A stretch of DNA of 46,129 nt from assembly GCF_004010195.1 (NCBI RefSeq), contig NC_057753.1:10970421-11016549 (forward strand), given 5' to 3'. Position numbers and translations under genes: made by a program. Positions 1-46,129 of this stretch are shown piece by piece. The notes below the pieces were generated by a model. That model did no database searches. It saw only the letters and a program-made list of their open reading frames with translations, and was not told the origin of the DNA. Origin of the DNA: Chiloscyllium plagiosum (lineage: Eukaryota). The first letter of the stretch is position 1, and the number at the start of each line of letters is the position of its first letter.

Positions 1-311
1 CTCAGTCAAATCCCTCGAACTCAGCACCGCCTTCCTAACCTGCAATCATCTTCCTGACCTCTCCGCCCCCACCCCATTTTGGCTATCATCCTCACCTTGA
101 CCTCCCTCCACCTATCGCATTTCCGATGCCCCTCCCCCAAGTCCCTCCTCACTACCTTTTATCTGCTGGACACACTTTCCTCATTCCTGAAGAAGGGCTT
201 ATGCCCGAAATGTCGATTCTCCTGTTCCTTAGATGCTGCCTGACCTGCTGCGCTTTCCCAGCAACACATTTTTAGCTCTGATCTCCAGCATCTGAACCCC
301 TCACTTTCTCC
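1..311 (+). mobile_element. Penelope-like element 3' end/pLTR, truncated by window start
   Basis: C-rich tract followed by the terminus GATGCTGCCTGACCTGCTGCGCTTT..CAGCAACACATTT..CTCACTTTCTCC; the same terminus family is attached to the RT/GIY-YIG element at 43005-44740. Confidence 0.8.
183..218 (+). ncRNA. Minimal type I hammerhead ribozyme motif in Penelope pLTR
   Basis: ATTC-CTGAAGA-A-GGGC-TTAT-GCCC-GAAA-T-GTC-GATT: CUGANGA and GAAA cores, 4-bp stem II, GUC triplet; stem III C>T consistent with CpG decay. Confidence 0.65.
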
Positions 312-650
312 TATATGTCCTAATTACCTGGGTGAGGAGGGACGGAAGGATAGAGACTGGGAGGATGGAGGGATAGACATTTTTCTGTTTTTATTTTTAA
401 AATGCACCCGATTCCCACAGATAAATGTAACAGGTACATGCAATATTCCTCATTGCAGCTTCAAGCCGGCTGCAACGGTTTTGTATCCTCTGTTCTTCCT
501 CCGCCTTGGCTCCAGTACATTCAGCTTCCTTGCCCCATCCTGACCCATGCCCCGAAGCATTGATGCTTCAAGCTGACCTCTCAAAAGTTCGATTTGTCCC
601 TCCATTCTTTTCCTGGTGGGTTTGTGGGTTTTGCAAACTTTCCCAATCCT
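312..650 (+). repeat. Low-copy duplicated segment (start of intron 1 of a ZNF paralog)
   Basis: Aligns by eye to 45467-45795 (direct) and 4465-4636 (inverted), e.g. TTATTTTTAAAATGCACCCG and TCTTCCTCCGCCTTGGCTCCAG. Confidence 0.8.
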
Positions 651-930
651 CTGATTGAGGAGATGAGTTGGGAGGTTATGCTATTGCTCTACAGGACATT
701 GCTTTAGCCACCTTTAGAGTATTGTATGCAATTCTGGTACCCCTCCTTTCGGAAAGATGTTGTGAAACTTGAAAAGGTTCAGAAAAGCTATACAAGGATG
801 TTGCCGGGTTTGAGCTAGAGGGAGAGGCTGATTAGGCTAGTGCTGTTTTCCCTAGCGCGCTGGAGGCTGAGGGGTGACTTTAGAGATGTTTATAAAATCG
901 TGAGAGGTACGGATAGAGTAAGGGGAGTCT
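651..930 (+). mobile_element. CR1/HER1-type LINE ORF2 3' fragment
   Basis: Degenerate LEYCMQFW / KLEKVQK / RLRGD coding remnants shared with other CR1 copies in the window. Confidence 0.8.
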
Positions 931-1096
931 AAAGATGTGCAGGTTGGGTGAATTGGCCATGCTAAATTGCCCATAGTGTTCGATTCATTAGTCAGAATGG
1001 GGTGGGGGAATGGGTCTGGGTAGGTTGCTCTTCGGAGGTCAGTGTGGGCTTGTTGGGCCAAAGGGCCTGTTTCCACACTGTAGGGAATCTAATCTC
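928..1096 (+). mobile_element. HE1-type SINE, 3' half
   Basis: AAAGATGTGCAGGTT..GAATTGGCCATGCTAAATTGCCC core, GGGCCTGTTTCCACACTGTAGGG and AATCT tail. Confidence 0.85.
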
Positions 1097-1108
1097 AGAA
1101 CGCGAGGG

Positions 1109-1782
1109 TATTATGAAGTTGGGGACATGTACTGTACCTTTAAGGAAGCTGAAACTCCTGGCTGGCACACGGTGTGCTGAAAAATTTTAAAACATATTGT
1201 TCGGTTGTGAAACAAACAGCTGGAACTGCGTTGCCATGGTATACAACAAACTCAAGTTCGTCCAATCAGTTTAAGTTATGCCCAAAATCCAAATGCATTT
1301 GAAATTTATTGTTTTGGATGACATCAAACCGATGAGACGATTTGATATTTGGAGTATGTAAAATGTGTTTTGAATAGTTGGACAAAACAGCAAAAAGCAG
1401 CCAAGCACCAACAGACTTCAGAGAGCTACTCTGATGGCAAGGTACCCATCCATAAGAAATTTGTGCAGTCGAAGACTGAAGATGACCTAGAGGAATCTAT
1501 AGAGGAAGTTCAACATCAGAAGATGACAACTAGTTTTGAAATTGATGCGCTGTAAATTTAAGAGGAAATTTATCGGACCAGTATTGTAGAGTCAGGGTTA
1601 AAAATAGGCTTATGAGAAAGGAGTTGTAAACAGTTCTTGTTTAATCTTTTCTTTTGGTCTTAAAGAATAATATTGTTAACTTTTTTTCTTTGCCACTCAA
1701 AATTTAACACATTATGTCACAAGGTGACCATTTGTGTGTGTCTGGTTTAAAGTAGCAGAAGGGTTTACCCCATGTCATGGTA
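1109..1782 (+). mobile_element. Probable solo LTR inserted in a CR1 3' fragment
   Basis: About 670-bp non-coding block interrupting CR1 sequence, flanked by AGGG (1105-1108, 1783-1786); termini TA...TA are one transition each from TG...CA. Confidence 0.5.
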
Positions 1783-1890
1783 AGGGTAATCGGTTCAGGG
1801 TGAGGGGGGAGGGAGAATTTAAAAGGGACTGAAGGGCAACTTTTTCATTGAGGATGGGCGAGTAAGGAATGAGTTGCCAGAGGAAATGGT

Positions 1891-2234
1891 GAATGCTTGT
1901 ACAATTGGCCATGCTAAATTGCCCGTGTTGGGTGAAGGGATAAATGTAGGGGAATGGGTCTGGGTGGGTTGCGCTTCGGTAGGTCGGTGTGGACTTGTTG
2001 GGCCGAAGGGCCTGTTTCCACACTGTGTAAGTAATCTAATCTAATTACAATATCTAGGAGGCGAATGCTTGTACAATTGGCCATGCTAAATTGCCCGTGT
2101 TGGGTGAAGGGATAAATGTAGGGGAATGGGTCTGGGTGGGTTGCGCTTCGGTAGGTCGCTGTGGACTTGTTGGGCCGAAGGGCCTGTTTCCACACTGTGA
2201 AAGTAATCTAATCTAATTACAATATCTAGGAGGC
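1891..2234 (+). repeat. 172-bp tandem duplication of an HE1 3' fragment plus CR1 flanks
   Basis: Unit GAATGCTTGTACAATTGGCC...ATCTAGGAGGC starts at 1891 and 2063, near-identical. Confidence 0.95.
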
Positions 2235-2774
2235 ATCTGGATGGGTATATGAATAGGAAGGGTTTAGAGTGATGGACGAGTTAGACCGAATGGTCTGTTT
2301 CTGTGCTGTATGTCTCCATGATTCTGGCTTGCCACTAAATATTTGCCATGTCTGTATGTTCAGTTTCTCTGTGGTGTCTGCATCAAAAATGCCTTGATGT
2401 CTCCTTTCATCCCCAACTTCCCAGGGATGTTAACCATTTCATGTTTCTGAAGAAGCTGCATTGCAGGTTCACCCTGAGTTTACACTTTTTTTTGTTGCTT
2501 CTCCGAATCAGACCGACTCACTCTCAGCAGTATCACAATGTCATGAAAGTTATTAACTTTCAGGTGGCATTATCCAAAATTCAAAGAGATATCGCCCCTG
2601 TAAGATCCTGAATCAGACCGTCAGGAGAATTAGAGAGGTACAGAGAGAGTGGGATGGTGCTTTCAATTTTGTGGAATAATAAAAGAAAAGAATGTTTCGC
2701 AGAAAGTAGAATTGCTTGTTGTGAATTTCTACCCTGCACTGATAGAGATGACTTTTGTAACCTCGTTTTACTAT

Positions 2775-2850
2775 CACCTGATGAAGGAGCGATGCTGCAA
2801 AAGCTAGTGTGCTTCCAAATTATTGGACTATAACCTGGTGTTGTGATTTT
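2775..2850 (+). mobile_element. Second Penelope-type terminus with degenerate hammerhead
   Basis: CAC-CTGATGA-A-GGAGC-GAT-GCTGC-AAAA-G-CTA-GTG: stem I CAC/GTG, palindromic AGCT stem III, GAAA mutated to AAAA. Confidence 0.55.
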
Positions 2851-2904
2851 TATCTTTTTACAGAGTATTTGAAGGTCTGAAAACAGAAGTTTCAAAATCA
2901 ACAG

Positions 2905-3025
2905 ATGATGGGCTTAGGTTGGAAACGTCGACTCTCCTGCTCCTCGGATGCTGCCTGACCTGCTGCGCTTTTCTAGCGCCGCACCTTTCAACTCTGACTC
3001 TCCAGAGTCTGCAGTCATCACTTTG
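2905..3025 (+). mobile_element. Penelope pLTR fragment
   Basis: GAAACGTCGACTCTCCTGCTCCTCGGATGCTGCCTGACCTGCTGCGC. Confidence 0.75.
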
Positions 3026-3261
3026 TCATCAATGTCTGACAGTCACTTGATCCATCAGGACCGCAGTGATTTTTGACTGTGATTCTGTGAGAAGGAGCAA
3101 AGCTTTTCGGTTCCTGTTTCAGTACGTGTTCAGCATCAGTAAGAGACCCTACAGTTTCAGCGCACTGAGTGTGGAGCCTTAAACGGTTAGACGGCCTGGA
3201 AAGAGGAATTCACGGCAGGGAGGGGCTGTACACGCACCTGTGCGCTGCTGAAGCTTCGACC

Positions 3262-4200
3262 ATGGAGAAAGCTGAGGAATCCCAACACATGGAGAAACCG
3301 TGGAAGTGTGGTGACTGCGGAAAAGGCTTCTGTGCCTGGAGATTCATTGGCGCAGTCACACTGGGGAGAGGTTGTTCTCCTGCCCCACGTGCAGGAAGAG
3401 TTTTACCCAGGCCTCCCACCTCGTAGCCCATAGCCGGGTCCACACAAGGGAGAGGCCGTTCTTCTGCCCCGAGTGCGGGAAGGGCTTCACCCACCCCTCC
3501 CGTCTTCATAGCCATCGGCATGTCCATACTGGGGAGATACCGTTCCCTTGCCCCAAGTGCGGGAAGGGCTTCAACAATTGCTCCAACTTGCTGAGGCACT
3601 AGCGGGTCCATATGGGGGAGAGGCCCTTCAGCTGCCCTGAGTGCGGGAAGGGCTTTACCCAAAACTCCACCCTTGTGACCCACCGGCGGGTCCACACGAG
3701 GGAGAGGCCTTTCAGTTGCCCTGAGTGCGGGAATAGCTTCACCCAGTCCTCTCATCTCCATAAGCACCGACGGATCCACACGGGCGAGAGGCCCTTCAGC
3801 TGTCCCGAGTGCAGTAAGGCATTCAGCAATTCCTCTGACCTGCTGAGGCACCAGCAGGTCCACACGGGGGAGAGGCCCTTCAGCTGCCCCGAGTGCGGGA
3901 AGGGCTTCACCTACTCCTCATACCTCCAGAAGCACCGATGGGTGCACACAGGCAAGAGGCCCTTCAGCTGCCCCGCGTGCAGGAAGGTGTTCAGCAGTTC
4001 CTCCGACCTGCAGAGGCACCAGCGGGTCCACAAGGGGAAGAGGCCTTTCCCCTGCCCTGAGTGCAGGAAGGCCTTCAGCAATTCCTCTGATCTGCTGAGG
4101 CATCAACGAGTCCACATGGGCTAGACGCCATTTGCCTGCCGCGAGTGCCAGTGGAGGTTCACATTGTCCTGCAATTTGCAGAGGCACCGATGGGGCACTA
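3262..4200 (+). pseudogene. C2H2 zinc-finger pseudogene, about 11 fingers
   Basis: [14 protein letters not shown] start, CxxC...HxxxH fingers with TGERPF linkers; frameshift near 3335, in-frame TAG at 3600-3602 and 4122-4124; candidate acceptor TTTTTACAG ending 2863. Confidence 0.9.
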
Positions 4201-4464
4201 GTGCTCCCAACACTCAGATTCCACCAGTGATGCTGCTGTGGATCACTCCCAGGACTGAACTCCCTCACCGTTCTGACAGTGTGTGCCATGGGAGAGTCAG
4301 TGGGCTTTTTTTTTTCTGCTGGACTGCCCTCTGTTTCCCTTCCCCATCAACATCGCTTCAAGTGGGCGCAGCTGCTCATTTAGCCCGGGAGTTACTCTCT
4401 CTAGTTTTTTCTGTCCAGTTAAAGAATTGTTGGCTCTTTTTGGGAACGAGTCCAAGTCTGTAAG

Positions 4465-5330
4465 AAATAGCTTGAAGCTACATTGAGGAATATTGCATGT
4501 GCTATACTTGTACCTATTGTATTTATTTGTGGGCATCAGGTACGTTTTAAAAATAAAAACAGAAAAGATATCTACCTCTTTCCCCCCCCCCCTTTCCAAT
4601 CTCTATACTTCCGTCCCTCCTCACTTAAGACACATAGGCAGAAGGGTATACTGCAGATGCTGGAGAATAGAGTCAAGATTAGAGTGGTGCTGGAAAAGCA
4701 CAGCAGGTCAGGCAGCATCCAGGGGGGGGGCGGGGGAGAAGGTACCTACGAGTGCAATAGGTGGACGGATGTGAGGGTAAAGGTGATAGGTCAGAGAGGA
4801 GAGTGGAGCGGATAGGTGGGAAGGAAGATTGACAGATGGGACAGATCATGAGGATGGTGCTGAGCTGGAATGTTGGAACTGGTGTAAGGTGGGGGCAGGG
4901 GACATGAGGAAACTGGTGAAGCCCACATTGATGCCATCAGGTTGAAGGCTCCCAAGGCGGAAGATGAGGCATTCTTCCTTCAGGCGTCAAGTGGTGAGGC
5001 AGTGGCAGTGGAGGAGGCCCAGGACCTGCATGTCCTCCGAGTTGGAGGGGGAGTTGAGTCTATAGACTCCGCTCCCTCCCTGGATTCACTCCAGTTGCTA
5101 CAAGTAAACAGATTTTCCCCCCCCTCTCCCTGCTCGGATGAGGAGTTGCCCAGAAAGAGGGAGTTTCACTCTGGAACTGACAGGGCCACTTCTATGTTGT
5201 GGACATCTTCAATGGGTCACTGGGCGTGGCCAGTGGTCGGGCAAAGCCAACAACTGAACCCGCACTGCGCCTGCTCCGGACGGTCGGCCGACTGGCTCGC
5301 ACTGCACCTATGTTGCCCAGCCACAGGCGT
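4465..5330 (-). promoter_or_regulatory. Inverted paralog of a ZNF promoter/exon 1/intron start, interrupted by a Penelope fragment
   Basis: 5056-5310 is reverse-complement similar to 45205-45465 (CGCACTGCGCCTGCTCCGGACGG; GGATTCACTCCAGTTGCTACAAGT); 4465-4636 matches the intron start. Confidence 0.7.
4637..5055 (-). mobile_element. Penelope-like 3' fragment
   Basis: pLTR terminus CTGCAGATGCTGGAG..GTGCTGGAAAAGCACAGCAGGTCAGGCAGCATCC plus G-rich body similar to 43130-43470. Confidence 0.8.
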
Positions 5331-5369
5331 GGAGGAGAGACCGTTTGCAATTACCTGTACGTCTTCCCT

Positions 5370-5560
5370 TCATAGAATCCCTACAGGGTGGAAGCAGGCT
5401 ACTCAGCCAAACAAGTCCACACCGACCCTCCAACGGGTAACCCACCCAGACTCATTCCCCTACCCCTATTGTTCTACATTTACCCGACTAGTAATTTAGT
5501 ATGGCCAATCTATCCAAATCTGCATATTCCTGAACACTATCGATAATTTAGTACAGCCAA
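5370..5560 (-). mobile_element. HE1-type SINE 3' fragment
   Basis: AATCCCTACAG..AACAAGTCCACACCGACCCTCC..CCACCCAGAC. Confidence 0.75.
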
Positions 5561-5659
5561 GTAACAATTTGTGTTAGAATGACATTTCATCCGATGTTTT
5601 CAAGCCTGTGGCAAGTTGACGTCTGACTTTGTCCACCTTTCTCCCATACTAGCACCTCA

Positions 5660-6290
5660 ACATCATGCAGACTGGAGGATAGCTAATGTAACCCCTCTAT
5701 GTAAACAGGGAGGTAAGGTGAAAGCAGGGAGTTATACACCAGTCAGCCTGACATTGGTCGTGGAGAAAATGTGAGAGTCATGACAAAATAATTAATAGCT
5801 AAGCACTGAGAAAACAGTGGCAGGAGCAGATGGAGTCAGCATGGATTTCCAAAAGGGAATCATGTTTCACAAATCAACTTGAATTCTTTCAGTATGTAAC
5901 TACTGTAATAGAGTTGATGAGAGGGAGCCAATGAATGTGGTTTATTTGGAATTTCAGAAGGCTTTTAATCAGAACCAACGACATAGGAAGGGAAAACGTT
6001 GAGATTCTGAAGGGAGATTACAGAGAGTTAGGCAGGAATTTAAAAAGGAGGTCCTTGAGACCTGGTGCTATGAGCTAGTGAGGGCAGGAATAGGAGGATA
6101 GAGCAGATGAATGCATGGCTGAGGAGCTGGCGTATGGGAGAAGGATTCACATTTTTGGATCATTGAAATCTCTTTTGGGGTAGAAGTGACCTGTACAAGA
6201 AGGACGGATTGCACCTGAATTGGAAGGGGACTAGTATACTGGCAGGGAGATTTGCTTGAGCTGCTCGGGAGGATTTAAACTAGTAAGATG
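5660..6290 (+). mobile_element. CR1 fragments: RT region (5660-5970) and ORF1 esterase region (5970-6290)
   Basis: DWRIANVTPL and SQHGF remnants; EQMNAWLRSW..FLDH..LYKKDGLHLNWKGTSILAGRFA, an SGNH-esterase-like CR1 ORF1 C-terminus. Confidence 0.8.
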
Positions 6291-6656
6291 GGGGGGGGGG
6301 CGGCTGGACCAAGGGAGATAGTGAGGAAAGAGATCAATCCGAGACTGGTACCTTTGTGTCCATTTGCCAATCTGGGGTTAAAACAAAAGGCTGGAGCCAC
6401 AATTTTTTCCCTTGTTGCTGCACATTTCATTCCTTTTGCATTTTGTCTGGCTGCTCAACTTTTGTGTGTATTTTCCTCAGGGTAGGGGAATGCAAACTAG
6501 AGGGCACAGGGTTAGGGTGAGAGACAAAAGATTTAAAATGGACCTAAGCATTAGAAAAAAATTGTGTGCAAGTCAATTTGCCTCAAGAAAAGCCCTGTCT
6601 TACGACCCGAACAATATAGATTGTTCACAGCCTATTACTGACTAATCAGGAAGGAT

Positions 6657-6769
6657 AAAGTGAGGACTGCAGATGCTGGGCATCAGAGCTTAAAAATGTG
6701 TTGCTGGAAAAGCACAGCAGCTCAGGCAGCCTGACCTGTTGCGCTTTTCCAGCAACACATTTTTAAGCT
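6657..6769. mobile_element. Miniature inverted Penelope-terminus insert with TSD
   Basis: Inverted arms AGAGCTTAAAAATGTGTTGCTGGAAAAG / CTTTTCCAGCAACACATTTTTAAGCTCT; flanks CTAATCAGGAAGGAT (6642-6656) and CTAATTAGGAAGGAT (6770-6784). Confidence 0.8.
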
Positions 6770-6774
6770 CTAAT

Positions 6775-7240
6775 TAGGAAGGATGTTGTGAAACTTAAAA
6801 GTGTTCAGAAATTTATAAGGAATTTGCTAGGGTTAGAGGGTTTGAGCTACAGGGAGAGGCTGAGTAGGCTGGGGCTGTTTTTCCTGGAGCGTCAGAGGCT
6901 GAGGAATGACCTTTATGGAGGTTTATAAGATTATGAGGGGCATGGATAGGGTAAATAGGTAGGGGTTTTTCCCTGGGGTGGGAGAGTCCAGAACTAGAAG
7001 AAAGATTTAAAAGGGACCCAAGGGGCAATGTATAGTTTGGTATGTGTATTGAATAAGCTGCCAGAGGAAATACTGAAGGCTGGTATAATTACAGCATTTA
7101 AAAGGCACCTGGCTGGGTATGTGAATAGGAAATTTTAGAGGGACATAGGCAAAGTGCAAGAAAATGGGACTAGATTAACTTAGGATATCTGGTCAGCACG
7201 GACCGAAGGGTTGTTTCCATGCTCTGTAACTCAATGGTTC
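6775..7240 (+). mobile_element. CR1/HER1 LINE 3' end
   Basis: KDVVKLKSVQK..LSYRERLSRLGL..EVYKIMRGMDRVN remnants plus 3' UTR. Confidence 0.85.
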
Positions 7241-7599
7241 TATTTATACATAGTCAAAACAAATTTCACAAGACTAGGAATAGGCCATTCACCCCTTACA
7301 GCTTGTCCTCAACTGTACATATTTCAATGCAAGTTCCAGAAAGATGTCTGCAGCTTTTATATAAAATTGAACATGATTTCAGACTTTATTGATGTTTGTG
7401 AATATTATCATTTTAAGCTATTCTCAATTTAAAAGATCAGCGATCTCTCATGCACTCCCATCTCCCATGTAGAGTAACCACCATCCGTTCTCTGTGACTT
7501 AGAAGGGCTTGATACAGTGTTTAAAGAGGGCTTGAGGAAAGAGAAAGAGGAGAGAGGGTACAGGAGGGAAGGAAGGGACAGAGAGAGAGAGACCCACCC

Positions 7600-7945
7600 G
7601 CTTATCCTACAGCCTTGCAGTTCCCCGTGGCTAACCCACACAAACCTCCAAATTCCTGGACACTTTAGCAGGGCTGATCCACCCTAAACTGCAGCTATTT
7701 GGAATGTGGGAGCAAACTTGAGGACCTCAAGTAACCTACACAGACACAAGGGGGAGAACATGCTGAAGTCCACACAGGGCAGAGGTGGGTACTACAGATG
7801 CTGGAGATTACACTCAAGATTAGAATGGTGCTGGAAAAGCACAGCAGGTCAGGTAGCATCCGAGGATCAGGAGAATCGACGTTTCAGGCAAAGGCCCTTC
7901 AAAGTCCATACAGATAGTTGTTAAGCACTGAGCCACCGCGCCACC
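7600..7945 (-). mobile_element. Degenerate HE1 SINE interrupted by a Penelope terminus (7778-7900)
   Basis: SINE head CACTGAGCCACCGCGCCACCC at ~7926-7946; inserted GTGCTGGAAAAGCACAGCAGGTCAGG..GAATCGACGTTTC. Confidence 0.65.
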
Positions 7946-8066
7946 CAGAGCTTTCAGGTTCTGCTTTGTCTTTGTAGCTTCTAACTTCTCATGTGCCCTC
8001 AGCACAGACTCTCTCCTCCTGACATTGTTGGACCACACCCACCTCAATCTCCCTTTCCCACTTCGA

Positions 8067-10600
8067 GTCATGGAGTCTGTTTCCGTGCTCTATATCTCTT
8101 CAGTCCAATATGTCTATGCCGACCAGATATCCCAACCTAATCTAGTCCCATTTGCCAGCACTTGGCCCATATCCCTCTTAAACACTTGCTGTTCATGCCC
8201 CCATCCAGATGCCTTTTAAATGCTGTAATTGTACCAGCCTCCATCACTTCTGCTGGCAGCTCATTCCATAGCTGAAAATGTGTTGCTGGAAAAGCGCAGC
8301 AGGTCAGGCAGCATCCAGGAATTTTCCTGAAGAAGGGCTTATGCCCGAAATGTCGATTCTCCTGTTCCCTGGATGCTGCCTGACCTGCTGCGCTTTTCCA
8401 GCAACACATTTTCAGCTCTGATCTCTAGAATCTGCAGACCTCACTTTCTCCTCCAGCTCATTCCATACACTCACCACCCTCTGTGTGAAAAGGTTGCCCC
8501 TTCGGTCCCTTTCATAGCTTTTACCTCTCTCCCTAAACCTATCCCCTCTAGTTCTGGACTGCCCTACCCCAGGGAAAAGACTTTGTCTATTCATCCTATC
8601 CATATCCCTCAGGATTTTATAAACCTGTATGAGGTCACCCCGCCAGCCTTCGACGCTCCAGCCTATTCAGCCTCTCCCCATAGCTCAATTCCTCCAACCC
8701 TGGCAACATCCTTGCAAATCTTTTCTGAAACGTTTCAAGTTGCACGCAATATTCCAACAGTGGCCTAACCAATGTCCTGTATAGCCAGAACATGACCTTC
8801 CAACTTCTGTACTGAATACTCTGACTAATAAAGGACAGCATACCAAACGCTTTCAAGAAGCTATGAACCTGCACTCCAAGGTCTCTTTGTTCAGCAACAC
8901 TCCTAATCTTGCTAACCAGTCTCCCATGGGGAACCTTGTTGAACGCCTTACTGAAGTCCATATAGATCATATCTACTGCTCTGCCCTCATCAATCCTCTT
9001 TGTTACTTCCTCAAAAAATTCAATCAAATTTGTGAGACATGATTTCCCATGCACAAAGCCATGTTGACTATCCCTAATCAGTCCCTGCCTTTCCAAATAC
9101 ATGTAGATCCTATCCCTCAGGATTCCCTCCAACAACTTGCCCACCACTGACGTCAGGCTCATTGGTCTATAGTTCCCTGGCTTTTCCTTACTACCCTTCT
9201 TAAACAGTGGCACCATGCTATCCAGTCTTCCGGCACCTCACCTGTGACTATCGATGATATAAATATCTCAGCAAGAGGCCCAGCAATCACTTCTCTAGCT
9301 TCCCACCGAGTTCTAGGGTACATCTGATCAGGTCCTAGGGATTTATCCACCTTTATGCATGTCAAGACATCCAGAACTTCCTCCTCTGTAATATGGACAT
9401 TTTGCAAGGTGTCACCACCTATTTCCCTACATTCTATATCTTCCATATCCTTTTCCACAGTAAATGCTTCCTTTTTCTTAACCAAACCCACAATTTCTTT
9501 AGTCATCCAGCATTTCCTATACCTGCCAGCTTTACCTTTCACCCAGGAATATGCTTTCTCTGGACTCTCGGTATCTCATTTTTGAAGGTTTCCCCATTTT
9601 CCAGCCGTCCCTTTACCATCAAACATTTGCCCCAACAGCTTTTGAAAGTTCTTGCCCAATACCATCAAAATTGGCCTTCCTCCAATTTAGAACTTCAACT
9701 TTTAGATCTGGTCTATCTTTTTCATCATTATTTGCACCTTCTCTAGTAGCTACATCCACATACTAAATCGCAATATTTTCTTGTACATACTTAACAAATT
9801 CCTCTCCATCTAAACTCTTCACACTATGGCAGTCCCACTCTCTGGAAAGTTAAAATCCCCTACCATAACCACCTTATTACTCTTACCGATAACTGAAATC
9901 TTGCAAATTTGTTTCTCAATTTCCCTCTGACTATTAGGGGGTCTATAATACAATCCCAATAAGCTGATCATCCCTTTCTTATTTCTCAGTTCCACCCAAA
10001 TAACTTCCCTGGATGTATTTCCGGGAATATCCTCCCTCAGCGCAGCTGTAATACTATCCCTTCTCAAAAACGCCACTCCCCCTCCTCTCTTGCCTCCCTT
10101 TCTATCCTTCCTGTAGCATTTGTATCCTGGAACATTAAGCTGCCAGTCCTGTCCATCCCTGAGCCATGTTTCTGTAATTGCTATGATATCCCAGTCCCAT
10201 GTTCCTAACCATCTGCCTCCCCTGTTAGGCCTCTTGCATTGAAATAAATGCAGTTTAATTCATTGGTCCTACTTTGTTCTCTGCTTTGTCCCTGACTGTT
10301 CAACTTGCTTCTGTTCTCAACTGTACCAGTCTCAGATTGATCTCTTTCCTCACTATCTCCCTGGGTCCCATCTTCCCAACCACCTTACTAGTTTAAATCC
10401 TCCCGAGCAGCTATAGCAAATCTCCCTGCTAGTATATTAGTCCCCTTTCAATTTAGGTGGTCAATCCGTCCTTCTTGTACAGGTCACTTCTCCCCCAAGA
10501 GATTCCAATGATCCAAAAATGTGAATCCTTCTCCCATACACTAGCTCCCCAACCATACATTCATCTGCTTTATCCTCCTATTCCTGCCCTAGCTAGCTCC
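8067..10600 (-). mobile_element. Internally deleted CR1/HER1 LINE: ORF1 end, AP endonuclease, RT, 3' UTR
   Basis: IWVELRNKKG..LLGLYYRPPNS..VVMVGDFNFP (9819-10076); PGNYRPMSLTSVVGK..QHGF..YMDFSKAFNKVPH (8635-9216); multiple deletions and frameshifts. Confidence 0.92.
8271..8453 (+). mobile_element. Miniature Penelope-terminus insert with partial inverted arm, hammerhead core and 14-bp TSD
   Basis: TSD CAGCTCATTCCATA at 8257-8270 and 8454-8467; CTGAAGA (8327) AGGGCTTATGCCC GAAA TGTC. Confidence 0.88.
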
Positions 10601-10934
10601 ACTTTCAAGGAACTATGAACCTGCACCACAAGGTCTCTGTTTGGCAAAATTCTCCATTAACTGTGTAAGCCCTGCCCTGACATGCCTTTCCAAATGCAAC
10701 CCCCCACACTTGTCTAAATTAAAATCCAGCTGCCACTGCTTGGCCCATCAGCCCATCTGATCAATTCTAATTAATAATAAACTTCCTTCCTTCCCTCATT
10801 CCCTGAAAGTTGAAAATCTCCATCCCACACTCTCTCCCTCCATTCTCACTTTGCTGAACCTAATCCCTGCTGTACCACATCCTGAACAGGCTAGTTCATG
10901 CTGATTAACAAGCCCACACTCAGGGGCATAGTTA

Positions 10935-11810
10935 ATTGATACATACAGAATACTGAATGGCCTGGACAGAGTAGATGTTGGGAAGATATTTCCATTGGTA
11001 GGAGAGACCAGGACCCAAGGGCACGGCCTTAGAGTGAAGGGAAGACTTTTTAGAATGGAGATAAGGAGAAACTTCTTCAGCCTGAGAGTGGTAAATCTGT
11101 GGAATTCATTGCCACAGAAGGCTGCAGAGGCCAGGTCACTGAGTATATTTAAAACCTCTGTTCTTGATAGTTTCTTGAGTATCAGGGGGATCGAGGGTTA
11201 CAGGGAGAAAGTGGGAGAATGAGGTTGAGAATCTTAGCCTTAACTGAATGGTGGAGCAGACCCAATGGGCTGAATAGCCTAATTTCTGCTCCAATGTCTT
11301 ACATTCTCTTGCTGTCCTGGATAGAGAATTGGGAGCAGGAGTAAGCCATTTGGTCTTTTGAACCTGCACCGGATGGAACAGATCATAACTGGATATGAAT
11401 ATACCGACCTCGAGGTGGTTAGGCTGAGACTTTTTTCACTGCAGCATGGGAGGTTTAGAGGTGGCTTCATAGAGGATTATAAAATCATGAGGGGTAGAGA
11501 TGAGGTGAACGGGGAGTGTCTTTTTCCTAAGATGGGGTTTCAATTTTGAAGGTGAGAGGAGAAAGATTTTAAAAAGACATGAGGGCCACCCTTTTTTTTT
11601 TACATAGAGTGATTTGTGTGTGGAATGAATGTTGTGAGGATGTGGTGGATGCAGGTACAGTTACAGCATTTAAAAGGTATTTGGATAAGTACATGAATAG
11701 GAAAGGTTTGGTGGGATATTAGCCAAAAACAGGCAGGTGGGACTAGTTTGAGAATATGGCATTGACTAGTTGGATTGAAGGGTCTGTTTCTATGCTGTAT
11801 GACTCTGTAA
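10935..11810 (+). mobile_element. Two CR1-type 3' end fragments (10935-11305; 11420-11810)
   Basis: RRNFFSLRVVNLWNSLPQ and YKIMRGRD..VWNE remnants with 3' UTRs. Confidence 0.8.
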
Positions 11811-11990
11811 CTGCTCTGTTTTGGTCTGAAAGCCATTATCTTGCCTTCCCGTGTAAACATCCACTTCTTTATTGTTCAAAAATCAAATAAACTCAGCCTT
11901 CAATGATCCCCTAACTGCAGGAAGACATCCCCACTTCTGAACTCAATTCCTTTCGCTAATATATCACTTGCCTTGCTCATTGCTTGCTGC

Positions 11991-12211
11991 GAAGAGAAAA
12001 TGAGGTCTGCAGATGCTGGAGATCAGAGATGGAAATGTGTTGCTGGAGAAGCGCAGCAGGTCAGGCAGCATCTAGGGAACAGGAGAATCGACGTTTCGGG
12101 CATTAGCCCTTCTTCAGGAATGAAGAAGGGCTAATGCCCGAAACGTCGATTCTCCTGTTCCCTAGATGCTGCCTGACCTGCTGCGCTTCTCCAGCAACAC
12201 ATTTCCATCTC
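11991..12211. mobile_element. Palindromic Penelope-terminus insert, 91-bp perfect arms, with TSD
   Basis: 12026-12116 is the reverse complement of 12121-12211 with spacer GGAA; flanks CTCATTGCTTGCTGC at 11976-11990 and 12209-12223. Confidence 0.92.
12086..12121 (-). ncRNA. Minimal type I hammerhead ribozyme, intact core
   Basis: Minus strand ATTC-CTGAAGA-A-GGGC-TAAT-GCCC-GAAA-C-GTC-GATT; conserved core bases present, palindromic ACGT in place of stem III, weak stem I. Confidence 0.72.
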
Positions 12212-12289
12212 ATTGCTTGCTGCACCTGTCTGACAACTGGCAGTGACTGGCGCGGAAGGACACTGAGGCCCCTTTGTACTTCCAAAAAT

Positions 12290-12420
12290 CAATCCCGATG
12301 AAGGGCTTGTGCCTGAAATGTTGACTCTCCTCCTCCTTTGATGCCTCCTGACCTGCTGTGCTTTTCCAACGCCACACGTTTCGACTCTGACCACCACCGT
12401 CTGCAGTCCTCACTTTCTCC
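12290..12420 (+). mobile_element. Penelope pLTR fragment with decayed hammerhead
   Basis: CCGATGAAGGGCTTGTGCCTGAAATGTTGACTCTCC...CTGCAGTCCTCACTTTCTCC. Confidence 0.75.
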
Positions 12421-12554
12421 ACATCCCAATATATCACCATTTAAACAATGCACCTCCTTTCTGCTTTTTTTCCCACAACAAAGACTATAAATTCACATTG
12501 TGGTACTGCATTTGCCATGTGTTTATCAATTAAGATACAGACCTGAACCAACAT

Positions 12555-12735
12555 TTCCAGAGTCTGTCCCCTCCCTGGATTCACCTCCTTTCCTTTCAGT
12601 TGCTGCAAGTCAACAAATGAATCCCAGAAAGAAAAAAAGAATGGAAAAGGGGGTGAGAAAAGAAAGCATTGGACTCACAGATGTTGGACAGAGGAAGGAA
12701 GTTAAAGTCTGGAGTGAAGTTCGATCTTCATTCAT
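12555..12735 (-). repeat. Inverted degenerate copy of ZNF 5' exon module
   Basis: ACTCACAGATGTTGGACAGAGG..ATCTTCATTCA is reverse-complement similar to 15173-15234; 12558-12616 resembles 5065-5110. Confidence 0.65.
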
Positions 12736-12767
12736 ATCTCTGATTCAGCTCCATTTCCAGCAGCTTG

Positions 12768-13410
12768 AAGGGAGGCAATGGTATTATTGCTTGTCTGTTA
12801 ATTCAGAGACCCAGGTGATTTCCTGGGGATACAGGTTTGAAACCAGCGACAGCAGATGGTGTAATTTGAACTCAGTAAAATCTGGAAGTAAGAGTCTAAT
12901 GATTAGATTAGATTCCCTACAGTGTGGAAACAAGCCCTTCGGCCCAACAAGTCCACACGATCCTCCAAAGGGAATCCAACCCCCCCTATATTTACCCCTG
13001 ACTAATCCACCTAACACTACAGGCAATTTAGCATGGCCAGTTCACCTAATCTGCATATCTTTTGACTGTGGGAGGAAACCGGAGCACCCGGAGAAAACCC
13101 ACGCAGACACGGAGAGAATGTGCACAGACAGTTGCCCGGGAATTGAACCCAGGTCCCTGGTGCTGTGAGGCAGCAGTGCTAACCACTGAGCCACCGTGCC
13201 ATGATAACTGTGAATCCATTGTCAACTGTTGGAAAAACCTATCTGGCTCACTAATGTCCTTTAGGGAAGGAAACTGATCTGGTCTGGCCTACATGTGACT
13301 CCAGACCCACAGCAGTGTGGTTAACTCTTAACTGCCCTCTGGGCAATCAGGGATCAGCAATAAATTTTGGTCAGGCCAGTTGCACCCTCATCTCATGAAT
13401 AAATTTTAAA
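12768..13410 (+). mobile_element. Older tRNA-derived SINE (SacSINE1-like), split by an HE1 insertion
   Basis: GTGACTCCAGACCCACAGCAGTGTGGTT..CTCTTAACTGCCC core, also at 14270-14360 (+) and about 37510-37740 and 38135-38470 (-); family name from recall only. Confidence 0.55.
12901..13200 (-). mobile_element. Near full-length HE1 SINE
   Basis: Pol III A box (GGTGGCTCAGTGGTTAG) and B box (GGGTTCAATTCCC) on minus strand, AATCT tail, ATGAT duplication at 12899-12903 and 13201-13205. Confidence 0.9.
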
Positions 13411-13618
13411 TACCCTTCGTAAGCAGCTTATCCAGGTCATTGTGCATGGAGGACAACTTCATTGAAATTACACTTAATGCTATCTGGCTCCATGAGGGTT
13501 TTCAGATTTCTGTGTCCTGGATAACATATGATCAGCAGGCATCTGGTAATTTGCAGGAATTTGGCACCTATGTCATGTTCATTCAACTGTAGACTTATTT
13601 TGTGATTTTTTTTCACAG

Positions 13619-14270
13619 GCTATCAGAGAGGAAGACATGCAGAAAGTAATCTGAAACCAAATGATAGATCAACTTCTGACAGAGCCATTTGATTCATTGG
13701 GACTTGAATATCAGTGGGCGGCACACTGGCTCAGTGGTTAGCACTGCTGCCTCACAGCGCCAGAGACCTGGGTTCAATTCCTGCCTCAGGCGACTGACTG
13801 TGTGGAATTTGCATAATCTCCCCGTGTCAGCGTGGGTTTCCTCCCACAGTCACAAAGATGTGCAGGTCAGGTGAATTGGCCATGCTAAAATTGCCCGTAG
13901 TGTTAGGGGTAAATGTCGGGGTATGGGTGGGTTGCGCTTCGGCGGGTCGGTGTGGACTTGTTGGGCCGAAGGGCCTGTTTCCACACTGTAATGTAATGTA
14001 ATCTAATCTAATCAGCAAACATTCAAATTGAATGTTTGCTGATTAGAAATGCTTGTTTCTATCTGCGTGTGAGATTTTGGATACTGGTGCGGCAAGAAGA
14101 ACATTGAGACACAAATACCCAAGTGAGGGAGATTCAGGGCACTGACTGTGAAAGGTGCTTTAACGATTTACTCAGCTTGGGGAATCAAAATCACACCACC
14201 AGAGACTGTGCACCTATTCTGTTTGTAATTTCAGCTGGCCAGCAAACCCAGAGCAACACAAGCCTACACA
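13619..14270 (+). pseudogene. Highly degenerate ZNF exon relic split by HE1
   Basis: Acceptor TTTTTCACAG ending 13618, then sequence paralogous to 16258-16520; relic finger TDCERCFNDLLSL at 14141. Confidence 0.55.
13716..14012 (+). mobile_element. Near full-length HE1 SINE
   Basis: A/B boxes, V-domain core, TAATC tail, ATCAG duplication at 13710-13714 and 14011-14015. Confidence 0.9.
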
Positions 14271-14362
14271 TGACTCCAGACCCACAGCAGTGTGGTTGAC
14301 TCTTGACTGCCCCTTGGACGGGCAATTAATGCTGGCCTAACCAGTGACGCCCTCATCCCACA

Positions 14363-14467
14363 ACGTCGATTCTCCTGCTCCTCGGATGCTGCCTGACCTG
14401 CTGTGTTTTTCCAGCACTACTCTAATCTAAACTCTGGTTTTCAGCATCTGCAGTCCTCACTTTTGCC
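14363..14467 (+). mobile_element. Penelope pLTR fragment
   Basis: ACGTCGATTCTCCTGCTCCTCGGATGCTGCCTGACCTGCTG..CAGTCCTCACTTTTGCC. Confidence 0.8.
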
Positions 14468-14472
14468 ACAGC

Positions 14473-14790
14473 ATCATAGAGTTGAATGGCATGGAAACAG
14501 GCCCCTCAGTTCAATTCGTCCATGCCAACCAGATATCCTAACCTAATCTAGTCCCATTTGCCAGCATTTAGCCCATATCCCTCAAAACACTTCCTATTCA
14601 TATACCCATCCAGATGCCTGTTAAATGTTGTAATTGTACCAGCCTCCAACACTTCTTCTGGCAGCTCATTCCATACATGCACTACCCTCTGCATTAAAAA
14701 GTTGCCTCTTCGGTCCCTTTTAAATCTTACCCCTCTCACCCTAAACCTATGCTCCTCTAGCTTTTGACTCCCTCTACCCTGGGGAAAGAC
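14473..14790 (-). mobile_element. CR1/HER1 3' end
   Basis: HRFRVRGVRFKRDRRGNFLMQRVVHVWNELPEEV in ORF 14548-14811. Confidence 0.85.
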
Positions 14791-14899
14791 ATACAAAACT
14801 TGAGCAGCCACACAAAATGCAAAAAGACTAAAATGTCAAGCCACAGGGAAAAAAAAATAAATTTGTGGCTCGAGCCGTGTTTTCTCCTTTTGGCATTTG

Positions 14900-15234
14900 G
14901 ACACTTCAAATCGCCAAGGGGCATACTGCGCATGCTCCTAGGTGTCAGCAAGCACTGCGCATGTTTGCCGGTGTCAGCAAAGACAACCACGTATGCTCAT
15001 CGCTGTCCGCGGAAACAGACTGTGAACTTCTTTTCATGGACCAATGAGGATGGACGGGAAGGCGTCTGGTCCTCCTGCCAATCAGAGCCAACCCTTTGTC
15101 TCAGTACGGAGGTTGGACTATGAGCTTCTGAAGTTGCTGCTGCTGCTGCTGCTGCTCCTGCTCCTCTCTCTCTGAATGAAGATTGAGCCTCACCCCAGAC
15201 TGCAACTTCCGTCCTCTGTCCAACATCGGTGAGT
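14900..15234 (+). promoter_or_regulatory. Putative promoter and non-coding exon 1 of the 16-finger ZNF gene
   Basis: NRF1-like ACTGCGCATG at 14925 and 14954, CCAAT at 15041 and 15078, raised CpG, (TGC)7 at 15135-15155, donor CG|GTGAGT at 15228/15229. Confidence 0.6.
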
Positions 15235-15369
15235 ACGGCACTCGCCCTCCCTTTTTCCATTTCTTTTCTCACTCCGAGGTTAACTTGCATGAAGTGAAAG
15301 GGAGGTGTGGGGTTCATAGGAACAGAGGGCTTGTTCCAGCTGCTCATGGCATTGGTGACACCGCAACTC

Positions 15370-15880
15370 AAGAATTCCGTTCATTTCTGGGCAATTTCCT
15401 AAAGGAGAGATGTACTGTACTTACATTGGAAGCAGTTTAGAGGAGGTTCACCCCACTGATTCCTGGCATGACGGGGGTTGTCTTATGAGTAGAGGTTGAG
15501 CAGATTGGGTCTCCAGTCACTGGCGTTTAGAAAAATGAGGAGTGACCTTATTTAAACTAATAAAATTCTGATGGTCGACTTGTAAGCACAAGTTCTGATA
15601 AAATGCTCCCTAGAGAATCTAGAACTCGCTTATGCGGATTACAAATAAGGGCTCTCTCATATCAAGTAGAAATGAAGTTATCCTCTCTTGTTAGTTTATG
15701 TAATGCTCCCCTTCAGACAGTAATGGAGATTGGCTCATGGAATGTATTCAAGGCTGAATTTAACATAATTTTGAGTAATAGGGGATATGAAAGGTTATAG
15801 ATAACAGGCAGGAAATGGAGTTAACGCGATAGCAGAACTGACATGATCTTGTGGAATTGCAGAGCAAGCCCCATGAACTG
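15370..15880 (+). mobile_element. Old CR1-type 3' fragment, followed by a Penelope terminus at about 15886-16003
   Basis: LEAV*RRFT..LSYE*RLSRLGL..RSDLI remnants; GCCCGAAACGTCGATTTTCC downstream. Confidence 0.65.
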
Positions 15881-16596
15881 TGATAAGCTTTTGCCCGAAA
15901 CGTCGATTTTCCTGCTCCTCAGATGCTGCCTGACCTGCTGTGCTTTTCCAGCACCACTCTGGCCTAAACTCTGGTTTCCAGCATCTACAGTCCTCACTTT
16001 TGCCTGGCTCACTCCTGTGTCCAGGGCAGGAAGAGGTGATTGTAGCTCTGTCAGTTGACATTTTTCAGGATTTGTAGGAGAATTCAGAGTGGGGATAGTA
16101 TAGCTGCAGCAGTGTAAGAATGGAGGGAGACTGTTGCATGGAGATTCACATTTTTGGGGGGAAGGTGAGAAGGAAGAATGTTCACAAGAACCAGAATTGT
16201 CAGTTTTGAATTTCTATCCTGTTAGATGGTGATGGCTTCTGTAATCTTCTTTTACAGGATTTGAGAAAGGGAGGATTTGCAGCTAGAAATCTCAAAACAA
16301 GATCTTCTGGAGACAATCAATTGATTGGCACGGGAATACCATCAGCCTTTGAATCTTGTAGGATTTTTTATTTCTCTTTCAAAGCAGGAGCCTGCTTCGA
16401 AAGGTTTCAAACATCACTGAGACTGAGGCACACAGACCTGAGTGAGAGTGTCCCAGTGAACTGACTGTGGGAAGAGCTTTAACTTGTCACACAGCCTGAA
16501 ATAGCAACACCTCATTTGCAGCAGCGAGAGACAATACGTAGTGTGTGATCTTTCAGCCGAACATCGAAGCTGGAGAGAGACAAGGATTCCCACGTC

Positions 16597-17946
16597 ATGG
16601 AGAAACCGTGGAAATGTGGAGACTGTGGGAAGGAATTCAAATTCCCGTACTTGCTTGAGAGCCATCGCTGCCATCACACCGGGGAGAGACCATTCATCTG
16701 CCTCATGTGTGGGAAGGCATTCACTCAGTCCTCTGCCTTGCTGACCCACCAGCGGGTCCACACCAGGGAAAGGCCGTTCTCCTGCTCTGTCTGCGGGAAG
16801 CGCTTCAGCGATTCATCTGCCCTGCGGAGACACCGGTGGGTCCACACCGGGGAGAGGCCATTCTCCTGCTCCGTCTGTGGGAAGGCGTTCACCCAATCAC
16901 GCATCCTGCAGAGACACCAGCATGTCCACACCGGGGAGAGACCATTCACCTGCTCCATATGTGGGAAAGGCTTCATTGATTCATCTTCCCTGCTGACCCA
17001 CCAGCAGATTCACACCGGGGAGAGGCCATTCTCCTGCTCTGTTTGCGAGAAGGGATTCAGCTGTTCATCCGACCTGCACAAGCACCAGCGGATTCACACC
17101 GGGGAGAGGCCGTTCACCTGCTCTGTCTGTGGGAAAGGATTCAGCTTGTCATCCAACCTGTACAAGCACCGGCGGATTCACACCGGGGAGAGGCCATTCA
17201 CCTGCTCCGAGTGCGGGAAGGGATTCACCCATTCATCTGCACTGTGGAGACACCAGCGCGTCCACACCAAAGAGCGACCATTCTCCTGCTCCGTGTGCGG
17301 GAAGATGTTCAATAATTCATCCGTCCTGCAGAGGCATCAGCGTGTCCACACCGGGGAGAGGCCATTCTCCTGCTCCGTGTGTGGGAAGGGGTTCAATAAT
17401 TCATCCGTCCTGCAGAGGCATCAGCGCGTCCACACTGGGGAGAGGCCATTCTCCTGCTCAGTGTGTGGGAAGGGGTTTATTGATTCATCTTCCCTGTGGA
17501 AACACCAGCGGGTTCACATTGAGGAGAGGCCATTCTCCTGCTCCATGTGTGGGAAGGGGTTTATTGATTCATCTTCCCTGCAGAAACACCAACCTGTCCA
17601 CACCGGGGAGAGGCCATTCACCTGCTCGGAGTGTGGGAAAGGATTCGCTAATTCTTCTAACCTACTGACACACCAGCGGGTTCACACTGGGGAGAGACCA
17701 TTCATCTGTTCTGTGTGCGGGAAGGGATTCATTGATTCATCTTCCCTGCGGAAACACCAGCACATTCACACCGGGGAGTGGCCTTTCACATGCTCAGAGT
17801 GCGGGAAGGGATTCGCTAATTCCTCCAGCCTGCAGAGACACCAGCGGGTTCACACCGGGGAGAGGCCGTTCCTCTGCTCTCAGTGCGGGAAGGGATTTAG
17901 TCAGTCATCCCATCTGCTCAAACACCAATCCAGTCACACTGAGTAG
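16597..17946 (+). CDS. Intact C2H2 zinc-finger protein, 16 tandem fingers, no effector domain visible
   Basis: 449-aa ORF made almost wholly of 28-aa CxxC-x12-HxxxH units with TGERPF linkers; good start context GTCATGG; candidate acceptor TTCTTTTACAG ending 16257. Confidence 0.93.
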
Positions 17947-18169
17947 AGAATGTTTGGATTATTTGTGGGTGTGACATGTATTAGTATTCAAGAAGGCATA
18001 CATTCACTGGTCATTTGAGCACCTACCAGGATACACTTACTCATTTGGAACATGCAATGGAGTCAGGACGTATATACGTGTCATGTGAAGAAATCTACCC
18101 CCTGTAAAGATTGGCTCCAGTTTCTCCCTTCCCCACAAAGGATGGTAACATGTCAGGATGGTAACATGG

Positions 18170-19175
18170 TGTGAGATATTGTATTAAAGGTCTTTTTACT
18201 AATCCATTCACAAATACTTTTTTTACTCATTCATAAGTCTTTCCTACCCTGCTCACAAGAGCCCTATATCTAATAATACTGCAATCCCGTTTATTTCATT
18301 TGTAACGCAGTTTCATTCATTCATTCATAAAACTGTGGTTTTGTAGTATATTTTACAAGATAGATTAAATTAAACACCCCTTTCAACGCATTACTGCTTT
18401 TTCATACCTTCAATCCTTATCAGCTCTTGCTACAAAACAGTGTTTAGGTCTATTTCTATATCAAAAGCTGCCTGTGAATAACTGTCAATATCATAATATA
18501 TTCAGAACCATACCATCCTCCACCACCAAGTCTCCACAAAAGATTATAATATTAATCAGCCCTTACCCATCCATGTCTCGGGACCTGAATAGATACAGAA
18601 CATCAAACAGTTTCCCTGACTCGCAGCCACTGTCCCCTTTCAGAAACTTACTATCAAGACTGTGCTTCCATGAAATTGCATGAATGAATGAAACTCACAC
18701 TGGTAAGTAGTAAGTAATTCTGACAACCCAGCTGCAGTAAGCAGTTTAATATCCTTTATTCTTCTATTCAGTGCAGGCAGAATGTCTAATGTATATAGAG
18801 CATATAGGCCTAGTATTTCTACTGACATTTGCTAACTTAAAAGACAAAAGGACTTGGTAATTGTGCAAGCAGACCACACAGACACACTCAATCCTATTGG
18901 GAGTAGCAGCTGGCATTTAGCATTTGTTTAAACCATCTCCTGTTTCCCCAGGACAGAAGTCACCCAAACCTTTGTTTTACCTTTTGTACACAATGTAACA
19001 ACACAGTGGTGGAATTTTAATCTCTGTAAGAACGGTGTGTAAAGAGGCTGCTGTAAGGATGGTATTTCGGGATTCCATCACCACCTCAAACTTGTGCTCC
19101 TTGCAGTTGCTGAATAAAGAGGCTATTTTTCCCACTCATTGATTTTGGTCATTATTTGAACATGATCCCACAACA
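18170..19175 (+). mobile_element. About 1-kb LTR
   Basis: Starts TGTGAGATATTG, ends CCCACAACA, AATAAA at 19113-19118; a diverged inverted copy with the same termini lies at 34050-36029; no TSD seen. Confidence 0.7.
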
Positions 19176-19394
19176 GGAACAGAACGTGCTTGTTCAGTAC
19201 TGAAGGTTGGACAAAAAGGAAAGCTAAAGTTTCTGATGACAGCTTAAAATCCGAGTGGCTTTTGTGAGAAATGCCTGGAGGTATTTGGAAATGGTCAGGA
19301 TCTGGTGACCCACTGAGGTTCCCGGGGTCTGAGCCACACAACAAGTGGCAGGATCGGAGGGGGGGGGAATGTGGACACGGGTAATGTCCCCACC

Positions 19395-19630
19395 ATAGAG
19401 CTGTACAGCATGGACACCGTCTACTCGGTCCAACACATTCGTGCCGATCAGTCCCATTTGTCAAATTTGGCCTATATCCATCTAAACCTTTCCCATTCAA
19501 GTCCCTATCCAGATACCTTTTAAATGTTGTAATTGTACCAACCTCCACCACTTCCTCTGGCAGGTCATTCCATACACACGCCACCCTCTGCATGAAAAAG
19601 TTGCCCCTTTGTTCCCTTTCCCCTCTAGTT
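19395..19630 (-). mobile_element. CR1/HER1 3' end
   Basis: RGNFFMQRVACVWNDLPEEVVEVGTITTFKRYLD. Confidence 0.8.
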
Positions 19631-19821
19631 TTAGACAAGAAAAGGTCAACGAGAGAGAGAGGATGTCACATCTGAAGAGCAGACATGGGGGAGCTATTGA
19701 GCTGGCCTGCTCTTGCTGCTTTCCCTTTTCTGCAGTCAAAACTGCAAGGAGGTGTTCTTTGCTCTGCTGACAGAGCAAAAACAGCTACATCTAACTTCCT
19801 CAATGTTAGATTTTGTTCCCA

Positions 19822-20657
19822 AGTTTGGGTGGAACTGAGAAATAAGAAAGGGATGATCACCTTATTGGGATTGTATTATAGACCCCCTAATAGTCAGCGG
19901 GAAATTGAGAAACAAACTTGTAAGGAGATCTCAGCTATCTGTAAGAGTAATAGGGTGGTTATGGTAGGGGATTTTAACTTTCCAAACAAAGACTGGGACT
20001 GACATGGTGCTAAAGGTTTAGATGGAGAGGAATTTGTTAAGTGCGTAAAGACAATTTTCTGATTCAGTATGTGGATGTACCTACTAGAGAAGGTGCAAAA
20101 CTTGACCTACTCTTGGGGAAATAAGGCAGGGTAGGTGACTGAGGTGGAGAATCACTTTGGGGCCAGTGACCATAATTCTATTATATTTAAAACAATGATA
20201 GAAAAGAATAGATCAGATCTAAAAGTTGAAGTTCTAAATTGGAGAAATTCCATTTTGACGGTATTAGGCAAGAACTTTCGAAAGCTTATAGAGGTTTACA
20301 AAATTATGAGGGGCATGGATAGGGTAAATAGGCAAGGTCTTTTCCTTGGGGTTGGGGAGTCTAGAACTAGAGGGGCATAGGTTTAGGGTGAGGGGGAAAG
20401 ATTTAAAGAGACCTAAGGGGCAACTTTTTCACACAGAGGGTGGTACGTGTGTGGAATGAGCTGCCAGAGGAAGTCGTGGAGGCTGGTACAATTACAACAT
20501 TTAAAAGGCATTTGGATGGGTATATGAATAGGAAGGGGCTGGAGGGATATGGGCCGGGTATTGGCAGGTGGGACGAGATTGGGTTGAGATATCTGGTCAG
20601 CATAGACGGGTTGGACTGAAGGGTCTTTTTCTATGCTGTACATCTCTATGACTCTAT
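19822..20657 (+). mobile_element. CR1 with large internal deletion (endonuclease joined to 3' end)
   Basis: VWVELRNKKG..YYRPPNS..GDFNFP and GASDHNSI, joined near 20285 to EVYKIMRGMDRVN and 3' UTR ending CTATGACTCTAT. Confidence 0.88.
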
Positions 20658-20711
20658 AATAGACTCACCAACGTCTGTGAACAAGCATCCAAATTAAGCA
20701 CAACCCTCTTC

Positions 20712-21600
20712 TCCCCGTATCTGCGTGGGTTTCCTCCAGGTGCACCGGTTTCCTCCCACAGTCCAAAGATGTGCAGGTTAGGTGAATTGGCCATGCTAAA
20801 TTGCCCGTAGTGTTAGGTAAGGGGTAAATGTAGGGGTATGGGTGGGTTGCGCTTCGGCGGGTCGGTGTGGACTTGTTGGGCCGAAGGGCCTGTTTCCACA
20901 CTGTAAGTAATCTAATCTAGTGGCCCCTCTGACCCTCTTCACAGGCTCCACCAATATCCCCACTCACAATGATGGAAGAGCCTGACACATCATTGCTAAA
21001 GATCAGGCTGAACCACTGTGGCTCAGTGGTTTGATCAGCTGCCTCACAGCACCATCGAATCCAGCCTTGGGTGACTGTCTGTGTGGAGTTTGCACATTCT
21101 CCCCATGGCTGTGTGGGTTTTCTTCGAGTGCTCTGGTTTTTTTCCCACAGTGGTTAGCACTGCTGCCTCACAGCACCAGGGACTCGGGTTCAATTCCCGC
21201 CTCGGGCAACTGTCTGTGTGTAGTTTGCACATTCTCCCTGTGTCTGCGTGGGTTTCCTCCGGGTGCTCCGGTTTCCTCCCACAGTCCAAAAATGTGCAGA
21301 TTAGGTGAATTGGCCATGCTAAATTACCCGTAGTGTTAGGCGTAAGGGAATGGGTCTGGATGGGTTGCTCTTCAAAGGGTTGGTGTGGACTTGTTGGGCC
21401 GGGCCTGTTTCCACACTGTAGGGAATCCAATCTAATCCAAAAATGTGCAGGTTAGGTGGATTGTTCTTGCTAAACTACCATAGTTGGGGTAAATGCAGGA
21501 TATTAGGGGTGGGAAATGGGTCTGTGTGGGTTTCTCTTTGGAGGGTCGGTATGGATTTTTTTTTTGGACCAAAGGGCCTGTTTCCATGGTGTAGGGATTC
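20712..21600 (+). mobile_element. Cluster of HE1-type SINE copies and fragments
   Basis: Repeated V-domain cores at about 20765, 21290 and 21440; heads at 21018 and 21148; AATCT-like tails at 20910 and 21425. Confidence 0.88.
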
Positions 21601-22344
21601 TGCCAGATGTGCCAAATGGATGATCCATCTCGGCCTCTTCCAGTGATCCCCAGCATCACAGATACCAGTCTTCAGATAATTCCAGAAGTTTATAAAATGA
21701 TGAGGGGCACAGATAGGGTGAATAGCCAAGGTCTTTTCCTGTTCTGACTGCCCATGCCTGAGCAGGATACAGACAGCTAGCCATGGTTAACGCAGTGGAA
21801 CATAGCTGACAGGAGTTAGACACCTTGGGAAAAATGTTTGCTTAACAGAGTCCTGACAAGTAAAACAACAGTAACTCTGTGGACAGAAGATAACAGAACT
21901 GGGATAGAATGTGCAGCTGTAATTGTTTATGCAGAAAACATAGAGAAGAACATTTCACACCAATTGGATGTTTCTCTGGAATTATTTAATCAATCTGTTA
22001 GAATATTTAAACTTAGTTTTACTTAAGATCCTTCAAATAATTATAGCTTTTGATCCTTACAGATCTATCTACAAAAAAAAATTAATTAAAGCATTAGAGG
22101 AAAAGATTCCAACCGGTTTCAGACAGTAAAAGCAGCTCCATATCATCACAGAGAGGAATGAATCACAGAGACAGAAATTAGCAGACACTAGAACTTGAGG
22201 TGAATGAATACAATATAAGATACCCAAGGATAATGACAGAAGTGTCTGGTAAATATGGTAAGCAACAACGTATTAGCGAAAGAATTCCAACATTAGATGT
22301 AACCACATAAGTTTGTTGGAACGGATCAAAGATCAATATTCTTT

Positions 22345-22632
22345 TGGAGCTGTTCTGGGGCTATTTTCCCTGGGGCATTGGAAGCTGAAGGATCACCTCG
22401 CAGAGGTTTATAAAATCAGGAGGGGCATGGATCGGGTAAATAGACAAGATCTTTTCCCTAAGGTGGAAAAGTCCAGAACGAGAGGGCAAAGGTGAGAGGG
22501 TAAAGAGACCTGAGGGGCAACTTTTTCACGCAGAGTATGTGTATGGAATGAGCTGCCAGAGGAAGTGGTGGAGGCTGGTACAATCGCAGTATTCAAAAGG
22601 CATCTGAATGGGTGTATGTATAGGAAGGGTTT
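22345..22632 (+). mobile_element. CR1/HER1 3' fragment
   Basis: LGLFSL..EVYKIRRGMDRVNRQ..WNELPEEVVEAGTIAVFKRHL. Confidence 0.8.
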
Positions 22633-24175
22633 AGAACATAGAACAATACAGCGCAGAACAGGCCCTCAATGTTGCGCCGACCTGCAAACCATTCTCAGCT
22701 CGTCCCCCTACACTATCCCAAAATCATCCATGTGCTTATCCAAGAATAGTTTAAATCTCCCTAATGTGGCTGAGTTGACTACATTGGCAGGTAGGGGATT
22801 CCACGCCCTTACCACTCTCTGAGTAAAGAACCTGCCTCTGACATCTGTCTTAAATCTATCACCCACCAATTTGTAGCTATGCCCTCTCGTACAAGCTGAT
22901 CTCATCATCCCAGGAAAAGGACTTTCACTGTCTACCCTCTGATCTATCAAATCCCCCCTTAGCTTTCTTTTTTCCAATGAGAACAGACCCAAGTCTCTCA
23001 GCCTTTCCTCATAAGACCTACCCTCCAGACCAAGCAACATCCTGGTAAGTCTCCTCTGCACCTTTTCCAATGCTTCCACATCCTCCCTAAAGTATGGTGA
23101 CCAGAACTGTACACAGTATTCCAAGTGCAGCCACGCTCGCGTTTTGTATAGTTGCAGCATGATATTGCAGCTCTGGAACTCAATCCCTCTACCAATAAAA
23201 CCTGACACACCGTATGCCTTCTTAACAGCACTATCCACCTGGGTGGCAACTTTCAGAGATCTATGTACATGGCCTCCAAGATCCCTCTGCATATCCACAC
23301 TACTAAGAATCTTTACATTGACCCAGTACTCTGCCTTCCTGTTATTCTTCCCAAAGTGCATCACCTCACATTTAGCTGCATTGAACTCCATTTGCCATTT
23401 CTCAGCCCAATTTTGCAGTTTATTCAAGTCCCCCTGCAACCTGTAACATTCTTCCAAACGACTTTAGTGTCGTTTGCAAATTTACTAATCCATCCATCTA
23501 TGCCTGCGTCTAAGTCATTTATAAAAATGACAAACAGCAGTGCTCCCAAATCAGATCTTTGTGGCACACCACTAGTAACCGGACTTCAGGCTGAATATTT
23601 TCTATCAACCACCACTGCCTTCTTTCAGAAAGCCAGTTTCTAATCCAGACTGCTAAATCACCCCCACTTCCATGCCTCTGCATTTTCTCCAACAGCTACT
23701 ATGTGGAACCTTATCAAAAGCTTTACTGAAGTCCATGTATACCACGTCAACTGTCCTACCCTCATTTACATGCTTGATCACCTTCTCAAAAAACTCAATG
23801 AGGTTTGTGAGACACGACCTGCCCTTGACAAAACCATATTGACTATCTGAAATCAAATTGTTGTTTGCTAGATGATTATAAATCTTATCTCTTATAATCC
23901 TTTCCAAAATCTTTCAACAACAGAAGTAAGGCTCGCTGGTCTATAATTACCTGGGTCATCTCTACTCTCCTTCTTGAACAACGCCACAACATTTGCAATC
24001 CTCCAGTCCTCAGGTACTAAACCTGTAGACAATGACGACACAAATATCAAAGCCAAAGGCTCTGCTATCTCCTTCCTAACTTCCCAGAGAATCATCAGAT
24101 AAATTCCATCTAGCCCAGGAGACTCGTCTACATTCACTCCTTACTAGATTTGAAAACACCTGTTTGTAACTAACC
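22633..24175 (-). mobile_element. CR1-type LINE RT and 3' end (second subfamily), frameshifted
   Basis: [74 protein letters not shown]. Confidence 0.92.
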
Positions 24176-24177
24176 GT

Positions 24178-24750
24178 GGGTGGCACGGTGGCACAGTGCT
24201 TAGCACTGCTCCCTCACAGCGCCAGAGACCTGGGTTCAATTCCCGACTCAGGCAACTGTCTGTGTGGATTAGATTAGATTGATTAGATTAGATTACTTTA
24301 CAGTGTGGAAACAGGCCCTTCGGCCCAACAAGTCCACACCGACCCGCCGAAGCGCAACCCACCCATACCCCTACATTTACCCCTTACCTAACACTACGGG
24401 CAATTTAGCATAGCCAATTCACCTGACCTGCACATCTTTGGACTGTGGGAGGAAACCGGAGCACCCGGAGGAAACCCACGCAGACACGGGGAGAACGTGC
24501 AAACTCCACACAGTCAGAGTGTGGAGTTTGCACACTCTCCCCATGTCTGCGTGGGTTTTCTCCGGGTGCTCCGGTTTCCTCCCACAGTCCAAAGATGTGC
24601 AGGTCAGGTGAATTGGCTATGCTAAATTGCCCGTAGTGTTAGGTAAGGGGTAAATGTAGGGGTATGGGTGGGTTGCGCTTCGGCGGGTCGGTGTGGACTT
24701 GTTGGGCCGAAGGGCCTGTTTCCACACTGTAAAATAATCTAATCTAATCT
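24178..24750 (+). mobile_element. HE1 SINE containing an antisense HE1 copy (24269-24518)
   Basis: Host head with A/B boxes 24178-24268 resumes at 24519; GTGTGGA duplicated at 24262-24268 and 24519-24525. Confidence 0.92.
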
Positions 24751-24759
24751 CAATCTTTT

Positions 24760-25790
24760 CTGGAGGGATATTGGCCAAGTGCTGGCAAATGGGACTAGAT
24801 TAGGTTAGGATATCTGGCCGGCATGGATGAGTAGGACCGAAGGGTCTGTTTCCATGCTGTCTCACTCTGTGACTCTAACTGGGCCATGGACTGACGAATG
24901 GACTGGGCCATCGACAGACGGAGTTTAATTTAGATCAATGCAACGTGTTGCATTTTGGTGAGTCAAACCAGGGTAGGACGTACATGTCAATTGTGGGAGA
25001 CCGAGAGGTGCAGGTGCATAGTTCCTTGAAAGTGAACTTAGAGGTAGACAGGATGATGAAGAAAGCTTTCGGCAGGCTTGTTTTCATTGGTCAGAGCTTG
25101 GTGTGTGGGAGCATCCTGTGGAGAGAAATCAGAGTTTACGTTTCAGGTCCGGTGACCCTGCCTCAAAACTGGACCTGAAACGTTAGGTCTGATTTCTCGC
25201 CAGAGATGCTGCCAGACCTGCTGAACTTTTCCAGCAACTTCTGTTTTTGTTTCTGATTTCCAGTGCCCGCTTTTCTCAGTATTTATTGAGTACAGGAGTT
25301 GGGATGTCTTGCTGCAGCTGTACAAGACCACGTTCAAAGGTCTCTCTACTATCGAAAGGACATTATTAAACTAGAAAGGGTACAGAAAAGATTTACTAGG
25401 ATGCTACTGGGACTGAACGTTTGAGTTATAGGGAGAGGCTGGATAGACTGGGACTTTTTTTTTCTCTGGAAACTGAAGGGTACCCTTATAGAGGTAATTG
25501 TAGAATAATAGGGGAATGGGTCTGTGTGGGATACTGTTCAGAAGGTCGGTGTGGATCTGTTGGGACAAAGGCCCTGTTTCAACATTGCAGGAATTCTATC
25601 ATTCTATGACCCATATCCCATCCAGATACCTTTAAAATGTTGCTACTGTACCTGCCTCAACCACTTTCTCTGGCAGCCCATTCCACATACGTACCACCCT
25701 CTGCATGAAGAAGTTGTCCTTCAGGTCCTTCCTAAGTCTTTCCCCTCTCACCTCAAACCTATGCCCTCTAGTTTTCAATTCGCCATCCCT
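24760..25790. mobile_element. Mosaic of CR1 fragments with an inverted Penelope terminus (25110-25270) and an HE1 3' piece (25495-25610)
   Basis: VLHFG..VQVHSSLKV..KKAFG; inverted ACGTTTCAGGTCC / GGACCTGAAACGT; minus-strand CR1 3' piece 25610-25790. Confidence 0.7.
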
Positions 25791-25871
25791 GAGGAAAATG
25801 ACGGTGTGGGTACAGTTAATCATACTAAGGGAAACTGATTGACACAGCATGAACTGGAGTTGGGAGGCATA

Positions 25872-26122
25872 TACATTACATTACATTACAGTGTGGAAAC
25901 AGGCCCTTCGGCCCAACAAGTCCACACCGACCCACCGAAGCGAAACCCACCCATACCCCTACATTTACCCCTTACCTAACACTACGGGCAATTTAGCATG
26001 GCCAATTCACCTGACCCTGCACATCTTTGGACTGTGGGAGGAAACCGGAGCACCCGGAGGATACCCACGCAGACACGGGGAGAACGTGCAAACTCCACAC
26101 AGTCAGTCGCCTGAGGCGGGAA
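25872..26122 (-). mobile_element. Young HE1 SINE, 5' truncated
   Basis: Near-identical to 24295-24515; (TACAT)n tail. Confidence 0.9.
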
Positions 26123-26359
26123 CCTGTCACGTTTCACTTTGGAAATAAATAAATGGCTCCAGTTTCTCCCTCCCCTCCATAACATTGTCAGAGTTGTAAC
26201 AACGGGAACTGAGATTCTTTGACCGACAGTGAAGGTCGGAACTGAAGTGAAATAAAATTTCCGACAGAATCTTTCAATTCTAGCGGCATTTGAGACAAGA
26301 GGCTGGAAATAAGTGGAAATTGCCAGGTTCTTGATTGCCGGCTGAGTTTGATTCTTCCC

Positions 26360-26645
26360 TCGGACTGACTGTCTGTGTGGCATTTGCACATTGCCCCCCT
26401 CAACCGCCACCCCTTCCCCCACCCCCACCCCTCACAATCCAAAGATGTACAGGTTAGGGTGGATTGGCCATGCTAAATTGCCCATAGCGTTCAGAGATGT
26501 GTAGGTGCGGGTGCATTAGTCAGGGGTAAATGTAGAGTAATAGATTTGGAGAATGGGTCTGGGTGGGTTACTCCTCAGAGGGTCAGTGTGGACATGTTGG
26601 GCTGAAGGGCCTGTTTCTGCATTGTAGGGATTCTACGATTCTATG
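26360..26645 (+). mobile_element. HE1-type SINE variant
   Basis: V-domain core and GATTCTA tail. Confidence 0.8.
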
Positions 26646-27534
26646 ATTCACACAATCTTTGGCAGAATGAATTGGCCAAGTCCCTACCCCAGAGGGAGCA
26701 AGACATGGTCTTGGAATCACCACTTTCTGATGAAAATTAATGTGAAAGACAATTTTGGGAACCAGACCTTTGTCAGTTGGACATTGATGAAGTTTTGGCT
26801 TTTCCATATGGTCCATGAAGGAGATTTACAGAAGGCTTATAGAGGTTTATGAAATCATGAAGGGCATGGATAGGGTGAATAATCAAGGTCTTCCCTTCGG
26901 GTGGGGGAAGCCAGAACCTCGGGACATATGTACAAGGCAAGAGAGGAAACACACAAAAGAGTCTCAAGGGGCAACCCTACACACATGCACAAGCAGCCAC
27001 AGGAAGTGGTGGAGGCTGGCACAACCACAACATTCAACACGGACCAATGAGAGCAACTTGGGTGTGGCCAGTGCTCTCAGGTGACATTTTCTACTTTTAT
27101 TTTAGTTTCTTGGTTAAAGCAGAAGAATTTGGGAGTTTCATGAGTGTCTCTCAGCTGCTACTCTCTCTGAATTTTCTCTTGTTGTTTGTTCCTCCTGTAG
27201 AACTCAATGTGTCGGAATCTGCCTTTTTACCAAAAGGGGTGTGTTTAATGAGATATAACTGTATCAGAACAGTTAGTAACAGTTACTGTGTGTCTATGAA
27301 GTTTCTAGTCTGTGCAGTTATTGTAAATTCATCTCTCTTTGGCTGTATTTTTTATACAGATTTTTTTTGAAAAAGAAGATTTTTGAGATTTTTTACAAAA
27401 TTACAAAAATAATACAAATTAATGTATTCCAATATAATAACAACACCAATGTAAGATTTAAAAAAAACTAACTACTAATCTATCCTACAAACAACCATAG
27501 CATAAAATAGGATATCATACATTACTAACAATAA

Positions 27535-28210
27535 ACAAAGGACAAAAGGGTAACTAGGGAGAGAATAGGGCCCCTCGAAGATCAGCAAGGCGGCCTTTGT
27601 GTGGTGGCTGCAGAAAATGGGGGAGATACTAAATGAGTATTTTGCATCAGTATTGACTGTGGAAAAGGATATGGAAGATATAGACTGTAGGGAAATAGAC
27701 GGTGACATCTTGCAAAATGTCCATATTACAGAGGAGGAAGTGCTGGATGTCTTAAAATGCATAAAAGTTGATAAATCCCCAGGACTTGATCGGGTGTATC
27801 CTAGAACTCTGTGGGAAGCTAGAGAAGTGATTGCTGGGCCTCTTGCTGAGATATTTGTATCATCGATAGTCGCAGGTGACCTCCAGAAGACTGGAGGTTG
27901 GCTAATATGGTGTCACTGTTTAAGAAGGGCGGTAAGGACAAGCCAGGGAACTATAGACCAGTCCACCCTGCAGGCACTCTGATGAAGGGCTTTTGCCTGA
28001 AACATCGATTTTCCTGCTCCTCGGATGCTGCCTGTACTAGTGTGCTTTTCCAGCACCACTCTAATCTAGAATCTGGTTTTCAGCATCTGCAGCCCTTGTT
28101 TTTACCTAACTATAAACCAGTGAGCCTAACGTCGGTGGTGGGCAAGTTGTTGGAGGGAATCCTGACGGACAGGATGTACATGTATTTGGAAAGGCAAGGA
28201 CTGATTAGGG
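27535..28210 (+). mobile_element. CR1 ORF2 fragment interrupted by a Penelope terminus
   Basis: EILNEYFASV..KVDKSPGLDRVYPRTLWEAREVIAGPLAEIF; PGNYRPV|SLTSVVGKLLEG. Confidence 0.88.
27963..28107 (+). mobile_element. Miniature Penelope-terminus insert with hammerhead core and 14-bp TSD
   Basis: AACTATAGACCAGT (27949-27962) and AACTATAAACCAGT (28108-28121); CTGATGA (27979) AGGGCTTTTGCCT GAAA CATC. Confidence 0.85.
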
Positions 28211-28309
28211 AGAAGCTGGATACAGACACAAGCGAGAAAGCAAGAGAAGGAAATACAACAATTGTACTATAAATGGCAGATCATATAGGAGTATACAGAA
28301 TGATCTCAC

Positions 28310-29035
28310 AGAGTCGTAAAGATGTACAGCATGGAAACAGACCCTTTGGTCCAACCCGTCCATGCCAACCAGATATTCCAACCCCACCTGCCAGCACACG
28401 GCCCATATCCCTCCAAACCCTTCCTATTCATATACCTATCCAAATGCCTCTTAAATGTTGCAATTGTACCAGCCTCCACCACTTCCTCTGGCAACTCATT
28501 GCATACACGTACCCCCTCTGCGTGAAAATGTTGCCCCATAGGTCTCTTTCATATCTTTCCCCTCTCACCCTAATCCTACACCCTCTAGTTCTGGACTCCC
28601 CGACCCCAGGGAAAAGACTTTGCCTGTTTACCCTATCCATTCCCCTCATAATTTTGTAAACCTCTTTAAGGTCACCCCTCAGCCTCCAACGCTCCAGGGA
28701 AAACAGCCCCAGCCTGTTCAGCCTCTCCCTATAGCTCAAATCTGGGCAGATAGATCCCTGGAAGTGGCAATGCAGGCAGGTACAGTGGTCAAGAATGCAC
28801 ATGACACGCTTGCCTTCCTTGAGTGTAAGAGTTGGCATGTTATGTTACAGCTATTTATTCTGGTCACATTTGGAATGTGCAGTGTGGTTGCCATGCTACC
28901 AGAAGGAAGTACAGAGAAGGTTCACCAGGACGTTGCCAGGTCTGGAGGACTATCGTTACAAGGAGGGGTGGAATAAATCTGGATTGTTTTCACTGCAAAG
29001 AGGGGTGATCTTGACAAAATTATGAGGTGGATAGG
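28310..29035. mobile_element. CR1 3' end (-, 28310-28745) abutting an older CR1 fragment (+, 28745-29035)
   Basis: LSYRERLNRLGLFSLERWRLRGDLKEVYKIMRG (-); VQRRFTRTLPGLED (+). Confidence 0.8.
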
Positions 29036-29650
29036 GGTGGCATGGTGGCTCAGTGTTTAGCACCGTCGCCTCAGAGCACCAGTGATCTGGGTTCAATTCC
29101 AGCCTTGGGCGACTGCCTGTGTGGAGGTTGCACATTCTCCCCCTTGAGTTTGTGTGGGTTTCCTCCGGGTGCTCCGGGTTCCTCCCATAATCCAAAGATG
29201 TGCAGGTTAGGGTGGATTGACCATGCTAAATTACCCAGTGTCCAGGGAGGTGCAGGTTAGGATGAATTGGTTGTGCTATATTACCTGATGATTACTTGGA
29301 TGATTAGATGATTCCTTAAGTGTGGAAACAGACCCTTCAGCCCAACAAGTCCACACCGACCCTCTGAAGAACAACCCACCCAGACCCATTCCCGTACATT
29401 TACCCCTTCACCTAACACTATGGGCAATTTAGCATGACCAATTCACCTAACCTACACATTTTTGGACTGTGGGAGGAAACCGGAGCATCTGGAGGATAGT
29501 GTCCAGGGATGTGTAGGTTAGATGCTTTAGTCAGTGGTAAAAGTAGAGTAATAGGGGTAGGGGAATGGGTCTGGGTGGGTTACCCTTTGGAGGGCTGGTG
29601 TTGACTTGTTGGACCAAATGGCCTGTTTCCGTGCTGTAGGGATTGTATGA
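29035..29650 (+). mobile_element. HE1 SINE with nested antisense HE1 fragment (about 29295-29495)
   Basis: A/B boxes at 29040-29100; minus-strand AAGTCCACACCGACCC..TTTGGACTGTGGGAGGAAACCGG; host resumes near 29497. Confidence 0.82.
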
Positions 29651-30119
29651 TAGTCAGAGGCTTTTTGTTTCCCCCAAGTAGAGTAAAGTGAACTTTCTAA
29701 TGCAGGGGAAGCCTGTATGCTGATGGTAGTGATGGGTTGTGGCTCAGGTGGAGCATAAACACTGACAGAGGACAACTGAGCCGACCGGCCCTGGCCCGGT
29801 GGAGACTCAATGGGACAGAGACCAATGTATCTATTTCAGATCTACCTGCAGTAGTTGGACAAACATTATGCTCCATCCAAGATTTTAAAAAATGTCCTCC
29901 ATCTGCTCTCATGGACCATTTCTGTAGGGAAGGTGCAGTGCTGGGCTCAGAGAGTGTCAGCCCTCACTGGAAGTAAAGTGGGTGTGAGAGCGGCCAGTCC
30001 AGCAGAAAGGAACACCTTGCCACCACACCACCACCACCTCCCCCCCCATTCACCCACTAAACAGGGTTCATGGTGTGACTCAGTAACAGCAGAATCCAAC
30101 GCCTACACCCTGCGCCATC

Positions 30120-30514
30120 TCACTTGTGAAATTGCTGGTGTCGCCACAAGTTGCACGACTGGGTGAAACCCTTCCCGCACACGGAGCAGGTGAACAGCCG
30201 CAGGGTGGAGGAATCACAGAAGCCTTTGTTGCACACGGAACAGGTCAACGTCTTCTCCCCAGTGTGGATCTGCTGGTGCAACAGTAGGTGGTCCGACTGA
30301 GTGAAGTCTTGCCCGCACAGGGGGCAGACGAACAGTTTCTCCATGGGGGGGGGATCCCACTGGTGGACCAGAAGGTGATGTGACTGCATGAAGCCTTTCC
30401 CGCACTGAGTGCAGGTAAACATCCGCTGTTGGTGTGCAAATGCCAAAAAATCTCCAGCGTAGACCGGGAAGGGAAACCATTCCCACACTCCCCCCATTGC
30501 CACGGCTTTTCCAT
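30120..30514 (-). pseudogene. Degenerate C2H2 zinc-finger pseudogene, about 5 fingers
   Basis: MEKPWQWGECGNGF start; [60 protein letters not shown]; frameshift, lost His residues and an internal deletion. Confidence 0.85.
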
Positions 30515-30704
30515 GGTGTGGCTGTCCTCGCGTCTGTGTGTGTGTGTGTGAGTATGTGGTTACTGGTGAACCTTCTGATAACTGGAACATACTCAGTCTG
30601 TAAAGCTTGTTCCAGTCACTACTCTGGTGTGTGGGTATGTGAGACTCTGAGTTTCCAGTCACACTGACGTTTAAAACCTAATGAAGCAGACAGACCGCCT
30701 CATC

Positions 30705-30865
30705 CTTGTTTCTGGATCAGTGGTGCTGGAAGAGCACAGCAGTTCAGGCAGCATCCGAGGACAGGCAAAGTCCGAGGACAGGCAAAATCGACATTTTGGG
30801 CAAAAGCCCTTCATCAGGAATAAAGGCAGAGAGCCTGAAGCGTGGAGAGATAAGCTAGAGGAGGG
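30705..30865 (-). mobile_element. Penelope terminus running into assembly gap; decayed hammerhead at about 30786-30821
   Basis: Minus strand ATTC-CTGATGA-A-GGGC-TTTT-GCCC-AAAA-T-GTC-GATT. Confidence 0.8.
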
Positions 30866-31258
30866 NNNNNNNNNNNNNNNNNNNNNNNNNNNNNNNNNNN
30901 NNNNNNNNNNNNNNNNNNNNNNNNNNNNNNNNNNNNNNNNNNNNNNNNNNNNNNNNNNNNNNNNNNNNNNNNNNNNNNNNNNNNNNNNNNNNNNNNNNNN
31001 NNNNNNNNNNNNNNNNNNNNNNNNNNNNNNNNNNNNNNNNNNNNNNNNNNNNNNNNNNNNNNNNNNNNNNNNNNNNNNNNNNNNNNNNNNNNNNNNNNNN
31101 NNNNNNNNNNNNNNNNNNNNNNNNNNNNNNNNNNNNNNNNNNNNNNNNNNNNNNNNNNNNNNNNNNNNNNNNNNNNNNNNNNNNNNNNNNNNNNNNNNNN
31201 NNNNNNNNNNNNNNNNNNNNNNNNNNNNNNNNNNNNNNNNNNNNNNNNNNNNNNNNNN
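30866..31258. other. Assembly gap (393 N)
   Basis: Run of N. Confidence 1.
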
Positions 31259-31498
31259 TAATCTAATCTAATCTAATCTAATCTAATCTAATCTAATCTA
31301 ATCTAATCTAATCTAATCTAATCTAATCTAATCTAATCTAATCTAATCTAATCTAATCTAATCTAATCTAATCTAATCTAATCTAATCTAATCTAATCTA
31401 ATCTAATCTAATCTAATCTAATCTAATCTAATCTAATCTAATCTAATCTAATCACACTGTAGGTAATCTAATCTAATCTAATCTAATCTAATCTAATC
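31259..31498 (+). repeat. (AATCT)n microsatellite, expanded HE1 tail
   Basis: Perfect pentamer run with embedded CACACTGTAGG, the HE1 3' end. Confidence 0.95.
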
Positions 31499-32074
31499 AT
31501 TTCTGCCTCCAAATTCTTCTCTCGTAACATTTCTGTGATGAGAGATCGCAAAAGTCATCGTAGTCAGTACATGATAGAAAATCCGAACCCACAATTCTAG
31601 TTCCTGTGGAACATTCTTTCCTCTCTTAATCCCCAAGATCTTTGTGTAGATCTATATGTAACCAGCAGGGTAATGTCAACTCCACAAAGAGTTGACATGC
31701 ACTCAAGTTGCCGAACGGACCTCTATCGTGCAGTATGGATGCTCTTACTGAAGATATACAATATGCTGCAGTACGATCTTAGGAGCCCAGAAATAACTGC
31801 AAATCAGGCTCTTAGAAGCATAAACACTCCATCAAATACGCAGACTTATGCACGGTTCTCTTAAATCTGAGTCTTCTGGGAATCTACAGTTTCAAGTGTC
31901 AATTTTTGGAAAAGAAGCCATCTTTCTGGACTCCTTCCGTGTCACGCTGACTCTATTACTGGAAATACATCCAGTACTACACTAGGATTCATGATCAATG
32001 ACATGAGACATATCTTTATCCTCTTGTAATTTTCTGTTCCATAAACGTTTCGATGAATGCCAATGTTTTTACCA

Positions 32075-32225
32075 GTCATAGAGATGCACAGCACAGAAAC
32101 AGATCCTTCAGTCCAACTCGTCCATGCCGACCAGATACCCAAAAATTAATCTAGTCGCATTTGCCAGCACTTGGACCATATCCCTCTCAACTCCTCCTGT
32201 TCATGTACCCATCTAGATGCCTTTT
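32075..32225 (-). mobile_element. CR1/HER1 3' UTR
   Basis: GTCATAGAGATGCACAGCACAGAAACAGA..CATTTGCCAGCACTTGG. Confidence 0.8.
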
Positions 32226-32564
32226 TGTGGAAGCTGTTTTGTTAGCCTGCTTGTCAGTTGCTGACCTGTTTGCAAAACCACCACCCAGGAAGCAGAGGCA
32301 GCTCTTTGCTTAGCTGGCTTCCTTACCTGCAGCCACCAGCTCAGCAGAGGTCAAAGCCACTTGCCTAGCAAAGCCCCAACCCAGGCAGATGGTATTAATG
32401 GGGGGGGGATGCAGTATCTGCAGTGTGCATTGACTCAAGGTCTGACAACAATAGCCCGTTAAAGATTGCTGATGGGCAGGGCATGCTGCAAGGGCCTTCC
32501 AGAAGAGAAAATAAACTCTGTTTTCACAGGGTTCCAAAATTATGTTCCACTCCAAAGGCATATC

Positions 32565-32817
32565 TGTGGCCTCCTTCTTTAAAGATCATAATTTCCCTTC
32601 CCACGTGGTTAAAGTTGGCCTTCAACGCATCTCATCCACATCCCCCACCTCTGCCCTAAGAACCCACCCCTCCCACTGCAACAAGGACAGAACGTCCCTG
32701 GTGCTCACCTTCCACCCTACCAACCTTTGCATAAACCGCATCATCTGCCGACATTTCCTCCACCTCCAAACGGACCTCACCACCAGGGATAGATTTCCCT
32801 CCCCACCCCTTTTCCGA
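32565..32817 (+). mobile_element. Penelope internal fragment at the site of the missing ERV RT core
   Basis: ASFFKDHNFPSHVV..SLVLTFHPTNL..IICRHFLHLQTD, matching the Penelope ORF at 43499-44035. Confidence 0.8.
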
Positions 32818-33547
32818 GGACAATGACAGAAAAACAAGTGGCAGTAGCAGGGAGGCTAGTAATGTTGATATTGGTGCCTGGCACCAGAGGGGAGCAGGGG
32901 ACAACGATGGCATTGACTGTCCTCAAGTCCGGCACAGATTTCCATTGTCCTGGTTTTCCTGGCTTAGGAATGGGGAGGATAGGAGTGTTGCAGGGCCTGG
33001 TGGAGCAAGATGCCTTGCTGTAGGTGGGAATCAATGACTGGTTTTATATCTCTACTGGCAAGTGACAAATTGTACTGTCTGATAGACGGTCGGATGGGCC
33101 CACATTTCGCAGTGACCGTATGAGCCAGAGCCAATATTACTAGGCCTGTGGCACTGGAGTGCTGTGCCCATAATGAAGGTGGCACATCGTTGAGCAATCG
33201 GGGCTGTCACAGGAGGGGAGGGTGACATCGACAGGGTTTGCAAGGTAAAGGAGGGAAAACAACACACACAAAAACTCCTCCTGGCCTAAGCAGGCAATCT
33301 GCATGGAGTCGGGCTCCACAGGGTCCAGGGGTTTAAATTCCTTTAGCAGACCGCCGAGTCTATGCACCATGGGCTCCAAATCCTTTGGGTACCAAGGGGC
33401 TTTAACTATGAAGGAAATATGAGGGAATGAGGTGGGGTTATTTCAGAAAAGCGTTCTTTGTTCAGCTTTGAGCAGAACTTCCACAGCTAATCCCTCCTTA
33501 CCAACGTAACACAGGCCAGTCAATGTCAGTGTAGAAACCAGATTGAG

Positions 33548-33635
33548 ATAAGGGTCTGTAATAGCGGAATAAGACGGGTCAGGTTCGTGAAATAAGGGTC
33601 TGTAATAGCGGAATAAGACGGGTCAGGTTCGTGAA
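33548..33635. repeat. 44-bp perfect tandem duplication that frameshifts ERV pol
   Basis: ATAAGGGTCTGTAATAGCGGAATAAGACGGGTCAGGTTCGTGAA at 33548 and 33592. Confidence 0.95.
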
Positions 33636-34091
33636 GGTAAGTTGCAGTGCAGTGAGGCTGGTCTGAACGATCCAGTGGGGGAGGGTGGTCATGGGAGGTG
33701 GAGGGGCATTCAACAAATGCAGCAGGGAAGAGGTCAGGACAAGCACGTACAGGGTTGCCCAGGAAAGTCCATGCGTAAAGGGAGGGAGTAGGAGAGGACA
33801 AAGGCAGAAAAGTGGCCACAGCAACCAGCAAAAGGGAGTAATTAGAGTCAGGGCGTTCCAAGGTGAGGCCCTGTGGAGAGCAGTGAATGGAAGCGTTCAG
33901 TTTGCAGACAGTCTGTCGACCGAGAAGGGTAAATGGACAAAAAGGGGAGATTATAACAGTGTTTGTAGTTTTTTTTAGAAGCTGCTGGAGTTTTGAAGAA
34001 GAAGTTACCTTTTCCCTCTCTCAGCTAGGAAATTCATTCCACTTTAAACTGGTGTGGGATAGTGTTCAAGTAACAACCAAAACTCACTGAG

Positions 34092-34421
34092 TGGCGAAAA
34101 TAGCCTCTTTGTTCAGCAATCACAGCACAAGGTCGAGGTGGTGATGGACCCTCGAAATACAGTTCTTACAGGAGCCCCTTTATACACAGTTCTTGCATAT
34201 CATTACTATAGTGTTACATTTTTAATCTGTAGTACACAAAGGTTTGAAGGGTTTCTGGCGAAAATAGCCTCTTTGTTCAGCAATCACAGCACAAGGTCGA
34301 GGTGGTGATGGACCCTCGAAATACAGTTCTTACAGGAGCCCCTTTATACACAGTTCTTGCATATCATTACTATAGTGTTACATTTTTAATCTGTAGTACA
34401 CAAAGGTTTGAAGGGTTTCTG
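34092..34421. repeat. 164-bp perfect tandem duplication inside the LTR
   Basis: Unit TGGCGAAAATAGCCTC...GAAGGGTTTC at 34092 and 34256. Confidence 0.95.
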
Positions 34422-34564
34422 TCCTGGGAGACAGGAGATGGGTTAAACGTGTGTGTTAACTGCTGGCTGCTATTCCTGATGGGATGTTTGTCCAGCCAGC
34501 TTGCATAATTAGAGGTGTTAGTTCTCCTGTCTTTTAAATTAGTAATTGTTAGTAAAAATACTAA

Positions 34565-35537
34565 TAGAACATAGAATGTTACAGGGCAGTACAGGCCCTT
34601 CAGCCCTCAATGTTGCACCAACTTGTGAAACCAGTCTGAAGCCCATCTAACCGACACTATTCTGTTTTCTTCCATATGTCTATCCAAAGACCATTTAAAT
34701 GCCCTTACAGTTGGCAAATCGACTACTGTTGCAGGCAGGGCATTCCATGCCCCTACTACTCTGAATAAAGAAACTACCTCTGACATCTGTCCTATAGCTT
34801 TAATTTAAAGGATGATATGTCCCCTCATGCTAGGCATCACTAGAGGAAAAAGGCTCTCACTGTCCATCCTGTCTAATTCTCTGATTATCTTATATGTCTC
34901 AATTAAGTCACCTCTCAATCTTCTTCTCTCCAACAGAAACAGCCTCAAGTCCCACAGCCTCAAGTCCCTCAGCCTTCCCTCTATACCAGGTAACATCCCA
35001 ATAAATCTCCTGTGAACTCTTTCCAAAGCTTCCACATTCTTCCTATAAGGCAGTGACTAGAACTGTACGCAATACTCAAAACACCGCCGCATCAGAGTTT
35101 TGTACAGCTGCAGTATGACTTCATGGTTCTGAAACTCAATCCCTCTTCTAAAATAAGCTAACGCACCATATGCCTTCTTAACAACCCTATCAACCTGGTT
35201 GGCAACTTTCAAGAATCTATGTACATGGACATCGAGATCTCTCTGCTCATCTGCATTACCAAGAATATTACCATTAGCCCAGTTATCTGCATTTCTGTTA
35301 CTACTTCCAAAGTGAAGCACCTCACACTTTTCCGCATTAAACTCCATTTGCCACCTCTCAGTCCAGCTCTGCATCTTTTCCATGTCCCTCAGTAACCTAC
35401 AACATCCTTCTGCACTATCCACAACTCTACCAATTTTAGTGTCATCTGCAAATGTATTAACCCATCCTCCTCCGCCCTCATCCAGCACATTTATAAAAAT
35501 GACAAACAGCAGTGGACTCAAAACAGATCCTTGCGGT
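34565..35537 (-). mobile_element. CR1-type LINE RT C-terminus and 3' end
   Basis: [44 protein letters not shown]. Confidence 0.92.
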
Positions 35538-36817
35538 ACTAGGCCTACATGCTCGAAATAAGTTAGAAAGCATAATAAAAGAATAAAGAATATCAAAGTG
35601 ATTACTGCGGCTGTATGCTAAGATTTATTTGCAAATTGCCAGTATGAGTTTCATTCATTCATGCAATTTCATGCAAGCTCTATTTTGTCAGTTAGTTTCT
35701 TAAACGGGTAATGGCTTAGTTAAAAGGTATTTAATAGGTAACATTTCATGGAGACTTGCTGGGAATGGTATTGTTCTGTATGCTGAAATTAACACTGCAT
35801 GTAGGAGGGACTGATAAAGTGTGGAAATGCAGTCACGGGTTTGAAAGGATCGTTTTTAAATTTGGATACTGTGGAACTGAGGTTTTATGAATGAATGTGT
35901 TATAGTAAGTAGGTTAGTAAAGGGTTATGAATAGATGGATGGGAATCCAGTATTAATGAATGTACTGAGCTGGGAGTGAGTTAATAAAGATAGCCTACAA
36001 CACAGTATCTCATAAGACAATATCTCACATTGGTCTCCTACAAGCTGTGAATTAAATTTCTAGGATCTTCGTGGTTATACAGTCGTAGAGTCTGACACTA
36101 TGGAAACAGACTCTTTGGTCCAACAAGTCCATGCCGAACATAATCCCAAACTTAACTAGTCCCACCTGCCTGTTCCTAGCCCATATCCCTCTATCCATTT
36201 CCCATCCAAGTAGTCACCCAAATCATGAGAAATACCAAAGGAATTCACTCTTTTTGAAAATTTCCAACAACAGTTGCCCACCCTCTCACCCTAAACCTGT
36301 GCCCTCCAGTTCTGGACTCCCCCAACTGGAAGCTAGAAGCTGGGGTTTCTATGCTGGGTTACCTGAAATTGCCTTTTTCCCCCCAAGGGGTGCGTTTATG
36401 GGATGTTACAAGATAGAAAGTGTTAATTAGTAATAGTTACTGCATCTACTATTCTGTTAAGTTTTCTAATCGGGTTAAGTTATTCCAAATTCCTCTTTCT
36501 TTGCTTGTATTTTAACTATTTTGTTTGAATAAATTGTGTTTTGCTTAACCTCAAGAGTGGAGGTTGATCCCCCTCTGAGAATTAAACACCCAAAGAGAAG
36601 CATCTTATCGTGTACTCTGTAAAAAGACTGTGGAAAGTGGTGTAAGCTTCTTTCAGCAAGTCTTAGTTGTTATATAAAATAAATCTCTGACAGTCACTTT
36701 AAAAATAACAAGTGATCATTTACTTATCTAACTCGAACACTGAACAAATTAAACTATTAACAAACCAAATAAATCCCTTCTAACTATTAACTATTCACAA
36801 ATAAAATAAGATTTTCG

Positions 36818-37378
36818 TAGACTCACAGAGATGCACAGCATGGACACAGAGCCTTCGGTCCAACTTATCCATGCCAACCAGATACCCGAAATCAATCTAT
36901 CCCTTTTGCCAGATCTTGGCCCATGTCCACTAAATCTTTCCTATTCATACACCCATCCAGATGCCTTTTAAATGTAGTCATTGTACCAGCCTCCACCACT
37001 TCCTCTGGCAGCTCAGTTCATACATGCACCACTCTGTGCATGAGAAAGTTGCCCCTTAGGTTCCTTTAAAATATTTCCCCTCTCATCTGAAACTTATGCC
37101 CTCTAGTTCTGAACTCCTGCGCCACAGGGAAAAGACCTTGTCTATTTACCATATCCATGCCCCTCATGATTTTATAAATATCTATGTTACCCCTCAGCCT
37201 CCAATGCTCCAGGGAAAATAGCCCCAATCTGTTCAGCCTCTCCCTGTAGCTCAAACCCTTTAACCCTCGCAGAACCCTTGTAAATCTTTTCTGAACCCTT
37301 CCAAGTTTCACAACATCCTTCCTAGAGCAGAGAGCCCAGAATTGCATGCAATATTTCAACAGGGGAGTCACCAATGTC
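36818..37378 (-). mobile_element. CR1/HER1 3' end
   Basis: LKYCMQFWAL..RVQKRFTRVLRGLKGLSYRERLNRLGLFSLE; a further 3' piece at about 36080-36330. Confidence 0.88.
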
Positions 37379-37739
37379 TCTCTGAAGAGGGATTTAAAGT
37401 AATATTTACAACCATTATATTACCACAAGGAAATCAAGTTAGTTGGACATGACTTTCCCTTAGCAATTTGTTTTGGCTGTCCTTCATTAACCTATGCTTT
37501 TTCACTTTAAAAAATATTTTCTGGGATGTGATTGTTGCTAGCACGTCCAACATTTGCTCACCATCCCTCATGGCCCTTGGACCGAGTAATTGACTCTCAA
37601 CTGCCTTCAAGCATGTAGTCAACAACATGGCTGTAGGTCTGGAGTCACATGGTGTGCGCGCATGCATGCGCAGGGTTGATGAATGAATAAATTGATTTCC
37701 CTCCCTAAAAGGGCAGTTTCACAACAATCAATAATGGTT

Positions 37740-37930
37740 GGAGAAACACAACAGCTCTGGCAGCATCTATGAAGAGATGACAGTGTCAATGTTTGGAGTC
37801 CAGTGGCCTTTCAAAACTTGGCTGGATTCAAAACATTAATGTTTTCTCTCCACAGATGCTGCCAGACCTGCTGTGTTTCCCCAGCAATTATGCCTTTTTT
37901 TCTGAACTCCAATATCTGCAATTCATTGTT
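37740..37930. mobile_element. Old inverted Penelope-terminus insert
   Basis: TCTGGCAGCATCT at ~37756 versus AGATGCTGCCAGA at ~37854. Confidence 0.6.
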
Positions 37931-38207
37931 TTATACAATAATAGTTTCTTGGTTGTCAGTACTGAGACAAACGTTCACTTCCAGATCTCTTCTATTAGTT
38001 GAATATAAATTCCACTAGCAGCCAGAATGGGATTTGAATTTTTGTCCTTAGAAGACCTAGACCTTACTCAACCAGTATCACTAGGCCACAGTCTTCCCTT
38101 CACTGACAATTTTCTCCTGAATATTTCCCTCTATTCATTCGTGGGATGTGGCACCTTGTCTCCCAGAAAACCAAGTGCCATTTCAAAGGGCAGTTAAGAG
38201 TCAACCA

Positions 38208-38248
38208 CATTACTGTGGATCATTACTGTGGATCATTACTGTGGATCA
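38208..38248. repeat. 13-bp tandem repeat x3
   Basis: (CATTACTGTGGAT)3. Confidence 0.9.
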
Positions 38249-38559
38249 AGCGTGACACATTCACCAAACCGGGGAAGGACTAAAGATTCCCTTCCTTAAA
38301 AAAGTTATTAGTGAACAAGATAGGTCCTTATGATAATTGATTAGATCACCAAAGCAGCGATAAGCTTTATATTCCAGTTGTATTAATTGATTTCAAACTG
38401 CATCAGGGCCACAGCTGCAATTTAAAACTCCAGATGTTAAATCTAGTAACAATGCCAAAATGCCACCAACTCCCTACAATCCCTAAGTTTCCCAACACTG
38501 ACTGGCCTGGAGTTGCCAGTTGTATCCTTTACCCCTTTATTATTTACTATTCAATTCAG

Positions 38560-39445
38560 CCTATTGAGTCGACTCTGCCATTCAGATCAGGATTGGAGTT
38601 GATGTTTACCAGACACTTTCCTGCAGTTTCCCCCTAATCCTCAATTCCTTTACTGACTAAAACATCCACTTTAGCCTTGAATGCACTTAAATAATCCAGG
38701 CTCAACGGCCCTCTGTAGTAACAAGTTCTACAGATTTACTGAACTGAGGAGAATTTCCTATCTATCCTAAACACGCAATCCCTTATTCCCTCTGGTCCTA
38801 GACTCACCAACAAGGGCAAACTTTCCCATAACTCGCCTGTGACGTCTCCTCAGAATCTCGTATGTGACAATATGGTTACCTCTATTTCGTCTACCTTCTA
38901 ATAAGTACAGGCCCAACCGATTCACTTCTCCTCATAAGACATTCCTTCCATACCTGATATCATCCTGGTTAACCTTCTCTGGACCACCTCCAATGCCAGT
39001 ATATCTTTCCATACGTAAAGGACCCAAAGCTATTCACAGTGTTCAGTTGTGGCCTGACAGGTGCCTGACTATAGGTTCACTATAACCTCCCCATTTTTAT
39101 ACTCTATTTAAAGGCCAAGCTCCCATTTTCCTTCCCTATAACAGTATCCATTGAATATAGATGAAGAAACTCATGGATGTGGGCTTCCAAATCCATCTAT
39201 TCCGCAGCTTTCTCCATTTAATATTCAGCTCTTCACCTCCTGCCAAAGTGCACAACATCATATTCCCACATTATGTTCCATCTGCCAAGTTTTTTTGCTC
39301 ATTTGCTTAACATATCTAAATCCCTCTGCAGATGGTTCATGTCATCCTCACCACCTGCCTCCCCATCAACTGTCTCTTCTGCAAACTTGGCAATAAACAT
39401 ATTGCAAATAATTTTGGCCCCAGCACTGATCCCTGTGGTACAGAT
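38560..39445 (-). mobile_element. Old CR1-type fragment
   Basis: IAKFAEETV..LQRDLDMLSK (FADDT-like) and decayed 3' region. Confidence 0.6.
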
Positions 39446-40229
39446 CACCCACTGATCGTCCTGTGGGTGCTGGGAATATAGAAAACATGACAAAATGGTT
39501 CATTGGAGGAGAAATGGACCGTTTAGGAGGAGTGAAGTGATTGCTTTTGGCCATCTTGCCAGAAAAACACGTTGAAAGGATTCTTAAAAGGTGGGTAAAC
39601 AAGTGTTGTGGCATAACACTTCAGACACCGCAAACTGTAAGACTATTTTCCAGTGGAAGAAAAAGACATTTCTTATTTCTAAAAGAACTGGGAAAGAGAA
39701 GAAGGGAGAAAATCTGAGTTGGGAGCTATTATTTGTTGAGGATGTTGCTTCATTGTTGTGTTAGTTTGGATCATAATTTTAAAATGCGTGCCACTGCTTT
39801 CTAATCTTGCTCTAGGCTTGCCCTTCCCCCATCTCTAACATCCTTCATCCCCACATCTCTCAGATTTCTCTGTTCTGCCAATCTGATGTCATGTATATCA
39901 CTGGTTTTCAAAGCTCCAAAACTGGAAGTAATGCCATCAGCTATCTGGGCCCCAAGTTCTGACTAAATACCTCTCTCCTCAAAACGTACATCTCTTGCCC
40001 GAATATCTCCGCATGTCAAATTTTGCTTGATAGTATCTCTGTGCGATGCCTTAAAATGCCTTATTACATCAAAGGCTATATATAAACCCAAGTTGTAATG
40101 ATTCCTTTGAAAAAACTTTTCCATTACTTTGTCCAACCAAGTACAATTCAAATAAAACACATTGCATTAATTATTTTTCAAGTTAACAAAATTACTGACA
40201 TCTGTCAGAGGTTCTCCAGAAAAGTATAA

Positions 40230-40493
40230 ACATAGAACATAGAACAATACAGCACAGAACAGGCCCTTCGGCCCATGATGTTGTGCCGAACATTTGTCCT
40301 AGCTTAAGCACCTATCCATGTACCTATCTCTATACCTTCCACCCTTCACCTTAAATTTATGTCCCCTTATACACTCTGTTGTACCCGGGGAAAAAGTTTC
40401 TGATTGTCTACTCTATCTATTCCTCTGATCATCTTATAAACCTCTATCAAGTCACCCCTCATCCTTCGCCGTTCCAACGAGAAAAGGGCTAGC
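40230..40493 (-). mobile_element. CR1-type 3' fragment
   Basis: LFSLERRRMRGDLIEVYKMIRGIDRVD; (ACATAGA)n tail. Confidence 0.82.
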
Positions 40494-40924
40494 ACATAAA
40501 CTGGGACAAGATGACAGCCCAGCATAAAGTGACAAAGGTAGGAATACATGACTACCAACTGTATTTTGGGTTGTATAAATCTTAGCCTGCCAAAGTTATT
40601 TTCTAAAAGATTTTAATTCAGCGCATGAAATGGTTTGTTGGTCAGACTAGAATCATCACCCTCAAATGAGACAATATCATTAATGTCAATGAACTGCTTT
40701 TTTTTTGTTAAAAAGCACAAGTTCTTGATTTATTTTCACAACTTGCCGGTATTCACACCTGCACATTCAATGTCAAACTCTGCCATCAGAAATGAAATTA
40801 CACCATTAATATTGCCTTACAATAACACAACAAACAAATTAACAGCACACACTGAACACCAAGTCTGATTAATATGTAATTAAATTTAACCAAAAAGTTT
40901 AAAATCAAGATGGGAGATAACAAA

Positions 40925-41407
40925 TTGTGAAAATTAAAAGGGGTCAGAAAAGATTTACAAGGATGTTGCCAGGGTTGGAGGATTTGAGCTGTAGGGAGAG
41001 GCTGAACAGGCTGGGGCTGTTTTCCCTGGAGCGTCGGAGGCTGAGGGGTGACCTTATAGAGGTTTACAAAATTATGAGGGGCATGGATAGGGTAAATAGG
41101 CAAAGTCTTTTCCCTGGGGTCCAGAACTAGAGGCATTGGTTTAGGGTGAGAGGGGAAAGATATAAAAGGGACCTAAGGGGCAACTTTTTCACACACAGGG
41201 TGGTACGTGAATGGAATGAGCTGCCGGAGGAAGTGGTGAGGGTGGTACAATTGCAACATTTAAGAGGCATTTGGATGGGTATGTGAATAGGAAGGGTTTG
41301 GAGGGATATGGGCCAGGTGGGTCTAGATTGGGTTAGGATATCTGGTCAGCATGGACGGGTTGGACCGAAGGGTCTGTTTCCATGATGTATATCTCTATGA
41401 CTCTATA
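40925..41407 (+). mobile_element. CR1/HER1 3' end, well preserved
   Basis: QKRFTRMLPGLEDLSCRERLNRLGLFSLERRRLRGDLIEVYKIMRG; 3' CTATGACTCTAT. Confidence 0.9.
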
Positions 41408-41589
41408 AATGGGGGAAGGGCAGAAGGCAAGAAATGCACCATCATAGAAGGTGCTCCTCCAGGGAGTGTATTTCACCAACTATAACTGCTCAGTATAAAC
41501 AAACACTCTGACATGACCCTCTGGTTTTAATGTAAACCACAGCCCCATACACAGTAGGCACCATTTAAACAAGTTAATAGATACAAGCC

Positions 41590-41790
41590 TTGAGCAAATC
41601 CAGCCTCCAGCCGGACCCCCCGCTTCTTGGAGCTCGGACCTTCCTCCAGCTCCGGGGGGTTGTTGAGCTCCTGGGCTCCGGAAGCCGCGGGCGCTGGCTC
41701 TCTCTCCTCCACCGCCGACATTTTTAATTTGTTTTCACGTTCACCCGGTAACCGTCACCTCCCCCTTCCCGGGCCCCGGGAATTATACAC
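41590..41790 (-). other. CpG-rich candidate first coding exon/promoter of an unidentified gene
   Basis: Local CpG-rich patch; AAAATGTCGGCG start at 41721 giving MSAVEEREPAPAASGAQEL..PSSKKRG; no convincing GT donor found. Confidence 0.4.
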
Positions 41791-41951
41791 AAATAAACAA
41801 TAAACCCCACCGGGGACTGTCTCCTTTCCTTCACAACTTTTGTTTGGAAAGTTCTGGCTTTAATCTGAAATGTATTTTAAAGATATTTTCTATCCCCGGG
41901 TCCTAGTATCACATAGTGGTGAATTCATCTTCTCTACGTCAACTCTATCCA

Positions 41952-42560
41952 GTCATAGAGTCGCACAGTGAGGAAACAGACACTTTGGTCCAATCAGTCA
42001 ATGTCAACCTTAATCCCAAACTAAACTAGTCCCACCCTCCTGCCCTTGGTCCAATATCCCTCCAAACATTTCTTCTTCATGTACTTATCCAAATGTCTTT
42101 TAAATGTCTGTGTGGAGTTTGCACAATCTCCCAGTGTCTGCGTGGGTTTCCTCCGGGTGCTCCGGTTTCCTCCCACAGTCCAAAGATGTGCAGGTTAGGT
42201 GAATTGGCCATGCTAAATTGCCCGTAGTGTTAGGGGCATTAGTCAAAGGGAAATGGGTCTGGGTGGGTTAATCTTCGGAGGGTCGGTGTGGACTGGTTGG
42301 GCCGAAGGATCTGTTTCCACACTGTAGGGAATCTAATCTAAATCTAAAAAAAATTGGATGTACCCACATCCACCACTTCCTCTGAAATTTCATTCCACAT
42401 ACGAACCACTCTCTGTGTAAACCTGTTCCTCCTTGTTTTGTTTTTAAATCTTCATGTTCTCACCTTAAAAATATGTCCCCTAGTCTTGAAGTCCCTCAGC
42501 CCAGGGAAAAGATCCCTGACATTCAACTTATCTATACTCCCCATGAGTTTATAAATCTCT
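41952..42560 (-). mobile_element. CR1 3' end interrupted by an HE1 SINE (+, 42105-42347)
   Basis: GTCATAGAGTCGCACAG..GAAACAGAC UTR; canonical HE1 body with AATCT tail inside. Confidence 0.82.
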
Positions 42561-42995
42561 ATGATGAGGAGTCATCTGGAATTGAAACATTAGCTTGCCC
42601 TCTCTGCGGGGACGCTGCCTGACCCGCTGAGATCTCCAGCACTTGTTCTTTTCAAAACAGATTCCAGCATCCGCAGCAATGCGCTCCTAAATTTTGTACC
42701 CAATTGGCTAGCTCTCCCAGACCCCATGAGATTTAAACTTACTCAACAATTTAGCATGCAGTAGGCAATAAAGTTTTCACCACCCACCTCTTTCAGTGCC
42801 CATGGGCAGCATGGTGGATCAGTGGTTAGCACTGCTGCCTCATAGCTCCATGGACCCAGGTTCAAATCCAGCCTCGGGGTGACTATCTGTGTGGAGTTTG
42901 CACATGATCCCCCCTGGAGTCTGTGTGGCTTTCCTCCCGTAATCAAAAGACGTGCATGGTGTATTGGCCATGCTAAACTGACCAATAGTGTCCAG
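42560..42995 (+). mobile_element. Penelope terminus (42560-42688) and HE1 5' part (42803-42995)
   Basis: ATGATGAGGAGTC..GAAACATTAG..GCTGCCTGACCCGCTG; A/B boxes at 42810-42870. Confidence 0.7.
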
Positions 42996-43004
42996 GAGAA
43001 AATC

Positions 43005-44740
43005 AGGACTGGAGATCAGAGTCAAAAGGTGTGGTGCTGAAAAAGCACAGCCAGTCAGGCAGCATCTGAGGAGAAGGAAAGTTTTAATGCTTTGAGTATA
43101 AGTTTTTCATCCGGAATATGGGGGAGCCCCAAGGGGGCTGAGAGAAAAATAGGAGTGGGTTAGGGCTGGGGGAAAGGTAACTGGGAATGCAATAGGTAGG
43201 TGGAGATGGGGGTTGATGTTGATATGTCAGAGTGGAGTGGTTAGGTGGGGAAGAAGATGGACAGGTAGGACGGATCAAGATGGTGGTGGCAAATTGGAGG
43301 GTTGGGTCTGGGATAAAGTGGGGGGAGGGGAGGGGAGGAAACTGGTGAAATCAACATTGATCCCATGTGGTTAGAAGGGCCCAAGGTGAAAGGTGAGGCA
43401 TTCTTCCTCCAATTTTGCAGAGGGGTCCGCGGCCTTACATGTCCTTGGCAGAGTGGGAGGGGGAGTTGAAGTGTTCGGCCACAGGACGGTGGCGTTGTTT
43501 AGTGCGGGTGTCCCAGAGATGTTCTCTGAAACATTCTGCAAGTTGGTGTCCTATCTCCCCAATGTAAAGGAGACCATATCAAGACACAGTAGGTGACTTG
43601 TGTGGAAATACAGGTAAATCTATGTCGGATGTGGAAGGATCCTTTGGGGCCTTGCACGCAGGTGAGGGGGGAGTTGTGGGCGCAGGATTTGCACTTCGTG
43701 TGGTGGCAGGGAAAGGTGCTGAGAGTGGAAGATGGGTTGGTGGGGGGCGTGGACCTAATAAAGGAGTTGTGGAGGGAATGGTCTCTGTGGAATGCAGATA
43801 GGGATGGGAGGAATATATATCTCTGGTGGTGGGGTCTGTTTGTCCCTAGTGGAAATGGTGTCGGATGATGCATTATATCCAGAGGTTGTTGGGGTTGAAG
43901 GTGAGGGGTACTGTCCTTGTTGTGATTGGAGGGGTAGGGTTCAAGGGCGGATGTGCAGGAAGTGGACGATAAGTGCTGAAGGGCATCGTCGACCACTTGG
44001 GAGGAGAAATTGCAGTCCTTGAAGAAGGAGTCCATCTAGGATATTCGATGATGGAATTGGTCCTTCTTAGAGTAGATGCAGTGAAGGCGGATGAACTGGG
44101 AGTAAGGGATAGCGTTTCTAGAGGCGGCAGGTTGAGAAGAAGCACAGTCCAGGTAGATGTGGGAGTCGGAGGGTTTGAAGTTGTTGTCTGTGTTGAGTCT
44201 GTCAGCAGAAATGGAGATAGAAAGGTCCAGGAAGAGATGGTCAAGGATAACTTGAGGTCAGAGTGGAAGATGTTAGTAAAGTTGATGAACTGTTCAACCT
44301 TCTCGTCGGAGTACGAGGCAGTGTTCATCGATGCCATGGAGGAAAAGGTGGGGGATGGTGCTGCTGTAACTGTGTTAGATGGACTGTTCTATGTACCCAA
44401 AGAAGAGGGAGGCATAGCTGGGACCCATGTGGATGTCCATGGCTGCCTCTCTGATTTGGAGGAAGCGGAAGAATTTGAAGGAGAAAATGTTGAGGATGAA
44501 GACCAGTTCAGCCAATCAAATGAGTGTGTTAGTGGAAGGATACTGGTTAGGTCGGCGGGAGAGGAAGAAACAGAGGGCTTGGAGGCCTGCGTCATGGCGG
44601 ATGGATGTGTACAGGAACTGCTTGTCCATGGTGACACTGAGGCATTGGGGGACCAGGGAAACAAAAGTAATGGAGGAGGTGGAGGGCATAGATGGTGTCC
44701 CAAACGTATGTGGGGAGATCCTGAACCAAGGGGGACAGGA
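43005..44740 (-). mobile_element. Penelope-like retroelement remnant: RT C-terminus, GIY-YIG region, pLTR
   Basis: MGPSYASLFFGYIEQ, FLHGIDE (YIDD-like), EQFINFTNIFHSDLKL, FPCHHTKCKSCAH, QGPKGSFHIRHRFTC, IGETG; frameshifted. Confidence 0.88.
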
Positions 44741-44750
44741 TGGCATCATG

Positions 44751-45152
44751 GGTGTGCAGGTTAGGATGGATTGGCCATGCTAAATTATCCATAGTGCCCA
44801 AGGATGTGCAAGTTAGGGTGGATAGGCTATGCTAAATTACCCATAGCGCCCAGGGATGTGCAGGTTAGGATAGATTGGCTATGCTAAATTACCCATAGTG
44901 CCCAGGGATGTGCAGGTTAGGGTGGATTGGCCGTGCTAAATTACCCATAGTGCCCAGGGATGTGCAGGTTAGGGTGGATTGGCTGTGCTAAATTACCCAT
45001 AGTGCCCAGGGATGTCTAAATTAGGTGCATCAGTCAGGGATAAATGTAGACCAATAGGGGTAGAGGAAATGGTCTGGGTGGGTTACCGTTCGGAGGGTCG
45101 GTGTGGACTCGTTGGGCCCTAGTGGGCCTGCTCCCACACTATAGGGATTCTA
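44751..45152 (+). repeat. HE1-type SINE with 52-bp core amplified 5 times
   Basis: Units start at 44751, 44803, 44855, 44907, 44959 (GATGTGCAGGTTAGGGTGGATTGGCCATGCTAAATTACCCATAGTGCCCAGG), then a normal SINE 3' end. Confidence 0.92.
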
Positions 45153-45174
45153 TGAGGGGAACAGATAATTGCAA

Positions 45175-45471
45175 ACCGCGTTGTCCACCCGGACCGCTGC
45201 AGGAAAGCGCAGGCGCAGTGCGAGCCGGCCGTCCGGAGCAGGCGCAGTGCGGGGGCCCGCTGTCGGCTTCGCCCCGCCCCGCCCCGCCCCCTCGCGCCAC
45301 CGGTGACGTCACAACGCGGAAGTGGCCCTGTCAGTTCGAGTGAAACTCCCTTCCTCTGGGCAACTCCTCATCCCGGGGGCGCGCGGGGCTGGGGCTGGGG
45401 CTGGTTCAGGTTCACTTGTAGCAACTGGAGTGAATCCTGGGAGGGAGCAGACTCTGCAAACTCAGGTATGT
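45175..45471 (+). promoter_or_regulatory. CpG-island promoter and non-coding exon 1, probably of a ZNF gene beyond the window
   Basis: NRF1-like GCGCAGGCGCAGT 45207-45219 and variant at 45236, GC boxes 45271-45290, CRE TGACGTCA 45304-45311, ETS CGGAAGTG 45317-45324, donor CAG|GTATGT at 45465/45466. Confidence 0.78.
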
Positions 45472-45869
45472 GTCTTAGTTACCCGGGTGAGGGAGATTGG
45501 GAAGGGGGTAGACGTAGACATCTTTTGTGTTGTTATTTTTAAAATGCACCCGCTTCCCGCAAATAAATGTAAGATCAGTAAATGCAATATTTCTCAGTGC
45601 AGCCGGCTGCGACGGTTTTGCACCCTCTCCTCTTCCTCCGCCTTGGCTCCAGCACCTTCGGCTTCCTTCCCCCATCCGCCCCACCCCGAGGCGTTGATGC
45701 TTCCGAGCTGACCCTCAGAAGTTCGGTTTGTTTTCCTCCATTCTTTTCCGGTTGTCTTTTGTTGGGTTTTGAAAACTTTTTCGCCCAAACGTCTCATTGA
45801 GTCCAGGAGTTGGGAGGTAATGTTATGGCTGTAACCGGACGTTGATTAGGAATATTGTGTGCAATTCTG

Positions 45870-46129
45870 GTCTACCTCCGATCGGCCTCCAAACCCACCC
45901 CATCCACCTGGACACCCCGCCCTCGATCTCTTCATAAGCCAACTGCCGCCGCGACATTAACCGCCTCAACCTCTCCACCCCTCTCACCCACTCCAACCTC
46001 TCACCCTCGGAACGTGCAGCCCTCCACTCCCTCCGTTCCAACCCCAACTTCACTATTAAACCGGCAGACAAGGGAGGTGCAGTAGTAGTTTGGCGCACCG
46101 ACCTTTACACCGCTGAGGCTAAACGCCAG
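45870..46129 (+). mobile_element. Penelope-like RT N-terminal region, truncated by window end
   Basis: SNLSPSERAALHSLRSNPNFTIKPADKGGAVVVWRTDLYTAEAKRQ, with the PADKG motif of Penelope RTs. Confidence 0.88.

Follow-up and report, generated by a model that had tools for sequence, protein, structure and literature searches.

A predicted CNPase-like 2H phosphoesterase domain between protease and reverse transcriptase in shark endogenous retroviruses, some of which have lost its catalytic motifs

A domain for which a CNPase-like 2H phosphoesterase fold is predicted lies between the protease and the reverse transcriptase (RT) of endogenous retroviruses (ERVs) of the bamboo shark Chiloscyllium plagiosum. 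It was found in the window, a stretch of 46,129 nucleotides, and was followed through further copies in the same genome and through viral relatives in other hosts. That bony-fish retroviruses carry a CNPase-like domain is known already; what is new here is a younger shark lineage in which the domain is under selection, and shark lineages in which it has lost its catalytic motifs and is still constrained.

The features of the window are collected in Table 1. The original prediction, which was made from the window alone, had placed the motifs H-C-T and H-I-S, the in-frame stop and the 44-bp duplication at the positions given there. All four were confirmed, including the exactness of the duplication. 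It had confined the feature to 33360–33700; the domain does lie there, but it extends wider (Table 1). The bare motif is common, with 73 H-hydrophobic-S/T-hydrophobic sites in the 92,254 six-frame codons of the window. Since the motif alone is not rare, the case for the domain rests on homology, and this case is strong.

Table 1. Features of the ERV remnant and its surroundings in the window
Feature	Positions	Strand	Basis
ERV RNase H region fragment, 117 nt	32450–32566	minus	aligns with the RNase H-encoding segment in L024 and in nine more copies
Foreign repeat at the deletion point within pol	32567–32812	n/a	copy alignment
RT N-terminal part, frameshifted, cut off	32816–33191	minus	tblastn and copy alignment
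CNPase-like 2H phosphoesterase domain (predicted), indels and stop inside	33200–33783, ends approximate	minus	homology, profile, fold
Second catalytic motif H-x-S (H-I-S)	33413–33421	minus	sequence and profile register with CNPase
In-frame stop	33443–33445	minus	sequence and alignment to other copies
Exact tandem duplication, 2 x 44 nt, frame-breaking	33548–33635	n/a	0 mismatches
First catalytic motif H-x-T (H-C-T)	33646–33654	minus	sequence and profile register with CNPase
Out-of-register stretch between two small cancelling indels	33661–33738	minus	alignment to other copies
First domain strand (Tyr-x-Trp), aligned to the first strand of CNPase	33769–33783	minus	
Protease C-terminal tail; remaining protease and gag absent from the copy	33858–33962	minus	tblastn with sawshark, salamander and perch proteins
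Separate repeat, high-copy, which includes a tandem duplication of 164 nt (34092–34421)	34092–34563	n/a	

The window copy has H-C-T and H-I-S in two different frames. Where the duplication is absent, as in the natural copies L003 and L007, one frame holds both motifs, 63 codons apart. The duplication is private to the window copy in pairwise alignment with 14 other copies: the near paralog L023 has a gap of exactly 44 nt at this point, and 12 of the 13 remaining copies have a gap of about the same size. The single minus-strand frame that had been predicted after removal of one duplicate stands as far as the two motifs are concerned. Chance plays a part in keeping the frame open between the protease tail and the first His: small indels near 33738 and 33661 cancel, so that ~26 codons 5' of this His are read in another register than in the other copies. 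More indels lie from 33280 to 33199, and at one position where 9 viral lineages and 102 CNPases all agree, the window copy differs from its family. Where the window copy has its stop, 5 of the 14 other copies have a stop as well, 8 have a sense codon and 1 has a gap. With its indels, its stop and its private duplication, the window copy is dead several times over, as had been predicted.

Retroviral homology in the window spans 33962 to 32816 and takes in the tail of the protease, the domain and the start of RT. Homology to the 14 other copies stops at ~33962, and the family profile matches XMRV protease. By homology search, the window keeps only three ERV fragments. The predicted context, a slot between protease and RT in the pol of a shark ERV, is supported; one CNPase exon of the host is 100% identical to a Chiloscyllium plagiosum record, which makes the host a bamboo shark. 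The foreign repeat at the deletion point gave no match in Pfam, and we take it to be Penelope-like. The repeat at 34256–34563 was considered as the LTR of the window's ERV family and rejected: the high-copy repeat of which it is a part is absent beside 13 of the 14 other copies, so it is probably not the family LTR.

A paralog ~295 kb away has its junctions and its downstream flank in common with the window copy, and its domain is 96% identical (242/251 sites). The ERV remnant was thus duplicated together with host DNA. The same junction between foreign high-copy repeat and protease tail was seen at three loci (window 33963–34563; L002; L012/L049); two of these represent a local duplication. 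The third, located on a different contig, gives a hint that a chimeric, deleted element was copied. The remnant lies inside a zinc-finger gene cluster, with C2H2 zinc-finger arrays at 3357–4148, 16674–17927 and 30123–30677 of the window. Elsewhere in the window, 24281–24749 is a near-perfect inverted repeat (231-nt arms, 98% complementary, 7 nt spacing) built from a repeat that is common in the shark. Exact or near-exact two-copy tandem duplications are present at 1891–2234 (172 nt), 34092–34421 (164 nt) and 33548–33635 (44 nt), and some of them could be assembly artefacts.

The link between the domain and CNPase was detected by profile–profile and structure comparison only. Pfam, run on pieces of the window and on intact copies, gave no match over cut-off to a 2H family or to PF05881, and searches of PDB sequences, by a single copy and by the family profile, returned a protease match only and no CNPase chain. 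When a CNPase profile was run against the viral proteins, the best score was 8.6 bits (controls ≤2.4). The family profile gave a probability of 6.6% against a single host CNPase exon. Profile against profile, with 109 CNPase domains, the probability was 93% (E 3.5e-7, score 50) with both His in register, while 40 shuffled controls reached at most 19 and the reversed control 14.

Structures were compared for natural homologues, from sawshark and hake, in place of the window copy. The Atlas model of the sawshark domain had CNPase as its best match, with TM 0.78 over 165 residues, followed by the cyclic phosphodiesterase (CPD) of tRNA ligase; its TM to AKAP7/LigT-type clusters was 0.46–0.47. The model of the hake domain is of modest confidence (pLDDT 62.6, rmsd 4.6), and only CNPase/RICH appeared among the Foldseek matches listed for it (best E 5e-6). 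Its Z-scores were 12.3 for CNPase (156 residues), 8.8 for fungal tRNA ligase, 5.8 for MHV ns2, 5.2 for an archaeal ligase-like protein and 5.0 for Acb1. A 111-residue fragment of the window's family from the shark's own genome, which is without the first and last strands, was modelled at pLDDT 55 and reached a best Z of 2.7. In the hake model the helix that follows the second motif (residues 207–216, pLDDT ~85–90) is the counterpart of CNPase helix 7, which is described as missing from other 2H enzymes (PMC4643303); the alignment with CNPase is ungapped there and takes in the invariant Gly. Both H-x-S/T-hydrophobic motifs that characterise the 2H superfamily were found in one frame in L003, in L007 and in 8 database or genome lineages.

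The profile and the models predict a CNPase-like 2H phosphoesterase fold, in agreement with the original prediction, which had named CNPase as the closest likeness. Could the His pair instead have arisen by chance in a decayed linker that holds no 2H domain? The commonness of the motif, the lack of a Pfam or PDB sequence match and the failure of the 111-residue fragment model to match anything would suit such a chance origin. However, the profile, two independent structure models and conservation across vertebrate classes all indicate CNPase, so that a chance origin is effectively refuted and its remaining probability is negligible.

Copies in the shark genome were collected by a DNA search (43 matches from 34 candidates) and by a protein search (150 scored matches of 472 candidates, down to ~30% identity). 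One open natural copy was also run against 1.84 billion proteins and gave 14 matches; 12 of these could be aligned with the domain, and the other 2 were noise from low-complexity sequence. The query used to collect homologues itself carried the His, so motif conservation is biased upward. Across its copies the window's family carries zf-CCHC, RVP, RVT_1, RNase_H, rve and TLV_coat in retroviral order; its nearest homologues are fish and amphibian ERVs. The element is provisionally placed as an epsilon-like endogenous retrovirus. Relatives with a named host are those of bamboo shark, sawshark, salamander, perch, hake and polar cod. In sawshark, salamander, perch and hake, and in copies of the same genome, the domain is found between protease and RT; L062, L063 and P0011 carry protease, domain and RT in a single open frame. 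The best viral fold matches include proteins of walleye WEHV1 and WDSV, at high rmsd and with the protease tail within the query. The 78 open frames scanned from the (partial) ERV copies of this genome contained no macro domain, a word-based homologue search of longer proteins gave none, and a scan of IMG/VR with the sawshark protein gave no match.

A younger shark lineage (L060–L064; e.g. L063:566–2083) is 50% identical to a perch ERV in the domain and 64% in the RT start, compared with 29% and 31% to the window's family. Such perch-like sequences may reflect movement of virus between bony and cartilaginous fish.

In a tree of the domain, ten viral domains fell on one side of a branch and 18 CNPases, from hagfish to mammals, on the other (support 100/98). 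None of the viral domains fell inside the shark CNPases; the tree is unrooted and its branches are long. The pairwise identities of domain and RT showed no correlation (rho 0.07, 7 lineages). We infer that a CNPase-like host gene was captured once, long ago, minus its N-terminal P-loop domain. With the tree unrooted, its branches long and the domain and RT identities uncorrelated, such a single capture is no more than a plausible fit.

Epsilon-like fish ERVs are reported to encode CNPase occasionally (PMC4977317, citing Basta et al. 2009), and 2H domains are listed in fish retroviruses and WDSV (PMC9503650, citing Mazumder et al. 2002), which bears out the statement in the original prediction that 2H domains have been noted in some fish retroviral polyproteins. 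The cases described there have in common with ours an epsilon-like retrovirus and a CNPase-like 2H domain, and the perch and hake domains align over the whole core. They differ in that the host here is a cartilaginous fish, with a salamander as well, and in that the available text of PMC9503650 and PMC4977317 gives no pol position, shark case, motif loss or assay. The domain is not mentioned in the available text of a paper on elephant shark ERVs (PMC4422223). A literature search, which covered main texts and few subscription papers, gave no shark case, motif loss or functional test; cases from sharks or without the motifs may be listed in the supplements of Basta 2009 and PMC9503650.

The active site was compared with that of CNPase using the residue numbering of the mouse enzyme (PMC4643303). 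Over 8 lineages of 20–49% identity, 11 of 104 columns are invariant, and these include both His and the first Thr. The Phe235 position is aromatic in 7 of 9 lineages, and a Gly at His2+15 is present in 9/9 viral lineages and 102/102 CNPases. Arg307 is retained in none of the 9 lineages; Val321 is likewise kept in none, and its position holds Lys or Arg in 8. The Tyr168 position aligns ambiguously. The two His are 61–63 residues apart in the viral domains versus 79–84 in CNPase, which brings the motifs ~20 residues closer. In CNPase the Thr/Ser of the motifs are essential, and R307Q and V321A raise KM and leave kcat unchanged (PMC4643303). Because these two substitutions raise KM and keep kcat, the changes in the viral pocket would point to another substrate preference and not to loss of activity.

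Compared with vertebrate CNPase and fish RICH (PF05881; PDB 1woj, 9eru and 2i3e), the viral domain has in common the predicted fold, both motifs in register, the Ser before motif 2, the Gly that opens helix 7 and, in most lineages, the aromatic residue of Phe235. It differs in its low identity (~17%), in the residues at Arg307 and Val321 and in the His spacing. Furthermore, the P-loop domain and the C-terminal prenylation tail of CNPase are absent, and protease and RT flank the domain instead. The fungal tRNA ligase CPD (PF08302; PDB 6u05), which works on cyclic-ended RNA, is the second-best fold (Z 8.8; Atlas feature hits 0.95), but it is a weaker match than CNPase and belongs to an RNA repair enzyme with kinase and ligase. 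Coronavirus ns2/NS4b, rotavirus VP3, AKAP7 and phage Acb1 are of the same superfamily, and those of the VP3, ns2 and Acb1 type are also virus-borne. However, they represent another branch of the fold (Z 5.0–5.8, TM <0.5), and they cut 2'-5' links or cyclic oligonucleotides.

On these comparisons we lean slightly towards the view that the domain originally did the chemistry of CNPase, with nucleotides or RNA ends that bear cyclic phosphates as its substrates. Judged by its predicted fold, a domain with intact motifs would likely open 2',3'-cyclic phosphates, whether on nucleotides or at the ends of RNA, to give 2'-phosphates. Being made as part of Gag-Pol, it would be packaged, and it would probably be freed by the protease. 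It might then clear cyclic-phosphate RNA ends left by host nucleases, which act as danger signals; cyclic-ended RNA stimulates RIG-I/MDA5, NLRP3 and TLR8 (PMC8406329). Host CNP blocks HIV-1 Gag assembly by means of a P-loop residue and prenylation (PMC10761555, PMC7471995). Since the virus is without the P-loop and prenylation parts, this assembly-blocking function is not what was taken.

Destruction of an immune messenger, either 2-5A or a cyclic dinucleotide, in the manner of coronavirus ns2, rotavirus VP3 and phage Acb1, we consider quite unlikely. Other viruses do use 2H domains in this way (PMC8406329, PMC9503650). The shark genome has a cluster of ~three OAS-family genes (G000:C25:15317927-15378388; L038, L040, L041), a basic residue in place of Val321 could accommodate a second phosphate, and loss of the motifs in lineages that spread through the germ line would fit a role confined to infection. 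Nevertheless, ns2, Acb1 and the AKAP7-like folds all scored below CNPase in the structure comparisons above. A search for RNase L in the shark genome gave no clear candidate; only two KEN-domain loci were found (a lower bound), both of which we take to be IRE1-like. The domain is also retained in viruses of teleosts, hosts that are not known to have OAS–RNase L, although searches brought no confirmation of its absence. In addition, the 2-5A enzymes create cyclic ends and do not open them (PMC8406329). Antagonism of the ns2/VP3 type, which the original prediction had raised, is thus not the leading reading, as the domain groups with CNPase and the fungal tRNA-ligase CPD, far from ns2, AKAP7 and LigT.

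A part in reverse transcription, by which cyclic-ended primer tRNA or genome fragments would be given 3'-OH ends for RT, seems very unlikely. The domain is fused beside RT and would be packaged with it, the CNPase reaction leaves a 3'-OH and a 2'-phosphate (PMC4643303), and the next-best structural relative is a tRNA-ligase CPD. However, the motif-less shark lineages described below kept diversifying. Mature tRNA already ends in 3'-OH, and most retroviruses replicate without such a domain.

Selection on the domain was measured as dN/dS; the intervals are bootstraps over codons, and the pairs are not independent. In the younger, perch-like shark lineage (5 copies) the domain is under purifying selection as strong as that on RT, with dN/dS of 0.16 (0.10–0.26) for the domain and 0.16 for RT, compared with 0.65 and 1.54 in the shifted frames. 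No selection signal was seen for the domain in the window's family (0.56–0.59, versus 0.62–0.80 in shifted frames), and its RT, RNase H and integrase were likewise without signal in dN/dS and transversion tests. Since no pol region of the family carries a signal, its divergence is mostly decay after insertion. The two His are retained in 13/15 and 12/15 of its copies, about as neutral decay would leave them.

The original prediction had named as counter-evidence other ERV copies that do not conserve both His motifs, and such copies were found in part. The motifs are kept in the younger shark lineage and in the fish and salamander relatives, but many related shark ERVs do not have both. In 37 further loci of this genome, taken from the protein-search list for long frames or mid-range identity, both His are present in 22 and both full motifs in only 5 (4/5 young loci, 1/32 others); among 20 loci, 5 had no readable domain frame, of which 2 were scored later and 3 stand outside all counts. 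A quick tree built without the motif columns (support 92, 88 and 96) placed the older shark copies in two clades, one with 19 members and one with 21. The intact motif pair is found in 0/19 of the first clade, 12 of which have Pro at the second S/T site; the date of loss within this clade is placed by inference. The clade of 21 includes the window's family and a group of 5 in which Tyr replaces both His (L067, L072, L076, L093 and record P0001). This Tyr/Tyr group is shared with Chiloscyllium punctatum and also has Pro at the second S/T site.

For 16 copies of the motif-less clade of 19, dN/dS was 0.31 (0.25–0.38) in frame-blind alignments, with a third-position transversion excess of 1.66 (1.27–2.10). 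In 8 motif-less loci the domain gave 0.25 versus 0.28 for RT, with synonymous sites near saturation. The Tyr/Tyr group alone gave a weak signal, 0.54 (0.32–0.89). By these sequence measures, at least two older shark sub-lineages have lost the catalytic motifs, the larger of them still being under purifying selection. As the clade of 19 is constrained without intact motifs, catalysis is not what preserves the domain there. Part of the constraint in the motif-less lineages may be the mere need to fold inside the polyprotein; they are likely a pseudo-enzyme offshoot.

The same lineages raise the question of whether the main job of the domain is non-catalytic, with the CNPase fold used as an RNA- or nucleotide-binding module or as a folded spacer of Gag-Pol and catalysis as an optional leftover. 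Loss of the motif pair throughout one clade and, separately, in the Tyr/Tyr group speaks for this, as does constraint on copies without the Thr/Ser that CNPase needs (PMC4643303). On the other hand, the sawshark, salamander, perch, hake and younger shark lineages keep the catalytic set at ~20–50% identity, any polyprotein domain is constrained just to stay folded, and both the near-saturation of synonymous sites and the weak Tyr/Tyr signal temper the dN/dS values. We regard a mainly non-catalytic job as improbable, though worth serious consideration. Beside the favoured CNPase-type chemistry, an RNA-binding or structural role likely runs in parallel, since at least two shark sub-lineages lost activity while the fold stayed constrained; catalysis thus appears dispensable in some settings.

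A more far-reaching scenario, possible but on balance doubtful, starts from host CNPase, which is induced by interferon and itself blocks retroviral assembly. Retroviruses of fish, sharks and amphibians would have acquired its catalytic domain and adapted the pocket to RNA ends; in sharks the domain would have become, on at least two occasions, a conserved pseudo-enzyme that binds and does not cut.

The window copy itself is an ordinary dead one. If the scenario is true, a captured host enzyme would hold both a catalytic and a non-catalytic job inside Pol, where extra enzymes are rare. A CNPase-derived domain in viruses of sharks, bony fish and salamanders, selected like RT in one lineage, would point to a so far unstudied step by which retroviruses handle RNA or evade immunity. 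The presence of motif-intact and motif-less lineages within one genome makes the question directly testable, and this pairing may help with the question, still unsettled, of what CNPase acts on physiologically.
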